Source of the DNA: Dehalococcoidia bacterium
GTDB lineage: Bacteria; Chloroflexota; Dehalococcoidia; SM23-28-2
DNA: 64,000 bases
Assembly (NCBI GenBank): GCA_020356025.1
Contig: CP070630.1
Coordinates: 1,729,027 to 1,793,026, forward strand
Direction: 5' to 3'
The position numbers and the translations under genes are program-made. Positions 1-64,000 of the stretch are shown here, piece after piece. The notes beneath the pieces are model-generated. The model searched no databases. It was not told the DNA's origin and saw nothing but the letters and a program-made list of their open reading frames with translations. Numbering within the stretch: the stretch's first letter is position 1; each line of letters starts with the position of its first letter.

Positions 1-1
1 C

Positions 2-310
2 ACCTCTACAGCAGACCTGGCTAGCAAGATAGCCTGGCTCATCACGACCACCAACTATGGCATCTGGCACATCACCAACGCCGGCGAGGCCTCCTGGTAC
101 GACTTTGCAGCCAAGATCTTTCAGTTGGCCAACCTGAGACCGAACCTGTCCCCGACAACCACCGCCGATTTTGGCGCCAAAGCGCGGCGACCGTCCTACT
201 CGGTCCTAGACCATGGCAGGCTACGCGCCCTCGGCGTCGATAACCTTCCCCCCTGGGAAGACGCCTTGAGCCGCTACCTGACGCAGATAGAAGTGGTGTC
301 GCCAGTGTAG
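2..310 (+). CDS. rfbD: dTDP-4-dehydrorhamnose reductase, C-terminal part (5' truncated by window)
   Basis: Frame 2 is open from the window start: TSTADLA...YGIWHITNAGEASWYDFA...AKARRPSYSVLD...PPWEDAL, the typical RmlD C-terminus. Confidence 0.85.
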   Translation, partial: TSTADLASKIAWLITTTNYGIWHITNAGEASWYDFAAKIFQLANLRPNLSPTTTADFGAKARRPSYSVLDHGRLRALGVDNLPPWEDALSRYLTQIEVVSPV

Positions 311-499
311 GACCAACTTACCCCAGCGAACCCGCCCCTATAACCTGGATACCATGTCCCCCTTTATGTCACGATCGTCCGCGGCCTCCTCAGCCTCCGT
401 GGTCGCGTCGCCCCCCACCAGCGGTAGCCCCTCTCCCTTCTGCTCCTGACCAGCCTCTCACAAAACGGCCCCACAAGTCGCAATCGTTGAAGACATAAC

Positions 500-524
500 G
501 AAACATTCCCTATCCTCGGGCGTC
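500..524 (+). promoter_or_regulatory. Putative ECF-sigma promoter
   Basis: GAAAC-N16-CGTC about 65 nt upstream of the FG-GAP gene; matches the AAC...CGT pattern of ECF promoters. Confidence 0.35.
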
Positions 525-589
525 TTTATGTAGAGAGGCACGGCAAGCGCCCCTCGTGCGCTCGCCCGTGCTCTGCTTGGATCGCCACG

Positions 590-2440
590 ATGGCAAGTAC
601 CTGGCGAACGGCAACCATCGTCGCTCTGGCGGCCTGCGCCGTCTTCTCGGCGGTAGGCTGGCAGCATGGCGCTGCCAGCCCGCTGGCTGTTGTCGATTTG
701 GCTTCGGACGTCCCGACCTCCCACATCTTCGGTGTCCAGGTCGCCGACAAGATGGGCCAGTCCTTGGCAGCCGACGATTTCAACGGCGACGGCACAGACG
801 ACATTCTCATCAGTGCAGACGAGGCCGACGGCCCCGGCGACGAGCGGTTTGCGGCCGGCGAGGCCTACATCATCTTCGGCTCGTCCTCGCTGGCTGACGT
901 CATCGACCTGGCCACCGGCGCGGCGGACGTGACTATCTACGGGGCAGAAGCCAACGACCACCTGGCCGAGGACGTGCTGGCCACCGGCGATTTCAACGAC
1001 GATGGATTCGCCGACGCGCTGATCGCCGCCCGCTACGCCGACGGTCCCGGCAACAGTAGGTCAGACGCCGGCGAGGTCTACCTCGTCTTCGGTTCCGCCA
1101 GCATGGGCGGCTCCATCGACATCGCCTCCTCTCAGCAGGATGTCACCATTTACGGCGCCGACGCCGGCGACCACCTGGCCACCTCCGCCGCCGTCGGCGA
1201 CGTGAACGGCGACGACAACGATGACATCATCCTGGGCATACGGGACGGCGATGGGCCAGCCAACGCCAGAAGCAACGCAGGCGAGGCCTACGTGATCTTC
1301 GGCTCCCCCACCCTCAGCGGCGTCATCGACCTCGCCGCCGGCGGGGCAGACCTGACCATCTACGGTACAAGGGCCAGCGACCACCTGGGCTTCTCAGTGG
1401 CCAGCGGTGACTTCAGCGGAGATGGCACCGCTGACATCCTCGTAACCGCCACCTGGGCCTACGGACCGGGAGATCCCCCGCGCCTCGCGGGCGAGGCCTA
1501 CGTCGTCTTCGGCTCCCCCACCCTTTCCGGAACCATCGACATCGCCTCCTCCCAGCAGGATTTCACCATCTACGGCGTCGACCTCCAGGATGAACTCGGC
1601 AACACGGCCGCCGGCGACCTGAACGGCGACGGCGTCGACGACATCGTGTTGGTAGCGTGGCGTGGCGACGGGCCGCTAAACGCCCGGCCGACCGCCGGTG
1701 ACGCCTACGCCATATTCGGCCCCATTGCCCAGGGCGGAGTCCTAGATCTCGCCTTGTCCGAACACGACCTGACGATCTACGGCGTCGACAGCGACGACAA
1801 GCTCGCTCAGTACGTCTACTCCCTGACCATAGGCGACTTCAACGCCGATGCCGTCGACGACATCCTGGTCGGCACTGCCGCGGCCGATGGCCCCAACAAC
1901 AGCCGCAACCTGGCCGGCGAGTCTTATGTCATCTTCGGCCTGCCTGCCCTAGCAGGAACGATTGACCTTGCCTCGGCCGAGGAGATCGTCACTATCTACG
2001 GCGCCGCCGACGGCGACAAGCTTGGCTCAGTGGCTGCGGGCGACGTGAATGGTGATGGGATCGATGAGGTGCTGGTGGCGGCGCCTTACGCAGACGGAGT
2101 GGACAAGAGTAGGCTGGCCTGCGGCGAGGCCTATGTGATCCGCCTGGGCGACAGCGACGGCGACACTGATGGCTTCCTCGATCTGGTCGAGCTGTACCTG
2201 GGCACCGACCCCTTGGACAACTGCCCCGACGACCCCAGCGACGACGCCTGGCCCTTGGATATCAACATGGACACGGAGATTACAGTCGCGGGCGACTGCC
2301 TCAACTTTCGCGACCGCATCGGCGCCGCACCGGGCGACCCCGAGTGGTGGCAGCGCCTCGACCTGAACGCGGACGGCATGATCAGCGCCGTCGGCGACGC
2401 GCTGCTGTATAGGGGGATGATTGGAGAGAGCTGCACGTAG
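590..2440 (+). CDS. Secreted FG-GAP (integrin-alpha beta-propeller) repeat protein with C-terminal dockerin-like domain
   Basis: Signal peptide; seven GD(F/V/L)NGDG.DD...A..ADGP...AGEAY.IFG repeats; C-terminal DINMDTEITVAGD / DLNADGMISAVGD duplicated Ca-loop motifs. Confidence 0.85.
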   Translation: MASTWRTATIVALAACAVFSAVGWQHGAASPLAVVDLASDVPTSHIFGVQVADKMGQSLAADDFNGDGTDDILISADEADGPGDERFAAGEAYIIFGSSSLADVIDLATGAADVTIYGAEANDHLAEDVLATGDFNDDGFADALIAARYADGPGNSRSDAGEVYLVFGSASMGGSIDIASSQQDVTIYGADAGDHLATSAAVGDVNGDDNDDIILGIRDGDGPANARSNAGEAYVIFGSPTLSGVIDLAAGGADLTIYGTRASDHLGFSVASGDFSGDGTADILVTATWAYGPGDPPRLAGEAYVVFGSPTLSGTIDIASSQQDFTIYGVDLQDELGNTAAGDLNGDGVDDIVLVAWRGDGPLNARPTAGDAYAIFGPIAQGGVLDLALSEHDLTIYGVDSDDKLAQYVYSLTIGDFNADAVDDILVGTAAADGPNNSRNLAGESYVIFGLPALAGTIDLASAEEIVTIYGAADGDKLGSVAAGDVNGDGIDEVLVAAPYADGVDKSRLACGEAYVIRLGDSDGDTDGFLDLVELYLGTDPLDNCPDDPSDDAWPLDINMDTEITVAGDCLNFRDRIGAAPGDPEWWQRLDLNADGMISAVGDALLYRGMIGESCT

Positions 2441-2511
2441 CGGGCTGCCCCTGCCAGTCCTCGCGCCTGTGGACAGCGTGGGGCCGCCAGCTCTGAGCAC
2501 GGAGGTTTGTC

Positions 2512-4215
<1,704 letters not shown>

Positions 4216-4314
4216 AGGCTACACGCCTGGCCCAACGTCGACTCCTGGCGCTCCTGCTCCTGAGCAGCGCCACCGCGTGGTTCGTCGCGACGTCCTGAAG
4301 GGGGAAATACAGCG

Positions 4315-4752
4315 CTAGTGGCTAAGCGCTTGATCTGCCTGCCGCAGCCGCCCGCACAGGGTGACCAGCAGCTTTTCCTGGAGGCCGGGTACGCTATCCC
4401 GCAACAGCTTGAAATCCCGCCGACGAACCACCAGCAGGGTCATCGGCGTCTCGGCGATGACCGTCGCGCTGCGGGGCCCTCCATCGATCAGCGACAGTTC
4501 TCCTACGAAATCGCCAGGCCCAAGTTCAGCGATCGCCTTGCCACCAGTTTCCACTCGCGCCCTACCCTCGACTATCACAAACGCTTCCAGTCCATGCTGA
4601 CCCCGCTTGGTCAAGATCGCTCCTGGGCGGGCCCGGTGCGCGTCGGTGTACTTGGCAACGGCACCGAGGTGGCGTTGGCTAAGGCTCCGAAAGAGCGGCA
4701 CGTTTCGCAGCAACTCCATCTTATACGAGCGGCCGAAAGCAGGTGTTGACAC
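4315..4752 (-). CDS. Stand-alone cyclic nucleotide-binding domain protein
   Basis: LRNVPLF...GPGDFVGELSLIDGGPRSATVIAETP; GTG start at 4752 follows GAGGTG. Confidence 0.8.
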   Translation of the reverse strand: MSTPAFGRSYKMELLRNVPLFRSLSQRHLGAVAKYTDAHRARPGAILTKRGQHGLEAFVIVEGRARVETGGKAIAELGPGDFVGELSLIDGGPRSATVIAETPMTLLVVRRRDFKLLRDSVPGLQEKLLVTLCGRLRQADQALSH

Positions 4753-4784
4753 AGGTACGCACCTCACACAAGAAAACTACGACG

Positions 4785-4813
4785 AGTCTACAGGCGCTCT
4801 CTCAGTATGTCAA
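4785..4813 (-). promoter_or_regulatory. Sigma70-type promoter for the cNMP-binding gene
   Basis: TTGACA-N17-TAGACT on the minus strand. Confidence 0.55.
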
Positions 4814-4848
4814 CATCCGCCGGCCGTGCCTTCCCTCCAGCCCGCCCC

Positions 4849-5067
4849 CTACTTCCCAGGCGGACTCAGCACCAGACGGAAACCGTCCTCAACATCCACG
4901 ACTGTTACGGAGTAGCCCCTGCTCTCGGCCAGCCGCGATACGTTCTCCTTCGAAACCCCGCTCTCTACAAGCACACCCAAAGATTCGGTCGGATTCTCAT
5001 CCATGGCCTTTTTGGCTTTGACCACTGGTATAGGGCAAGAGAGACCGCGAACATCGACCTCAATCAT
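4849..5067 (-). CDS. SirA/TusA/YedF-family sulfur/selenium carrier
   Basis: VDVRGLSCPIPVV (CPxP motif), 72 aa; ATGA overlap with the upstream gene. Confidence 0.88.
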   Translation of the reverse strand: MIEVDVRGLSCPIPVVKAKKAMDENPTESLGVLVESGVSKENVSRLAESRGYSVTVVDVEDGFRLVLSPPGK

Positions 5068-5960
5068 TGTTGCCCTCCTTCCGCATAGCAGACCCCACTC
5101 CACTGGCAGAGGTACTCTTTGAACACTGCCTGATACTGACCGATAATCTGCCGCACCCTGGTGGCTGGAGTAGCCTCTGCAAACTTCCCCGCCATGCGAT
5201 TCGATCTAGCGGCGACTATGGCTGCCTCCCGCAACTCCAGCCCAGCATGGACAAATGCGGATACAAGACCCGTGATAGTGTCCCCCGTCCCCCCAACAGC
5301 CTCCAGCGCAGGCACGTTGGGTTTCTCCACGCTAGCCACAATGTCCCCACTGTCCACCACATGATCGGTTGCCCCCTTGACCAGCAGCAGCCTGGCCGCG
5401 TTGTTGTGTTCGTAGGCGTCAGCGATAAGCCCTGGAATCTGACCCATGTCAGCATCGAAGAGGTGTCTGGCGATATACGCCGGGTGGGTGGCATCCCGGT
5501 CAGCCAGAAATGCCATCTCTGTGGCATCCGGCGTGAAGATGTCGAAATGAGAGGCCAGCCCCGCTGCCTTGGCCGCGTACATCGAGCCCGCGTCGGCGAT
5601 CATGAGCACCTTATCGGCGCATCTTTGGATGGATTCGCAGAGCCTCCTCATCAGGGCCATAATGGGAAGGCAATAGTGCAGCACCATTACCTGGGGAGAA
5701 ATGTCACTCACCTTCTGGATGAGATATTCGTAGATCTCCCGGCTACCCTTGCCCTGCCCGATGTCTCCTGCAACCACGACTTGGGGAGCGTCCAGCTCCA
5801 GGTAGTCGACCGCGGCCAGCGCAGCGCTGATCATGGCCCCGGTGCCCTGAGCACACGGGATCCGGCGGCCGTCGACAACCAGACCCTCCCCTTCGAGCAC
5901 AGCGCGCCCTATGGTTAGGGGAAAGTCCCTTATGGGTACAGTCCCGGCAACGAGCATCAT
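5064..5960 (-). CDS. Ribokinase-like / YjeF-C (carbohydrate kinase family) protein
   Basis: IADAG, TPDATEMAFL, LLVKGATD and GGTGDTITGLV motifs; SD GGAGGTGG. Confidence 0.75.
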   Translation of the reverse strand: MMLVAGTVPIRDFPLTIGRAVLEGEGLVVDGRRIPCAQGTGAMISAALAAVDYLELDAPQVVVAGDIGQGKGSREIYEYLIQKVSDISPQVMVLHYCLPIMALMRRLCESIQRCADKVLMIADAGSMYAAKAAGLASHFDIFTPDATEMAFLADRDATHPAYIARHLFDADMGQIPGLIADAYEHNNAARLLLVKGATDHVVDSGDIVASVEKPNVPALEAVGGTGDTITGLVSAFVHAGLELREAAIVAARSNRMAGKFAEATPATRVRQIIGQYQAVFKEYLCQWSGVCYAEGGQQ

Positions 5961-5962
5961 CG

Positions 5963-6496
5963 CTACCCACCTCCCCGCCAGAGAATCAAGCACTCTTCAA
6001 GGGCCCGGTCCAGCATCAGAGCGCACAGGGTGAAGCCTATATCCCTGGGCCGCGGGGCCTCGGTTAGCCTCTTATCCACAAGCTCAGAGTGCAGATAGGG
6101 AATATCAGGGCAGCCCCCACCTGAAACGTTAACAATGATGCCGCTCGCCTTGTCGAAGGAAAGCTTCATATTGCCCGCCTTCACCATCACCTGGTCGCCG
6201 AAATCCGTCGCCTTGACGATTCCCAGGAGCTCCGAAGTGCCTACCCTAAGCGGAGCGACGTCGACATACGTGGCATCCTTCTCCTTGAGCACCCGCTCAA
6301 TGCCGGGCTGTTCCACCAGGTTCACCTCCAGCGCCAGGTCACAGCCTTTGCGCAACTTTGGCGGCGGAGCAACCAACTTGACAGCGTAGTCTGCTTTTCG
6401 GAGCACCTTCTCCGCCCTCACTGCATCCTGTACGTCCTCGAAAAGCACTAGCCCTCCGCCCTCGAAGGAAGGCTTCTTTCGTCTGAGGAATGCCAT
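5963..6496 (-). CDS. DUF3343-domain protein with Cys-containing C-terminal extension
   Basis: AVRAEKVL...VAPPPKLRKGCDLAL (DUF3343-like); SGGGCPDIPYL; FTLCALML. Confidence 0.7.
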   Translation of the reverse strand: MAFLRRKKPSFEGGGLVLFEDVQDAVRAEKVLRKADYAVKLVAPPPKLRKGCDLALEVNLVEQPGIERVLKEKDATYVDVAPLRVGTSELLGIVKATDFGDQVMVKAGNMKLSFDKASGIIVNVSGGGCPDIPYLHSELVDKRLTEAPRPRDIGFTLCALMLDRALEECLILWRGGG

Positions 6497-6509
6497 GATC
6501 ACCTACCCC

Positions 6510-7703
6510 CTAAGCTTCGTCCCCGGCGGCGACCTTCACCCTGGGACGAGCCTTCTTCCACCAAGCCATCAACCACGCCTTGTCCATCGCCGCAAAGCCA
6601 ATGGCAGCCGCCACCACCAGACCGATAACGACCGCCTCCGGCCCGTATGGACTGACGCCGGCGGGCGAGCTAGCGAGGTTGAAGTTGTGGGCGAAGGCTG
6701 CCCCGGTGATCATACCGAGCACGAACACGGCCGCGTCGCCATCACCTTCGCCGGACAGGAAGAGCTGCCTGCCGGGGCACCCCCCCGCCAGCGCGAAGCA
6801 CAGCCCGGCAAGCGCCATGCCCAAGAAGTTCCACAGATGATTGTCGTGGGCCACCGGTTGGTCGGCAAAGCCAAGCTTCAGCAGCTCCTCATCAGTGAAC
6901 CCATGGATCACGGCGTTGGTGACCACTGCGGCGGCCAGAAGGGCGAGCACTCCGCTCAACAGGTGACTGTCCCTGACAAGCACGACATCGCGGATGGCGC
7001 CCATAGTGCAGAAGCGAGTACGTTGCGCCAGCACGCCGACCACAATTCCCACCACCAGCGACACCCAAATCGCAGGATGCAGCGACCCCGGCCCTTCGAT
7101 GCTATCGAAGATGGGGCCGACAAGGTTGCCGTCGGCGTCGCGCCCGAACTCCGGCGTGTAGATAGCGAGCAGCAGCAGGCCGAGCATGGCCGCCGGCAGC
7201 ACTAGGCCGATGATGAGCGGCGCCCGCTGCGCCCGGCCCAGGTTGTAACCGCTCCCGATAAACATCGCCCCCACGGTTACACCGGCCACCAGCCCCGTCA
7301 GACCTAGGATAGCGTTCAGGTCGCCGCCCGCCAGGCGCAGCAGGGCACGCCAGGGACAGCCCAGGAACACCAGCGCTCCAATCATGGCAGAGACGCCGAG
7401 AGCAAAGCGGACGATCGGCGCCGAACCGGCGCGCGCCCTGAACTCCCGGAACAGGACGGCGGCTAGCAGTGCCCCCAGCACGAAGCCGATTATCTCCGGC
7501 CGTATGTACTGGACGACATCGGCCCTGTGCAGCCCGAGCGCTCCGGCGATGTCGCGCTCAAAGCAGGCCACACAGATGCCCATGTTCTTAGGGTTGCCCC
7601 AATACACCAGCAGTGGGGCAAGGATCCCGATGAAAGCTCCCGCAAAGATGATCCCCCAGCGTGAGGCGAAAAAACTGTTGAGCTTAGACATATAGTCGGC
7701 CAT
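6510..7703 (-). CDS. yedE: YedE/YeeE-family putative selenium transporter
   Basis: GNPKNMGICVACFERDIAGALGLH, YIRPEIIG, FLGCPWR, QRTRFC and GGCPGRQ motifs; multiple TM helices; ATG at 7703 follows AGGAGAAGGA (track start at 7919 is overextended). Confidence 0.88.
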   Translation of the reverse strand: MADYMSKLNSFFASRWGIIFAGAFIGILAPLLVYWGNPKNMGICVACFERDIAGALGLHRADVVQYIRPEIIGFVLGALLAAVLFREFRARAGSAPIVRFALGVSAMIGALVFLGCPWRALLRLAGGDLNAILGLTGLVAGVTVGAMFIGSGYNLGRAQRAPLIIGLVLPAAMLGLLLLAIYTPEFGRDADGNLVGPIFDSIEGPGSLHPAIWVSLVVGIVVGVLAQRTRFCTMGAIRDVVLVRDSHLLSGVLALLAAAVVTNAVIHGFTDEELLKLGFADQPVAHDNHLWNFLGMALAGLCFALAGGCPGRQLFLSGEGDGDAAVFVLGMITGAAFAHNFNLASSPAGVSPYGPEAVVIGLVVAAAIGFAAMDKAWLMAWWKKARPRVKVAAGDEA

Positions 7704-7908
7704 TGCTGATTCCTTCTCCTTGCGCTCGACAAGTGAAAGGACGCCATCATCCGCTGGCGGCGATGTCGTGTGATCGATACCTACGCCAAGCGTCTGATGC
7801 GCCCCCCTGCGTGGCGCTGGGCGGGGTCTCGAGCGAGCCTCAAGCCGTCGCTCTGCTGCGGCTAGCCCGGCTTTTGAGAGGTTAGGTGTTTGGAGACGAG
7901 GCGACCAG

Positions 7909-8025
7909 CTAGACCACAACGGGAAGAGAGGCTACTCGAGCAAATGACTGGCGCAGAACCTGCGTCACGCCCCTAGGGCGCTTCCGTCAGACTCACGTGA
8001 AGCCGAGGCGCGGCAGCCAGGTCAT
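7909..8025 (-). CDS. Putative selenocysteine-containing leader peptide (uORF) MTWLPRLGFT-U-V-U-RKRPRGVTQVLRQSFARVASLPVVV
   Basis: SD AAGGAGGTGA (8031-8040) 5 nt before ATG; in-frame TGA at 7993-7995 and 7987-7989; SECIS-like hairpin downstream; TAG at 7909-7911. Confidence 0.6.
7945..7980 (-). promoter_or_regulatory. SECIS-like stem-loop in the yedE leader
   Basis: CGCAG-GUU-CUGCG hairpin (7952-7964); loop G follows 27 and 33 nt after the two UGAs; second hairpin CGCCC-UAG-GGGCG (7968-7980). Confidence 0.55.
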
Positions 8026-8088
8026 CGCTCTCACCTCCTTCCCTCGTGGCCAAAGCTAGTCCCTCAAATGCGGGGGGCTATCACCGAG

Positions 8089-8117
8089 ATCATCCCCACC
8101 GCGGGCGCTTGGGTCAA
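8089..8117 (-). promoter_or_regulatory. Putative sigma70-type promoter of the leader-yedE operon
   Basis: TTGACC-N17-GATGAT; the same (C/G)AT(C/G)AT -10 variant follows TTGACA-N17 at 35399, 52711 and 61929. Confidence 0.45.
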
Positions 8118-8130
8118 GCGTCGCACTGCG

Positions 8131-8748
8131 CTAGCCAACCTCCCGCAGCAATCTCACAGCCTCCTCAAGGTCGGCCTGCGTGTTGATGTTGAAGAAGCTC
8201 AGGTGGCGGGGGTCGATGCGGTCGATCGTTCCTTCGTCCACGTAGCGTACTCTCACCGCCTCAAACAAGGGCGCGATCTTGAGGTCGCCCGCTCGCACCA
8301 TCCGTTCCATCGGCGTGAGGCAGGCCTTAGAGTAGAGCGCGTGAAGGGGCTCGATCTGACCTCCCAGGAGCGGGACCACCGCGTCGACGTTGCTGCTCTC
8401 CCCTATCAGATGGCGAAGCAGTTCACCGTTTAGGAACGGCATGTCGCAGGCCAAGACCAGGCTCCACGGCTCGGCCGAAGCGTCGAGTCCGCTGAAGATT
8501 CCCCCAAGCGACCCCCTGCCGGGGTAGCGGTCGCTCACCACCCGCACCGAGGGCGGCAGGCGAAAGGCCGCCGCCTGCTCGGGCTGCGCTACCACTACCA
8601 GCACCTCGGTTGTCAGAGGCACAAGGCTGTCTATCACCCGCTCGATGAGCGCCTTGCCGCTGATGCGCTCCAACGCCTTGTTCCTTCCCAGGCGCCAACT
8701 CGCGCCACCAGCCAGGATGACCCCGCTCACCTTAGTCGGCTTACCCAT
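8131..8748 (-). CDS. mobA: Molybdenum cofactor guanylyltransferase
   Basis: VILAGGAS.RLG.NKA, GSLGGI, LACDMPF, EPLHALY and FFNINT motifs. Confidence 0.92.
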   Translation of the reverse strand: MGKPTKVSGVILAGGASWRLGRNKALERISGKALIERVIDSLVPLTTEVLVVVAQPEQAAAFRLPPSVRVVSDRYPGRGSLGGIFSGLDASAEPWSLVLACDMPFLNGELLRHLIGESSNVDAVVPLLGGQIEPLHALYSKACLTPMERMVRAGDLKIAPLFEAVRVRYVDEGTIDRIDPRHLSFFNINTQADLEEAVRLLREVG

Positions 8749-8889
8749 GACGCCACCGATTATACCGCCCCACAATCCTCATTGCCGTCAAGCTCTCCTC
8801 TTCCGCCTTGACCGCCCTCAGTGCCTGTGGGTAGGATCGGGACGCCAATGGAGCGAGGCTCTAGGCAATTTCTCTGGGGAGGCCCAGTG

Positions 8890-9432
8890 ATGGCGAGGGG
8901 AAAGATACTCCAGAGCAACCTTGCGTTCAGGCTCATGACGTTTGCCTTCAAGCTCCGAGACCTGTTCCAGAACCCGCGGCGGAGCCTGGAGAAGGCTCAA
9001 CTGGCAAAGGGAATGTCCGTGGTCGACTACGGCTGTGGACCGGGCAGCTTCACGATACCCGCGGCGGAGCTGGTAGGACACGAGGGCAAAGTCTTTGCCG
9101 TGGACATCCACCCACTCGCTATCAGCACTGTAGAACAGAAAGCCTCACGTAAGGGCTTGCAGAACGTGGAAACGGTTCTGGTTCGGGGATATGACACCGG
9201 GATTGAAGAATCGAGCGTAGACCGAGTCTTGCTCATCGACACAATTCACTTGATAGATGACCCCGATGCCCTGTTCCGCGAAATTCATCGGATGCTCAAG
9301 CCGGATGGCCTCCTCTTCATGGAGAAAGGCCACATGGCCATGTCCGACCAAAAGAGCATTCTGGAGAAGACCGGCCTTTTCAAGATAACCGAGTCCCAAG
9401 ACCTGATGATCCTGGCTACCCCCCAGTCATAG
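8890..9432 (+). CDS. Class I SAM-dependent methyltransferase
   Basis: VVDYGCGPG, VFAVDI and RMLKPDG motifs; ATG at 8890 follows GGGGAGG. Confidence 0.85.
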   Translation: MARGKILQSNLAFRLMTFAFKLRDLFQNPRRSLEKAQLAKGMSVVDYGCGPGSFTIPAAELVGHEGKVFAVDIHPLAISTVEQKASRKGLQNVETVLVRGYDTGIEESSVDRVLLIDTIHLIDDPDALFREIHRMLKPDGLLFMEKGHMAMSDQKSILEKTGLFKITESQDLMILATPQS

Positions 9433-9469
9433 TCCTAGCGCTTTGTGAAGGTGAACGGAGGGATCGAAA

Positions 9470-9634
9470 ATGGGCAGAGCAGCAGCGCTCGCAGGTGTGA
9501 TCATCGTCGCTCTCATGCTGGTGGGAACGATACCGGTAGGGATCGATAATGCTTGGTTGTGGAGCCTGCTCGCTCTCTTCCTAGTGGCTATGGTAGCGCC
9601 TGGCCGAACGGGACGGCGGAAGAGATCAGACTGA
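9470..9634 (+). CDS. Small (54 aa) membrane protein, not in ORF track
   Basis: SD GGAGGG; MGRAAALAGVIIVALMLVGTIPVGIDNAWLWSLLALFLVAMVAPGRTGRRKRSD has two hydrophobic segments and a basic tail. Confidence 0.55.
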   Translation: MGRAAALAGVIIVALMLVGTIPVGIDNAWLWSLLALFLVAMVAPGRTGRRKRSD

Positions 9635-9655
9635 AAGCCCGCGGCCTCTCCACCC

Positions 9656-10486
9656 TTACCGCACTCCGTACCCGGCCTCGACCGCTGCAACGTCCATGGC
9701 CACGGTCAGCACACGTTCCGCCGCCAGCAATCGCTTTCCGGCAACCTGCCGTAGGTCGATCGTCTTGAGGTAGCGGCGGCACTGCTCGCAGACGTTGAGG
9801 CGATACACCTGATCCTCGCTGGCGTAGTAGGCCAGTTGCTGCGGATCGTCATTGCCGCAGAACGGGCAGCCCACTCGCCGGAACGCCCACTCGCTGTCGC
9901 AGCGCGAGCAGAGGAGTCGCCGCCGCCCGCTCTCTTGTTCCAGGGCGGCCACGTCCGGCTCGCCGCCGCAGATCGGACAGTGGCCGCGATACCACACGCT
10001 CTCGTCGACCCAGGGAGTGAGCGCCTGCGCCTGAACTCGCAAGAAGGGACGCAGGGCGTTGATGAAAACGAAGGTGAGGAGATAGGCGTCGAGCCCCGCT
10101 TCCTCTCCCTCGCGGACCCGACCCTCTCGCAGGTACTCCGCAGCGACGGCCCCGATCCGGTCTCGTCTCTCGTCCAGCCAGCCACGAACCCCGGCCAAGG
10201 CCTCGGCCAACTCCGGCCTGCGCTCAGCCACGATGTGTCCTATCTGGTCAAAGAGTTCAGCCAGAGCCTGGTCGTCCGCCACGAGATGCTCCGGCGCAAG
10301 CAAAGGATACCCTTGCTGAAGCCGCTCGGCGGCCTCCTCGCTGCTCAGAGCCAGCCGACCGGCCGGGACCTGAGCGTGGGCTTGGGCCTCGAGCAGTTCG
10401 CAGTGCAGTTCGATAGTGTCAGCTAACCCGGCCCGCTTGCCAGCCTGGCTGTGTAGCTCTTGCAGGATCTCGGCGTAACCAACCAC
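9656..10486 (-). CDS. fdhE: Formate dehydrogenase accessory protein FdhE
   Basis: CPICG, CSRC, CPFCG and CEQC..YLK.ID motifs; last gene of the fdh operon; start uncertain (10486-10501). Confidence 0.9.
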   Translation of the reverse strand: MVGYAEILQELHSQAGKRAGLADTIELHCELLEAQAHAQVPAGRLALSSEEAAERLQQGYPLLAPEHLVADDQALAELFDQIGHIVAERRPELAEALAGVRGWLDERRDRIGAVAAEYLREGRVREGEEAGLDAYLLTFVFINALRPFLRVQAQALTPWVDESVWYRGHCPICGGEPDVAALEQESGRRRLLCSRCDSEWAFRRVGCPFCGNDDPQQLAYYASEDQVYRLNVCEQCRRYLKTIDLRQVAGKRLLAAERVLTVAMDVAAVEAGYGVR

Positions 10487-10555
10487 TACAGCCCCCCACA
10501 ACCCAGCTTACCATTTTCCCCGTGTCTTCCAACCGCTGTCAGTGGTGTGGCACGC

Positions 10556-11704
10556 CTACTCCGCAGCCGAACCAGCGACCTGCTCCGTGAACAGGGGCAG
10601 ATAGCGCGCCACCAGGCCAAAGGCGGCGACGCCGGCAGCGATCATGCCGATGGTCACGGCGAATTCCAGCGGGTGCGGCACGTACGAGGCGGCGAACTCC
10701 GGCCTGCCTATGGCGATCAGGCTCACCGCAAACCGGCTGAGGATCACCCCGCTGATGACCAGCAGCGCGCTGAACAACAGCCCGACGCTGCTTTGCCTTA
10801 CCGCCGGCAGTGAGAACAGCACCATGGGCAGGAGCACGAAGCCCATGATCTCCAGCCACCACAGACCGCTCTCCAAATTCCATTCTGTCAGCAGGCTCAA
10901 CTCCCCCGAGCCAGCGAGATCCCCGATCTTGACCGCGATGTAGGCAGCCAAGACAAACGGGATCACCTTGGCCAGACCACCAAGAAGGTCTAGCTCCAAC
11001 CCTCGCCGGAACACCCTCGAACTGATAGTAGACTCCAGAATCACCATAGCCGGCCCCACCGCTACCGCCGTTAACCAGAACATCAGCGGCAACAATGGCG
11101 TGTGCCAGATCTTATCCAGTTGGTCAGGCAGGATGACATACAGCGAACCCAGGGAAGACTGATGCAGGGTGGACAGCGTCGCCCCCGCGATGGCAAGCGG
11201 GATGATCAGCGCATGGATGAGACGGCGCGGCGCTTCCATCCCAAAGCGCTCGAACACCATTGGGCTGAACTCCAGGGCCAGCACGGCGGTGTACAGCATT
11301 ACGCACCACCCTACCTCAAACATGACCGAGTGGTGGTTCCAGAAGATTATGAGATACCAGATGCGCTCTGGACGGCCCAGGTCAACTAGAAGGGCCAGGA
11401 TCACCAGCAGGTAGCCCAGGAAACCCGTGAGAATGGCCGGCCGAAGCAGGGGACGATACCGCTCCCCGCCAAAAAGGTAGACCATCGACGCCGTGACGAA
11501 GGCGCCGGCCGCCAACGCCACGCCGCACAGCAGGTCGAAGGTGATCCACAGCCCCCAGCCATAGTTGTCGTTCAGGTTGCTGATGGCCCCCAAGCCGCTT
11601 ACGTAGCGGATCATCGCCACCACGACCCCAAGGACGATCAGGCCCCCCAGCACGACGACAGCGGGTGAAATGGGAGGACGACGGAGCGCGTTTCCTCCAA
11701 TCAT
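10556..11704 (-). CDS. NrfD/PsrC-family (HybB-like) integral membrane subunit
   Basis: WGLWITFDLLCGVALAAG, DLGRPER, SVMFEV..C and LSTLHQSSLG motifs; about 10 TM helices. Confidence 0.88.
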   Translation of the reverse strand: MIGGNALRRPPISPAVVVLGGLIVLGVVVAMIRYVSGLGAISNLNDNYGWGLWITFDLLCGVALAAGAFVTASMVYLFGGERYRPLLRPAILTGFLGYLLVILALLVDLGRPERIWYLIIFWNHHSVMFEVGWCVMLYTAVLALEFSPMVFERFGMEAPRRLIHALIIPLAIAGATLSTLHQSSLGSLYVILPDQLDKIWHTPLLPLMFWLTAVAVGPAMVILESTISSRVFRRGLELDLLGGLAKVIPFVLAAYIAVKIGDLAGSGELSLLTEWNLESGLWWLEIMGFVLLPMVLFSLPAVRQSSVGLLFSALLVISGVILSRFAVSLIAIGRPEFAASYVPHPLEFAVTIGMIAAGVAAFGLVARYLPLFTEQVAGSAAE

Positions 11705-12525
11705 GACGATGCCTCCCTATCTCCTGACCTGCCTGATCCCCCATTCTTGCCCATCATCTCCTGTCGGCGTTTCACCACCCAGTAGAGGCCGCCTAGGCCG
11801 ACCAGCATGCCCACCAGAACGGCAGGCGTAGCTTTCGTCATGATGTCCTCGGTGTCTTCCTGAATCGGCGCCGAACCGAGCTGCGGCATACCCAGCTCCT
11901 CGAAAGAAACGGGAGAGATGTACAGGAGAGAGGTGCCTCCTGCCTCATCCTTGCCGTAAACGCGATCCGCGTATCTCTCCGGGTGTTCCCGAATCCTGGC
12001 TTCCGCCACGGCGATCAGCTCATCGCGGTCGCCGTACATGAGCGCCCTGCTCGGGCAGGTGTGCACGCAGGCCGGCTCCATCCCCGCGCTCAACCGGTCG
12101 ATGCAGAAGGTGCATTTCTTGATCTCCGGCCCCTCAAACAGGCCCTGATCCCACTGGAAGGTCGGGATCTCGAAAGGACAGGCCAGCATGCAGTAGCGAC
12201 AACCGATGCAGCGATCGCCGTGATACAGCACAGGACCCTCGTCGATCTTGTAGAGCGCTCCCACCGGACACGCCGATACGCAGGCCGGATGCACACAGTG
12301 CATGCAGGCCTGCCGACGGAAGGCCCATTTCAGCCCGTCGCCGTTCTCGACCTCCCTGAACTCCATGAGGAGCCACGTGTCGGCCGAGACGCGCGGCGGG
12401 TTCTGGTAGCTGCCCGTGTTGCGGGTGGCCTCCCCCGGCAGGTCGTTCCACTGCTTGCAGGCGACCTGACAGCCGCGGCAGCCGGTGCATCTGAACGCGT
12501 CGAACAGTATCGCTACCTTAGCCAT
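11701..12525 (-). CDS. 4x[4Fe-4S] electron-transfer subunit (FdnH/HybA-like) with C-terminal TM anchor
   Basis: CTGCRGCQVAC, CMHC.HPACVSACP, CIGCRYCMLACP and KCTFC...PACVHTCP motifs. Confidence 0.9.
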   Translation of the reverse strand: MAKVAILFDAFRCTGCRGCQVACKQWNDLPGEATRNTGSYQNPPRVSADTWLLMEFREVENGDGLKWAFRRQACMHCVHPACVSACPVGALYKIDEGPVLYHGDRCIGCRYCMLACPFEIPTFQWDQGLFEGPEIKKCTFCIDRLSAGMEPACVHTCPSRALMYGDRDELIAVAEARIREHPERYADRVYGKDEAGGTSLLYISPVSFEELGMPQLGSAPIQEDTEDIMTKATPAVLVGMLVGLGGLYWVVKRRQEMMGKNGGSGRSGDREASS

Positions 12526-12572
12526 ATCACCTACCATCCCTTGGCAAGACAGACGTCAGAACCATCCCGTCC

Positions 12573-15500
12573 CTAGGCCTTTCTCACATCCACCAGGAAG
12601 ACCTTATACTCTGGGATCATCGTGTTGCCATCGCCGACGTGGGCGGTCAGGTCGTTGGCGACGTCGCCGGTGGCCAGCCCCTGCCAGCCGTAGTGCCAGG
12701 GCATTCCCACCTGATGCACCTTCGTACCGTTGACCTGGAATGGCTTCCACCGCTTGGTAACCATTGCTACCATCTGAATCTGTCCCCGCGCCGATCTGAC
12801 GATGACCTGGTCACCGTTCTTGATGCCCCTCTCCTGCGCGAGTTCTTCGCCGATCTCCAGGAACATGTCAGGCTGGCACTCCGCTAGCCACGGGAGGGTG
12901 CGGGACATCGCCCCGGCCTGCCACTGCTCGCACAATCGATAGGTCGAGCAGACGATCGGGAACTCGTCCGCTGTGCCCACCTTGTCGCCGATGTCCTTGT
13001 CCGCGTCCGTGTCCCACAGTTTGATCACCGGGTTGTTCTGCTGGCTGGAGATCGGGTTCTGCACCGGCGACTCCACGGGCTCGTAGTGCTCCGGGAATGG
13101 CCCCTCATTAAGGCTCGAGGGAGCGAACAGCCATCCCTTGCCGTCGCTCTTCATGATGAACGGGTCGGTGCCGGATTGGGCGCCGAGGCCCGATGCGGCG
13201 GGGTCGGCCTTGGCATCCGGTGCCTTGGTCTTCGAAAAGTCGGGCACATCGTAGCCTGTCCACTCACCGGCCTCCGCGTCCCACCAGATGACCTTCTTGT
13301 TCTCCGCCCAGGGCGTCCCGTCCGGCCTCGCCGAGGCGCGATTATAGAGGACGCGCCGGTTGGCCGGCCAGGTAAAGCCCCAGTAGGGGTAGAAGCCGTA
13401 CCCGCCGGGGTCCTTCTGACCGCGTCGCTTCACCGCCGGCATGACAGCGCCGGTGCCGTCGTCGGCCTCAGCGAAATAGCCGGCGAAGAGCCAGTTGCCG
13501 CAGGCGATCATCCCCGGATCGGCGGCGGAGGCGATAGTGCCGAAGCCGGGGATGACCTTCCCCTTCTCCACCAGCACCTTGCCGCTGGCGTCCTTCACGT
13601 CCTCCGCGGCATAGCCATTGACCTCACGGGCGACAAGTTCCACATCCGGCTCATCCCCGTAGTCCCACACCAAGTCGAGGAGGGGGGAATCCTTGGAGTC
13701 TGAGGAGGGCGCGTAGACCTCCTTGAGGGCTTTCACCAATTGGGTGAGGATCCAGATGTCCTCCTTCGCCTCGCCAGGCCCCCCTGCTATCGCCGGCCGC
13801 CACTGGTTACGGCGACCGCTGGTGACGATGCTCCCCGCCTTCTCCACGGCGTCAACCGCCGGCAGCAGGAACACCTCGGTATTGATGTCCTCGGGCTTGA
13901 CGTTCGGCCCTTTCCAGAACGAGGCCGTCTCGGTCTCGAACAGGTCCATGACCACCAGCCAGTCCAGGTTCTCCATCGCTTTGCGCTCGAAGCGCGCGTT
14001 GGGCCCGCCCACGGCTGGGTTCTGGCCCATGCAGACCAGACCCTTGATCTGGTTCGCGTACATCGCCTCAAAGAGGCTGATCCAGGAGTAGTTCCCGCTC
14101 GTCTTGGGCACGTAGTCGTAGGCGTAGTCGTTGTCCTTCGTCGCCGCGTCCCCGAACCAGGCCCTCATCAGGCTCGCGAAGAACTTCGGCCCATTGACCC
14201 AGTAGCTGGTCGTAGCGAAGCGCTGCTTGGAGTAAGCGGCGTAGTCAACGTCCGTATCGCGCGGGCAGCCGAGGTAGCCGGGAAGAATGTGGAACAACAG
14301 GGCCATGTCGGTCGAGCCCTGGACGTTGGACTCGCCCCGCAGCGCGTTGACGCCGCCGCCCGGCATGCCGATGTTGCCCAGGAGCAGTTGGAGCATGGCC
14401 ATCGACCGCACATTCTGAGTGCCCACGGTGTGCTGCGTCTGGCCCATGGCGTACATGATTGTGCCGGACTTGTCGACGGCGCCGGTGGCGCAGTACAGTT
14501 CCGCCACCTGAAGGAACTCGTCTTTCGGCGTGCCGCATACCTGCTCCACTACCTCAGGTGTGAAGCGAGCGTAGTGCTTCTTCAGGTGGGCGAAGACGCA
14601 GTTGGGGTCGTCGAGGCTTGTAGCCTGCTTGATCGTTGCCAGCTCCTTCGTGACCGTTGCTTCTTGCCCCGTCTCAGGGTCGGTCTCGGTGGATGTAACC
14701 GCCTCCTTCTCGATCTGGTATTGCCACGACGTCGTGTCGTACGATCTCTTCTCCGCGTCATAGCCGGAGAAAAGGCCATCGAGGTCAGCCGGTCCCTGGA
14801 AGTCTGGCTGGACCAGAGTGAGAGCGTTGGTGTAGTACTTCACGTACTCCTCGTTGTAGAGCTTGTTCTGTATCGTGTAGTTGATCAGCCCACCCAGGAA
14901 GACGATGTCGGTGCCCGAGCGCAGGGACGTGTACAGATCGGACGTGGCCGCCGTGCGAGTGAAGCGCGGATCGACGACGATCAGATTGGCCTTGTTCCTG
15001 TCCCGCGCCTCATTGACCCAAGTCATGGACGCTGGATGGTTCTCAGCAGGGTTGGCGCCAATGACCAGGATACAGTCGGAGTTCTTGATATCAGTCCAGT
15101 CATTGGTCATGGCACCGCGGCCATACGTGGGGCCGAGACCGGCCACCGTGGCCGAGTGTCATATGCGTGCCTGGTGCTCTAAATACACCACCCCTAGAGC
15201 CCGCGCCAGTTTGACGCTCAGGTAGCAGTCCTCGCTGTTGTTGGCAGCCCCACCGATCCACGCCAGGCCCTCAGCGCGATTGACCGTCACGTCCTTGCCG
15301 TCGACCTTGACGGTGCTGACGAAGCTATCATCACGCGTCTTCTTGATACGCTTGGCGATCTCGGCCGTCGCCCAGTCCCACGACTTCTCCTCCCACTTCT
15401 CTGAGCCTGGAGCGCGATACATCACCGTCTTCAGGCGCAGGGGGCTGTTGGAGAGTTGGGGCACGGAAACAGACTTCGGGTCGAGGGCGCCACGGTTCAC

Positions 15501-15731
15501 GATGTGATCCGGGTCGCCCTCGGCGTTGGTTATATGTCCGTTCTCATCGGTCGCGATGACGAGGCCGCAGCCGCACGAGCAGTAGGGACAGATCGTCAGC
15601 CCCTCACCAACCTTCTTGTGCAGAGGGAAATCCCCGATTCCCTTGGCAGCAGCCGAGCCAGTCGGCAAGAGCAAGCCAGCGTTGGTCGCGGCGCAGAGCA
15701 CGAGGAAATGTCTTCGGCTCAGTTTGGTCAT
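12573..15731 (-). CDS. fdnG: Selenocysteine-containing formate dehydrogenase-N alpha subunit (Mo/W-bisPGD), Tat-exported
   Basis: Tat motif SRRHFL; CPYCSCGC; track ORFs 15159-15764 and 12573-15146 are in frame across TGA 15159-15161, giving HQARI-U-HSATVAGLGPTYGRGAMTN; LRGESNVQG; SD AGGAGG before ATG 15731. Confidence 0.93.
15118..15158 (-). promoter_or_regulatory. SECIS element of fdnG
   Basis: GGCCG-GUCU-CGGCC apical hairpin (15131-15144) with lower stem CGGCCA/UGGCCG directly 3' of the UGA. Confidence 0.8.
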
Positions 15732-15782
15732 AGAGCTTGACCTCCTGGGCGGAAGCCCGAACATTCAACGAGCACCCGACGA

Positions 15783-16151
15783 CTAGAAGAAGATGGTCTT
15801 GTCACTCTGCACCACCCAATCCACTAGGTCAGCCATTGTGGCACTCTCCACGCCCTTTATCATCTCCTCCGGACGAAAGCCCCGCTCTGCCGAGCAGACG
15901 CGACAGGCCTTGACCGTCAGCCCTTCTTGTATCGCGGCCCCCAGGAGTTCCTCGCAATTGGGCATACCCGCCCCGCCGACAGGCATCTCCGGCGGCTTCT
16001 GCCCCTTCTTGGCCGCAAACACAGCGTCCTCCAACAGAAAGAGGTTCACCTGATGTCCTTCATGGAGAGCCACCAACGAAAACCTGAGAGCCGTGTAGAC
16101 TCGCTGTCTCCCGTACGTCGGGTCGCCCACCGCAACAGTAATGGTTGCCAT
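15783..16151 (-). CDS. DsrE-family protein
   Basis: PTYG....TALR.S...VNLFLLEDAV.AAKKGQ...ACRVCSAERG...MADLVDWV..SDK. Confidence 0.82.
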   Translation of the reverse strand: MATITVAVGDPTYGRQRVYTALRFSLVALHEGHQVNLFLLEDAVFAAKKGQKPPEMPVGGAGMPNCEELLGAAIQEGLTVKACRVCSAERGFRPEEMIKGVESATMADLVDWVVQSDKTIFF

Positions 16152-16266
16152 AGACGCCTCGCCTCCCGTCGGCCTTCGCTAGAACCTCTCTTTGATCACG
16201 ATGGCCAGACCCCAGATTCCCTCGTCCGCTCTTCGCTAACTCATGCCGGATACAGGAGATCTAAGA

Positions 16267-16295
16267 ATAATATGTGAATGTTAGCACAAAGTCTA
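16267..16295 (-). promoter_or_regulatory. Putative fdh-operon promoter with Rex/CRP-like operator in the spacer
   Basis: TAGACT-N17-TATTAT; the spacer is occupied by TTGTGCTAACATTCACAT (16272-16289). Confidence 0.5.
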
Positions 16296-16474
16296 TCCAA
16301 CACAACACCAGGCCAGTAACAGAATCGTTACAGTTCACTGCTGTTACGCTTGGACGAGCCTTGGGAGCCACGCCTGAATCCGCCTTGCCGACGCCCTTGC
16401 CAGCAGAGGACGTCTGCGCTAGCCTACAGCAGCAGGAACGTAATACGGCCGCACGGCGCCAAAAGGAGGCCCCA

Positions 16475-17893
16475 ATGAACGAGACCGATATCTGCTTCTT
16501 GTCGGCTGCAGATCTCGTTGCATCCTACCAAGCGAAGACCCTCAGCCCTGTCGAAGTGACGCAGGCGCTGCTGGCCCGCATTGACCGGCTCAACCCTGTG
16601 CTCAACGCCTTCGTCCTCGTGGACGACGAAGGAGCCCTGGCCTCAGCGCGGGCGGCGGAGAAGGCCTACGCTTCGGCATCGGCAGCGCCCCTGGCCGGCG
16701 TTCCCGTATCCATCAAGGACTTGACCGAGACGCGCGGCATGCGTACCACGAAAGCGTCAATAGCGCTCAAGGACTGGGTCCCAGACTTCGATGCTGTCGT
16801 TGTGGAGCGGCTGCGCGATACCGGCGCCTGCATCCTGGGCAAGACGAACGTCCCTGAGTTTGGCACGACGCTCATCACGAACAACCGCTTGTTCGGGCCG
16901 GCGCGCAATCCCTGGAACCTGGAACGCACTGCCGGCGGCTCCAGCGGCGGTGCCGCGGTAGCAGTGGCCTCCGGCCTCGGCTCCATCGGCCACGGCAATG
17001 ACGCCGGCGGCTCGATCCGCATACCAGCGAGCTTCTGCGGAGTGTTCGGCATCAAGCCCACCATGGGCCGCATCCCAAACAACTCCAACACGGTTGGGAT
17101 GCAGCTCTTTGCCCACGAGGGCCCGCTCACACGCACAGTGGGCGATGCTGCCCTCTTCCTGTCCGTGTGCTCTGGGCCTGACCCCCGCGACCCCTGGGCT
17201 ATCGAGGAGGAGCCGCCAGACTTCGTGCGCACGCTCAACGAACCCCTTCGCGACCTGAGAATCGCCTGGAGCGCCAGCTTCGGCGGCGCATCCACCGATC
17301 CTTCAGTCCTCGCGGCCTGCCAGGATGCGGCCGAGTGCCTGGCGAAACGAGTTGGCAAAGGTGGGCTGGCCCAGGCCACGCCAGACCTGACCGGCTTGGC
17401 GGAGTCATTCCTGCCCGTGTTCGCAACGGACGGATACCTGTCGAACATCGAACTGGTAGCAGACCGGCTCGACAAGTCGTGCAGGCAGGTGCGGCAAGGC
17501 TTCGAATGGGCGAAGCAGCTACCGGCAACGGAATACTCTCTCGCTCTCGGCAAGATCGCCCGCTTTCGCTACAACACCCGGCGCTTCTTCGAGGAGTACG
17601 ACCTCCTGCTGACGCCCGTAGCCTCGGTGCCTCCGTTCAGGATCGATGACCCGGCGTGGGACATAGAACACCAGATACCACCGCTGGAGATCGCCAAGTT
17701 CATGTTCACACCCCCCTTCGACGTGTCGGGCAATCCCGCAGCCTCCATTCCGATCGGATTCACCCCCGACGGTCTGCCCGTCGGCCTCCACGTCGTGGGC
17801 CGCTGGGGCGAGGACGACACAGTCCTGCGCGCCGCCCGCGAGCTTGAGCGCGAGAGACCCTGGGCGAAGCACCGCCCGCCGGAGCCTGCATAG
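16475..17893 (+). CDS. Amidase signature family protein
   Basis: PLAGVPVSIKD, GGSSGG and GNDAGGSIRIPASFCG motifs; ATG at 16475 follows AAGGAGG. Confidence 0.9.
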   Translation: MNETDICFLSAADLVASYQAKTLSPVEVTQALLARIDRLNPVLNAFVLVDDEGALASARAAEKAYASASAAPLAGVPVSIKDLTETRGMRTTKASIALKDWVPDFDAVVVERLRDTGACILGKTNVPEFGTTLITNNRLFGPARNPWNLERTAGGSSGGAAVAVASGLGSIGHGNDAGGSIRIPASFCGVFGIKPTMGRIPNNSNTVGMQLFAHEGPLTRTVGDAALFLSVCSGPDPRDPWAIEEEPPDFVRTLNEPLRDLRIAWSASFGGASTDPSVLAACQDAAECLAKRVGKGGLAQATPDLTGLAESFLPVFATDGYLSNIELVADRLDKSCRQVRQGFEWAKQLPATEYSLALGKIARFRYNTRRFFEEYDLLLTPVASVPPFRIDDPAWDIEHQIPPLEIAKFMFTPPFDVSGNPAASIPIGFTPDGLPVGLHVVGRWGEDDTVLRAARELERERPWAKHRPPEPA

Positions 17894-17975
17894 ATTGAAC
17901 CGCAGGCGCTTCCCTGGTATCCTTGCAGATACCAGAATCTAGCTCGCAAAGGTTCAAGTCCGAGGCGGTGCCACC

Positions 17976-19346
17976 ATGGTACACGAGTTAATGAGAAAGC
18001 AAGCGGATGTTGCTGTTGTGGGCTCTGGCCCCGGTGGCGCTACAGTTGCCCGCCAGCTAGCCAGGGCTGGCAAGAAGGTCGTTCTGCTCGAGATGGGCCG
18101 AGACCATCGGAACGAGTTCTACTACGGCACCCACCTTGGAGCCATGATCTACGGCGACAACCACGGCCTCTTGTTCACCGAGGAAGGGCTGAACATCATC
18201 AGGCCTATCATGACCGGCGGAGCGACGAATCTGTTCGCCGGCTCTGCCGCCGCACCGCCAGCGTGGCTAAAGGACACATACAAAGTCGACATCGATCGCT
18301 ACGTTGACGAGACCATAGAGGAACTCGATATCCAAGCACTCCCTGATGAACTCCTTGGCCAAGCCTCTAAGCGCATCATGGAAGCAGGAATCTCCCTCGG
18401 TTGCCAGTGGGAGCCGCTCATAAAGTTCATCAGGCCTGCCAGGGCTGCCAAGTTCGACTGTGGCGCTAAGTGCATGCTCGGTTGTAGATGTGGGGCAAAG
18501 TGGACAGCCAACGAATATGTCGACGATGCCGTTGCCGCCGGATGTGAGCTGATTACCCAGTCAAAAGTGGACGAGCTGATCATTGAGGACAAGCAGGTTC
18601 TCGGGGTCAAAGGCAGCATCAAGAAGAGAATCCCATTTGAAGTAAGAGCGAGGGCCGTTGTTCTAGCGGCTGGCGGTATCGGAACACCACTAATCATGCA
18701 AAACTCGGGATTCTTTGACGCCGGCAACGGCATCGCAATGGACACAACGACAATGGTCTACGGCGTGTCCAAATACAAAGGAAATGCACCTGAGCCACCG
18801 ATGACCGTTGCCTACACCGACGATGAAAACGGCTACATGCTAAGTGCCTTGATCGACCCCTGGCTATCGTATCCCATCATCATGTTCGCAAAGGGCGTCC
18901 GATATCCCCTCACCTGGGTCAACTACCCCAGAACCATGGGAGTAATGATCAAGGTAAAAGACGAAATCTCCGGTGGCATTACCATTGACGGAAAGATTAG
19001 CAAGCCAATGACTGCACGGGATCGACACAGACTAAACCACGCCTCGATCGTCTCCCGAAAGATCCTCATCAAAGCGGGTTGCGATCCGGATTCTATCTTT
19101 GTGGGCCCGCTTCGAGGAACCCATCCAAGCGGAACCGTCAGAATTGGTGAGATGCTTGACACAAACCTCCAAACCGAGGTCAAGAACCTATACGTCTGCG
19201 ACGCCAGCACCTTCCCGGAGGCGCTGGATAGGCCGACCGTCCTCACGATCATCGGTTTGGGCAAGAGATTGAGCGATCATCTGCTGAACACCGTCTTCCG
19301 CAAGAAGACCGCACGGCGGGCGCCGGCAGCGCCAGCCGAACGCTAG
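17976..19346 (+). CDS. GMC-family FAD oxidoreductase
   Basis: VVGSGPGG, C..GC..GAKW, LAAGGIGTP, HPSGT and LYVCDAS.FP motifs. Confidence 0.85.
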   Translation: MVHELMRKQADVAVVGSGPGGATVARQLARAGKKVVLLEMGRDHRNEFYYGTHLGAMIYGDNHGLLFTEEGLNIIRPIMTGGATNLFAGSAAAPPAWLKDTYKVDIDRYVDETIEELDIQALPDELLGQASKRIMEAGISLGCQWEPLIKFIRPARAAKFDCGAKCMLGCRCGAKWTANEYVDDAVAAGCELITQSKVDELIIEDKQVLGVKGSIKKRIPFEVRARAVVLAAGGIGTPLIMQNSGFFDAGNGIAMDTTTMVYGVSKYKGNAPEPPMTVAYTDDENGYMLSALIDPWLSYPIIMFAKGVRYPLTWVNYPRTMGVMIKVKDEISGGITIDGKISKPMTARDRHRLNHASIVSRKILIKAGCDPDSIFVGPLRGTHPSGTVRIGEMLDTNLQTEVKNLYVCDASTFPEALDRPTVLTIIGLGKRLSDHLLNTVFRKKTARRAPAAPAER

Positions 19347-19356
19347 GTAAGGACCG

Positions 19357-20808
19357 TCAGTCAGCCCCCTGCTCCTGCCGTTCCCGATGGTACCTGACGA
19401 GCGCGGCCATGGCCCGGCCTGCTCTCTCGATGGTCGGATAGACAGCGAGGCCAGCGCTCGCCAGCCTCTGGTGCGCTTCCATCACCGCCCGCCAGCGCCG
19501 CTCCTCCGGTGAATCGGCCGGCCCCAGCACCACGGCCAAGGGTTTGGGCGTGTGGCCGGCCACCCCTATGAACCTCTCCACCACGTACTGAAGCAGCTGG
19601 GGGCCGATGGGAAGCTCCAGGATCCAGTCTTCCCCCACGTTCCCGATGAGGAGATCGAACTCCGGCCTTCCCGCCATCATCTCCAGGATGTCCATCCCGG
19701 TGACCGCGGTTCCCGCCAGAATCGACTGATCGGCTGGATTGATCACCCAGTCCCAGATCTCCGGCGCTCGCTGGCGCAGTTCCTCGCGCATCTCCCCTGG
19801 CAGAGAAGGCACGCTCAGGCCCGCCTCTTCGCAAAGATCGGCCGATTGGACCATGCGTCCTCCCCCTCCCCCCACTACTCCCACCCGTAGGCCAGTGGCC
19901 ACCGGCAGGAAAGCGAAGGCCAGCAGCATATCGATCAGATCCTCCAAGGTGCTGACCTCCAGCGCCCCGGCCTGACGCACCGCCGCCCTCCAGACCTGCT
20001 GAGCCCCAGCCAGGGCGGCCGTGTGAGAGGCGGCGGCATGCGTCCCCGCTGCCGTCCGACCTCCCTTGACAGTGACGACCGGCTTCCTGGCAGCCGCCCT
20101 CTTCAAGGCCGCCAGGAAGCGACGCCCGTCGCTGACCCCCTCCACATAGACGGCAATAATCCGCGTCTCCTCGTCCCGGGCGAAGTACTCCAGGAAGTCC
20201 ACCTCGTTCAGGTCGAGGCCGTTGCCGTAGCTTATGACCTTGCTAAAGCGCAGCCCCCGCAGCGAGCCGTGGTAGCAGAACTCCACGGCGTTGCCCCCGC
20301 TCTGGGACAGGAAGCCGACAGGCCCCGCCTCTCTCGGCAGCTCCGGCCGAAACGATATCCCTTCCTTGGGGTGATAAAGGCCCATGCAGTTCGGCCCGAT
20401 GATGCGAATGCCCGCCCGCTGCGCCCGCCGCTTCAACTCCTCCTCCAGCAGGGCCGCTTCCTGGCGGCCGGTCTCGCTGAAGCGGGCCGTGAAGAAGTGG
20501 ATGGCCTTCACCCCCTTGCGCGCACAATCATCGACCAGCTTCAGCACCCCTGCAGCCGGTATGCAGGAGATCACATAGTCCACCGGCCCCGGTACCTCCA
20601 GCAAGCTGGGGTAGGCCTTCAGGCCCAGCACTTCATCGAGGTTGGGGTTGATCGGATAGACGGCACCGCGATAGCTGAACTCCAGCAAACAGCGCACGTA
20701 CTCGTGGCCCTGGTTGATTGCCTTGGCCGAGGCCCCTGCCACCGCGATGGCGCGTGGATGAAAGATGGCCTCCAGTTCGGCAAAGGCCTTAGACTCGTCG
20801 CCTTTCAT
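19357..20808 (-). CDS. Acyl-CoA synthetase (NDP-forming) alpha-type / CoA-binding protein
   Basis: PRAIAVAGAS, IIGPNCMG, SQSGG and KGGRT..G..AAASHTAALAG (phospho-His) motifs; no ATP-grasp domain. Confidence 0.85.
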   Translation of the reverse strand: MKGDESKAFAELEAIFHPRAIAVAGASAKAINQGHEYVRCLLEFSYRGAVYPINPNLDEVLGLKAYPSLLEVPGPVDYVISCIPAAGVLKLVDDCARKGVKAIHFFTARFSETGRQEAALLEEELKRRAQRAGIRIIGPNCMGLYHPKEGISFRPELPREAGPVGFLSQSGGNAVEFCYHGSLRGLRFSKVISYGNGLDLNEVDFLEYFARDEETRIIAVYVEGVSDGRRFLAALKRAAARKPVVTVKGGRTAAGTHAAASHTAALAGAQQVWRAAVRQAGALEVSTLEDLIDMLLAFAFLPVATGLRVGVVGGGGGRMVQSADLCEEAGLSVPSLPGEMREELRQRAPEIWDWVINPADQSILAGTAVTGMDILEMMAGRPEFDLLIGNVGEDWILELPIGPQLLQYVVERFIGVAGHTPKPLAVVLGPADSPEERRWRAVMEAHQRLASAGLAVYPTIERAGRAMAALVRYHRERQEQGAD

Positions 20809-20993
20809 CTCCTCCTCAGTACGATCGGCGTGGCAATCTACTGCCGAGTGTATTGCAGACCGAGCAGTGCTTCAACGACGAGCGAGGTTTAACAATATCC
20901 ATGCCGCCCTTAAGCTTCTGCATGGCCCCGGAGACCAGATTGGACCCCAATGTGCTACTATTGCAGTCGAACTGAGAAAGGAGGTTGCCACAG

Positions 20994-21647
20994 ATGAAGG
21001 TTAAATGGTTGGGACACGCTTGCTTTCTCCTCACCTCCGACAGCGGACTCAGGATCATAACCGACCCCTACACCCCCGGCGCCTTCGGGTTAGAGTACGC
21101 ACCCCCAGCGGAGACGGCCGACATCGTCACAGTGAGCCACGACCACGCTGACCACAATAACGTGGCCGCTGTGAAAGGCAATCCTCAGGTTGTGCAGGGA
21201 GTCGGCAGCCACGAAGCCAAGGGCGTCCGGTTCAAAGGCATCGCCGCCGCCCACGACGAGTCGTCGGGGAAAGACCGGGGAGCGAATACGATATTCTGCT
21301 TCGCCCTGGACGGCATCAACATCTGCCACCTGGGCGACCTGGGCCACGACCTGTCAGATCAGACAGTGACCGACATCGGCGATGTCGATGTCTTGCTGAT
21401 CCCGGTAGGAGGCAACTTCACCATAGACGCCCCCGTCGCCAACGGCATCTGCAAGAAGCTCGCACCGAATCTGATCATCCCTATGCACTTCAAGAACGCC
21501 AGGTGCCCAAGCTTCCCCGTCGCTGGAGTGGAGGACTTCACCCGAGAGCGCCAGCAGGTAACAACCAGCGCCGGCAGCGAGATAGAGGTCAAGAAGGAGC
21601 AACTCCCCTCCGGCGCGGAGACGATAGTCCTGAAGCCAGCGCTCTAG
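20994..21647 (+). CDS. MBL-fold metallo-hydrolase
   Basis: WLGHACF, SHDHADH, HLGDLGH, PVGG and IPMH motifs. Confidence 0.88.
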   Translation: MKVKWLGHACFLLTSDSGLRIITDPYTPGAFGLEYAPPAETADIVTVSHDHADHNNVAAVKGNPQVVQGVGSHEAKGVRFKGIAAAHDESSGKDRGANTIFCFALDGINICHLGDLGHDLSDQTVTDIGDVDVLLIPVGGNFTIDAPVANGICKKLAPNLIIPMHFKNARCPSFPVAGVEDFTRERQQVTTSAGSEIEVKKEQLPSGAETIVLKPAL

Positions 21648-24016
21648 GCCAGGACCTTGGTGGCCTCGGCTAGGTTCATGCGGTTGCTGTGCCAGATAGA
21701 GGGTATGGTTGACACCAGGGCAGCCACGATAATCACAACGGCGATCATCGCGTAGGTTGTCGTGCGCATGTGGAACCACATAGTGAAGAACTCGGAACTC
21801 CACGTGTGGATCAGGTAGGACGCCGCGATCGTCCCCAGAGCGAGGCCGGGCAGGATCGCCAGCAGGCTGAAGGTCAGGCCTTCCGTCGCCAGCATGAGAA
21901 CAACCGACGGCCTGCCTGCTCCCAGCGTGCGCATGGTCGCTGTCTCCCGCTCCCGCTCCAGCACGTTGACCGTCATCGTGTTGAACACGATCGCGCCCGC
22001 CATCACCATACAGAACGCCACGATGACCCCAGCCATCACGTTGAACAGGGCCATCTGCTCTCTCCAGTCGTCCCGAATGTCCTCCTTGACCTGCACCCCC
22101 TGAATCCCCGGCAAGCGATAGAGCGCCGCCTGCACTTCAGCGTCGGCGGAGGGAGAGGTCGTTTCCAGCCACACGGCATTGAAGCCGTCCCCTAGGCCCA
22201 GTTCGTCCTTCGTCGCCAGCGACACGTAGCCCAGCCCGCCGGTGAACTCCCTGCTAACGCCGCTCACCACCAAAGATGAGATGCCCACCTCTGTTGCTAT
22301 GTCGAGGCTATCGCCGACGCCAACGTCCAGTTGGTCGGCAACCCCCAGGGTCAGGATGATTCCTCCCTCACCCAGAGCCTCGCCCGTCGTCTTCCCGCCG
22401 CCCAGGTCGAATCCGTGCAGCCGCGTGTCCTCTTCCACCGCCATCAACTCGATGTTCGTCCGCTTCGAATCCACCCGCAACTCCGCCGGCGTCAGGTAAA
22501 GGCGCTCGGCCTCGCGGACACCCGTCAGACCGTTGATCTCGGCCAATGTCTGGTCATCCTGAGGGCTCCAGAAAGCCGCCGCCACGTCCCACCTGTCCGT
22601 CTTCTCGAACTGGCGGTCCATGATGAAGTCCATGCTATCGAATGAGGACAGCCCCACGACCAGCAAGATCGCCGCCAGCGCGATAGCGCCCACCGTATAC
22701 AGGCTGCGCATCGGCGCCCGCCAGATGTTGCGTACTCCCAGCCGCACCAGCAGCGGCGGCCGCCGTCCCAGGCCGAATATCCGCTCGACGAAGGGCACCG
22801 AGCCCTTGGCGAGCGCCACCTCCGGCGATGGACGCATCGCCGGCGCCGGCAGCATGCGGCTGGCCGCCCAGGCTGGCGCCGCCGCGGCCACCAACGCCAC
22901 CGCCAGGCTCACTATCACGCTGATCACGATCGGCATAAGCTGAAACTCGTGGGCGATGAGAGGGATCGCGAGCGCGTCGGCGTACAGGCCCGTGAGAAGA
23001 TAGCCTAGCCCGTACCCCGCCGCAGCGCCGACGCTGCCACCCACTACCCCAACCACCACGGCGAACAGAAGATAGTGCACCACGATGGAACCCTTGCCGT
23101 AGCCAACACCCCTGAACAGCCCGATGAGCGTTCTCTGCGCCCGCACCAGGCGGCTCATGGCGATGTAGATAGCGAAGGCTGCGATGACCAGCACCAGAGT
23201 GGGGAGCAAAACGGCAAACTCGCGGCCGCTCTCAAGGTCAAGCTCGGTGGTGGCCTTGCTCGGCTGGTCCTCCTGCCGCACCGTCTGCTGCACACCGTAC
23301 GGCTCCAGCAACCCGGTCACAGCAGCAATGGTGTCCTCGCGCTCGCTTTCGCTCTCCACCAGCACGTTGACCTCATTGACCTGCCCCTGCATCCCGAACA
23401 GCTCCTGCAGGTAAGCGTTCGGCACGAAGAACACTCCGAAGCGGCGCGGGCTGGGCAGCAGGTCCTGCTTGCTCTCCGCCATCAGCAGGTACTCGGGACT
23501 GGAGACCGTCCCGACGATAGTCAGCGGCTTTAGACCCTCAAGCGTGTAGACCTGAAGAGTGTCGCCGCTCTCGTACCCGTGGAAATCGGCAAATTTGCCC
23601 AGCGGCAGCACGACCGCCCTCTCATCCACCTCGAAGTAGCGCCCGGACTCGACGATGACGTCGTTGACCGCCGCCCGCCGATCCGCCGGAAGGCCGATGA
23701 GCCGAGCCTGCACCAGCCGATTCTCGTCCACCGGCAGCCCGGTATCCATCACCACCCGACCTTCCACCGCCTTCACGTTCGCCAGCTCGCGCACCTCGTC
23801 CACCGCCGACTCCGGCGCCTGTGCGACCTCCACGCTGAAGTCGGCGAAGTGGGTTGCCTCGTAGGTGCGATCGTACGAGCGCTCTGCGTTGGTGAACGCC
23901 ACCGTCATCGATACGAAGATGGCGATGCCCAGCGCGATGATGATGGCCAGCGCCCCGAACTGGAAGCGCCGAGCCATTATGTCCCGAATCACCAGCAGGT
24001 GGATCTTGCGGTTCAT
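21644..24016 (-). CDS. FtsX/MacB-like ABC transporter permease (duplicated)
   Basis: Two large extracytoplasmic domains each followed by TM bundles; QR..IG..R..G and ER.RE.AT.R.LG motifs. Confidence 0.88.
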   Translation of the reverse strand: MNRKIHLLVIRDIMARRFQFGALAIIIALGIAIFVSMTVAFTNAERSYDRTYEATHFADFSVEVAQAPESAVDEVRELANVKAVEGRVVMDTGLPVDENRLVQARLIGLPADRRAAVNDVIVESGRYFEVDERAVVLPLGKFADFHGYESGDTLQVYTLEGLKPLTIVGTVSSPEYLLMAESKQDLLPSPRRFGVFFVPNAYLQELFGMQGQVNEVNVLVESESEREDTIAAVTGLLEPYGVQQTVRQEDQPSKATTELDLESGREFAVLLPTLVLVIAAFAIYIAMSRLVRAQRTLIGLFRGVGYGKGSIVVHYLLFAVVVGVVGGSVGAAAGYGLGYLLTGLYADALAIPLIAHEFQLMPIVISVIVSLAVALVAAAAPAWAASRMLPAPAMRPSPEVALAKGSVPFVERIFGLGRRPPLLVRLGVRNIWRAPMRSLYTVGAIALAAILLVVGLSSFDSMDFIMDRQFEKTDRWDVAAAFWSPQDDQTLAEINGLTGVREAERLYLTPAELRVDSKRTNIELMAVEEDTRLHGFDLGGGKTTGEALGEGGIILTLGVADQLDVGVGDSLDIATEVGISSLVVSGVSREFTGGLGYVSLATKDELGLGDGFNAVWLETTSPSADAEVQAALYRLPGIQGVQVKEDIRDDWREQMALFNVMAGVIVAFCMVMAGAIVFNTMTVNVLERERETATMRTLGAGRPSVVLMLATEGLTFSLLAILPGLALGTIAASYLIHTWSSEFFTMWFHMRTTTYAMIAVVIIVAALVSTIPSIWHSNRMNLAEATKVLA

Positions 24017-24046
24017 CGTCTCAGGTTGCCTCTGCCAGCCTTCTCC

Positions 24047-24817
<771 letters not shown>

Positions 24818-25042
24818 CGGCAACCCTCCCCCAAAGCAAAGGCTACCTTGTGACGAGGCCCTGCTGCAAGGAGCGAGGCAAAGGAGAAGACGTGTACTGT
24901 GCTGAAGCCCGGGGACAGGCCGCAGACGGCGCCCGATATCGCTCGGCCGCGACCAATATTCACTCGCTTCTAACCTTTGTGCTCCTGGTTTTCACTGATC
25001 CCCGGCCTTCTTCCGGCGATAATATCTCCAACGGAGGCGGAA

Positions 25043-25477
25043 GTGCCGCTACGCAAGAGCAACGAGTCGAGCGATCACCTCGAGGATGAGGACCTCACGG
25101 ACGAGCTGGTCGAATGGGCCAACGCCAGAAGAGCGTCTGTCTCCGAGACCACGCCAGGCAGGATGGGGTCTCCTGAAGGGGCGGAGTTTGAGCCGGACCT
25201 CTATCCGTCCGACTCAGAGAGCATGCTCAGCGGAGCTGAGACCGCTGCGCTGATCAAGTCCAACCAGCAACCTAAGGTCTTGGTAATAGCTCTTAACGAG
25301 ATCACTGCTGACCGGGCCCAGGCCTACTTGTTCGATGACACCCAAGAAGCGAGCCAGTTCATCGAAACCCTCGTGGAAACCGGCCTCGATCCGGACCGCA
25401 TCATCGTCTTCTGCGGGACGCCGATGAACTTCCAGGTGAGCCACCGCCTCGAGGTCACCGTCGACGAACCCGAGTAG
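25043..25477 (+). CDS. Hypothetical protein, paralogue 1 of a local family
   Basis: GTG after GGAGG; acidic N-terminus; C-terminal ~65-aa domain shared with the next two genes. Confidence 0.7.
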   Translation: MPLRKSNESSDHLEDEDLTDELVEWANARRASVSETTPGRMGSPEGAEFEPDLYPSDSESMLSGAETAALIKSNQQPKVLVIALNEITADRAQAYLFDDTQEASQFIETLVETGLDPDRIIVFCGTPMNFQVSHRLEVTVDEPE

Positions 25478-25593
25478 CAGCCGACGGTATCCAGTTAGCG
25501 GCCCCAGCCAGAGGCGCTGTACCGCCATCTCACGCCGTCGCCCCCCACGAGCCACACGATGGCCTCGGCCAGCAGGAGGACGGCCGGACGCAC

Positions 25594-26001
25594 TCAGTCG
25601 GCGGTCTCTGCCCCCCCCGGCGGGTCCAGATTCACTTCGACGCGATAGGCAACGTTGAGGCGCATCTCTTTTCCAAGGAAGACATGGAGGTGGCTAGGTT
25701 CCATCCCGTCCTCGACGGCGCCTCTGACGAACTCCCCCGCATCCTCGATCCTATCGAAGGCATAGGCTTCGCCGTGCCCGTCTGTCGCCCCGCGGTCAGC
25801 CACGACGATTATCTTCGTCCCGGCTTTTGGCTGCGCTGCATAGGCGATGCCTTTCGCTGCGCCACCCGCAGTGCCCGCGCCGTGCGGGTCCGTTTGCTCC
25901 TCACCAGCCTCGTCATCGCCAGGCTCAGCCGTCACTGTGGCCGGAGCATGCTCCGGCTCGTCGCCGACGTCCTCTTCACCTTTGCGAAAGAGTTTGGGCA
26001 C
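25594..26001 (-). CDS. Hypothetical protein, paralogue 2 of a local family
   Basis: GTG at 26001 after GGGGGTGG; shared C-terminal domain. Confidence 0.7.
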   Translation of the reverse strand: MPKLFRKGEEDVGDEPEHAPATVTAEPGDDEAGEEQTDPHGAGTAGGAAKGIAYAAQPKAGTKIIVVADRGATDGHGEAYAFDRIEDAGEFVRGAVEDGMEPSHLHVFLGKEMRLNVAYRVEVNLDPPGGAETAD

Positions 26002-26212
26002 CCGTGACCACCCCCTATCTTGCCGATGGAGGAAATGCCTCTCTTCTAATACATGGACGCGGCCAGGCTGCTTTTGTAACAAACGTGCCACGCCTGCCCG
26101 TCTATTCCAGAGCCACGCCGCCACCCGCCAGTCACTTTATGTTACGAATGGCAGGTCAGCAGCGTCTAGATAGGTGCGACCCGCACAGGCCGGACGACGA
26201 AGATGGGGGTGA

Positions 26213-26623
26213 ATGAAGGTGCCAAAGGATCATGGGAAGAACGGCGGCTCCGCAGACGTGGATGAGACCAACAACCTGACGACCCACATGTTGGATTGGG
26301 CAAAAGAGAAGATGGCGGCGGGAACGGCTGAGCCTCCCAACGAGGAGCAACCTGCGACAAAGACTGAGCGGCAACAGACGGGCTCGGTAATCGTCGTGGC
26401 TGTCTGCAGCGACGAGTCGAACCAGGCGGAGGCCCAGCTCTTTGAAGATGAGGCTGACGCCAAGCGATTTGTGGAAACCTTAGTGGAAGGCAACGTAGAC
26501 CAGGAACGCATCGCCGTCCTGCGAGGGAAGGCCGTTGAAATGAACGTGACTTATCGCCCAGTGATCCAGCTAGGTGTGGACGGCGAACCGCAAGCAAGCA
26601 GCGATCAAGACCAGCAGCCTTAG
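26213..26623 (+). CDS. Hypothetical protein, paralogue 3 of a local family
   Basis: ATG after GGGGGTG; shared C-terminal domain. Confidence 0.7.
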   Translation: MKVPKDHGKNGGSADVDETNNLTTHMLDWAKEKMAAGTAEPPNEEQPATKTERQQTGSVIVVAVCSDESNQAEAQLFEDEADAKRFVETLVEGNVDQERIAVLRGKAVEMNVTYRPVIQLGVDGEPQASSDQDQQP

Positions 26624-26627
26624 CTCA

Positions 26628-26671
26628 CCCTCCGCCCACCCTGAGCCTGTCGAAGGGGCTCGTCGAAGGGC
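26628..26671. repeat. REP-like intergenic repeat (CCTGAGCYTGYCGAAGG family), copy 1
   Basis: ccctccgcccaccctgagcctgtcgaaggggctcgtcgaagggc; related copies at 27313, 45074 and 52727. Confidence 0.7.
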
Positions 26672-26741
26672 TGTCCCCCAGACCCAACAATTATCGAACG
26701 GCGGCTGGCTGGGACCAATTCCCTGAATCGAAGGACCGCGT

Positions 26742-27029
26742 TTATCGCGCCACCGCCACTTCGTCCTTCTCGGACTCGCCCTCCTCGGAGGCCGCTGGCA
26801 TCCCCAGGCCACGCTGGTTCATCTCGGCCAGCTTCGCCTCAATCTCGATGACCTCCTTAAGGTTGGCTCTCTGTCGCTCGACCAGCTCGATCTTGGCTTG
26901 GACGTACTCGCGCTGCGCTATCAGACTGGAGTGCTCGCTGTCCAATCCCTCCAGATAGTCTTTTAGCACGTCCGACGATCGCTGAGAGCGCCGCTTGCCA
27001 CCTTCACGCGCTGTGGATTGGCTTTGCAT
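26742..27029 (-). CDS. Small predicted coiled-coil protein (95 aa)
   Basis: SD GAGGAGG; heptad-like LKDYLEGLDSEHSSLIAQREYVQAKIELVERQRANLKEVIEIEAKL. Confidence 0.65.
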   Translation of the reverse strand: MQSQSTAREGGKRRSQRSSDVLKDYLEGLDSEHSSLIAQREYVQAKIELVERQRANLKEVIEIEAKLAEMNQRGLGMPAASEEGESEKDEVAVAR

Positions 27030-27312
27030 AGCTGCCCTCCTCGTCTTCGCAGGTCTTGCGAAGAACCCGAGCTTGCTAACCACCTCCATGATCCCCCATT
27101 GGAAGCAGGCGCAGACCGAGGCACCGCCCCGCTCCCGTCGGGAGAGCGCAGATCCCCATGATGGTCGATGAGCCCTTGCCACCTTCTTGACCACCAGACC
27201 CGTCTCGCTTATGTCGAAGAGCCTGGTGCACTGATTCTACTCGCAGTCGCAAGGGTTGGCAAGGGATGAAGGCAATCGGTGCCGCTACGCTCAGCCCGGG
27301 AGCAGCCTCCAG

Positions 27313-27374
27313 CCGCTCATCCTGAGCCTGTCCTGAACTTGCCGAAGGGCTTGTCGAAGGGCCTGTCGAAGGGG
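27313..27374. repeat. REP-like intergenic repeat, copy 2 (with three tandem 12-bp CYTGYCGAAGGG units)
   Basis: ccgctcatcctgagcctgtcctgaacttgccgaagggcttgtcgaagggcctgtcgaagggg. Confidence 0.7.
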
Positions 27375-27415
27375 TCTGAGAGCAGCCTGGGGCGTAGGCT
27401 CGCAGCCTGCGCGTG

Positions 27416-28624
27416 CTAGCCCTCAACGATGGCGTACACGAAGCCATCGTAGCTGCCGATGTAGATTACCCCGTCCACCACCGCCGGCGAGGAGAAAACG
27501 TTGTCGTCCGTCTCGAAATGCCAGCGCTCCTCCCCCGTGGCGCCGTCCAGCGCGTAGACGGACCTGTCCCCGCTGCCGATGTAGACGACCCCATCCACCA
27601 CCGCCGCAGACGAGTGAACTGCGTCGCCTATCTCCAGTGTCCAGCGCTCCTCCCCCGTGGCAGCGTCCAGCGCGTAGACGGAGCCGTCCCGGCTCCCGAC
27701 GTAGACGACCCCCTCCGCTACCGCCGGCGAGGAGAAGACCCTGTCGTCCGTCTCAAAGCGCCAGCGCTGCCCTCCGCTGCCAGCATCCAGCGCATAAACG
27801 AACTTGTCGAAGCTGCCGATGTACACCACCCCGTCCACCACCGCAGGAGAGGAGTGAATCAAATCGCTCGTTTGGAAACGCCAGCGCTGCTCCCCTGTGG
27901 CGCCGTCCAGCGCGTAGGCAGAGCTGTCCCCGCCGCCGATATATACTACCCCGTCCACCACCGCCGGCGAGGAGAGAACGGGCCCGCCTAAATGAACCCG
28001 CCAGCGCTCCTCCCCCGTGGCGCCGTCCAGCGCGTAGACGGAGCCGTCGAGGCTGCCGATGTACACCACCCCGTCCACCACCGCAGGAGAGGAGTGAACG
28101 TCTTCGCCCGTCTCGAAACGCCAGCGCTCATTCCTCGTAGCAGCGTCCAGCGCGTAGACGTAGTTGTCGAGACTACCCACGTAGACTACACCGTCCACCA
28201 CCGCCGGCGAGGGGACGACCCAGTCGCCGGTCTCGAACCGCCAGCGCTCATCCCCCGTGGCGGCGTCCAGCGCGTAGACGTTTCCGTCGAAGCTGCCGAC
28301 GTAGACCACACCGTCCACCACCGCAGGAGAGGAGAAGACGCTGTCCCCCGTCTCGAAGCGCCAGAGCAGCGTCGGCGAGCCCTCAACCCCCGGGCCGGGG
28401 TTCACGCCGGCGTTCGCGAGGTTGCCCCGGAACATCGGCACCCACCGCATAGTTGGCGTCGGCGTAGGCGATTCCTCTGTCGGAACGGTCGCGGTGGCAG
28501 TGGGCTGCTCAGCCGTTGGCGACGGCGTAGGAGCGTTGTCGCTCTCGCCGTCGCACCCGCCTAGCAACAGCGCGGCCAGCGCCAGAGCGACAAACACAAC
28601 CGTCTCTATTCTGTATCTGATCAC
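27416..28624 (-). CDS. Lipoprotein with eight PQQ-like (BamB-type) beta-propeller repeats
   Basis: Lipobox LLGGC, PT-rich linker, 8 x 40-aa WRFET....SSPAVVDGVVY.GS.D..VYALD..TG; upstream TTGTCA-N17-TAGTAT. Confidence 0.9.
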   Translation of the reverse strand: MIRYRIETVVFVALALAALLLGGCDGESDNAPTPSPTAEQPTATATVPTEESPTPTPTMRWVPMFRGNLANAGVNPGPGVEGSPTLLWRFETGDSVFSSPAVVDGVVYVGSFDGNVYALDAATGDERWRFETGDWVVPSPAVVDGVVYVGSLDNYVYALDAATRNERWRFETGEDVHSSPAVVDGVVYIGSLDGSVYALDGATGEERWRVHLGGPVLSSPAVVDGVVYIGGGDSSAYALDGATGEQRWRFQTSDLIHSSPAVVDGVVYIGSFDKFVYALDAGSGGQRWRFETDDRVFSSPAVAEGVVYVGSRDGSVYALDAATGEERWTLEIGDAVHSSAAVVDGVVYIGSGDRSVYALDGATGEERWHFETDDNVFSSPAVVDGVIYIGSYDGFVYAIVEG

Positions 28625-28738
28625 TTGACCCTCCACCTCTTGTCGCGTCCCTATACTACGCACACCCGCGGACGTTGACAAGGGTGGTTTCTCTCATCTC
28701 AGAAAGCAGCGTGGCAGGTGCCTCTAAGCTGTTACCGT

Positions 28739-29452
28739 CTATCTCGCCGGGCCGACAGCGAACAGCGCCCTCGCTGAGCGGGCGGCAAGAAAGCCGTGAG
28801 AATCGGCAGCGGAGGAGTCCACCGCCTCCACATCCCCCTCGAAGTCCTCGACCCGCGTCACCCAGACCCCGTAAATGCCCGACGAGTCCGGGCTGTCGCC
28901 GAACGGGCAGAACTGGACGGTCGCACCGCCGCTGAGGCTGTCGCTTCCGACGGCGTGGTTCCCCTGCCCCGATACGTCCTCGATCGCGCCATCGGCCACC
29001 CGAAGCTGGCGGAACCTGACCTCGTCGCTGGAAAGGAGGGTTTCGCCGGACACATCGGTCACCTGAAAGAAGTAGTCGCCGTCGGTCAAGCGTGGCGAGC
29101 CTTCCTCCTGCCCCACCACCAGGTAGGCGTCGCACTTGTCCTCGAATATGACCGCCGCCGCTGGCTGGCCGTCCTGAAGCGCTACCGAAATACTGCCCAC
29201 AACGGCTGCATATGGGAGAACTTCTTCCTCCCCGTCCGAAGGGCCACCGTCCCCGCCGCCGAGGACGAGGGCCAGCGTCAGGCCCACCGCCACAGCCACC
29301 GCCGCCGCGCCCACTATGGCTCCAATGATCCACGGCCACCACTGCCAGCGCGGCCTCTCGAGCATCGGCGGTTCCCAGGACCAGTCCCAGTCCCGTTCCA
29401 GCCCGCTCCTGCGGCCGACCGGAATACGCCTCTTATCTCCAAACAACGGCAT
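28739..29452 (-). CDS. Hypothetical single-pass membrane protein
   Basis: One N-terminal TM helix followed by an acidic beta-rich domain (LTDGDYFFQVTDVSG..LLS). Confidence 0.65.
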   Translation of the reverse strand: MPLFGDKRRIPVGRRSGLERDWDWSWEPPMLERPRWQWWPWIIGAIVGAAAVAVAVGLTLALVLGGGDGGPSDGEEEVLPYAAVVGSISVALQDGQPAAAVIFEDKCDAYLVVGQEEGSPRLTDGDYFFQVTDVSGETLLSSDEVRFRQLRVADGAIEDVSGQGNHAVGSDSLSGGATVQFCPFGDSPDSSGIYGVWVTRVEDFEGDVEAVDSSAADSHGFLAARSARALFAVGPAR

Positions 29453-29585
29453 GTCGATGAGGCTCCTAGTCTATATAGACGCTTGACCCCCGTCGATAGC
29501 TACTGGCCTCCTGCCGTCCCCTTGTCAGACGCGAACACTTATGATAAACAACGAGCATCAGCCTCTACACGAAAGGAGCTGCGCC

Positions 29586-30551
29586 ATGTTTCAGACAAGG
29601 ATCACTGAACTGTTCGACATCAAGTACCCGATTATCTGCGGCGGCATGTACTGGATCGGCCGGGCCGAGCTGGTAGCAGCAGTGGCCAACGCCGGTGGCC
29701 TCGGCTTCATTGTGGGAGCCACCTTCGAGAATGTGGATGACCTCCGCGCCGAGATCCGCAAGGCCCGCGACTTGACCGACGGCCCGATCGGCCTCAACAT
29801 CAACCTCTTCCCTGCCCTCCGTCCCCAGCCCATCGAGGCCTGGGTCGAGGTCGCCTGCGAGGAGAAGATACCGGTGGTCGAGACCTCTGGTCGCAGCCCA
29901 GAGGCGATCGTGGAGCCATTGCACGCCGGTGGCGTCAAGATCATGCACAAGGTTCCGGGGGTCAAGTACGCTCGCACCGTCGAGCGCCTCGGCTGCGACG
30001 CCGTCTCCGTGGTCGGACACGAGTGCGGCGGTCACCCCGGCATGGATGAGGTGACCACCCTGATAATGGTGCCCGCAACCGTGGACGCAGTCAGCATACC
30101 GGTGGTGGCTGCCGGCGGCTTCGCCGATGGTCGCGGCCTCGTGGCCGCCCTGGCCCTCGGCGCCGACGCCGTTCTCATGGGCACTCGCTTCATGGCCACC
30201 AAGGAGTGCCGCGGCCACCCCGACTGGAAGGATTGGCTGGTCAACGCCGCGGAGACAGACACCACCTACTGCATGAAGTCGATCAAGAACCCGTCGCGCG
30301 TGATCAAGAACGCCGTGTCTGCCAAGGTGATGGAAATGGAGGCCCAGGGAGCCACCCTGGAGGAGTTGATACCCATCATAGCCGGACAGGGAGGCGCCGT
30401 CTTCGACGACGGCAAGATGGATTCTCAACTGGCCAGCGCCGGCCAAGCGATCGGCCTCATCCACGACGTCCCGACAGTGAAGGAGCTCATCGACCGAATA
30501 GTCGACGAAGCGATCGAGATCCGCGAGCGCCTGAACGCCTCCATCCGCTAG
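29586..30551 (+). CDS. Nitronate monooxygenase / FabK-like flavin oxidoreductase
   Basis: YPIICGGM, AVANAGGLG, ECGGH, AAGGFADGRG and MGTRF motifs; SD AAAGGAG. Confidence 0.9.
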   Translation: MFQTRITELFDIKYPIICGGMYWIGRAELVAAVANAGGLGFIVGATFENVDDLRAEIRKARDLTDGPIGLNINLFPALRPQPIEAWVEVACEEKIPVVETSGRSPEAIVEPLHAGGVKIMHKVPGVKYARTVERLGCDAVSVVGHECGGHPGMDEVTTLIMVPATVDAVSIPVVAAGGFADGRGLVAALALGADAVLMGTRFMATKECRGHPDWKDWLVNAAETDTTYCMKSIKNPSRVIKNAVSAKVMEMEAQGATLEELIPIIAGQGGAVFDDGKMDSQLASAGQAIGLIHDVPTVKELIDRIVDEAIEIRERLNASIR

Positions 30552-30612
30552 CTCGTCGGGGCAACCCTCAGCACCAACCCGCCGAACAGCGCACGCCCGG
30601 CGGCTACTGTCC

Positions 30613-32067
30613 TTAGGCCCCGCCTTCGTCCGCGATGCCCGCCAGCTGCTTGGCCAGGTCGATCTTCTCGGCCAGATTGGCCTGTCGGAACATAGCTATC
30701 CGCTGCGCCTGAGGCGAGCCAGCCCCATGCATGCACTCCACCAGAGCAGAGCAGCTCGTCATGTTCTCGATCAGACGGGCCACTCGAATCCTGGTCTCGG
30801 CAGGGAAGTCAGCGGCGCCCTGGAAGTACTTCTGTACGTACGGCCCCACTACAGGATGTCGCAGGTCTTTCTCCGAGGGCAGAGTGCCCAGGAGGCCGCC
30901 CGCTATGTCATGAGCCAGGCGGCCTATCTCATAAGTGAACCTGGTGGTGTTCAGCTTGACGGTGTTGGCCAGGAGGGGATTCACGTAGCAGCCGCCGGAG
31001 GGCGTCACCTGCCCCTCGGCGGAGCAAGCCAGGGAGCAGTTGAAGAGGGTCTCAGTGAGGTGCACCATCTCCACCAACTTGTCGCGAATGTGGGCGGCCT
31101 CGGCCACCCCATTGCAGCGGGCGATGAGAGCGGCCGCCCCGATGAGCACGTCGGCCACGCCGCCCTTGCATGCCCCGTAGTTCTGGCGGTGATAGGACGA
31201 GAACGTTTCTACCAGAGGCAACGCAAACTCATACTCCCCGCACATGAACACCCGCTCCCAGGGCACGAAGACATCCTCAAACACGATCATCGCCTCGCCG
31301 CCCACAAAGCCGAAGCGAGCGTTGCCCTGGTCTATCTCCCCTCCTAATTTCCGCTCATCGTTGGTCTGCCGCCCGAAGATGAATGTCAGCCCCGGCGTAT
31401 CAGCGGGCACAGCGAAAGAGACGGCATAATCGCCGTCTTGCTCCCGCATGGCAGTGGTGGGCATAACCACTAGCTCATGGGAGTTGATGCCGCCCGTCTG
31501 GTGCTGCTTGGCCCCGCGCACGACGATCCCGTCCTTCCGGCGCTCCACCACCCGCAGGTAGACGTCTGGATCCTCCTGCTCGCTGGGGCGCAGGGCACGG
31601 TTGCCTTTGGCGTCGGTCATCGCCCCATCGCACATGACATCGGTTTCCTGAACGTAGGCCACGAAGTCTCGCAGACGGCTGTGATATTCGGTGCCATGCT
31701 CTTGATCAATCAGGTAGCTGACGATGTAGATGGCGTTCAAGGCATCGAAGCCCACACACCTCTGGAAGCAGGCGCCCGTCTGCTGTCCTAGAAGCCTCAG
31801 CATTTTCACCTTGCGCACCAGGTCATCAGGGCTCTGGTGGATATGGTTGAAGCGGTTGATTCTCCTTCCGCTGAGATGCGACGTGGCGCTGACAAGCTCC
31901 TCGTGGCGGGGATCATGGGCGAGCTCATAGGTCATGGCCGCCGCGTTTACGTGCGGCCTGGTCAGCGGATGGTCCACCACGTCCTCGATCTTCTCTCCGA
32001 AGGCATAGACCGCGCGCCTCAGCTTGCGCAGGCTTTCCCGGTATTCGTCTGCCGTCATCATCGCCAC
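30613..32067 (-). CDS. abfD: 4-hydroxybutyryl-CoA dehydratase (HpaB/AbfD family)
   Basis: CFQRCVG and YHRQNYGACKGG give the three Cys plus His Fe-S ligands; AMTDAKGNR; HGAGSPQAQR. Confidence 0.82.
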   Translation of the reverse strand: MAMMTADEYRESLRKLRRAVYAFGEKIEDVVDHPLTRPHVNAAAMTYELAHDPRHEELVSATSHLSGRRINRFNHIHQSPDDLVRKVKMLRLLGQQTGACFQRCVGFDALNAIYIVSYLIDQEHGTEYHSRLRDFVAYVQETDVMCDGAMTDAKGNRALRPSEQEDPDVYLRVVERRKDGIVVRGAKQHQTGGINSHELVVMPTTAMREQDGDYAVSFAVPADTPGLTFIFGRQTNDERKLGGEIDQGNARFGFVGGEAMIVFEDVFVPWERVFMCGEYEFALPLVETFSSYHRQNYGACKGGVADVLIGAAALIARCNGVAEAAHIRDKLVEMVHLTETLFNCSLACSAEGQVTPSGGCYVNPLLANTVKLNTTRFTYEIGRLAHDIAGGLLGTLPSEKDLRHPVVGPYVQKYFQGAADFPAETRIRVARLIENMTSCSALVECMHGAGSPQAQRIAMFRQANLAEKIDLAKQLAGIADEGGA

Positions 32068-32268
32068 ACCTCTCAGTCTGATGCCTATCTCGCGCTGCGA
32101 CCTCTGCCTCCGGCTTGTACTCTCTCACTTCATTCTAATCCCCGAAACTTAAGCTATGTCAAACGAGAGCCTTCTTGACAACGGAGCCTTGGTCAGAGAC
32201 GATCTCGCCAGTGTTGCCAGCCTGGCTCACCCGATCGGCATCGATGCCACCAGTGGAGACCGCAAACG

Positions 32269-33510
32269 ATGAGCAAGATAGCATCCGCCCTCAGACAATT
32301 GCCCCTGCTGCGCGTAGCTTTGCCGATCATCACGGCTTTTGCCCTGGCAGCCCTACTAGCGCTTGGCTGCGGCGGCGGACAAGACGAGGGCCCATCTGTC
32401 ACCGCCACCATCAGCCCCACCACTCCCGTTGCCACCGCCACCCCCGTTGCCACCGCCGTCCCCACTGTTGCCCCCCAGGATCTGACCGAACGCGGCCCCT
32501 TCGCGGTGGGCGTGTCAACCCTGACTCTCGTGGACAAGTCGCGGCCCACCGACGCCAACGGCTCCTATCCCGGCGCCGACACCCGCACTCTGGTCACCGA
32601 GGTGTGGTACCCGGCGGAGGGCAGAACGCAGCCGGTTGAGATTCGCGATGCCCCTCTGGACTCTTCGCAGGCACCCTACCCTCTGATCGTCTTCAGCCAT
32701 GGCTACACGGGCGTCCGCCGACAGTCGGTTTCCTCCACAACTCATCTGGCCAGTCACGGCTATATCGTCATCTCGCCTGACTACCCGCTGAGCAACGGCT
32801 CAGCACCCGGCGGCCCAAGGTCGGGCGATGTCCTCAACCAGCCCGGTGACGTGAGCTTCCTGATCGATAGCTTCCTGAGTTTCGCCGATGAGCCGGGCAA
32901 TCAATTCGAGGGCGCCATAGACGAAACAGCCATCGGCCTCACTGGTCACTCCCTGGGCGGACTGACGACGATACTGGCCACTTTCGGCCCCCTGGCCGAC
33001 CCCCGCGTCGAAGCGGCCCTGCCTCTTGCCGCACCGGCGTGTTTGGTCGGCAGCCGCACCTACGAGGACTCTGACACCCCTCTTCTCGTCGTCGGCGGCA
33101 GCGATGACCAGTTGGTGGCCTTCGAGAGCGTTCGTCAGGCTTACGACGCCGCCAGCCCACCGAAGTACCTGCTGACGCTTCTGGGCGGCAACCACTTGCG
33201 GTTTGCCGACGCCGATTTGGAGGACTTTCCCCCAGGCACACTGGCGAGCGCTGGCGGAGAGACCTTCCTCAAGGATGGCGCACGAATCATGCAAGCGACT
33301 CGTGCCGACCCCGCCGCTTGCCCGGAGGCTGAAGCCTCTACCCAGGATCTGCCCGGAGAGCGTCAGCGCGAGCTAGTCCGCCTCTTCGGTACCGCCTTCT
33401 TCGACTACTATCTGAAGGGAGACGAAGGCACCAGCCACGTCCTGACCACAGAGTTCGCCCAGACCATCCCCGAAGCGGAACTGGATCTCGAGCAGGCCCC
33501 CACCGAGTGA
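32269..33510 (+). CDS. Alpha/beta-hydrolase lipoprotein (PAF-acetylhydrolase/dienelactone hydrolase-like)
   Basis: Lipobox ALGC, PT linker, PLIVFSHG, GHSLGG, G..DDQ and GGNH motifs. Confidence 0.85.
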   Translation: MSKIASALRQLPLLRVALPIITAFALAALLALGCGGGQDEGPSVTATISPTTPVATATPVATAVPTVAPQDLTERGPFAVGVSTLTLVDKSRPTDANGSYPGADTRTLVTEVWYPAEGRTQPVEIRDAPLDSSQAPYPLIVFSHGYTGVRRQSVSSTTHLASHGYIVISPDYPLSNGSAPGGPRSGDVLNQPGDVSFLIDSFLSFADEPGNQFEGAIDETAIGLTGHSLGGLTTILATFGPLADPRVEAALPLAAPACLVGSRTYEDSDTPLLVVGGSDDQLVAFESVRQAYDAASPPKYLLTLLGGNHLRFADADLEDFPPGTLASAGGETFLKDGARIMQATRADPAACPEAEASTQDLPGERQRELVRLFGTAFFDYYLKGDEGTSHVLTTEFAQTIPEAELDLEQAPTE

Positions 33511-33535
33511 CAACGGCCGTCGCTTTCCCTCCCCA

Positions 33536-34423
33536 CTACTGCACTTGGACGCCGGCCAGCTTCTCCAGGGCTTTCACCAGGCTCTGGATGCCCTCGCCGC
33601 CCAGGCCATCGGCCTCCACGGCGGCGAATAGCTGGTGCACCAGACCCGTGCCCGGCAGCGGCAGCGATCGCTTGTCCGCCTCCTCCAGCGCCAGCCGCAG
33701 GTCCTTCTGCTGGTGGGCTACCTTGAAGCCGGGAGCAAAGTCGCGCTCCACCACCTTGGGCGCCAGGTTCTGAATCGCCCAGGAAGTGCAGGCACCCCCG
33801 CTCACCGCCTCGATCATCGTCCTCGGATTCACCCCCGCTTTGGCGGCGAAGACGAGCGCCTCGCACATGGCCAGGTTGTTCAGCCCGCCGACGATCTGGT
33901 TGCATAGCTTGACCGTCTGGCCAGCGCCGCTGGGCCCGCAGTAGGTGATCGTACGACCCATCGCCTCCAGGATGGGACGACAGCGCGCCAGCGTCGCCTC
34001 TGATCCGCCCACCATGATCGAGAGTGTCCCAGCGATGGCGCCCTTGTCGCCGCCGCTGACCGGCGCATCGAGCATCTCGACGCCGGCTTCGCCCAACCGC
34101 TCGGCGATGCGGCGGGTCACCTCCGGCGAGATGGTGGACATGTCGATCATAACCAGCCCTGGCCGCCCCGCCTCGATGATACCGTCGGGGCCGAGGGCCA
34201 CCTGCTCTACGTCCGCCGAGTCGGATACCATGGTTATGACAACGTCGGAGCGCTCAGCCACCTCTCGCGAGCAGGAGGCGTCGGCCGCTCCCGCCCCCAC
34301 CAGTTCGTCGATCCCTGGCCGGCTGCGATTCCACACCGTGAGGAGATAGCCGGCCTTCAGGAGATTACGCGCCATCGGCCGCCCCATGATGCCCAGACCA
34401 ATGAAACCGATGCGTTCTGTCAT
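33536..34423 (-). CDS. Beta-hydroxyacid dehydrogenase (GarR/MmsB family)
   Basis: IGFIGLGIMG, DAPVSGG, GQTVKLCNQ and KDL motifs. Confidence 0.92.
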   Translation of the reverse strand: MTERIGFIGLGIMGRPMARNLLKAGYLLTVWNRSRPGIDELVGAGAADASCSREVAERSDVVITMVSDSADVEQVALGPDGIIEAGRPGLVMIDMSTISPEVTRRIAERLGEAGVEMLDAPVSGGDKGAIAGTLSIMVGGSEATLARCRPILEAMGRTITYCGPSGAGQTVKLCNQIVGGLNNLAMCEALVFAAKAGVNPRTMIEAVSGGACTSWAIQNLAPKVVERDFAPGFKVAHQQKDLRLALEEADKRSLPLPGTGLVHQLFAAVEADGLGGEGIQSLVKALEKLAGVQVQ

Positions 34424-34485
34424 GGCTTCCTCCTGCAGACGTCAGCTCTGAGAGTGGCCGTAGGTAGCCCTTACCAGCACCGGCC

Positions 34486-35316
34486 CTAGTGCATCACTAT
34501 CCCGCCGTCGACGTTGATGGCCTGGCCGGTCATGTAGTCCGACTGGTCGGAGGCCAGGAAGGCCACCAGGTTGGCTACGTCGTCGGTCGTCTCCAGCTTG
34601 CCCAGGGGGATCTTCTCGATCTCCTCATTGACGATCTCGTCGTAGGACACGCCCCGGAAGTTCGCCTCCAGCTCCCAGCCCCATCGCTGAAGCTCGGTGT
34701 CTACCTGTCCCGGGCAGACGGCGTTCACCTGGATCCCGCTCGCCGCCAGCTCGAAAGCCAGGACCCTCGTCAAGCCCAGAACGGCCGCCTTGGCCGCGCA
34801 GTAGGCCGCCAGCGCCGGAGCACGCCCCTTGCCGGCGATGGAGGAGATGTTGATGATCTTCCCCCCTTCCCGGCGGGCGATCATCGTCCGCGCCACCCGC
34901 TGCGAGCAGAGGAATGTCCCTGTGGCGTTGATGGCCAGTGTTTTGTTCCAGGCCGCCTCCTCAATCCACAGCACGGGCATCGGGCCCACGACGCCACCGG
35001 CGTTGTTCACCAGAATGTCGATGTGGCCGAAGGCGTCCATGGTCTGGGCCACCATCTCGTCCACCGCCTGGCTGTCCGTCACGTCCACCTTCAGCGGCAG
35101 TCCGCGCACGCCCAGCGCGCTGATTTCGTCAGCCGTGCTCTTCAGGCCATCCCACATGCCCAGGCCGTAGTCCGGGAACTCCTCGAACTCACGGCAGATG
35201 TCGGCCACCGCCACGTCGGCCCCCTCCCGCGCCAGCCTGAGCGCTATGGCCCGACCGATGCCCAGCTTGCGGCCGGCCCCCGTAACGATAGCTACCTTTC
35301 CCTTCAGGTCATACAT
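34486..35316 (-). CDS. SDR family NAD(P)-dependent oxidoreductase
   Basis: TGAG..GIG, NNAG, YCAAK and VNAVCPG motifs. Confidence 0.92.
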   Translation of the reverse strand: MYDLKGKVAIVTGAGRKLGIGRAIALRLAREGADVAVADICREFEEFPDYGLGMWDGLKSTADEISALGVRGLPLKVDVTDSQAVDEMVAQTMDAFGHIDILVNNAGGVVGPMPVLWIEEAAWNKTLAINATGTFLCSQRVARTMIARREGGKIINISSIAGKGRAPALAAYCAAKAAVLGLTRVLAFELAASGIQVNAVCPGQVDTELQRWGWELEANFRGVSYDEIVNEEIEKIPLGKLETTDDVANLVAFLASDQSDYMTGQAINVDGGIVMH

Positions 35317-35360
35317 CCTCGCACCCCCATTGCACTCGAAGAAGCCACAGTATCGTTGCG

Positions 35361-35427
35361 ACTATAGGAAGGAACCCGCCGCCAGTCAAGCGCCTTGGTT
35401 GACACTCCTTCCTGCCTGATACATGAT
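35361..35427. promoter_or_regulatory. Back-to-back divergent sigma70-type promoters
   Basis: Minus: TTGACT-N17-TATAGT (35361-35389); plus: TTGACA-N17-CATGAT (35399-35427). Confidence 0.55.
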
Positions 35428-35433
35428 TTGACC

Positions 35434-36432
35434 GTGCCAGATGAATCACGCCCCGATCCCGTGCTCAGAGCCGTGGGCAGTTGGCAGCCGGCGCGAGTGC
35501 TGATGACGGCCAACCGGCTGGGGGTCTTCGCTGTCCTCGGCGAGGAGGCTCTGCCCGCCGAGGAGGTTGCCCAGAGGTGTCAGGCCCACCCCCGCTCCAC
35601 CGCCCTTCTCCTTAACGCCTGCGTGGCCCTCGGCTTCCTGCGCAAGGACGGCGACCGCTACGCCAACTCGCCCGAAGCGCTGGAGACCCTCATCCCGGGC
35701 AAGCCGACCTACATTGGCGATCGCATCAAGCACGACGAGTGGCTGTACGACATCTGGGCACACTTGGAGCGGGCGGTCCGCACCAACCGGCCCGTTCGCG
35801 ATCTGGCCCAGCCACGCTCTGGAGCCGAGACTTGGAGGGAGTTCTCGCTGGCCATGCACAATCTGGCGATGCGCACCGGCCCCCTCCTGGCAGATACCCT
35901 TGACTTGTCCGGCAGGCGCCAGCTATTGGATTGCGGCGGCGGGGTCGGCACCCACGCCATGTTCCTGGTGCAACGATACCCTGGCCTGCGGGCAATCGTC
36001 TTCGATCTCCCGGAGACCATCGAGCTGGCCAAGGAAATCATCGAGCAGTCAGGTCTAGCGGATAGAATCACCGCCCGCGGCGGCAACTACTTCGCGGACG
36101 ACCTCGGCCAGAGTCACGATGTGGTGCTCCTATCGTCGGTTCTCCACTCGATGCCGCCGGAGGCTTGCCGCGCACTCCTGGAGAAGTGCCACCGCTCGCT
36201 TGTCAGCGGCGGCTGGATCGTCGTGCACGAGATCCTCATCGACCCCGATGGCACATCTCCGCCGCGAGCCGCCCTCTTCTCACTCAACATGCTGGTGAAC
36301 ACGGGTGAGGGGCGCTCCTACTCAGGGGAAGAGATCATGCGCCTCATGAAAGAGACTGGTTTCGCACCTCTGGAGGTCAAGGCGTTGCCGTCGCCCGCCT
36401 ACACCTCTTTGGTCATTGGCGAAAAGCCCTAG
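35434..36432 (+). CDS. O-methyltransferase (dimerisation domain plus SAM domain)
   Basis: TA.RLGVF..L N-terminal wHTH; LLDCGGG.G, VFDLP and SSVLH motifs; start uncertain. Confidence 0.85.
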   Translation: MPDESRPDPVLRAVGSWQPARVLMTANRLGVFAVLGEEALPAEEVAQRCQAHPRSTALLLNACVALGFLRKDGDRYANSPEALETLIPGKPTYIGDRIKHDEWLYDIWAHLERAVRTNRPVRDLAQPRSGAETWREFSLAMHNLAMRTGPLLADTLDLSGRRQLLDCGGGVGTHAMFLVQRYPGLRAIVFDLPETIELAKEIIEQSGLADRITARGGNYFADDLGQSHDVVLLSSVLHSMPPEACRALLEKCHRSLVSGGWIVVHEILIDPDGTSPPRAALFSLNMLVNTGEGRSYSGEEIMRLMKETGFAPLEVKALPSPAYTSLVIGEKP

Positions 36433-36452
36433 GCCATACGCCCAGCGCCACG

Positions 36453-37370
36453 CTACTCGACGAAGCCGTTCTCCCGCAGCCACTCCCCGGCCACGTCGTC
36501 CGGATCCTCCTTGTCCACCTGCACCTTCATGTTCAGACCCGTGAGACCCTCCGTGGTGATCTTGGCCGACACGCTGTTCAGCACGTTCACCAGGTCCTCG
36601 TCGTACGCGTCCAGAACGTCCATCCGGATGGCCGGCGATATGTTTTCGGCAGGCTGAAGCCCCTTGTCGTCCTCCAGCAGCACGAAGCCCTTGGCAGCAA
36701 TCTGAGCATCGGTGCTGAACAGCAGCGCAAGGTCGATCGCGCCCTCCTCCAGGGCGGTCACTCGCGGGCCGAAGTCGAGCGGAGTGAACTCCCCGAACTC
36801 GATGCCGTACACTTCCTCGAGCCCGATAAGGCAGAACTGGCGCTCCGGGCACTCAGGCGGGCCCGCGAAGTGGAGCTCTGACGCCACAGGCTCCAGGTCG
36901 CTCACCTTCTCCAGATCGTACTTGTCGGCCGTCTCCTTGCTCGCGACGATGGCGTTCGTGTCCTGGGCAGGGGCAATGTCCAGCAGCGTGACGCCTGAGG
37001 CCTCGAACAGTGCCTTAGCCTCGGCCTGATTCTCCGCCCCGTCCGAAGTTGGCTCGCCGCCCAGGAAAGTCAACAACGTCCCCACATATTCCGGGACGAG
37101 ATCGAGCTCCCCGGCCTCAAGCGCCGGCTTGATGATCTCCCTCGGGCTGCCGGGCAGGATGTTACCAGTGCTCACTGAGTAGCCCTCGGCCTCAAGCGCC
37201 TGGGCGTAAATGTTGGCCAGGATGTGGCTCTCACTGAAGTCGAAGGCGCCCACACGGATGGTAGGCCCTTCCCTTCCACCGTCCTCGCCGTCGTCACCAC
37301 AAGCGACAGCGACGAGAGCCATCGAGAATAGGGCTGCCAGGATGGCCAACGCGCGCAGTACTTTCTGCAT
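36453..37370 (-). CDS. Glycine betaine/osmoprotectant ABC substrate-binding lipoprotein (OsmF/OpuAC-like)
   Basis: Lipobox AVAC; FSESHILA.IY, PEYVGT, ECPER.FC..GL..VYG and LEDDK.LQPAEN motifs. Confidence 0.88.
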   Translation of the reverse strand: MQKVLRALAILAALFSMALVAVACGDDGEDGGREGPTIRVGAFDFSESHILANIYAQALEAEGYSVSTGNILPGSPREIIKPALEAGELDLVPEYVGTLLTFLGGEPTSDGAENQAEAKALFEASGVTLLDIAPAQDTNAIVASKETADKYDLEKVSDLEPVASELHFAGPPECPERQFCLIGLEEVYGIEFGEFTPLDFGPRVTALEEGAIDLALLFSTDAQIAAKGFVLLEDDKGLQPAENISPAIRMDVLDAYDEDLVNVLNSVSAKITTEGLTGLNMKVQVDKEDPDDVAGEWLRENGFVE

Positions 37371-37435
37371 CGGTCGTGCCCCTCCTTTCCGGATCGGCTC
37401 TGTTCCTTCTTCGGGCAATTCCCAACGTCGTCCGT

Positions 37436-38149
37436 TCATGCCGGACGCTCCATTCTCGCAGGCGGACGGTGGCCGCGCAACCCGCCAGCTGCAAACAGAA
37501 TCCGCTCCGTTACGCCGAATGCGACGTCTGTCAAGATAGCCAAAGCGGCCACGAGGAGCGCCCCAGCGAACACCCGCACGTTGTCCTGGACCGAGAACCC
37601 GTCGATGATGTAGCGTCCCAGGCCACCCCAGCCCACGAGCGCCCCCAGCGTCGCAGTCGCGACCACCTGCACGGCAGCCACCCGGATACCCGTGAGTATC
37701 AGAGGCCCTCCCAGCGGCAGTTCTATGCCGAGCAGCACCTCTCGTTCCCGCATCCCCATCCCGCGCGCTGCCTCCACCACCTCAGCGCCCACGCTTCGCA
37801 CCGCCGTGAAGGAGTTTGTGAAGATTGGCGGAAGAGCGAGAAGGACCAGCGCCAGGAACGTGGGCCAGAAGCCGATGCCCAAACCCGCCCGAATAGAGAA
37901 TGGCAGCGCCAGCGCTATGATGGCGAAGGACGGGATTGCCCGCCCGATGTTCACCACCGACACCGCGATCAAGCCGCCCCGGCCGCTGTGCCCCAGGAGC
38001 ACGCCCGAAGGCACGGCCACGGCTGCAGCCACCGCGGTCGCCATGGCTGAAAGCCGCATGTGCTCCAGCGTTCGGTTGGGAATACCTGTCGACCCCTGCC
38101 AGTTGTCCGGGTCAATGAACCAGGCGAGCACATCGGCGAGTAGATCCAT
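37436..38149 (-). CDS. Osmoprotectant ABC permease
   Basis: EAARGMGM...IELPL EAA loop; GGLG.YI..G. Confidence 0.9.
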   Translation of the reverse strand: MDLLADVLAWFIDPDNWQGSTGIPNRTLEHMRLSAMATAVAAAVAVPSGVLLGHSGRGGLIAVSVVNIGRAIPSFAIIALALPFSIRAGLGIGFWPTFLALVLLALPPIFTNSFTAVRSVGAEVVEAARGMGMREREVLLGIELPLGGPLILTGIRVAAVQVVATATLGALVGWGGLGRYIIDGFSVQDNVRVFAGALLVAALAILTDVAFGVTERILFAAGGLRGHRPPARMERPA

Positions 38150-38829
38150 CAGCTCACCGTCCTTGCTCGCGACCAGGGCGAGAGCAGCCGCTCCAAGCCC
38201 GCCAACGTCACGTCGATAACGACGGCCAGCGCCACCGAGAGCACTGACCCGACGATGAGCGGCGTATAGAAGTCACGCCGCAGCCCGTCCAGAATGAACA
38301 GCCCCAGGCCGCCCTGCCCGATGATCGAGGTGACGGTGACAAGACCAACCACCGTGACGGTGGCGATACGTAAGCCCGCTACGATGACCGGAAGGGCCAG
38401 CGGCAACTCGATCTCCACGAAAAGGCGCGCACGGCTGTAGCCCATCCCGACCGCCGCCTCCCGGACCGCCGGCGACACGCCGTCGATGCCGGCCACGATA
38501 TTGCGCACCAGGATGAGGAGCGTATAGCTCACCAGCCCGATCTCAGCCGTGAGCGTGCTCAGGCCCGTATAGGGAACCAGGAAAGCAAACAGCGCTAAGC
38601 TCGGAATAGTGTAGAGGACGCCCGTCACCCAGGTGACGGGACCGTAAGTACGCCGGAACCGCAGGGCCACTATCGAAAGCCCCATGGCTATGGCGAACCC
38701 TATGCCTACGGCGATGCCCGTGAGGATGAAATGTTCGACCGTTTGAGTGCGGATCTCGTCCAAGTGGTCCCATATCCAACCCCAGCGGATGAGGGGCTCA
38801 GTGGCGAGAAACGTACGCTGTGGCATCAC
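38149..38829 (-). CDS. Osmoprotectant ABC permease
   Basis: YTIPSLA and EAAVGMG...IELPLA motifs. Confidence 0.9.
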   Translation of the reverse strand: MMPQRTFLATEPLIRWGWIWDHLDEIRTQTVEHFILTGIAVGIGFAIAMGLSIVALRFRRTYGPVTWVTGVLYTIPSLALFAFLVPYTGLSTLTAEIGLVSYTLLILVRNIVAGIDGVSPAVREAAVGMGYSRARLFVEIELPLALPVIVAGLRIATVTVVGLVTVTSIIGQGGLGLFILDGLRRDFYTPLIVGSVLSVALAVVIDVTLAGLERLLSPWSRARTVS

Positions 38830-39929
38830 GGGACAAGGTTCTCCGAGATGCGGTTGAGGGTGAGCATGCCAGCGTAACGCTCGCCGTCGTAGACCACCGC
38901 CACCTGGTTATGAGAGGTCACGATAGCATCCAGCGCCTCCCGCAACGTGTTGTCTGCGGTTACGCGCACCAAGAACGGCCGGCCGGCAAGGTCGCCCATC
39001 TTTCGCCCTGGCTCAAGCTCAGACTCCCACACCCATCCCTGCAGTTTCCCATCGCGAACGATTGCCACCCAGTTCACGCCCTCGCGCGCCATCACCTCCT
39101 TCGCCTCGGCAGAGCCGGCGTCTGACGACACCGTCGGCCCGTCCTCCAGCGACACGTCTCGAACAGCAATCAGAGAAAGCCGCCGCAGCCCTCGTTCCTG
39201 GCCGAGGAACTCCTCAACGAAAGCGTTGGCTGGTTCCCTCAGCACTTCTTCGGGCGACGCGTATTGTCGCAACGCGCCACCCACGTCCAGGATGGCAACC
39301 TGATCGCCAAGTTTGATCGCCTCGTCTATGTCGTGGGTCACGAAGACGATCGTCTTCTGAAGCTGCGCTTGCAGCGAGCGCAGCTCCTCCTGCAGACGCA
39401 CCCGAACGATCGGGTCCACCGCCGCGAAAGGCTCGTCCATCAGCAGCACCGGCGGGTCCGCCGCCAGCGCCCGGGCTACCCCCACCCGCTGCTGCTGGCC
39501 ACCGGAGAGCTCGGCGGGGTAGCGGTCGTACATCTCCGACTCCAATCCAACCATCTCAACCAGCTCGTCGACGCGCTTCCTCGTGCGACGCCGATCCCAT
39601 CCCAGCAGTTTGGGCACAGTGGCGATGTTCTCGGCCACCGTGCGGTGAGGAAAGAGTCCCACCTGCTGGATGACATAGCCGATGCCTCGGCGCAGCGCAT
39701 GGGGATCCATCCCCTGGATGTCGCGGCCTCCCACCTCGATCCGCCCGGAGGTGGGCTCGATGATCCGATTGATCATCTTGAGGATCGTCGTCTTCCCACA
39801 ACCTGATGGCCCGACGAGAGCCGTCACCTGCCCCGCGGACATCTCCATAGAGAGATCCTCCACCGCGGGAGCGGATGCGCCGGCATACCGCTTGGTGACG
39901 TGATCGAGTCGAATGCTCGCTTCGCTCAT
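38826..39929 (-). CDS. Osmoprotectant ABC ATP-binding protein with CBS pair
   Basis: [23 protein letters not shown] and VTHD motifs; C-terminal CBS-like domains. Confidence 0.92.
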   Translation of the reverse strand: MSEASIRLDHVTKRYAGASAPAVEDLSMEMSAGQVTALVGPSGCGKTTILKMINRIIEPTSGRIEVGGRDIQGMDPHALRRGIGYVIQQVGLFPHRTVAENIATVPKLLGWDRRRTRKRVDELVEMVGLESEMYDRYPAELSGGQQQRVGVARALAADPPVLLMDEPFAAVDPIVRVRLQEELRSLQAQLQKTIVFVTHDIDEAIKLGDQVAILDVGGALRQYASPEEVLREPANAFVEEFLGQERGLRRLSLIAVRDVSLEDGPTVSSDAGSAEAKEVMAREGVNWVAIVRDGKLQGWVWESELEPGRKMGDLAGRPFLVRVTADNTLREALDAIVTSHNQVAVVYDGERYAGMLTLNRISENLVP

Positions 39930-40123
39930 CTGGCTGTCCCGGCGTGCCGACGTGGCAAGTCGGCACCATCGCTCACTTAAGCTAAGCCCCAGTATGCCAG
40001 GTCTGACCGTCGACGACCAGGGCGTGAGCGCCTATCTGATCGAAGTGATATAATTCAGCGCGGCGGCGGTCGGCCTCGCTACCATGCAAGTGGCGAGACC
40101 GCCGCCTCAGACAAGGCTAGTCG

Positions 40124-41779
40124 ATGGCAACCAAATGGTGGGGCTGGGGAGAAGAGCAGCGAACCTTCCCCCTGCCGCATGGGGAGCAGTTCTGGGCCCA
40201 CGTCAGCAGCTGGCTGGGCGAGCTTGGCGTCGGCCAGCGTATCGAATCCCTCGCCGAGGTCGCCTTGCCTCCCTCTCGCCTCGAATCGAAGGCCCTGGAC
40301 GCCCTGCGCGCCGCCTCAGGCGCTGACTCCCTCTCCACCGACAGCGTTGACAGGGCCGTCCACAGCCTCGGCAAGAGCTATTGCGACCTCGTACGCATCC
40401 GCCGGGGGGAGATCCCCCATGCCACCGATGCCGTCGTCTATCCGGAGACGGAGGAGCAGGTGGCCGCGCTGCTGAACGCAGCAGCCGAGCGAGGCATCGC
40501 CGTTATTCCCTTCGGCGGCGGCACCTCCGTGCTCGGAGGCGTCGAACCCCTTGGATCCAAGCCGACTGTTACTCTGGACCTGCAGCGAATGAACCGTCTG
40601 CTGCAGCTGGACCCACTCGCGGCGACCGCCACCCTCGAGGCTGGGGTTCTCGGCCCCTCTCTCGAGCAACAGCTCAACGCCAACGGCTTCACCCTCGGCC
40701 ACTTCCCTCAATCCTTCGAGTACTCCAGCCTTGGTGGCTGGATCGCCACCCGCTCAGCAGGCCAGAACTCCACCCTCTACGGCAAGATCGAGCACAGAGT
40801 GGAGAGCCTGCGCATGGCCTTCCCAGGCGGCACCATCGCCACCCCAGCCGTCCCTGCCGCCGCCGCTGGCCCCGACCTCAACCAGATGATCGCCGGCTCG
40901 GAGGGCGTACTGGGGGTGATCACTCAGGCGACCGTTCGCCTGGCACCCCTTCCCAAGCGCTGCGACTACCGTGGCTACGTCTTCCCCTCCTTCCAGGCTG
41001 GCGTCGAAGCCTCTCGCGAACTGATGCAGTCGGGCCTGACGCCATCCGTCCTGCGTCTCTCCGACGAGACCGAGACCGAGGTCAGCCTGGCCATGAGACC
41101 CCCGCCTCGCGCACTGATGGCCGCCGCCGAAGGGCTGTACCTCGCCCTGCGCAGGATCAGCTTCGAGGGCACCGCTTTGATGATCGTGGGCTTCGATGGA
41201 GACGAGGACCAGGTACGCTCCGACTGGCGCCGCGCCCACCGCATCCTCCGCCGCCACGAGGGGTCATCCCTGGGACGCCGCCCGGGGCGAGCCTGGGAGC
41301 GCGCCCGCTTCGAGCACCCCTACCTGAGAGACCTCCTCCTCGATCACGCTATCATGGTGGACACCCTCGAGACGGCTGTCACCTGGGACCGCTACCTGGC
41401 ACTCTATGGCTCCGTGCGTGATGCGATGGCCAAGGCCATGGACGGCCGCGGGTTAGTGATGGCCCATCTCTCACACGCCTACAGCGATGGCGCCTCCCTC
41501 TACTACACTTTCCTGGCCCGCCAGGCGGCGGGCCAGGAAATGGAGCAGTGGCAGCAGGTCAAGGTCGCTGCGACCGACGCCATCATCGCCGCCGGTGGCG
41601 CCCTCAGTCACCACCACGGCATCGGCAGCGACCATCAGCCCTGGATGTCCCGATACCTGGGGCCGGCCGGCGTTCGGACACTGGCCGCCCTTAAGCAGAC
41701 CTTCGACCCCCACGGCCTCATGAACCCGGGCAAACTGATGCCCACAAGCGAGGATGACAGCGATGTTAGCGATGTTTAG
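40124..41779 (+). CDS. FAD-linked oxidase, alkyl-DHAP synthase (ADPS/AgpS)-like
   Basis: KWWGWG, PFGGGTSV, GHFPQSFEYS.LGGW.ATRS.G, SHAY.DGASLY and SHHHGIG motifs. Confidence 0.82.
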   Translation: MATKWWGWGEEQRTFPLPHGEQFWAHVSSWLGELGVGQRIESLAEVALPPSRLESKALDALRAASGADSLSTDSVDRAVHSLGKSYCDLVRIRRGEIPHATDAVVYPETEEQVAALLNAAAERGIAVIPFGGGTSVLGGVEPLGSKPTVTLDLQRMNRLLQLDPLAATATLEAGVLGPSLEQQLNANGFTLGHFPQSFEYSSLGGWIATRSAGQNSTLYGKIEHRVESLRMAFPGGTIATPAVPAAAAGPDLNQMIAGSEGVLGVITQATVRLAPLPKRCDYRGYVFPSFQAGVEASRELMQSGLTPSVLRLSDETETEVSLAMRPPPRALMAAAEGLYLALRRISFEGTALMIVGFDGDEDQVRSDWRRAHRILRRHEGSSLGRRPGRAWERARFEHPYLRDLLLDHAIMVDTLETAVTWDRYLALYGSVRDAMAKAMDGRGLVMAHLSHAYSDGASLYYTFLARQAAGQEMEQWQQVKVAATDAIIAAGGALSHHHGIGSDHQPWMSRYLGPAGVRTLAALKQTFDPHGLMNPGKLMPTSEDDSDVSDV

Positions 41780-43505
41780 GAAGGCAACGCCCACCGGCAC
41801 ATTCTCTTACCGCACCCGCACCGGCTATCTCGATCGCGTCCAGCAGCAGACCTTCGACCTGGTCATCATCGGCGGCGGCATCACCGGCGCCGGCATCGCC
41901 CGCGACGCCGCCATGCGCGGCCTATCCGTGGCCCTCCTCGAAAAAGGCGACTTCGCCGCAGGCACCAGCAGTAGGTCCTCCAAGATGATCCACGGCGGCC
42001 TGCGCTACCTCAGGCATTTCCAGATTCGCCTGGTCAAGGAGTCTCTGCGAGAGCGTGAGGTGCTGCTGAAGATCGCTCCCCACCTAGTTCATCCCTTCCC
42101 TTACATCCTGCCGGTCTACGAGGGCGGCCCCAACAGCCGCCTCCAGCTAAAGGTGGGCCTAGTCGCCTACGACCTGCTGGCCGGCTCCCGCCGCGTCGAG
42201 CATCACACGATGCTCTCCGCAGACGAAGTGCTGAGGATGGAGCCAACCTTGCGCCGAGACCGGCTAAGAGGCGGCTTCCGCTACTTCGACTGTCTGGTAG
42301 ACGACGCTCGCCTGACCCTCGCCACCATTCGCTCCGCGGCCAGCCACGGCGCCGCCGTTATCAGCTACGCCGAGGTCACCGACCTCGAGCGAGACGAGGA
42401 TCGGGTGACAGGCGTCCGTTTCAGCGACCGCCTGGACGGTCGCACCGGCACCATTAGCGCTCGTGTCGTGGTCAACGCCACCGGCCCCTGGACGGACGAA
42501 CTGCGGGCCAAGGCCGAGGCGCCCCCCATGCTCCGCCCAACGAAAGGGATCCATCTAACGCTCCCTCACTCCAGCCTCCCGTTGTCCTCCATCATCGCCT
42601 TCCCTGCCATCGACGATCGCCTCATGTTCGCCGTTCCCCTGGGGAACTGTACCTATGTAGGAACCACTGATACAGACTACACCGCCAGCCCCGACCAAGC
42701 GAGAGCCGACGCCGCCGACGTGCAGTACCTTCTGGATTCGCTGAACGCTACCTTCCAGGGGCTCCAAGCGTCGCCATCGGACGTCACCTCCACCTGGGCA
42801 GGCGTGCGCCCTCTGGTGTCCGAGGAGGGTGCTCCCTCAGACCTGCCCAGGGACTACGAGATCCAGTTCGAGCCCCCAGGGCTCGTCTCCATCACCGGCG
42901 GCAAGCTCACCACCTACCGGGCTATGGCCGAAGAACTAGTGAACCTCGTCGTGCAGCGGGAAGGAAAGCGCTTAGGCTGGTCGGCGGTGCCCTGCCGCAC
43001 GGCTGAGAGTCCCCTTCCCGGCGGCCACCTGGATGCATTCGAACGCTTCGCCAAGGCCACGGCCTCCGCCCTGGAGCAAAGCTGGGCTCTCCCGCGCCCG
43101 GCCGCCGAGCGCCTGCTGCGCACATATGGAACGGACTACGTGAAGGTGCTGGGATACGCCCTGTCAGATCGGCGGCTCCTCAGCCCCCTGCTACCCGACG
43201 GCTCAGTGCTGAGAGTGGAGGCCATCTACGCCACCGCCGAGGAGATGGCGCTCACCCTCGAGGATTTCATGGCCCGCCGCACGGATTTGATGCTCTTCGA
43301 CCACAACCACGGCCTGAGTGCCGCGAGCGAGGCGACTCGCCTCATGGCAAGAGTCCTGAGATGGGATTGGCGCCAGCGCCAGCAGCAGGTCCAACGCTAC
43401 CGCGAGGCCGTGGCCGCCATGACCACCTTCGCCGCCGCCGTCGAGGAACCAGCCACCGCGGAACCAGCCGCGGAGGAGCCAGCCGCAGCCGAAGAGCCAG
43501 CCTGA
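41754..43505 (+). CDS. glpD: FAD-dependent glycerol-3-phosphate dehydrogenase
   Basis: IIGGGITG.G, GTSSRSSKMIHGGLRYL, NATGPW, GVRPL and GGKLTTYR motifs; start could be 41763 or 41772. Confidence 0.88.
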   Translation: MTAMLAMFRKATPTGTFSYRTRTGYLDRVQQQTFDLVIIGGGITGAGIARDAAMRGLSVALLEKGDFAAGTSSRSSKMIHGGLRYLRHFQIRLVKESLREREVLLKIAPHLVHPFPYILPVYEGGPNSRLQLKVGLVAYDLLAGSRRVEHHTMLSADEVLRMEPTLRRDRLRGGFRYFDCLVDDARLTLATIRSAASHGAAVISYAEVTDLERDEDRVTGVRFSDRLDGRTGTISARVVVNATGPWTDELRAKAEAPPMLRPTKGIHLTLPHSSLPLSSIIAFPAIDDRLMFAVPLGNCTYVGTTDTDYTASPDQARADAADVQYLLDSLNATFQGLQASPSDVTSTWAGVRPLVSEEGAPSDLPRDYEIQFEPPGLVSITGGKLTTYRAMAEELVNLVVQREGKRLGWSAVPCRTAESPLPGGHLDAFERFAKATASALEQSWALPRPAAERLLRTYGTDYVKVLGYALSDRRLLSPLLPDGSVLRVEAIYATAEEMALTLEDFMARRTDLMLFDHNHGLSAASEATRLMARVLRWDWRQRQQQVQRYREAVAAMTTFAAAVEEPATAEPAAEEPAAAEEPA

Positions 43506-44422
43506 TGCCAGACCTCCTCCTCATCGTCAACCCCCACTCCGCCAATGGCTCCACCGGCCGCCGCTGGCCGGCCATCGAGGCCAAGCTGCGCTCGCTCCTT
43601 CCTCCCTTCGATGTCGCCTTCACGGAGCGCCATGGCCACGCCACCGCCATCGCCCGTGAGGCCGCCGAGCGATACGGCTGCATCGCCCTGGTGGGCGGCG
43701 ACGGCACCGTCAACGAGGTCGCCAACGGCCTCATCGCCGACGATCGCCCCCTTCGCGCTGACCTGACCCTGGGGGTCATCTGCCGCGGCACCGGATCGGA
43801 CTTCATCCGCACCCTGGGTATCCCCCGCGATCTGGAAGGAGCAGCCGAGAGGCTGGCCATGGGGAACGTGCGAGAGATCGACATCGGCAAGATCCGCTAC
43901 CGCAGCCCGGACGGAAGCGAGGCCGTTCGCTACTTCCTCAACGAGGCAGATATCGGCATGGGCGCCGTCGTCTCCGACCGAGTCAACCGCAGCTCCAAGA
44001 GACTGGGCGGACGCCTCTCCTTCCTGCGAGCCACCCTGATCACCGCCCTCGGCTACCGTCCTCACCGCGTGTCTCTCTCCCTCGACGGTGCTCCCGCCCA
44101 GCAGATCGTTCTGGCCTCTGCCTGGTTCGCCAACGGCCAGTACTCCGGCGGCGGCATCCGCGACGCCCCCCGCGCTCGCCTGGACGACGGCCTTCTAGAT
44201 GTGGTGTGTGTCGGCCACCTGAGCCACCTGCAGAAGCTCACCTTCTTTCCCAAGCTACGCAGCGGCGCCTTCGTCGACCTACCCCAGGTCACCTACCTTA
44301 CCGCCCGCCGAATCGAGACCGAATCCCCAGAGCCGGTGCGCGTTGCCACCGAAGGCGAGGCCATCGGCACCCTGCCCGCCACCTTCGAGATCATCAGCGA
44401 GCGCCTGAAGGTTATCGCCTAG
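43505..44422 (+). CDS. Diacylglycerol kinase family lipid kinase (YegS/DgkB-like)
   Basis: IVNP.S, GGDGTVNEV, GTGSDF and NGQY.GGG motifs; TGATG overlap with glpD. Confidence 0.88.
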   Translation: MPDLLLIVNPHSANGSTGRRWPAIEAKLRSLLPPFDVAFTERHGHATAIAREAAERYGCIALVGGDGTVNEVANGLIADDRPLRADLTLGVICRGTGSDFIRTLGIPRDLEGAAERLAMGNVREIDIGKIRYRSPDGSEAVRYFLNEADIGMGAVVSDRVNRSSKRLGGRLSFLRATLITALGYRPHRVSLSLDGAPAQQIVLASAWFANGQYSGGGIRDAPRARLDDGLLDVVCVGHLSHLQKLTFFPKLRSGAFVDLPQVTYLTARRIETESPEPVRVATEGEAIGTLPATFEIISERLKVIA

Positions 44423-44470
44423 CCCTCGCCTTGGCTTGCCATGGTAGAGGAGAGACGGAGAGTCCGAGCA

Positions 44471-45073
44471 ATGGCCCGCATGTCCATCTTCGAACGCTGG
44501 CTGGTCAAGAGCCCCATCCGCGCCTGGCTCCAGCGACGCGAGGTGCGCGCCTTCGCCCGCTGGGCCGCCCTTCCCCCTGAGGCCTCTGTCCTGGATATGG
44601 GCTGCGGCCCCGGCGTCTCCACCGCCCTCATCCTGGACACGCTGCGCCCCCAGCGTCTGGCTGCCTTCGATTTCGACCCGTCGATGGTCGATCTCGCCCG
44701 TCGGCGCCTGGCCCGCCACCTCCACGAACACGATCTCGACCTGACGGTTGCCGACGCCACCCGTATGCCCTATGGGGACGACCTCTTCGACGCCGTCTTC
44801 GAGTCAGGCGTCGTCCACCACATCCCGGACTGGCGGGCCACTCTGCGCGAGGTTGGCCGCGTCCTCAAGCCTGGCGGCCACTTCTGCTTCGCCGAGCCCT
44901 CGCGTGGTCGCTTGCGCCGGGGCATGTACCGGATCCTACCCCACGCCGTCGAGTCGATGTTCGCGCCCGAGGAGTGGCGAGCGACTCTCGCCGAGGCCGG
45001 TCTTGAGGTCGAGGAGCCGCTGCACCGCCTGCCCCTGTGGGACATCTGCGGCGTCGCGACGAAACGGGGCTAG
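44471..45073 (+). CDS. Class I SAM-dependent methyltransferase
   Basis: VLDMGCGPG, ADA..MP, HHIPDW and RVLKPGG motifs. Confidence 0.85.
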   Translation: MARMSIFERWLVKSPIRAWLQRREVRAFARWAALPPEASVLDMGCGPGVSTALILDTLRPQRLAAFDFDPSMVDLARRRLARHLHEHDLDLTVADATRMPYGDDLFDAVFESGVVHHIPDWRATLREVGRVLKPGGHFCFAEPSRGRLRRGMYRILPHAVESMFAPEEWRATLAEAGLEVEEPLHRLPLWDICGVATKRG

Positions 45074-45117
45074 CCCTCCGCCCACCCTGAGCTTGCCGAA
45101 GGGCCTGTCGAAGGGGC
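45074..45117. repeat. REP-like intergenic repeat, copy 3
   Basis: ccctccgcccaccctgagcttgccgaagggcctgtcgaaggggc; first 19 nt identical to copy 1. Confidence 0.7.
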
Positions 45118-45124
45118 TTGCTCC

Positions 45125-47011
45125 CTACGGCGCGATGGCCATGCTGCAGCTCACCGGCACCGTGACCAGGATCAGGAACGCATCGTACTCGTCCAGCGGG
45201 CCCATGTTGGAGATGTCGGGTCTGCCGGGGAAGTAGCGCTCCCAGCCTCCACCCACCAGCCGATAGGCGGCGGCGTAGCTGCTCTCCGCGCAGCCGAACA
45301 CGTCCTCAGGTGGCATGCCGTCGGCGCCCGTCCAGCCATCGTTCTGCCAGCCCGCGCCCCAGTCGAGCGTGCGTTCAGTGCCTAGGGGATCGGCCACCTC
45401 CATCTCACAGGTGATGTCGCCGGTAATGAGGATGAGGAAGGCATCGTGCTGCTCCAGGTCGGTCATGTTGGAGATGTCGGGCCTGCCAGGGAAATAGCGC
45501 TCCCAGCCTCCACTCACCAGGCGATAGGCCGCCGCATAGCTGCCGTCGGCGCAGGCGAACGCCTCCTCGGGAGTGGATGTGCCGGTCCAGGTGGCGTTCT
45601 GCCAGCCCGGACTCCAGTGGAGGGTGCGGGTGGCCTCAGGGGTCGGCGTTGGCGTAGGCGATGGCGTGGGCGTGGGCGACGGCGTGGGCGATGGGGTAGG
45701 CGTCGGCTCGGGCACAGCCACAGGTTCCGAGAACTCGGACGTGTTGCCGTCGGAGTCGGTGGCGGTGGCGGTGATGTTGGGCCCCTCAGGCAAGCCGGGG
45801 AGGGTGCTCCAGTTGCCGTCGTCGTCGGCTTTGAAAGAGCCCTCGTACACCCTGCCCTCGTCCTCGTCGTCGGAGAAGAGGTCGATGCTACAGTTGGGGC
45901 AGGCGGTGCCCATCACTGAGCCGAAGCCGGTGATCACCGGCGGCGGCAGCTCTGTGTTGCCGCCGTCCACCAAGCCGATGCCCTTGTCGCCGTTGGAGTG
46001 GATGGAGTTGCCGCGGATGGTGTTGCCGGTGGTGGTGGCGTCCTCCACCTGCACACCATCTTCGGTGTTGAAGGCGATGAGGTTACCCTCATCGGTCCCC
46101 GTTCCGCCAATGAGGTTGTCGTGGGCGCCACTGTGTATGTATACGCCGACGTCGTTGGGAAGGGCGGCGGTGCCCGAAGCCTTGGTGCCGATGTAGTTGC
46201 CGATAATGGAGTTGCCGGTGGCTTCCCACATTTTCACGCCCCAACGGTTGCCGGAGATGAGATTGTCGGTGACGGTGTTGTTGTCAGCCCATCCGATGAC
46301 CACTCCCGCATCGTTATGCTCGCCCCATTGCCCGCTGCGGTCGGTGCCGATGCGGTTCCCGATCACAGTGTTATCCTCGGTTCCGCTGCCCTCGATCATC
46401 ACGCCGACAGCGCTGTCAGCGAGGACATTCCAGTCGCCCACTGTGTTGTTCTGAGCGCCACCGAGGATGAGCACGGCGGCGTTGCAGTCGCGGATCTCCA
46501 GCCCTTTGATGGTGTTGTTGTCGGAAGTAATGACGAAGCAGCCGGTGCCAATTAGATCCCACCCCTCGCCCTCGATGATGACCCTGGCCCCCGAGCCATC
46601 GATCGCGTCATTGCCGCTGTGCAGACTGTAGTAGGGCGGCTCAAGGTCGATGGGGACAGGCCAAAACGTCCATGGCGAGAAGACAGTCGTGTCGAAAACG
46701 ATGGTGTCCGCGGAGGCCGCGCCGGGCTCCTGTCCGCCGATGCCCTTGCAGATGCCGGGAAGAGGTTCCCATAACGCACCTGAGACCTGGTTGCACTCCT
46801 GCGACCACAGCTCGCCGAGCTCAAGGTCGCCCGTGGCCAGCATCACGGCCTCGCGCAGGGTCAACACGTCGTCGCGGGTGTTGTTGTGCTCCGTGCTGTC
46901 AACAGTGATGATAACGTCCGGGCTGGCCTGGGCATCCGGCCGGTTGAGCGCCAGGAACATCGAGGCTGCTACGGCTGTAACGAGCAGGATAGCGAGCGCA
47001 AACCACTTCAT
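45125..47011 (-). CDS. Secreted right-handed beta-helix repeat protein with PT linker and two tandem C-terminal domains
   Basis: Signal peptide; LTLREA (CSLREA-like); N.I.GN.IG repeats; GNTSEFS; (PT)n linker; two ~77-aa repeats; upstream TTGACA-N17-TATGAT (47078-47106). Confidence 0.82.
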   Translation of the reverse strand: MKWFALAILLVTAVAASMFLALNRPDAQASPDVIITVDSTEHNNTRDDVLTLREAVMLATGDLELGELWSQECNQVSGALWEPLPGICKGIGGQEPGAASADTIVFDTTVFSPWTFWPVPIDLEPPYYSLHSGNDAIDGSGARVIIEGEGWDLIGTGCFVITSDNNTIKGLEIRDCNAAVLILGGAQNNTVGDWNVLADSAVGVMIEGSGTEDNTVIGNRIGTDRSGQWGEHNDAGVVIGWADNNTVTDNLISGNRWGVKMWEATGNSIIGNYIGTKASGTAALPNDVGVYIHSGAHDNLIGGTGTDEGNLIAFNTEDGVQVEDATTTGNTIRGNSIHSNGDKGIGLVDGGNTELPPPVITGFGSVMGTACPNCSIDLFSDDEDEGRVYEGSFKADDDGNWSTLPGLPEGPNITATATDSDGNTSEFSEPVAVPEPTPTPSPTPSPTPTPSPTPTPTPEATRTLHWSPGWQNATWTGTSTPEEAFACADGSYAAAYRLVSGGWERYFPGRPDISNMTDLEQHDAFLILITGDITCEMEVADPLGTERTLDWGAGWQNDGWTGADGMPPEDVFGCAESSYAAAYRLVGGGWERYFPGRPDISNMGPLDEYDAFLILVTVPVSCSMAIAP

Positions 47012-47226
47012 AGGTTCACTCCTTTTCCTCGGTTCGCCCATCGCGAAGGGATCCTACGAACGCGTATGGGTTGCGCCATCATATCTGGCTGCGGCATGTG
47101 TGTCAACGGTAGGCAAGCGCCCGCTCTGCTGAACGCCGCCGCTTGCTCCTAAGGCGCCCAGATCGTAATCTTATGCTGAGGCGGGCCGAGCGGCCCGCCG
47201 AACACTGCCCAGGAGAACGCGACAAC

Positions 47227-48429
47227 ATGGCCGAAACAGCCCTGCACGGGGTCAAAGTCCTCGAGTACTGCCAGATGATCAGCGGCCCCTATTGCGGCAA
47301 GCTCCTGGCCGACCTGGGCGCCGAGGTCATCAAGGTCGAGCAGCCGCCCGCCGGCGACCCCGCCCGCACAAGAGGCCCCTTCCCCAACGACGTCCCTCAC
47401 CCCGCGAAGAGCGGCCTCTTCCTCTACCTGAACACCAACAAGCTGGGTATCACCCTCAACCCGCGCACGACCACCGGCCGCCAGCTCTTCCAAAGCCTGG
47501 CCGAGGAGGCCGATGTCCTCATCGAGGACCGCCCGCCCGGCGAGATGGCAGACCTCGGCCTGGACTACCCCGCCCTCAGCGCCGTCAATCCCCACCTCAT
47601 CGTCACCTCCATAACCCCTTTCGGCCAGACGGGCCCCTACCGCGACTACAAGAGCTATCATCTCAACCTCTATCACGCCAGCGGCCACTCCTCCTTCTTC
47701 TACGTCGCTCCCAAAGACAAGCGTAACGAATCGCCCGTAGTGGCTGGAGGCGAGGTGGGTGACTACGACGGCGGCCTGACCGCCGCCATAGCCACCCTGG
47801 CCGCCCTCTTCTCGCGCCTGACCACCGGCCAGGGCCAGTACATCGATATCTCCAAGTTCGAGGCGCTCCTCGCCCTCGAGCGAGTGGTGGTCGCCCGCTT
47901 CGCCAACACGCCGGAGCCACCCGCCTGGCCTGGCATGGTGGGAGGGCTCGTGCCCAGCAAGGATGAACACGTGGTCATCACCGCCGTCCAGAATCACCAG
48001 TGGCAGGGCCTGATGGAGCTCATGGGCAACCCCGCCTGGTCCCAGGAGGAGAACTGCCGCGATGAGACCACCCGCTCCCAGCACCGTGACGAGATCCAGC
48101 CCCTCCTGGAAGAGTGGATGGCCCAGCACCCCAAGGAGGAGCTCTATCACAAAGGGCAGGCCCTCGGCGTCCCCATCGGGCCGGTGCGCACGGCGGCGGA
48201 GATAGCGAACTGGCCGCAGGCGCGTGAGCGCGGCTTCTTCGCCCAGCTCGACCATCCCCAGGCCGGCAGGCTGGAGTACCCCACCGTTGGCTACAAGATG
48301 TCCGAGACCCCCTGGCGGGGCGAGCGAGCCGCTCCCCTCCTCGGCGAGCACAATGAGCACATCTACTGCGGCCGCCTAGGCTACTCGGCGGAGCAACTCA
48401 CCACGATGGCCGCTGATGGAGCCATCTAG
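47227..48429 (+). CDS. Class III (CaiB/BaiF) CoA-transferase
   Basis: GPYCGKLLADLGAEVIKVE.P..GD, N.NK, ITPFGQTGPY and APLLGEHN motifs. Confidence 0.9.
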   Translation: MAETALHGVKVLEYCQMISGPYCGKLLADLGAEVIKVEQPPAGDPARTRGPFPNDVPHPAKSGLFLYLNTNKLGITLNPRTTTGRQLFQSLAEEADVLIEDRPPGEMADLGLDYPALSAVNPHLIVTSITPFGQTGPYRDYKSYHLNLYHASGHSSFFYVAPKDKRNESPVVAGGEVGDYDGGLTAAIATLAALFSRLTTGQGQYIDISKFEALLALERVVVARFANTPEPPAWPGMVGGLVPSKDEHVVITAVQNHQWQGLMELMGNPAWSQEENCRDETTRSQHRDEIQPLLEEWMAQHPKEELYHKGQALGVPIGPVRTAAEIANWPQARERGFFAQLDHPQAGRLEYPTVGYKMSETPWRGERAAPLLGEHNEHIYCGRLGYSAEQLTTMAADGAI

Positions 48430-48444
48430 CGTGAGAGCTGCCCC

Positions 48445-49656
48445 ATGACGAGAAGACCCCTGGAAGGCGTCAGAATCCTCGACTTCACCTGGGCCTGGGC
48501 CGGGCCCCAGGCCACCCTACTCCTTTCCCTGCTGGGCGCCGAGGTGATCAAGGTGGAGAGCCGCCGTCGCCTCGACCACACCCGCCTCCGCTCCCTGATG
48601 ACAGGGCCGACCATGACCAGCCCCGATCATTCGGTCATCTTCAACGACCTGAACATCGGCAAGCTGAGCCTGACCCTGAACCTCAGCCAGCCCAAAGCAG
48701 TGGAGATAGTGAAGAGGGTTGCCCAGATAAGCGACGTAGTGACCCAGAACATGCGCCCGGGCGTCATGGACAGGCTCGGCCTGGGCTACGACGACCTCAA
48801 GGCGGTCAAGCCTGACATCATCATGCTCTCCTCCTCGGCGGTCGGCGCCACCGGCCCGGAGCGCACCTACGCTGGCTACGCTCCCACCTTTGCCGCCATG
48901 GGCGGTCATGCCTACATCACCGGCCACGCCGATGGCCCTCCCATGCCCCTCAGCGGCGCCGTCGACCTGCGCGTCGGCACCACCTCCGCCTTCGCCATCC
49001 TGGCCGCCCTCTACTATCGAGCACGCACCGGCAAGGGCCAACACATCGACCTGTCCTCCACCGAAGCCATCAGCGCCCTTATCGGGCACACCTTCATGGA
49101 CTACAGCATGAACGGTCGAGTGCAGACCAGAGCCGGAAACCGCGACCACACCATGGCTCCCCACAACTGCTACCCCTGCCTGGGCGACAACAAGTGGGTG
49201 ACCATCGCCGTCGCCTGCGAGGAGGAATGGGGCGCCCTCCACCGCGTGGTGGGCGACAGCCGACTAGAAGAGGAAAGGTTTGCCGACGCCACTAGCCGCT
49301 GGCAGAATCAGGACGCTCTGGATCAGCTCATCGGCGAGTGGACCTCCAACCGCACCCAGGAGGAAGTGACCCAGGCCTTGCAGAAAGTGGGCGTGGCAGC
49401 CATGCCCGTCCTCGATGGGCCGGCGCTCGTCCAGGATGCCCAGCTCCGCGAGCGAGGCGTCCTGCAGTCTCTGGACCACCCGGCCGTCGGCGAGAAGCTG
49501 ACCGTCAACCCGCCGTGGAGGTTCTCGCGAACGCCAGCCGAGATTCGCCGTCCGGGCCCCCTGCTGGGCGAGCACAACCAGTACGTGCTGGGGGAACTTC
49601 TGGGAATGTCCAGCGATGAAATCGAAAAGCTGGTGGCTGAGGAAGTCGTCTACTAG
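48445..49656 (+). CDS. Class III (CaiB/BaiF) CoA-transferase, second subunit/paralogue
   Basis: WAGP...L..LGAEVIKVES, N.RPG..DRLGLGY and GPLLGEHN motifs. Confidence 0.9.
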   Translation: MTRRPLEGVRILDFTWAWAGPQATLLLSLLGAEVIKVESRRRLDHTRLRSLMTGPTMTSPDHSVIFNDLNIGKLSLTLNLSQPKAVEIVKRVAQISDVVTQNMRPGVMDRLGLGYDDLKAVKPDIIMLSSSAVGATGPERTYAGYAPTFAAMGGHAYITGHADGPPMPLSGAVDLRVGTTSAFAILAALYYRARTGKGQHIDLSSTEAISALIGHTFMDYSMNGRVQTRAGNRDHTMAPHNCYPCLGDNKWVTIAVACEEEWGALHRVVGDSRLEEERFADATSRWQNQDALDQLIGEWTSNRTQEEVTQALQKVGVAAMPVLDGPALVQDAQLRERGVLQSLDHPAVGEKLTVNPPWRFSRTPAEIRRPGPLLGEHNQYVLGELLGMSSDEIEKLVAEEVVY

Positions 49657-49662
49657 GGCAAC

Positions 49663-50304
49663 CTAGATCCCCAGGAACTCATAGACGGTTGCCTCCTCCA
49701 AGCTATCCACCACCAGATCGGCGGCAGTCAGCGCCTCCCGAGCCCGACTGGTGGTCACGCCGATGCAGCGCATTCCCGCCCTCTTGGCGGCCTCCACCCC
49801 ACCCGGCGCGTCCTCGATCACCACGCACTCTCCCCCCGCCACGCCCAGCTTCTCCGCCGCCACCAGGAAACCCTGCGGGTCGGGCTTCCCCTTCGGCGCG
49901 TCCTCCTCGGCGACCACCGCCTCGAACGCGCTCTCAAGCCCCAGGGAACCGAGCACCACGCGCACGTTTTCGCGAGTGGTCGAGGAGACGATAGCCGACT
50001 TCCTGCCCCTTTGCTGAAGACGACGCAGCAGGCCCATCGCGCCGGGGATAGCCGTCACCCTCCCCTCCATCTTCTCCCGGTACAGCTCTTCCTTCCTTTG
50101 AGCCAACCGCTCGATTTCCGCCGGCGTAAGCTCGCCCAGGATGTCCGCCAGTATGGCATCGTTTCTCAGGCCGAAGGTGCGGCGGAAGTCGCCCTCAGCA
50201 AAGCCCTTGCCCAACGACCGGAATAGCTCCTGCCAGGCCTGGAAGTGAAACGGCGCCGTGTCCACCAGAACACCGTCCAGATCCCACAGAATGGCCTTCG
50301 TCAT
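49663..50304 (-). CDS. HAD-family phosphatase (beta-phosphoglucomutase-like)
   Basis: WDLDGVLVDT, KGKPDP and VIEDA..GV.AA motifs. Confidence 0.9.
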   Translation of the reverse strand: MTKAILWDLDGVLVDTAPFHFQAWQELFRSLGKGFAEGDFRRTFGLRNDAILADILGELTPAEIERLAQRKEELYREKMEGRVTAIPGAMGLLRRLQQRGRKSAIVSSTTRENVRVVLGSLGLESAFEAVVAEEDAPKGKPDPQGFLVAAEKLGVAGGECVVIEDAPGGVEAAKRAGMRCIGVTTSRAREALTAADLVVDSLEEATVYEFLGI

Positions 50305-50480
50305 GCGCTCCTCCCCTGCGGGCATCACCGTGGGCGCCCAAGCTAGCCCTGAAATTGTACCAGGGGTGACGCCGCGACGCCCGCGCTCCTTGACGCAGGC
50401 CTGTGCCAGACGCTAGCATTCAGCAAGCCGCTCGTCTTGTCTGGCCCTACGAGCGCACTGTACCCGGGGAGAGAACGACG

Positions 50481-51728
50481 ATGAGCCCTGACCCAGCCGA
50501 CGAAAAACCACCGGAAGCCCCCCAGCAGCGACACTCCAACCGTGCTGGCGACAGGGAGCTTGCAGCCCACGCCCTGGAGCACGTTCGTCACCTCTCCGTG
50601 GACATCGGTCCCCGCGGCTCGACCACAACCGCTGAGGCGGCAGCAGCAGCCTACGCCTGGGGCGTGCTCGACAAGCTGGGCCTGTCGCCGCGGATGCAGC
50701 GCTTCACCAGCGGCACCTCCCAGTGGCGACCCTTCGCCCTCGCCATCACCCTCGCCCTGCTGGCCGTCGCCGTCTACCCTCTCGCCGGCCGCGCCACCGC
50801 CATCCTGGCCACCGTGCTGGCGGCCACGACTCTGCTCTCCGCCTACCTGGAGCTGAACCTCACCACCAACCCCGTTCGCTGGCTGCTGCCCAAACGACCC
50901 AGCCAGAACGTGTGGAGCGTCATCCCCGCCGCGGATACCCCCAGCCGGCGCCTGGTACTGATCGGCCATCTGGACACCCACCGAACCCCCTTCGTCTTCC
51001 GAACGCCGCTTCATCTCAAGGTCTTCCGGGTTCTGGTGGCGGCCGCCTTCGCCAGCATGGCTGCCCTCGTGATCCTGTACATCGCCGGCTCGATCCTCCA
51101 GAGCCCTATCATCTACATCATCTCGCTCGTCCCGGCCGCACTCTTGATCCTGGACCTGATCATGACCGTCCAGCCAGACATGACCCCCTACACAGCGGGA
51201 GCCAACGATAACGCCAGCGGCGCCGCCATCGTCCTTACCCTGGCCGAGCGGCTGAAGGACGAACCCCTGGCCAACACAGAGGTATGGACCGTCAACAGCG
51301 GCTGCGAAGAGGTTGGCTGCTATGGAGCCATCGCCTTCCTGCGGCAGCATCGAGAGGAGCTTAGAGACGCCTACTTCATCGCCCTCGACTCGGTGGCTGG
51401 GCCCGGCTCCGGCCCCTGCTACATCACCCGCGAGGGCATGACCAGACCCTATCGCTCCGACCCTGCCTTAGTGGCCCTGGCCGACCAGATCGCCGCCGAC
51501 CGACCGGAGCTGGGCGCCTACTCCAACGTGATGCCGCTGGGCTTCACCGAGGGCGCCATCGGTATCAAGAACGGCCTACCCAGCCTGACCTTCGTCAACC
51601 TGCGACCCGACAGCGTTCTCCCCTACTGGCATCGCCCGGACGACATCTTCGAGAACGTGGACGCAGATGTCCTCGCCCGCACGCAGGCCTTCCTGTGGGA
51701 GCTTCTTCAGCGCATCGACAGCAGGTAG
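50481..51728 (+). CDS. Membrane-embedded M28-family metallopeptidase
   Basis: GHLDT, GANDNASG, GCEEVG, LDS and YWH...D motifs; four TM helices. Confidence 0.85.
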   Translation: MSPDPADEKPPEAPQQRHSNRAGDRELAAHALEHVRHLSVDIGPRGSTTTAEAAAAAYAWGVLDKLGLSPRMQRFTSGTSQWRPFALAITLALLAVAVYPLAGRATAILATVLAATTLLSAYLELNLTTNPVRWLLPKRPSQNVWSVIPAADTPSRRLVLIGHLDTHRTPFVFRTPLHLKVFRVLVAAAFASMAALVILYIAGSILQSPIIYIISLVPAALLILDLIMTVQPDMTPYTAGANDNASGAAIVLTLAERLKDEPLANTEVWTVNSGCEEVGCYGAIAFLRQHREELRDAYFIALDSVAGPGSGPCYITREGMTRPYRSDPALVALADQIAADRPELGAYSNVMPLGFTEGAIGIKNGLPSLTFVNLRPDSVLPYWHRPDDIFENVDADVLARTQAFLWELLQRIDSR

Positions 51729-51752
51729 AGCGCCCGCTCTCTAACCCAAGGG

Positions 51753-52622
51753 CTATTCCGCTGCCTTTGCTCGGCGGCGCTGCTCAAGGAGAAAGGCTAT
51801 GATGGGCGCTGGCTCGGAGGCTTGCCACTCCCGCCTCCAGCGCTCCCAGTCTGGCCACTCGTAGGGCAGGTGCTCCACCGAGTTCGGCTGGCGAGCATCC
51901 CGCAGGACACGCAGCGCGTCGCGGATAACCTTCATCTGCTCCTCGCGCTCGCCGGCATGGCCCAGCGTATGGCCGAAGGGGAATTCCACGCCCACTATGC
52001 GGGGAACGCCGACGCGCTCGGCCAGATCAGGCACCATCGTGACCATAACGGTGCTGATACCAGCGGCCTCGATGACACGTGCCAGCACGGGCACGTTCAG
52101 GCAGCAGTCCGGTCAGGTGGGAGCGAGAAGAACACCATCCACTCCCTCCTCCTTCATGCGAGCGGCCACCTCGGGTCCGTAGCGGTTCTCCCACTCGCTG
52201 ATCTTGGGCGGGTTCCCCTGGTAGCCCATGAAGGAGTAGGAGGTAGGAGCCAGGGAGCCAACCTCTCCCGCTGCCTCCAGCTCCAGAAAGCGATGCACGG
52301 GCAGGACGATGTTGACGTCCGCCTCCAGATCGGTGCTGTTGATGTGGAGGTGAGCGACGCCGATCTCCTCCTGCTTAACCTCGCGGGCGATGGCGCGATA
52401 AGTGGGGTCACCCCAGAAGGGGTTCTTCCGCTCTCCGTCCAGGTCGAAGGGCTCCTGCTTGTCCTTCAGATAGAGGCCAGCGCTCGTGACCAGTGAGAAG
52501 CGACACTCCTCAATGGGTTTGGCGAGGGGCGTCCAGGGGATAGGCTCCGCCTTCTCGATGGGGAGCGCCTTGTAGTAGCTAGCGAGGCTTCCCGGCACCC
52601 ACTTGTAGCTATCGATGGCCAT
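51753..52622 (-). CDS. Selenocysteine-containing PrdB/GrdB-family (reductase selenoprotein B-like) protein
   Basis: PWTPL.KP, LVTSAG, GDPTYR and D.N...P motifs; track ORFs 52113-52622 and 51753-52094 are in frame across TGA 52113-52115, giving LLAPT-U-PDCCLNVPVLARVIEAAGISTV (UxxC). Confidence 0.85.
52077..52096 (-). promoter_or_regulatory. SECIS-like hairpin of the PrdB/GrdB-like gene
   Basis: Perfect 7-bp stem ACGUGCC-CGUGCU-GGCACGU beginning 16 nt after the UGA. Confidence 0.65.
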
Positions 52623-52682
52623 CTCCTACCTCCCGTCTTGAGTGAGCGATCTGCAAATCTATTCACTTGGCCGCCTTGGGAA

Positions 52683-52711
52683 ATGATCCGCCACGATAAC
52701 GCCTATGTCAA
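52683..52711 (-). promoter_or_regulatory. Putative sigma70-type promoter for the PrdB-like gene
   Basis: TTGACA-N17-GATCAT. Confidence 0.45.
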
Positions 52712-52726
52712 ACATCCCTTGGGACA

Positions 52727-52777
52727 CCGCTCATCCTGAGCTTGCCGCCCGCTCATGGTGAGCCTGCCGCCCGCTCA
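52727..52777. repeat. Truncated tandem copies of the REP-like repeat
   Basis: ccgctcatcctgagcttgccgc-ccgctcatggtgagcctgccgc-ccgctca (22-bp period). Confidence 0.6.
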
Positions 52778-52892
52778 ACTGGCGCCACCTCAGTCGATCT
52801 TGGCTCTTGCCAGGAGGCTCGCGATGCGCAAAAATAGGGTTGCTCTTCACTAAAAGGCTGCGGCGAGTCGCCGCTGAGAAAGGAGCGTGGCG

Positions 52893-54692
52893 ATGGACCT
52901 GGGTGGATACGTTGATCACGTGGCGCGAATCGACCTAACCACCGGCGATATCAAGTATGAAGGCCTCAACGAGGAGAACGTCCGCAAGTACATCGGCGGC
53001 CGTGGTCTCGGCGTCAAGTACGTCTTCGACAACGGTCCAAAGGTCGACCCCTTGTCGCCGGACAACATCATCTGCTTCCTGGTCGGCCCTCTGACCGGCA
53101 CGGATGTTAGCATGAGCGGTCGGATGGCTGTGGTGACCAAATCGCCGCTGACTGGCACCGTCACCGACTCTCACCACGGCGGCTGGTCAGGCGCTCGCCT
53201 GAAGTGGGCTGGCTTCGATGGCCTGATCTTCAAGGGCAAAGCTGAGCAGCCCACCTATGCCTACATCGAGGCAGGCAAGGTCGAACTGAAAGACGCCAGC
53301 GACCTCTGGGGCAAGGGTGCCCACGAAACCATCAAAATCCTCCAGAAGCGCCACGGCAAGGACGTGAGCGTGGTGACCCTCGGCCAGGCCGGCGAGAACC
53401 TGGTGCGCTACGCCTGCTGGATGAACGAGAACGACCGCGCCTCTGGCCGCGGCGGCACCGGTGCCGTAGGCGGCAGCAAGAACCTGAAGGCCCTCGTCAT
53501 CAAGGCGGCCAAGAAGTTGCCCAAGCCCAAGGATCGGGAAGCCTTCAAGCAGGCCCACAAGGATGCCCTAAAGGCCATCAACGAGAACGACACTCTAGCG
53601 CCCCGGAAGGGTGGATTGTCGGTATACGGCACCAACAGCCTTATGATGGCGGCCAATACCATCGGCGCCCTGCCAGCCAAGAACGCCCAGTTCACCAGCT
53701 TTGAAAACGCCTTCAACATCAGCGGCCACCACATTAAGGAGACCATCCTGGTCGGCGACCCCACCTGTCACGCCTGCCCCGTCGCCTGCAAGAAGGAGGT
53801 CGAGACCGAGCCCGGCAAGTTCCATGTACGCATGGAGAGCGTCGAGTACGAGTCCGCCTGGGCTTTCGGTGCTCAGTGCGACAACGACAATCGCGACTCC
53901 ATTCCCTTCCTCATCGACCTGTGTAACGACTACGGCATCGACACCATCGACATGGGCAACGTGCTGGCCATGACTATGGAAGCCAGCGAGAAGGAGTTGA
54001 TCAGGGAGCGCGTGGGCTGGGGCGACGTCGACAAGATGGTGGAGCTCGTGCACAAGATAGCCAAGCGGGAGGGCATCGGCGACATCTTGGCCAACGGCAT
54101 CGAGCCGGCGGCCAAGGCCTTCGGCGACCCCAGCATTGCCATGTCGGTCAAGGGCCAGGCTATCCCCGCCTACGACCCGCGCGGCATGAAGGGAATGGGA
54201 GTGGGCTACGCCACAAGCAATCGCGGCGCCTGCCACCTCCGAGGCTACACCCCCGCCAGCGAGGTCGTCGGCGTGCCGGAGAAGACCGACCCCCTGGCCT
54301 GGAAAGGCAAGGGCAAGCTGCTCAAGCTCTTCCAGGACTTCCAGGCTCTATCCGACTCCCTCGGCGTCTGCAAGTTCTCCACCTTCGCCGAGAATCCGGA
54401 CCACTACGCCGCCCAGTACGCGGCCGTCGTGGGCGTGCCGATGGACGCCAACGCCATTCTCACCATCGGCGAGCGCATCTACAACCTGGAGCGCCACTAC
54501 AACAACCTGGCCGGTTTCGGTGAAGGCTCCGACACTCTGCCCGCCCGCTTCCTCAACGAACCCTCCCAGAGTGAACCCTCTCAGGGCCACATCTGCGAGC
54601 TGGACCAGATGCTCGAGGAGTACTACGCGGAGCGCGGCTGGGTGAAAGGCGTCGTACCCGAGAAGAAGCTGAAGGCCCTGCAGATCATCTAG
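52893..54692 (+). CDS. aor: Tungsten-type aldehyde:ferredoxin oxidoreductase
   Basis: YIGGRGLG, KSPLTG, GRGG.GAV.GSKNLKA, CHACPVAC, EYES, DPRG, RGACH and CKF motifs. Confidence 0.92.
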   Translation: MDLGGYVDHVARIDLTTGDIKYEGLNEENVRKYIGGRGLGVKYVFDNGPKVDPLSPDNIICFLVGPLTGTDVSMSGRMAVVTKSPLTGTVTDSHHGGWSGARLKWAGFDGLIFKGKAEQPTYAYIEAGKVELKDASDLWGKGAHETIKILQKRHGKDVSVVTLGQAGENLVRYACWMNENDRASGRGGTGAVGGSKNLKALVIKAAKKLPKPKDREAFKQAHKDALKAINENDTLAPRKGGLSVYGTNSLMMAANTIGALPAKNAQFTSFENAFNISGHHIKETILVGDPTCHACPVACKKEVETEPGKFHVRMESVEYESAWAFGAQCDNDNRDSIPFLIDLCNDYGIDTIDMGNVLAMTMEASEKELIRERVGWGDVDKMVELVHKIAKREGIGDILANGIEPAAKAFGDPSIAMSVKGQAIPAYDPRGMKGMGVGYATSNRGACHLRGYTPASEVVGVPEKTDPLAWKGKGKLLKLFQDFQALSDSLGVCKFSTFAENPDHYAAQYAAVVGVPMDANAILTIGERIYNLERHYNNLAGFGEGSDTLPARFLNEPSQSEPSQGHICELDQMLEEYYAERGWVKGVVPEKKLKALQII

Positions 54693-54699
54693 AGGGTAG

Positions 54700-55002
54700 G
54701 TGAAGCTTACGTCTAACGTCACGGTAGTTCGGCTGCATGCCTCCTTGAGAGAGCTGGCCGGTCAGAGGGACATCGAGGTGACCCTCCCGGATGGTGCTAT
54801 CGTCCGCGATGTCCTCAACCGGCTGGTGGAGCTACGGCCCGTCCTCGCGGACCGCCTGCTGGACGAGGACGGCAACATTCCCCCATGCATCAACGTGTTC
54901 GTGAACGGGAGGGACATCCGTGACCTCAGCGGGCCGGACAGCCCTGTGATGCCAGACGACGAGCTGACCATCCTCCCTCCCGCTGCAGGAGGCAGGGCGT
55001 AG
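54700..55002 (+). CDS. MoaD/ThiS/SAMP ubiquitin-like protein
   Basis: A.LRE.AG, INVFVNG and DEL.ILPPAAGG followed by RA; directly downstream of aor. Confidence 0.82.
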   Translation: MKLTSNVTVVRLHASLRELAGQRDIEVTLPDGAIVRDVLNRLVELRPVLADRLLDEDGNIPPCINVFVNGRDIRDLSGPDSPVMPDDELTILPPAAGGRA

Positions 55003-55025
55003 CCATTTGCTCAGTCGGTGCTGGC

Positions 55026-55451
55026 TCAGGAATCGGGCCAGTGCCCTTCGAAGAGTTGGATCAGTAGGCCGCCACTATCCCTGGGGTGGATGAAGAGCTC
55101 CTTCCAGGTGGAGCCGGTTCTCACTCCACCGAACGGCTCGATGCCGCGGCGACGCAGAATCTCTGCCGCCTTTTCCACGTCCTCCACCTGAAACGTCACG
55201 TGATGAAGGCCAGGCCCTCGCTGTTTCAGGAAGCGAGTCAAGAAGCTATCGTCAGAGGTTGGCTGCACTACCTCCCATTGGACGTTACCGCCCGGCACGT
55301 CGAGGGTAACGCCGGCGTATTTCTCCTCCTCGCTACGCCAGCGACCCACCACCTTCATACCCAAGAACTCGGTGAGCAAAGGTAGATACTCCTCGACGTT
55401 CCGAACCGCCATGGCAACGTGATCAAGCCTCTTGATTCCCAGCGACCGCAA
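55026..55451 (-). CDS. VOC family protein (methylmalonyl-CoA epimerase-like)
   Basis: LDHVAMAV, FL..RGPGLHHVTF.V and FIHP...GG.LIQL motifs. Confidence 0.8.
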   Translation of the reverse strand: MRSLGIKRLDHVAMAVRNVEEYLPLLTEFLGMKVVGRWRSEEEKYAGVTLDVPGGNVQWEVVQPTSDDSFLTRFLKQRGPGLHHVTFQVEDVEKAAEILRRRGIEPFGGVRTGSTWKELFIHPRDSGGLLIQLFEGHWPDS

Positions 55452-55455
55452 GGTT

Positions 55456-56430
55456 CTATGCTCCTCCCTTGCTAGCCGCCGAGGCCGACTCTCTGCGAAC
55501 GCTCATTCCGAAAATGGCCTTCACCACCCGCAGGGCGCTCAGAGTAATCCATTTGTTGGGCTGACCGTTCTTGCCCACATCGACGATGCGGCCGCCAGCC
55601 CGTTTCACCCAGCGGCCCTTTTCATCCTGCATCGAGAGGACGATCTCGGCGTAGGCCCTGAAGCGTGAATCCTTCCCGTAGCCAAGCTTGGCCAGCACCA
55701 CCAGCATGTCCAAGAGATCGCTTTGGTACTGATAGGGAAACCCAAAGCTGAGCCAGCGTTTCTCCCTGCCCTGGAAGTCGAATGGATAATCCAGCAATTG
55801 GCTGGCCAGGCTGTCAATGGCTGCTCTCACCCTGGACGACGGCTCGGCCCCGGGTATCTCAGCGAAGGCCGAGAGCATCTTGACCATCCCCCACTGGCAG
55901 AGCTTTCTGTCATTCATAACACAGTCCAGAAAAGTGGGCTCCTCCGCCGTCCTTACCAGATTATCGATGGCCCTGTCCAAGCGCGGGTCCCCCAAGAAGT
56001 CGAAGCGCAGCAAAGAGCGCGCCAAGTAGCCAGTTAAGCAGTAGGCAGACCGCTGCTTGACCTCGATGGAAAAACCGTCGTCTCCTGCGCTCTGGCTGTG
56101 CTGAAAAAGATACTCGGCGGCCTTGTCAATCCCCTCGTTGCGCTCCAAGCCCACATCTGCCAGCAGGGTGAAATAGCCGCTGGTGCGTCGGGCTCCGTAG
56201 GGCTTATCGATCCTGTCGCCCCAGTATCCCTCTGGCGCCTGGAGAGCGAGCGTCTGCCTCACCAACTCCCACTCAGCGATAGCCTTGCGAGCCCTTTTGA
56301 CCTCTGGGCTATCCTGGGATTCGCCCAAGATATCGGTGAGGGTGAAGTAACGGACGGAGGGATTCTCCTCCTCCAGGAGCCAATCGATGGGGTTGCCTTT
56401 CAGAAACCGAGACCAGCTTCGCTTGCTCAT
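55456..56430 (-). CDS. Conserved hypothetical protein with prenyltransferase/squalene-cyclase-like alpha-alpha repeats
   Basis: WLLE...PSVRY; Q..EGYW; FGFP..YQSD.L..L; QDEKGRW; PNKWIT..AL. Confidence 0.65.
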   Translation of the reverse strand: MSKRSWSRFLKGNPIDWLLEEENPSVRYFTLTDILGESQDSPEVKRARKAIAEWELVRQTLALQAPEGYWGDRIDKPYGARRTSGYFTLLADVGLERNEGIDKAAEYLFQHSQSAGDDGFSIEVKQRSAYCLTGYLARSLLRFDFLGDPRLDRAIDNLVRTAEEPTFLDCVMNDRKLCQWGMVKMLSAFAEIPGAEPSSRVRAAIDSLASQLLDYPFDFQGREKRWLSFGFPYQYQSDLLDMLVVLAKLGYGKDSRFRAYAEIVLSMQDEKGRWVKRAGGRIVDVGKNGQPNKWITLSALRVVKAIFGMSVRRESASAASKGGA

Positions 56431-56530
56431 TTGCTTGTCCAGATTCGGTCAGGGAAATGAATCTCTTGCAGCGTAGCAATGGCGGAGCGCCAGCGTCAAC
56501 GGACGAAGGCGGCAGGATCGTCCCCCGCGG

Positions 56531-57931
56531 CTAGTCCAGCGGCGGCCGACGCAGGTGCCACTCGGTGGCCTGCTCGTACGCGTGAGCGACCCTGAGAACG
56601 GTCTCCTCGTCGAACCGCCGACCGACGATCTGCAGCCCCACCGGTAGCCCCTGCCCGTCGAAGCCGCAGGGCAGGGAGATGGCCGGCTGGCCGGTCAGGT
56701 TGAAGGGGCATGTGAATCGGTGGAAGTGCACCTCGCGACCGCGCGCAGCCAACTCATCCTCGATCTTGGTGGCGCTGAAAGCAGTGGTCGGCGTCACCAG
56801 CACGTCGATCTTCGCGTACTGCGCTTCCACCTCCGCCCGAAGCTGCTGCTGGCTTTCCAGGCCCCCCAGATAGTCCACCGCCCGTAGCTGCAACCCCAGT
56901 TGCAGCCGTAATCGCACCTGCTCGCTGAAGTCGCCCGGCCGCTCCTCCATGTTCCGTCGGTGGAACGCCGCCGCCTCCGGCCCCGCCACCGCCAGCCAGA
57001 TGGCAGCGGCCTCCTGCAGCCTGGGAATCTCCACGTCAACCAGCGAGGCGCCCAGGCCCTCCAGCGTCTTCAGAGCCGCCCGGAAGCTTGTCTCCACGTC
57101 CTCGTCCCCGCCCGAGAGCACGTCCTTCTCGGGCACGCCGACCCGCAGCCCTCGCACCTCGCCGCTCAGAGCCGCCAGGTAGTCCGGCACGGGCACGTCC
57201 TCGGTCGTGGGGTCATCTGGATCGAACCCCGCGATGGCCTGCAGCACCAGCGCGGCGTCCTCCACCGTGCGAGTCATGGGCCCAGCGTGGTCCAGCGTGT
57301 CGCTCAGAGGGACCACGCCGTGCCTGCTCACCCGGCCGAAGGTCGGCTTGAGCCCGACGATGCCACACATAGAGGCCGGCATGCGGATAGACCCTCCCGT
57401 GTCCGACCCCAGCGAGCCCAGGCAGAGTGAGGCGGCCAGCGCCGCGCCTGCCCCGCCGCTGGAGCCGCCCGTGACTCTGTCCAGCGCCCAGGGATTGTGA
57501 GTTGGCCCGAAATGGGAGACCACGCTCGTTCCTCCAAAGGCCCACTCGTGCATGTTGAGCTTGCCCAGCAACACCACTCCCTGCTCCCGCAGCCGGCGGA
57601 TGCAGGTGGCATCCTCCGCCGGAACGTAGTCGGCTAGTATCTTCGATCCGGCAGTCGTGCGAATGCCCTTGGTCTCGTAGAGGTCCTTGATGGCAAAGGG
57701 CATGCCGTCCAGCGGCCCCAGCCGCTTTCCGCGGCCGAGTCGTTCCTCCGCCGCTTTGGCCTCGGCCACCGCCAGCTCCGGCAGGAGCGTGACGAAAGCG
57801 TTCAGCTTCGCCTCCAGCGCTTCGACGCGCTCCAGGCAGGCCCGCGTGAGCTCCACGGGCGACAACTCGCCCGCCTCGAACAAGCGCGCGGCCTCAGCGA
57901 TGGTGAGCTGGATGAGCTGGTCAGCCTTCAT
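56531..57931 (-). CDS. Amidase signature family protein (GatA-like)
   Basis: PLDGMPFAIKD, GKLNMHE, GGSSGG and GSDTGGSIRMPAS.CG motifs; ATG at 57931. Confidence 0.9.
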   Translation of the reverse strand: MKADQLIQLTIAEAARLFEAGELSPVELTRACLERVEALEAKLNAFVTLLPELAVAEAKAAEERLGRGKRLGPLDGMPFAIKDLYETKGIRTTAGSKILADYVPAEDATCIRRLREQGVVLLGKLNMHEWAFGGTSVVSHFGPTHNPWALDRVTGGSSGGAGAALAASLCLGSLGSDTGGSIRMPASMCGIVGLKPTFGRVSRHGVVPLSDTLDHAGPMTRTVEDAALVLQAIAGFDPDDPTTEDVPVPDYLAALSGEVRGLRVGVPEKDVLSGGDEDVETSFRAALKTLEGLGASLVDVEIPRLQEAAAIWLAVAGPEAAAFHRRNMEERPGDFSEQVRLRLQLGLQLRAVDYLGGLESQQQLRAEVEAQYAKIDVLVTPTTAFSATKIEDELAARGREVHFHRFTCPFNLTGQPAISLPCGFDGQGLPVGLQIVGRRFDEETVLRVAHAYEQATEWHLRRPPLD

Positions 57932-58121
57932 GATGTGGTGGGCCTCCTTCCCTTGAGGTTCCTGCCTCAGTCGTATCTCCATATATCCCGCCCCTAGCCA
58001 GCTTGTCAACCACCCCGGCCCAGCCCCTTGTGCCACAGATGCTGGGCCAATAAACTTGATTGGGACATCTGTCCGGTCTTTCAGACCGTCAGCACTGCGA
58101 GAGGAGGAGGACATCGCCGCA

Positions 58122-58856
58122 ATGGCCAATCTCATCATCGAGGCCACCGATGTGGTCAAGACCTACGACACCGGCTATTCCGAAGTGCCGGCCCTGAAAG
58201 GCGTCTCCCTCTCGGTCGAGCGCGGCGAGATGGTGGCCATCATGGGCCCTTCCGGCTGCGGCAAGACCACCCTCCTCAACTGCCTCAGCGGCCTCGACGA
58301 CATCGACAGCGGCCGCGTCACCGTCGATGGAACCGACATCAACCGTCTGTCCGACAACGCCAAGACCGAGTACCGCGCCCGCAACATGGGCTTCGTCTTC
58401 CAGGTCTATGACCTCCTGCCCATCCTCTCAGCCGTGGAAAACGTGGAGCTGCCCATGTTGGTCTCGGGCACCCCAGCCAAACGCGCCCGGGAGGCCGCTA
58501 TGCGCGCCCTGGACTTCGTCCATCTCGCCGAGCGCGCCGGCCACAGACCGGCCGAGCTCTCCGGAGGCGAACGCCAGCGAGTGGCCGTCGCCCGTTCCCT
58601 GGTGAACGATCCGGCCATCGTCTGGGCCGACGAGCCCACCGGCGCCCTCGATAGCACCAACGCCGAACAGATCATGAACCTGCTGCGCGAGCTGAACGAA
58701 GCCAGCAGCCAGACCTTTGTTGTAGTCACCCACGACCCCAAGATGGCTGGCTACGCTCAGCGCATCGTCTACATGGTCGATGGCCTGATAGTGGACGAGA
58801 AGCGCACCGGCCACGCCAAGGAGCCCTCCCAGACAGTCCCGGCCGAAGAAGCCTAG
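58122..58856 (+). CDS. LolD/MacB-type ABC transporter ATP-binding protein
   Basis: [25 protein letters not shown] and VTHD motifs. Confidence 0.92.
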
Positions 58857-58869
58857 ATAGAGATCGCTG

Positions 58870-61866
58870 ATGGACGAACTGTTCGGCCTATCGATGGACT
58901 ACATCATGATCGCCCTGCTGATCTTGCTGGCGATCTCGCTGGCCACCGTGGCCTATGTCGTGTTGCGCAACCGCATCATGTTCAAGATGGGCGTGCGCAA
59001 CATCCCCCGTCGCATGGCCCAGACCGTCCTCATCGTCATCGGCCTCATGCTCAGCACCCTCATCATCTCCGCCGCTCTCACCACCGGCGATACCGTCGAC
59101 CGCAGCATAACCAACTGGGTCTATGAGATAGCAGGCCACGCCGACGAGATCGTGGAGTTCGATGCGGAGAAGATCGGTGACGGGACCGCTGAGCCCTTCG
59201 TTCCCGAATCCACCGTCGCCGAACTCGAGGCTGCCCTCGGCGACGATCCCGACATCGACGGCATTGTCCCAACCCTCTTCGAGCCGGTGCCGGTCATCAA
59301 CCCACGCACAGGCCTCAGCAGTCCCTCGGCCTTTCTCACCGGCGCGGACCCCGAGCGCATGGACGGCTTCCCCGACATCATCTCTCTCGACGGCGAGGTG
59401 CTCGACCTCGGCGCCCTTGCCTCCGACGAGATCTACTTGAACGAGAGCGGCCAGGAAGAGCTTGACGCTCAGATCGGCGATACCCTTCAGGTTTTCGTCG
59501 TCGGTATGCCTACTACCTTCAAAGTGGTGGACATCGTCAAGGACAAATACATCACCGGCGCCCTCACTACCGAGGAAGGCCAATCACAGGACGGCATGGT
59601 CACCCGCCTGGATGTGGCCCAGCGGCTCTTCGACCGCGAGGGGGAGGTCGACTTCATCGGCATCTCCAACCGCGGAGGCGTGCGCGACGGCATGGCCCTC
59701 TCCGATACGGTCGCCGAGAAGGTCGAGGCCGCCCTCACCAACCCCAGCCTTAGCGTGGAGAAGATAAAGCAGGACACCGTGGAGATGGCCGAGCTCATAG
59801 GCAACGTCATGTCCACCATGTTCCTGGTCATGGGCCTCTTCTCCATCGCCGCCGGCATCCTCCTCATCTTCATGATCTTCGTCATGCTGGCAGCAGAGCG
59901 GAAGCCGGAGATGGGCATGGCCCGCGCCGTGGGCAGCAAGCGCAGCCAGCTCGTCCACGCCTTCCTCTCGGAGGGCATGGCCTACAACCTGGGGGCTGCA
60001 TTGGTCGGTGCCGGCCTGGGAGTGCTCGTGGCCATCGCCATGACCCGCGTCATGGCCGGTATGTTCGCCCAGATCAACATCGACATCACCCCCCATGTCA
60101 CCCCTCGCAGCCTGATCATCGCCTACTGCCTGGGGGTCGTGGTCACCTTCATCACCGTCGTCATCTCCTCCTGGCGAGTGAGCCGCCTCAACATCGTGCG
60201 GGCCCTCCGTGACATCCCCGAGCCCACCTACCGCCGGGCGCGACTCCGCACCCTGGTCTTCGGCATCATAGCCATCTTATTCGGGGTCTTCCTCGCCTGG
60301 GTCGGCGTCAGCTCTGGAGTGCTTGCTCCATTCACACTCGGAGTGTCCATCTCCTTGCTGAGCCTAGCCGCGGTCATGCGCTACTTCGCTCTGCCGGAGC
60401 GTCCCGTTTTCACCATCGTCGGCCTGGCCGTTCTGGCATACTGGGCCCTCTGGTCGGGACCACTGGAGGACGTCGGGCCCGAGATGTCGGGCGACATCGA
60501 GATGTTCTTCCTCTCCGGCATTTTCATGGTGGCCTCCTCTACCTTCGTCATCGTCTACAACGCCGACATCCTCCTCCACGCCATAGAGCGCGCCGGCGGT
60601 TGGCTTGGCCGCCTTCTGCCCGCGCTGCGTATCGCCGTCGCCTACCCCCTGGCCAACAAGTTCCGCACGGGCATGACCCTGGCCATGATCGCTTTGGTGG
60701 TCTTCGCTGTGATCATGATGTCCGTCATGAACACTAACTTCGACGCCGTCTTCCTGCGCGAGGAGGCCCGCGGCGGCTGGGACATTGTCGTCACCGAGAA
60801 CCCCAACAACCCCATCAACGACTTGAACGCGGCCCTGGACAGGGAAGGCTCAGTCGACACTGCCCAGTTCGCCGCCGTCGGGGCGGCCCGCTACCCCGAC
60901 CTCTTCGCCGGTGCGGAGCTGCGGCGACCTGGCGGAAGGCACGAGTGGGAATCCTATCCAGTAGTGGGAGTGGACGACGCCTTCGCCCGCGACTCGCAGA
61001 TCAGGCTCCAGACCCGCGCCTCTCAGTATGCGGACGACCCCGCCGTATGGGAGGCCATCCGCACCACGCCCGGCCTGGCGGTGATCGACGCCTTCGCCGT
61101 CTCTGAGGGTGCCTTCCAGGCCGGCGGGCCCGAGTTCCACCTCGAAGATTTCGACGAGACCGCCAAGGAGATGGAACCCCTGGTCCTGCAGCTGCGCGAC
61201 CCGACTAGTGGCAGCCTAGTGAACCTCTCCCTTGTTGGGGTTATCGATTTTGGCTCTAGCGCCAACTTCTTTGGCCTCTACACCTCGGAGCAGACCTTCA
61301 ACGAGGCCTTCGGTGAGCCCGAGTTCTCCCGCTTCTACGTGAAGGTGCAGCCAGGCGTGGACCCCAGCGACACGGCCAAGGCCATCGAGTCCGCCCTGGT
61401 CACCACCGGCGCCCAGGCCGAGTCCATAAAAGACCAGATCGAGGAGCAAAACGCCACCTTCAATAGCTTCTTCTACCTGATCCAGGGCTTCATGGGCCTG
61501 GGCCTGCTCGTGGGCACCGCGGCCGTCGGCGTTATCGCATTCCGCTCGGTGGTTGAGCGGCGCCAGCAGATCGGCATGCTCCGGGCCATCGGCTACACGC
61601 GCGGCACCGTGGCCCTCAGCTTCATCATGGAGTCATCGTTCATCGCCCTGCTCGGCATCGCCACCGGCGTCGGCCTGGCGGTGCTCCTCTCCTTCAACCT
61701 GCTTACCAGCGACGAATTCGAGAATCTGGACATGAGCTTCATCATCCCCTGGTGGCAGATTCTCCTTACCGCCGCCTTCGCCTACGGAGCCTCTTTCCTG
61801 ATGACCATTCTCCCCTCGCGTCAAGCGTCGGGCATCGTCATCGCCGAGGCCATCCGCTACGAGTAG
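58870..61866 (+). CDS. FtsX/MacB-like ABC transporter permease (large, duplicated)
   Basis: RNIPRR, ERKPEMGMARAVG, ERRQQIGMLRAIG and C-terminal AEAIRYE motifs. Confidence 0.9.
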   Translation: MDELFGLSMDYIMIALLILLAISLATVAYVVLRNRIMFKMGVRNIPRRMAQTVLIVIGLMLSTLIISAALTTGDTVDRSITNWVYEIAGHADEIVEFDAEKIGDGTAEPFVPESTVAELEAALGDDPDIDGIVPTLFEPVPVINPRTGLSSPSAFLTGADPERMDGFPDIISLDGEVLDLGALASDEIYLNESGQEELDAQIGDTLQVFVVGMPTTFKVVDIVKDKYITGALTTEEGQSQDGMVTRLDVAQRLFDREGEVDFIGISNRGGVRDGMALSDTVAEKVEAALTNPSLSVEKIKQDTVEMAELIGNVMSTMFLVMGLFSIAAGILLIFMIFVMLAAERKPEMGMARAVGSKRSQLVHAFLSEGMAYNLGAALVGAGLGVLVAIAMTRVMAGMFAQINIDITPHVTPRSLIIAYCLGVVVTFITVVISSWRVSRLNIVRALRDIPEPTYRRARLRTLVFGIIAILFGVFLAWVGVSSGVLAPFTLGVSISLLSLAAVMRYFALPERPVFTIVGLAVLAYWALWSGPLEDVGPEMSGDIEMFFLSGIFMVASSTFVIVYNADILLHAIERAGGWLGRLLPALRIAVAYPLANKFRTGMTLAMIALVVFAVIMMSVMNTNFDAVFLREEARGGWDIVVTENPNNPINDLNAALDREGSVDTAQFAAVGAARYPDLFAGAELRRPGGRHEWESYPVVGVDDAFARDSQIRLQTRASQYADDPAVWEAIRTTPGLAVIDAFAVSEGAFQAGGPEFHLEDFDETAKEMEPLVLQLRDPTSGSLVNLSLVGVIDFGSSANFFGLYTSEQTFNEAFGEPEFSRFYVKVQPGVDPSDTAKAIESALVTTGAQAESIKDQIEEQNATFNSFFYLIQGFMGLGLLVGTAAVGVIAFRSVVERRQQIGMLRAIGYTRGTVALSFIMESSFIALLGIATGVGLAVLLSFNLLTSDEFENLDMSFIIPWWQILLTAAFAYGASFLMTILPSRQASGIVIAEAIRYE

Positions 61867-61928
61867 ACATGGCCCTCACCGACGCCCGATGTCATCGAGG
61901 ATCTCCACCACTCCGCCCTCGTTTGCGG

Positions 61929-61957
61929 TTGACAATACGCTAGTCACGCGCCATCAT
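61929..61957 (+). promoter_or_regulatory. Putative sigma70-type promoter
   Basis: TTGACA-N17-CATCAT upstream of the 62022 gene. Confidence 0.45.
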
Positions 61958-62021
61958 TGGCTCCAAGATCACAGTCATCGATCCGGCCAGCCTGGCCGTA
62001 TCCACTAAAAAGGAGGAAGCC

Positions 62022-62594
62022 ATGGCCACAGGCTACCCGGCCACCCTGGACGTACCCGTCCGCGAGAAGATCCCTAGAGATCAGGCCATTATGCACACCA
62101 TCCTCGCGATCGTGTTCTACTGGCTAGCCGCGGGAATCCTCGGTTTCTTGGCGTACATCGTCGCCCCCATCGCCATAGCCATACGGGTCCGCTCTAAGGG
62201 CGGCGACAAGTTCATCGAGGAAGACGGAGCAGAATTCGCGCGCTACGGTAAGCTGTTCATGGCCATCTACACCTACGTTTACTTCCTCACCGATGAGGCT
62301 CCGGAGAAGGCCATCGAAAGCACAGTCAAGGTCGACTTCCAGCCCAGCGGCAGCCCAACGTGGCTCCATGCCCTCTTCACCCAGATCCTCCTCATCCCTC
62401 ACGGGCTGGTGCTGGGCATCCTGGGCCTCGCCTTCATCGTCATCCTTCCCTGGACGGCCATCGTCGCCATCGCCAACGAGCAGTACGCTAAGCAGTTCTA
62501 CTCGTTCGTCTTGAACTACCTCCGTTGGCAGACCAGGGTGACCGCCTACCTGTTCTCACTGACGCAGGAGTACCCGCCCTTTGCCTGGGACTAG
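62022..62594 (+). CDS. DUF4389-like membrane protein
   Basis: YPATL, IL.IPH..VL and LRW..RV.AYL..LT.EYPPF motifs; SD AAGGAGG. Confidence 0.78.
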   Translation: MATGYPATLDVPVREKIPRDQAIMHTILAIVFYWLAAGILGFLAYIVAPIAIAIRVRSKGGDKFIEEDGAEFARYGKLFMAIYTYVYFLTDEAPEKAIESTVKVDFQPSGSPTWLHALFTQILLIPHGLVLGILGLAFIVILPWTAIVAIANEQYAKQFYSFVLNYLRWQTRVTAYLFSLTQEYPPFAWD

Positions 62595-62656
62595 AGAGAC
62601 GCCCTGACAGCAGAGCGCAGCCGTAGAAGGTAGCCGCGACGCCCAAAGCGCACTCT

Positions 62657-64000
62657 GTGGAAAGGTTCGAGCTTGCCAACCTCGACCGAACGAAGCCCAT
62701 CAACGCCGTGGGCTGGCGGCCCTTCTGGCTGGCCCTGACGACCATCGCCCTTCTGACCGTTGCGCTGGCGGCCTGCCAGGAAGGGGAGCCCCAGGGGCCG
62801 CCAGCTATCGACCTGGCTCGCCAGCGCCCTGCCCTGAGCCTGTTCGGTGCCCAGGCAGGCGATAAGGTCAGAGCGGTCGCCGCCGGCGACGTCAACGGCG
62901 ACGGCCAGCAAGATATCATCGTCGGCGCCTTTAACGCCGACGGCCCCCAGGACAGCAGGCCCGATTGCGGCGAGACCTACGTCATGTTCGGCTCAGCCGA
63001 TAGAGGCGAGACCATCGACTTCGCTGAGGGTCAGCAGGACATCACCATATTCGGCGCCGACAGCAGTGATTCCCTCGGCTTCGCCGTCGCCACCGGCGAC
63101 GTCAACGGTGACGGCATCGACGACATCCTGGTCGGGGCGCTCCTGGCCGACGGCCCCGGCAACGGGAAACCCAACGCCGGCGAAGCCTACGTGATCTTTG
63201 GCTCCCCCTCCCTCGCGCCAACCGTTGACATTGCTCTGGGGGAGCAGAACCTCACCCTGTTCGGCGCAGAGCAAGAAGACCGCCTGGGCGCATCCCTGGC
63301 CACCGGCGACGCCAACGGCGACGGCCTCCAGGACATCCTGCTCGGCTCCTTCCTGGCCGACGGGCCGGAGAACGCCCGCTATCAGGGGGGAGAAGTCTAC
63401 CTGATTTTCGGCACGTCCACCCTATCCGGATCCAGAGACATGGCCCAGGACGAGTACGACCTGGCCCTCATCGCCGCTGAGGCCGACGACCAGCTAGGCC
63501 ACCACCTGGCAATGGGCGACCTGAACAAGGACGACATCGACGACCTCATAGTATCCGCATTCAGGGCGGATGGCCCCGACAACGCCCGCGAGGACGGCGG
63601 CGAGGTCTATGTCATCTTTGGCTCCCCCTCCCTCACCGGCGTTCTCGACCTCGCCTCCACTCCTCCCGCTGTGACGGTGACCGCTGCCGACAACGAGGAC
63701 CACTTGGGCCATGCAGTCGCCTCGCGCGACATCAACGGCGATGCCACCGACGATCTCATAATCACTGCGCCCAGAGCCGATGGACCAGACAACGCCCGAG
63801 AAGACGCCGGCGAAGCCTACGTTGTCTTCGGCTCGCCGTCCCTGGAGAGCTCCGTCGATATCGCCCTGGCTGAGCACGACGTGACCATCCTCGGCACCGA
63901 CCCCGACGACCGTCTGGGCACGTCCCTGGCCAGCGCCGACCTGAACGGCGATGGGGTGAACGACATCGTCCTGGGAACGGAGAGAGGAGACGGGCCAGAC
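62657..64000 (+). CDS. FG-GAP repeat lipoprotein (3' truncated by window; absent from ORF track)
   Basis: Frame 2: ...WLALTTIALLTVALAAC (lipobox), then GDVNGDG.DD...ADGP...GE.YV.FG repeats open to the window end; start 62657 or 62708. Confidence 0.82.
   Translation, partial: MERFELANLDRTKPINAVGWRPFWLALTTIALLTVALAACQEGEPQGPPAIDLARQRPALSLFGAQAGDKVRAVAAGDVNGDGQQDIIVGAFNADGPQDSRPDCGETYVMFGSADRGETIDFAEGQQDITIFGADSSDSLGFAVATGDVNGDGIDDILVGALLADGPGNGKPNAGEAYVIFGSPSLAPTVDIALGEQNLTLFGAEQEDRLGASLATGDANGDGLQDILLGSFLADGPENARYQGGEVYLIFGTSTLSGSRDMAQDEYDLALIAAEADDQLGHHLAMGDLNKDDIDDLIVSAFRADGPDNAREDGGEVYVIFGSPSLTGVLDLASTPPAVTVTAADNEDHLGHAVASRDINGDATDDLIITAPRADGPDNAREDAGEAYVVFGSPSLESSVDIALAEHDVTILGTDPDDRLGTSLASADLNGDGVNDIVLGTERGDGPD

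Follow-up and report, generated by a model that had tools for sequence, protein, structure and literature searches.

Ribosome-mediated attenuators of the trpL type control the transcription of amino-acid operons, and tnaC, mgtL and speFL are leader-peptide switches that depend on Rho. Selenium sensing in bacteria is largely open, and a leader carrying a selenocysteine (Sec) codon would give the 21st amino acid the attenuator it has lacked. The nearest precedents are the SECIS-like element in the 5' untranslated region of Escherichia coli selAB (PMC13449736) and the coupling of fdhF transcription to selenium in Treponema primitia (PMC3892789). Recoding in E. coli depends on selenium, and ribosomes in which Sec insertion fails are terminated by RF2 (PMC4513850). 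PMC3892789 cites an attenuator engineered for an unnatural amino acid and describes such a system as unreported in nature. A natural Sec-codon leader was not found described in open-licence PMC and bioRxiv full texts, including the accessible portion of PMC8124441, nor in those of PMC11955535 and PMC13188914; such ORFs could be listed in supplements of selenoprotein surveys.

According to PMC11097638, a dedicated selenium transporter has yet to be established; the paper reports that in Methanococcus maripaludis yedE mRNA increases 5.3 log2-fold on selenium starvation and that deletion of YedE gives no clear transport phenotype. Here we analysed a stretch of 64,000 nucleotides from a Dehalococcoidia bacterium (the window), in which an earlier note had proposed that a Sec-codon leader controls the yedE operon. 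Comparative evidence strongly supports this core idea, and amends some of its details.

Anatomy of the leader and its genomic context

The genome (63% GC, 83% complete) encodes selA, selB, selD (with an in-frame TGA) and tRNA-Sec, and rho is also present. As the earlier note had it, this genome uses Sec, with two selenoprotein genes in the window: fdnG (TGA at 15161) and a PrdB-like gene (TGA at 52115). The latter, PrdB/GrdB-like and located at 52625-51756 on the minus strand, has its own hairpin and scores 168 bits with TIGR04483, below the cut-off of 300. A DsrE/TusD-like gene (16151-15783, minus strand) lies ahead of fdnG, with no leader seen upstream of it in the window; its homologue in locus L228 has a tandem-UGA leader upstream.

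The first gene 3' of the leader is yedE, and a MobA-like gene ends at 8131. Among the matches listed, the closest named YedE comes from a Dehalococcoidia MAG (L050, 87% identity). On re-checking the sequence, all the coordinates first proposed, from the promoter-like site to the yedE start, were found to match. The elements are, in the direction of transcription:

8089..8117, minus strand: sigma70-type promoter-like site, -35 TTGACC, N17, -10 GATGAT
8023..8043, minus strand: leader Shine-Dalgarno sequence (SD, 8040-8031) and ATG (8025), also the 5' strand of helix P1
7909..8025, minus strand: leader ORF, 38 codons with read-through (10 sense codons, UGA-Val-UGA, 25 codons, TAG at 7911-7909)
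7993..7995, minus strand: first UGA (codon 11), conserved candidate sensor codon
7987..7989, minus strand: second UGA (codon 13), a subfamily trait, which can pair with GUCA below the SECIS
7967..7981, minus strand: small first hairpin, 17 nt 3' of the UGA; the genome's own selD has a hairpin at equal spacing (by eye)
7949..7967, minus strand: selD-type SECIS hairpin, apex GCAG-GUU-CUGC, core hairpin 7964-7952
7921..7948, minus strand: switch segment inside the read-through frame, pairing with the leader SD/AUG (P1) or with 7841-7828 (P-alt)
7872..7900, minus strand: C-rich, G-poor tract of 29 nt with one G, candidate Rho loading site
7828..7841, minus strand: P-alt partner of the switch segment, predicted duplex -22.8 kcal/mol, 3 of 100 shuffles as strong
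6510..7703, minus strand: yedE, putative selenium transporter (TIGR04112, 478 bits against a cut-off of 200), start at 7703
5963..6502, minus strand: Se/S carrier-like gene (PF11823, DUF3343)
5064..5993, minus strand: YjeF/carbohydrate-kinase-like gene (PF01256)
4849..5103, minus strand: TusA/SirA-like sulfurtransferase gene

TTGACC-N17-GATGAT is the sole promoter-like match in 7600-8300 (shuffle mean 0.2), and family members have TTGAY-N17-GATAAT or CATACT at the equivalent position (by eye). The tandem stop triplets read TGA-GTC-TGA (7995-7987, minus strand). An Rfam scan of the window gave no match, and neither did the read-through peptide with NCBIfam and Pfam. Since a loose rule (SD, ORF, TGA, hairpin) fires in 21 of 600 random 420-nt segments of this genome (3.5%), a single instance of such a leader is weak evidence, and the case for it rests on conservation.

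Conservation in the genus and origin of the SECIS cassette

yedE was found in 5 of 65 genomes of the order, all five in this genus. Comparison of the regions upstream of yedE bore out the proposed leader: all four same-genus relatives, whose loci were found by protein search, keep the SD, the ATG, the UGA at codon 11 and the hairpin, which lies 33 nt after the UGA, as well as the TAG at codon 39 and hence the 38-codon length. A Gly codon replaces the second UGA of the window in all four orthologous leaders.

The note had also suspected that the segment derives from a selD 5' end, which proved right for the SECIS cassette. Of 48 bases compared in frame downstream of the UGA, 26 in the window and 32 in a relative are identical to the genome's own selD, and the distance from the UGA to the SECIS loop in the window leader is 33 nt, as in its own selD, with a near-identical apex. 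Only 7-8 of 30 bases match selD on the 5' side of the UGA. Because the match is high after the UGA and low before it, the SECIS cassette was probably derived from selD, and the first ten codons probably were not. A strict SECIS pattern, used before the looser rule described below, matched inside the genus only, and no leader with a strong SD and a hairpin was found upstream of selD and selB in 11 loci.

Leaders upstream of yedE in other lineages

A fixed rule (SD, start, 3-15 codons, stop, and a G-loop hairpin 12-35 nt further on) was applied to the 400 nt upstream of yedE in 161 loci among the matches listed, which are best-scoring subsets; two of the 163 loci were left out because of short flanks. 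In these listed loci the stop of the matching ORF was TGA in 65 cases, TAA in 4 and TAG in 3. The controls gave 3 matches in 161 loci on the reverse strand and 3-10 in ten dinucleotide shuffles, about six being expected by chance. Matches were found in 5/5 listed loci of the genus, 20/48 of other Dehalococcoidia and 35/78 of a set of mixed named records (mostly Anaerolineae), and the distribution is patchy, with 5/30 listed loci in Desulfobacterota and 1/24 in a later Spirochaetota set. Arg precedes the UGA at position -3 in 45 and at position -2 in 37 of 68 curated leaders, and is specified by several synonymous codons. In five tested genomes the leader hairpin lies 18-21 nt after the UGA, and the SECIS of the same genome's fdh or selD 17-19 nt, or 33 nt in two selD genes. 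The apex of the leader hairpins likewise matches that of the SECIS in Sec genes of the same genome.

An adjacent LysR gene (PF00126/PF03466) is present in 17 of the 161 listed loci, none of which has a leader, compared with 65 of the 144 others (Fisher 1e-4, related loci not being independent). This observation suggests that the leader and LysR are alternative solutions. An ATAA-N7-TTAT-like box (one mismatch allowed) occurs upstream of yedE in 16/17 LysR-adjacent loci, 7/69 leader loci and 30/75 loci with neither; it is a candidate LysR_Se operator, in a comparison in which AT content was not controlled.

Several loci have features of their own. In L028 (G230), a tRNA-Sec-like gene appears to precede the leader and yedE directly, and yedE has a terminator ahead of it (by eye). 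Four Desulfobacterota-group loci (L086, L176, L183 and L187) have a separate leader type, in which the peptide ahead of the UGA is rich in Pro and Leu and the hairpin has a GGT/GGC loop; no terminator was found in this type. In L196 (G289), a gene between yedE and selD has an in-frame TGA after a Gly-Gly motif, at position 250, and is possibly an unannotated selenoprotein gene.

Two putative attenuator layouts in relatives

An intrinsic terminator lies at the end of 32 of 51 long leaders, of the Anaerolineae type. A segment 40-65 nt downstream of the UGA base-pairs with the 5' arm and loop of the terminator, more strongly than in shuffles (z <= -2) in 24 of the 32, and this antiterminator segment sits inside the read-through frame, beyond a ribosome placed on the UGA. 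In an alignment of 26 terminator-type leaders, two-sided changes affect 15 of the 18 pairs that make up the SECIS and terminator, as well as 8 of the 9 in the antiterminator; 94-96% of cells are paired, compared with 15-60% for slid controls. These relatives thus have the trpL-type structure, a terminator with an overlapping antiterminator. In equilibrium folds of whole leaders, placing the ribosome at the UGA instead of the stop clearly lowers the probability of the terminator in 9 of 32 and clearly raises it in 2-3, the others showing no change. The layout is predicted to follow trp-type logic: when the UGA is not decoded the antiterminator would be left free and the gene would be on.

Short leaders are built differently. 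In each of the 16 that the rule detected, read-through crosses the start of yedE in a different frame (about 190-230 nt), so that it would repress; a leader seen by eye in L030 is an exception, being in frame with yedE. Both the terminator-type and the short-overlap layouts therefore predict expression when the UGA is not decoded.

A wider family of 39 leaders

Scanning for the window leader with a sequence pattern gave 56 metagenome and 9 genome loci, from which 17 without an SD (chance matches) and 9 exact duplicates were removed, leaving 39 distinct copies. Since the start context, the UGA and two downstream 4-mers were set by the pattern, they are bound to be invariant; the SECIS apex and a GCCUC motif, which lie outside the pattern, are invariant in 29 of 29 aligned copies.

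Tandem UGAs, after which the earlier note named its attenuator, did not hold up as the defining feature: U-x-U is present in only 15 of the 39 copies (with five different middle codons), and the four same-genus orthologues have a single UGA. Eighteen copies have one UGA and an intact hairpin, and in the remaining six the hairpin has decayed. Tandem UGAs also occur in unrelated leaders (L071, L108, L088 and L191, and by eye L119). The pairing of the second UGA with the hairpin base, suggested at the outset, appears in the computed fold, and this pairing below the SECIS may account for part of the conservation of the second UGA.

Besides yedE, the family precedes a double-cubane reductase gene (NF040772, above cut-off), a TusD/DsrE-like gene and a gene for the Cys form of an OsmC-like (seleno)protein (NF041052, below cut-off). 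The double-cubane and OsmC-like genes gave no tblastn match in this 83%-complete genome. Copies with a decayed hairpin precede an HdrD-like/ETF operon, one of them in this genome. This second copy (G000:C1 952226-952135, minus strand; L150/L271) shares the ten-codon start and the UGA, but its hairpin has decayed and 1 nt is deleted; it is retained in G057, G059 and three metagenome loci. The operon 3' of it encodes HdrD-like, EtfB, EtfA, Fe-S membrane and HdrA-like proteins; the frame of the HdrA-like gene (G000:C1, about 946792-946183, minus strand) is lost after about 200 codons, possibly through a frameshift or an assembly error.

Candidate output step of the window copy

The window copy has, as trpL-type attenuators do, an SD-led short leader ORF with a codon for the sensed aminoacyl-tRNA. 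No convincing intrinsic terminator was found between the leader and yedE, and for this reason we did not file it as a trpL-type member. A terminator-like site at 7752-7739 was rejected, as it consists of 5 pairs and relatives lack its U-run.

In the consensus fold of the family the leader SD and AUG pair with 7948-7921 (P1, 19 pairs, none with a two-sided change). The P1 duplex beats 99-100 of 100 shuffles in 32/32 copies with an intact hairpin, four P1 motifs being fixed by the search pattern. For P-alt, at most 5 of 100 shuffles are as strong in 16 of 32 copies; one of its pairs is A-U in 18 and G-C in 9 copies, covariation that may reflect one event, and its partner has been relocated yet kept in three copies. 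In folds of the family P1 dominates without a ribosome (mean 0.82-0.86), and P-alt exceeds 0.5 in 20-22 of 31 copies when the stretch from the SD to the UGA is covered; the equilibrium fold of the window itself does not populate it (0.0).

Between the two strands of P-alt lies a C-rich, G-poor stretch, and the C-rich tract begins inside the read-through frame. From +80 to +160 the family has a mean C content of 35-42% and a mean G content of 19-26%. Both a rho gene and a C-rich, G-poor tract after the leader, as expected of a Rho-dependent switch, are thus present. In equilibrium folds the mean unpaired fraction of the tract is 0.43/0.47/0.53 for the family, and in the window accessibility hardly changes between the free and the UGA-occupied state.

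Two other outputs were considered and rejected: control of yedE by an anti-SD, as constrained folds of 30 family copies show no switch at the ribosome site (0.38-0.42), and a relay of downstream helices to the yedE SD, which was unsupported (by eye). Two window-family loci (L214 and L249) have a terminator-like hairpin and U-run over the P-alt partner, perhaps the trace of an ancestral intrinsic terminator (by eye).

The lack of a terminator, the position of P-alt around a C-rich stretch and the lack of a switch at the yedE site lead us to infer Rho as the likeliest output and on-when-scarce as the likeliest direction. We give Rho action on the C-rich tract, after complete translation of the leader, about an even chance against the other outputs.

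Discussion

The comparative evidence makes it very likely that the leader senses Sec. That it acts as a ribosome-mediated selenium sensor, which would keep the yedE operon on under scarcity of Sec-tRNA and off under abundance, is in our judgement likely, and it is probably a new form of ribosome-mediated attenuation. In the proposed mechanism, SelB-GTP-Sec-tRNA would bind the hairpin and allow the ribosome to read through the UGA. At low selenium the ribosome would pause or stop at codon 11, so that the stretch from 45 to 105 nt after the start could refold; when selenium is ample, the ribosome would translate across this stretch to the TAG. In Anaerolineae-type leaders the position of the ribosome would choose between the antiterminator and the intrinsic terminator, in short leaders ribosomes reading through would cross the start of yedE in a different frame, and in the window copy Rho could load on the C-rich tract once the leader is fully translated. 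Two UGAs would sharpen the response.

The same sensor could operate with the opposite sign in the window: termination at the UGA would bare C-rich RNA, Rho would terminate transcription, and the operon would be on only with selenium, as fits YedE as an exporter, the function proposed by Lin et al. (PMC5322559). Such a switch agrees with the presence of rho and with a C-rich tract that starts within the read-through frame, and the polarity model for T. primitia, where selenium raises the full-length fdhF transcript, offers a parallel (PMC3892789). We nevertheless consider it unlikely, as both decipherable layouts upstream of yedE in relatives predict that read-through turns the gene off, as starvation induces yedE in M. 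maripaludis (PMC11097638), and as one family copy heads the Cys-type homologue of a selenoprotein family.

Still less probable is that the switch consists in SelB-Sec-tRNA binding the hairpin, leader translation being incidental. The E. coli selAB 5' untranslated region is a known precedent (PMC13449736), and short leaders do place the hairpin near the yedE ribosome site. However, the E. coli hairpin is 3 nt from the SD and that of the window about 230 nt from the yedE SD, and such binding would not account for a strong SD, a start, an in-frame UGA at SECIS distance and Arg at -3/-2 being kept across classes.

The conservation of an Arg-Arg-Thr-like ending in many leaders, and of the peptide despite the decayed hairpin before the HdrD-like operon, could mean that the UGA is the ordinary stop of an arrest-type leader peptide sensing something else, for example arginine or a metabolite. 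The strong bias of the stop towards TGA in the listed loci (65, against 4 TAA and 3 TAG), the resemblance of the hairpin to the SECIS of the same genomes and the location of the antiterminator in frame after the UGA make this very doubtful. Nor do we give much credit to a small selenoprotein whose product matters, even though members of the genus keep the length of 38 codons and some of the sequence: the products of read-through range from about 25 to 100 codons and have no sequence common across lineages, the peptide matches nothing in NCBIfam or Pfam, and its constant part within the family coincides with RNA helices. Least credible of all is a decayed, functionless selD 5' fragment, since the in-frame identity to selD after the UGA (26-32 of 48 bases) is accompanied by 7-8 of 30 bases before it and an intact selD elsewhere, and conservation of the cassette in 39 copies before four kinds of gene contradicts decay.

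The wiring of the leader predicts that the gene is on when selenium is scarce, and this direction argues for YedE in uptake rather than export. As the leader precedes them, the double-cubane reductase, DsrE-like and OsmC-like genes are candidate members of selenium acquisition or back-up, and the leader motif is a search handle for further target genes. We think it reasonably likely that these leaders form a selenium regulon across many anaerobes, in which UGA-SECIS leaders, built more than once (here from a selD SECIS) and acting through intrinsic terminators, overlapping frames or Rho, take the place of LysR_Se and switch on uptake and cysteine back-up genes at low Sec-tRNA, tandem UGAs being amplifiers that arose in several lineages. 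Terminator-type leaders are compact and directly testable, and could serve as selenium biosensors.

Comparison with known systems

LysR_Se and HrsM (PMC5322559; PMC11097638) share with the leader a selenium-linked control, and LysR genes adjoin yedE in 17 of the 161 listed loci, but they are protein regulators. The E. coli selAB 5' untranslated region resembles it in having a SECIS-type hairpin in a 5' leader that reports SelB-GTP-Sec-tRNA, with repression at ample selenium (PMC13449736). It differs in that its hairpin adjoins the regulated SD (3 nt) and in that no leader ORF is described in the accessible text, whereas the window hairpin comes after an in-frame UGA and is separated from the target SD by about 230 nt, and thus does not sit as a selAB-type operator would.

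With tnaC, mgtL and speFL the window copy has in common a short leader, a C-rich, G-poor tract after it, no intrinsic terminator and a rho gene in the genome; unlike theirs, its ligand would be Sec-tRNA sensed through the UGA and SECIS, and the change in tract access is nearly nil in the window folds. The trpL type (summarised in PMC3892789) has the same SD-led short leader, sensor codon(s) and mutually exclusive helices, and in Anaerolineae-type relatives the likeness extends to an antiterminator and an intrinsic terminator, with covariation. The differences are that the sensor of the Sec leader is a recoded stop codon needing a SECIS and SelB, that limitation would give pausing or termination rather than a hungry sense codon, and that the window copy is without a convincing intrinsic terminator. 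Finally, in T. primitia fdhF-Sec, decoding of a UGA with its SECIS likewise couples selenium to transcription, but it does so inside the selenoprotein's own coding region and turns expression on with selenium (PMC3892789), whereas the window has a dedicated leader ahead of non-selenoprotein genes, predicted to be on without selenium.
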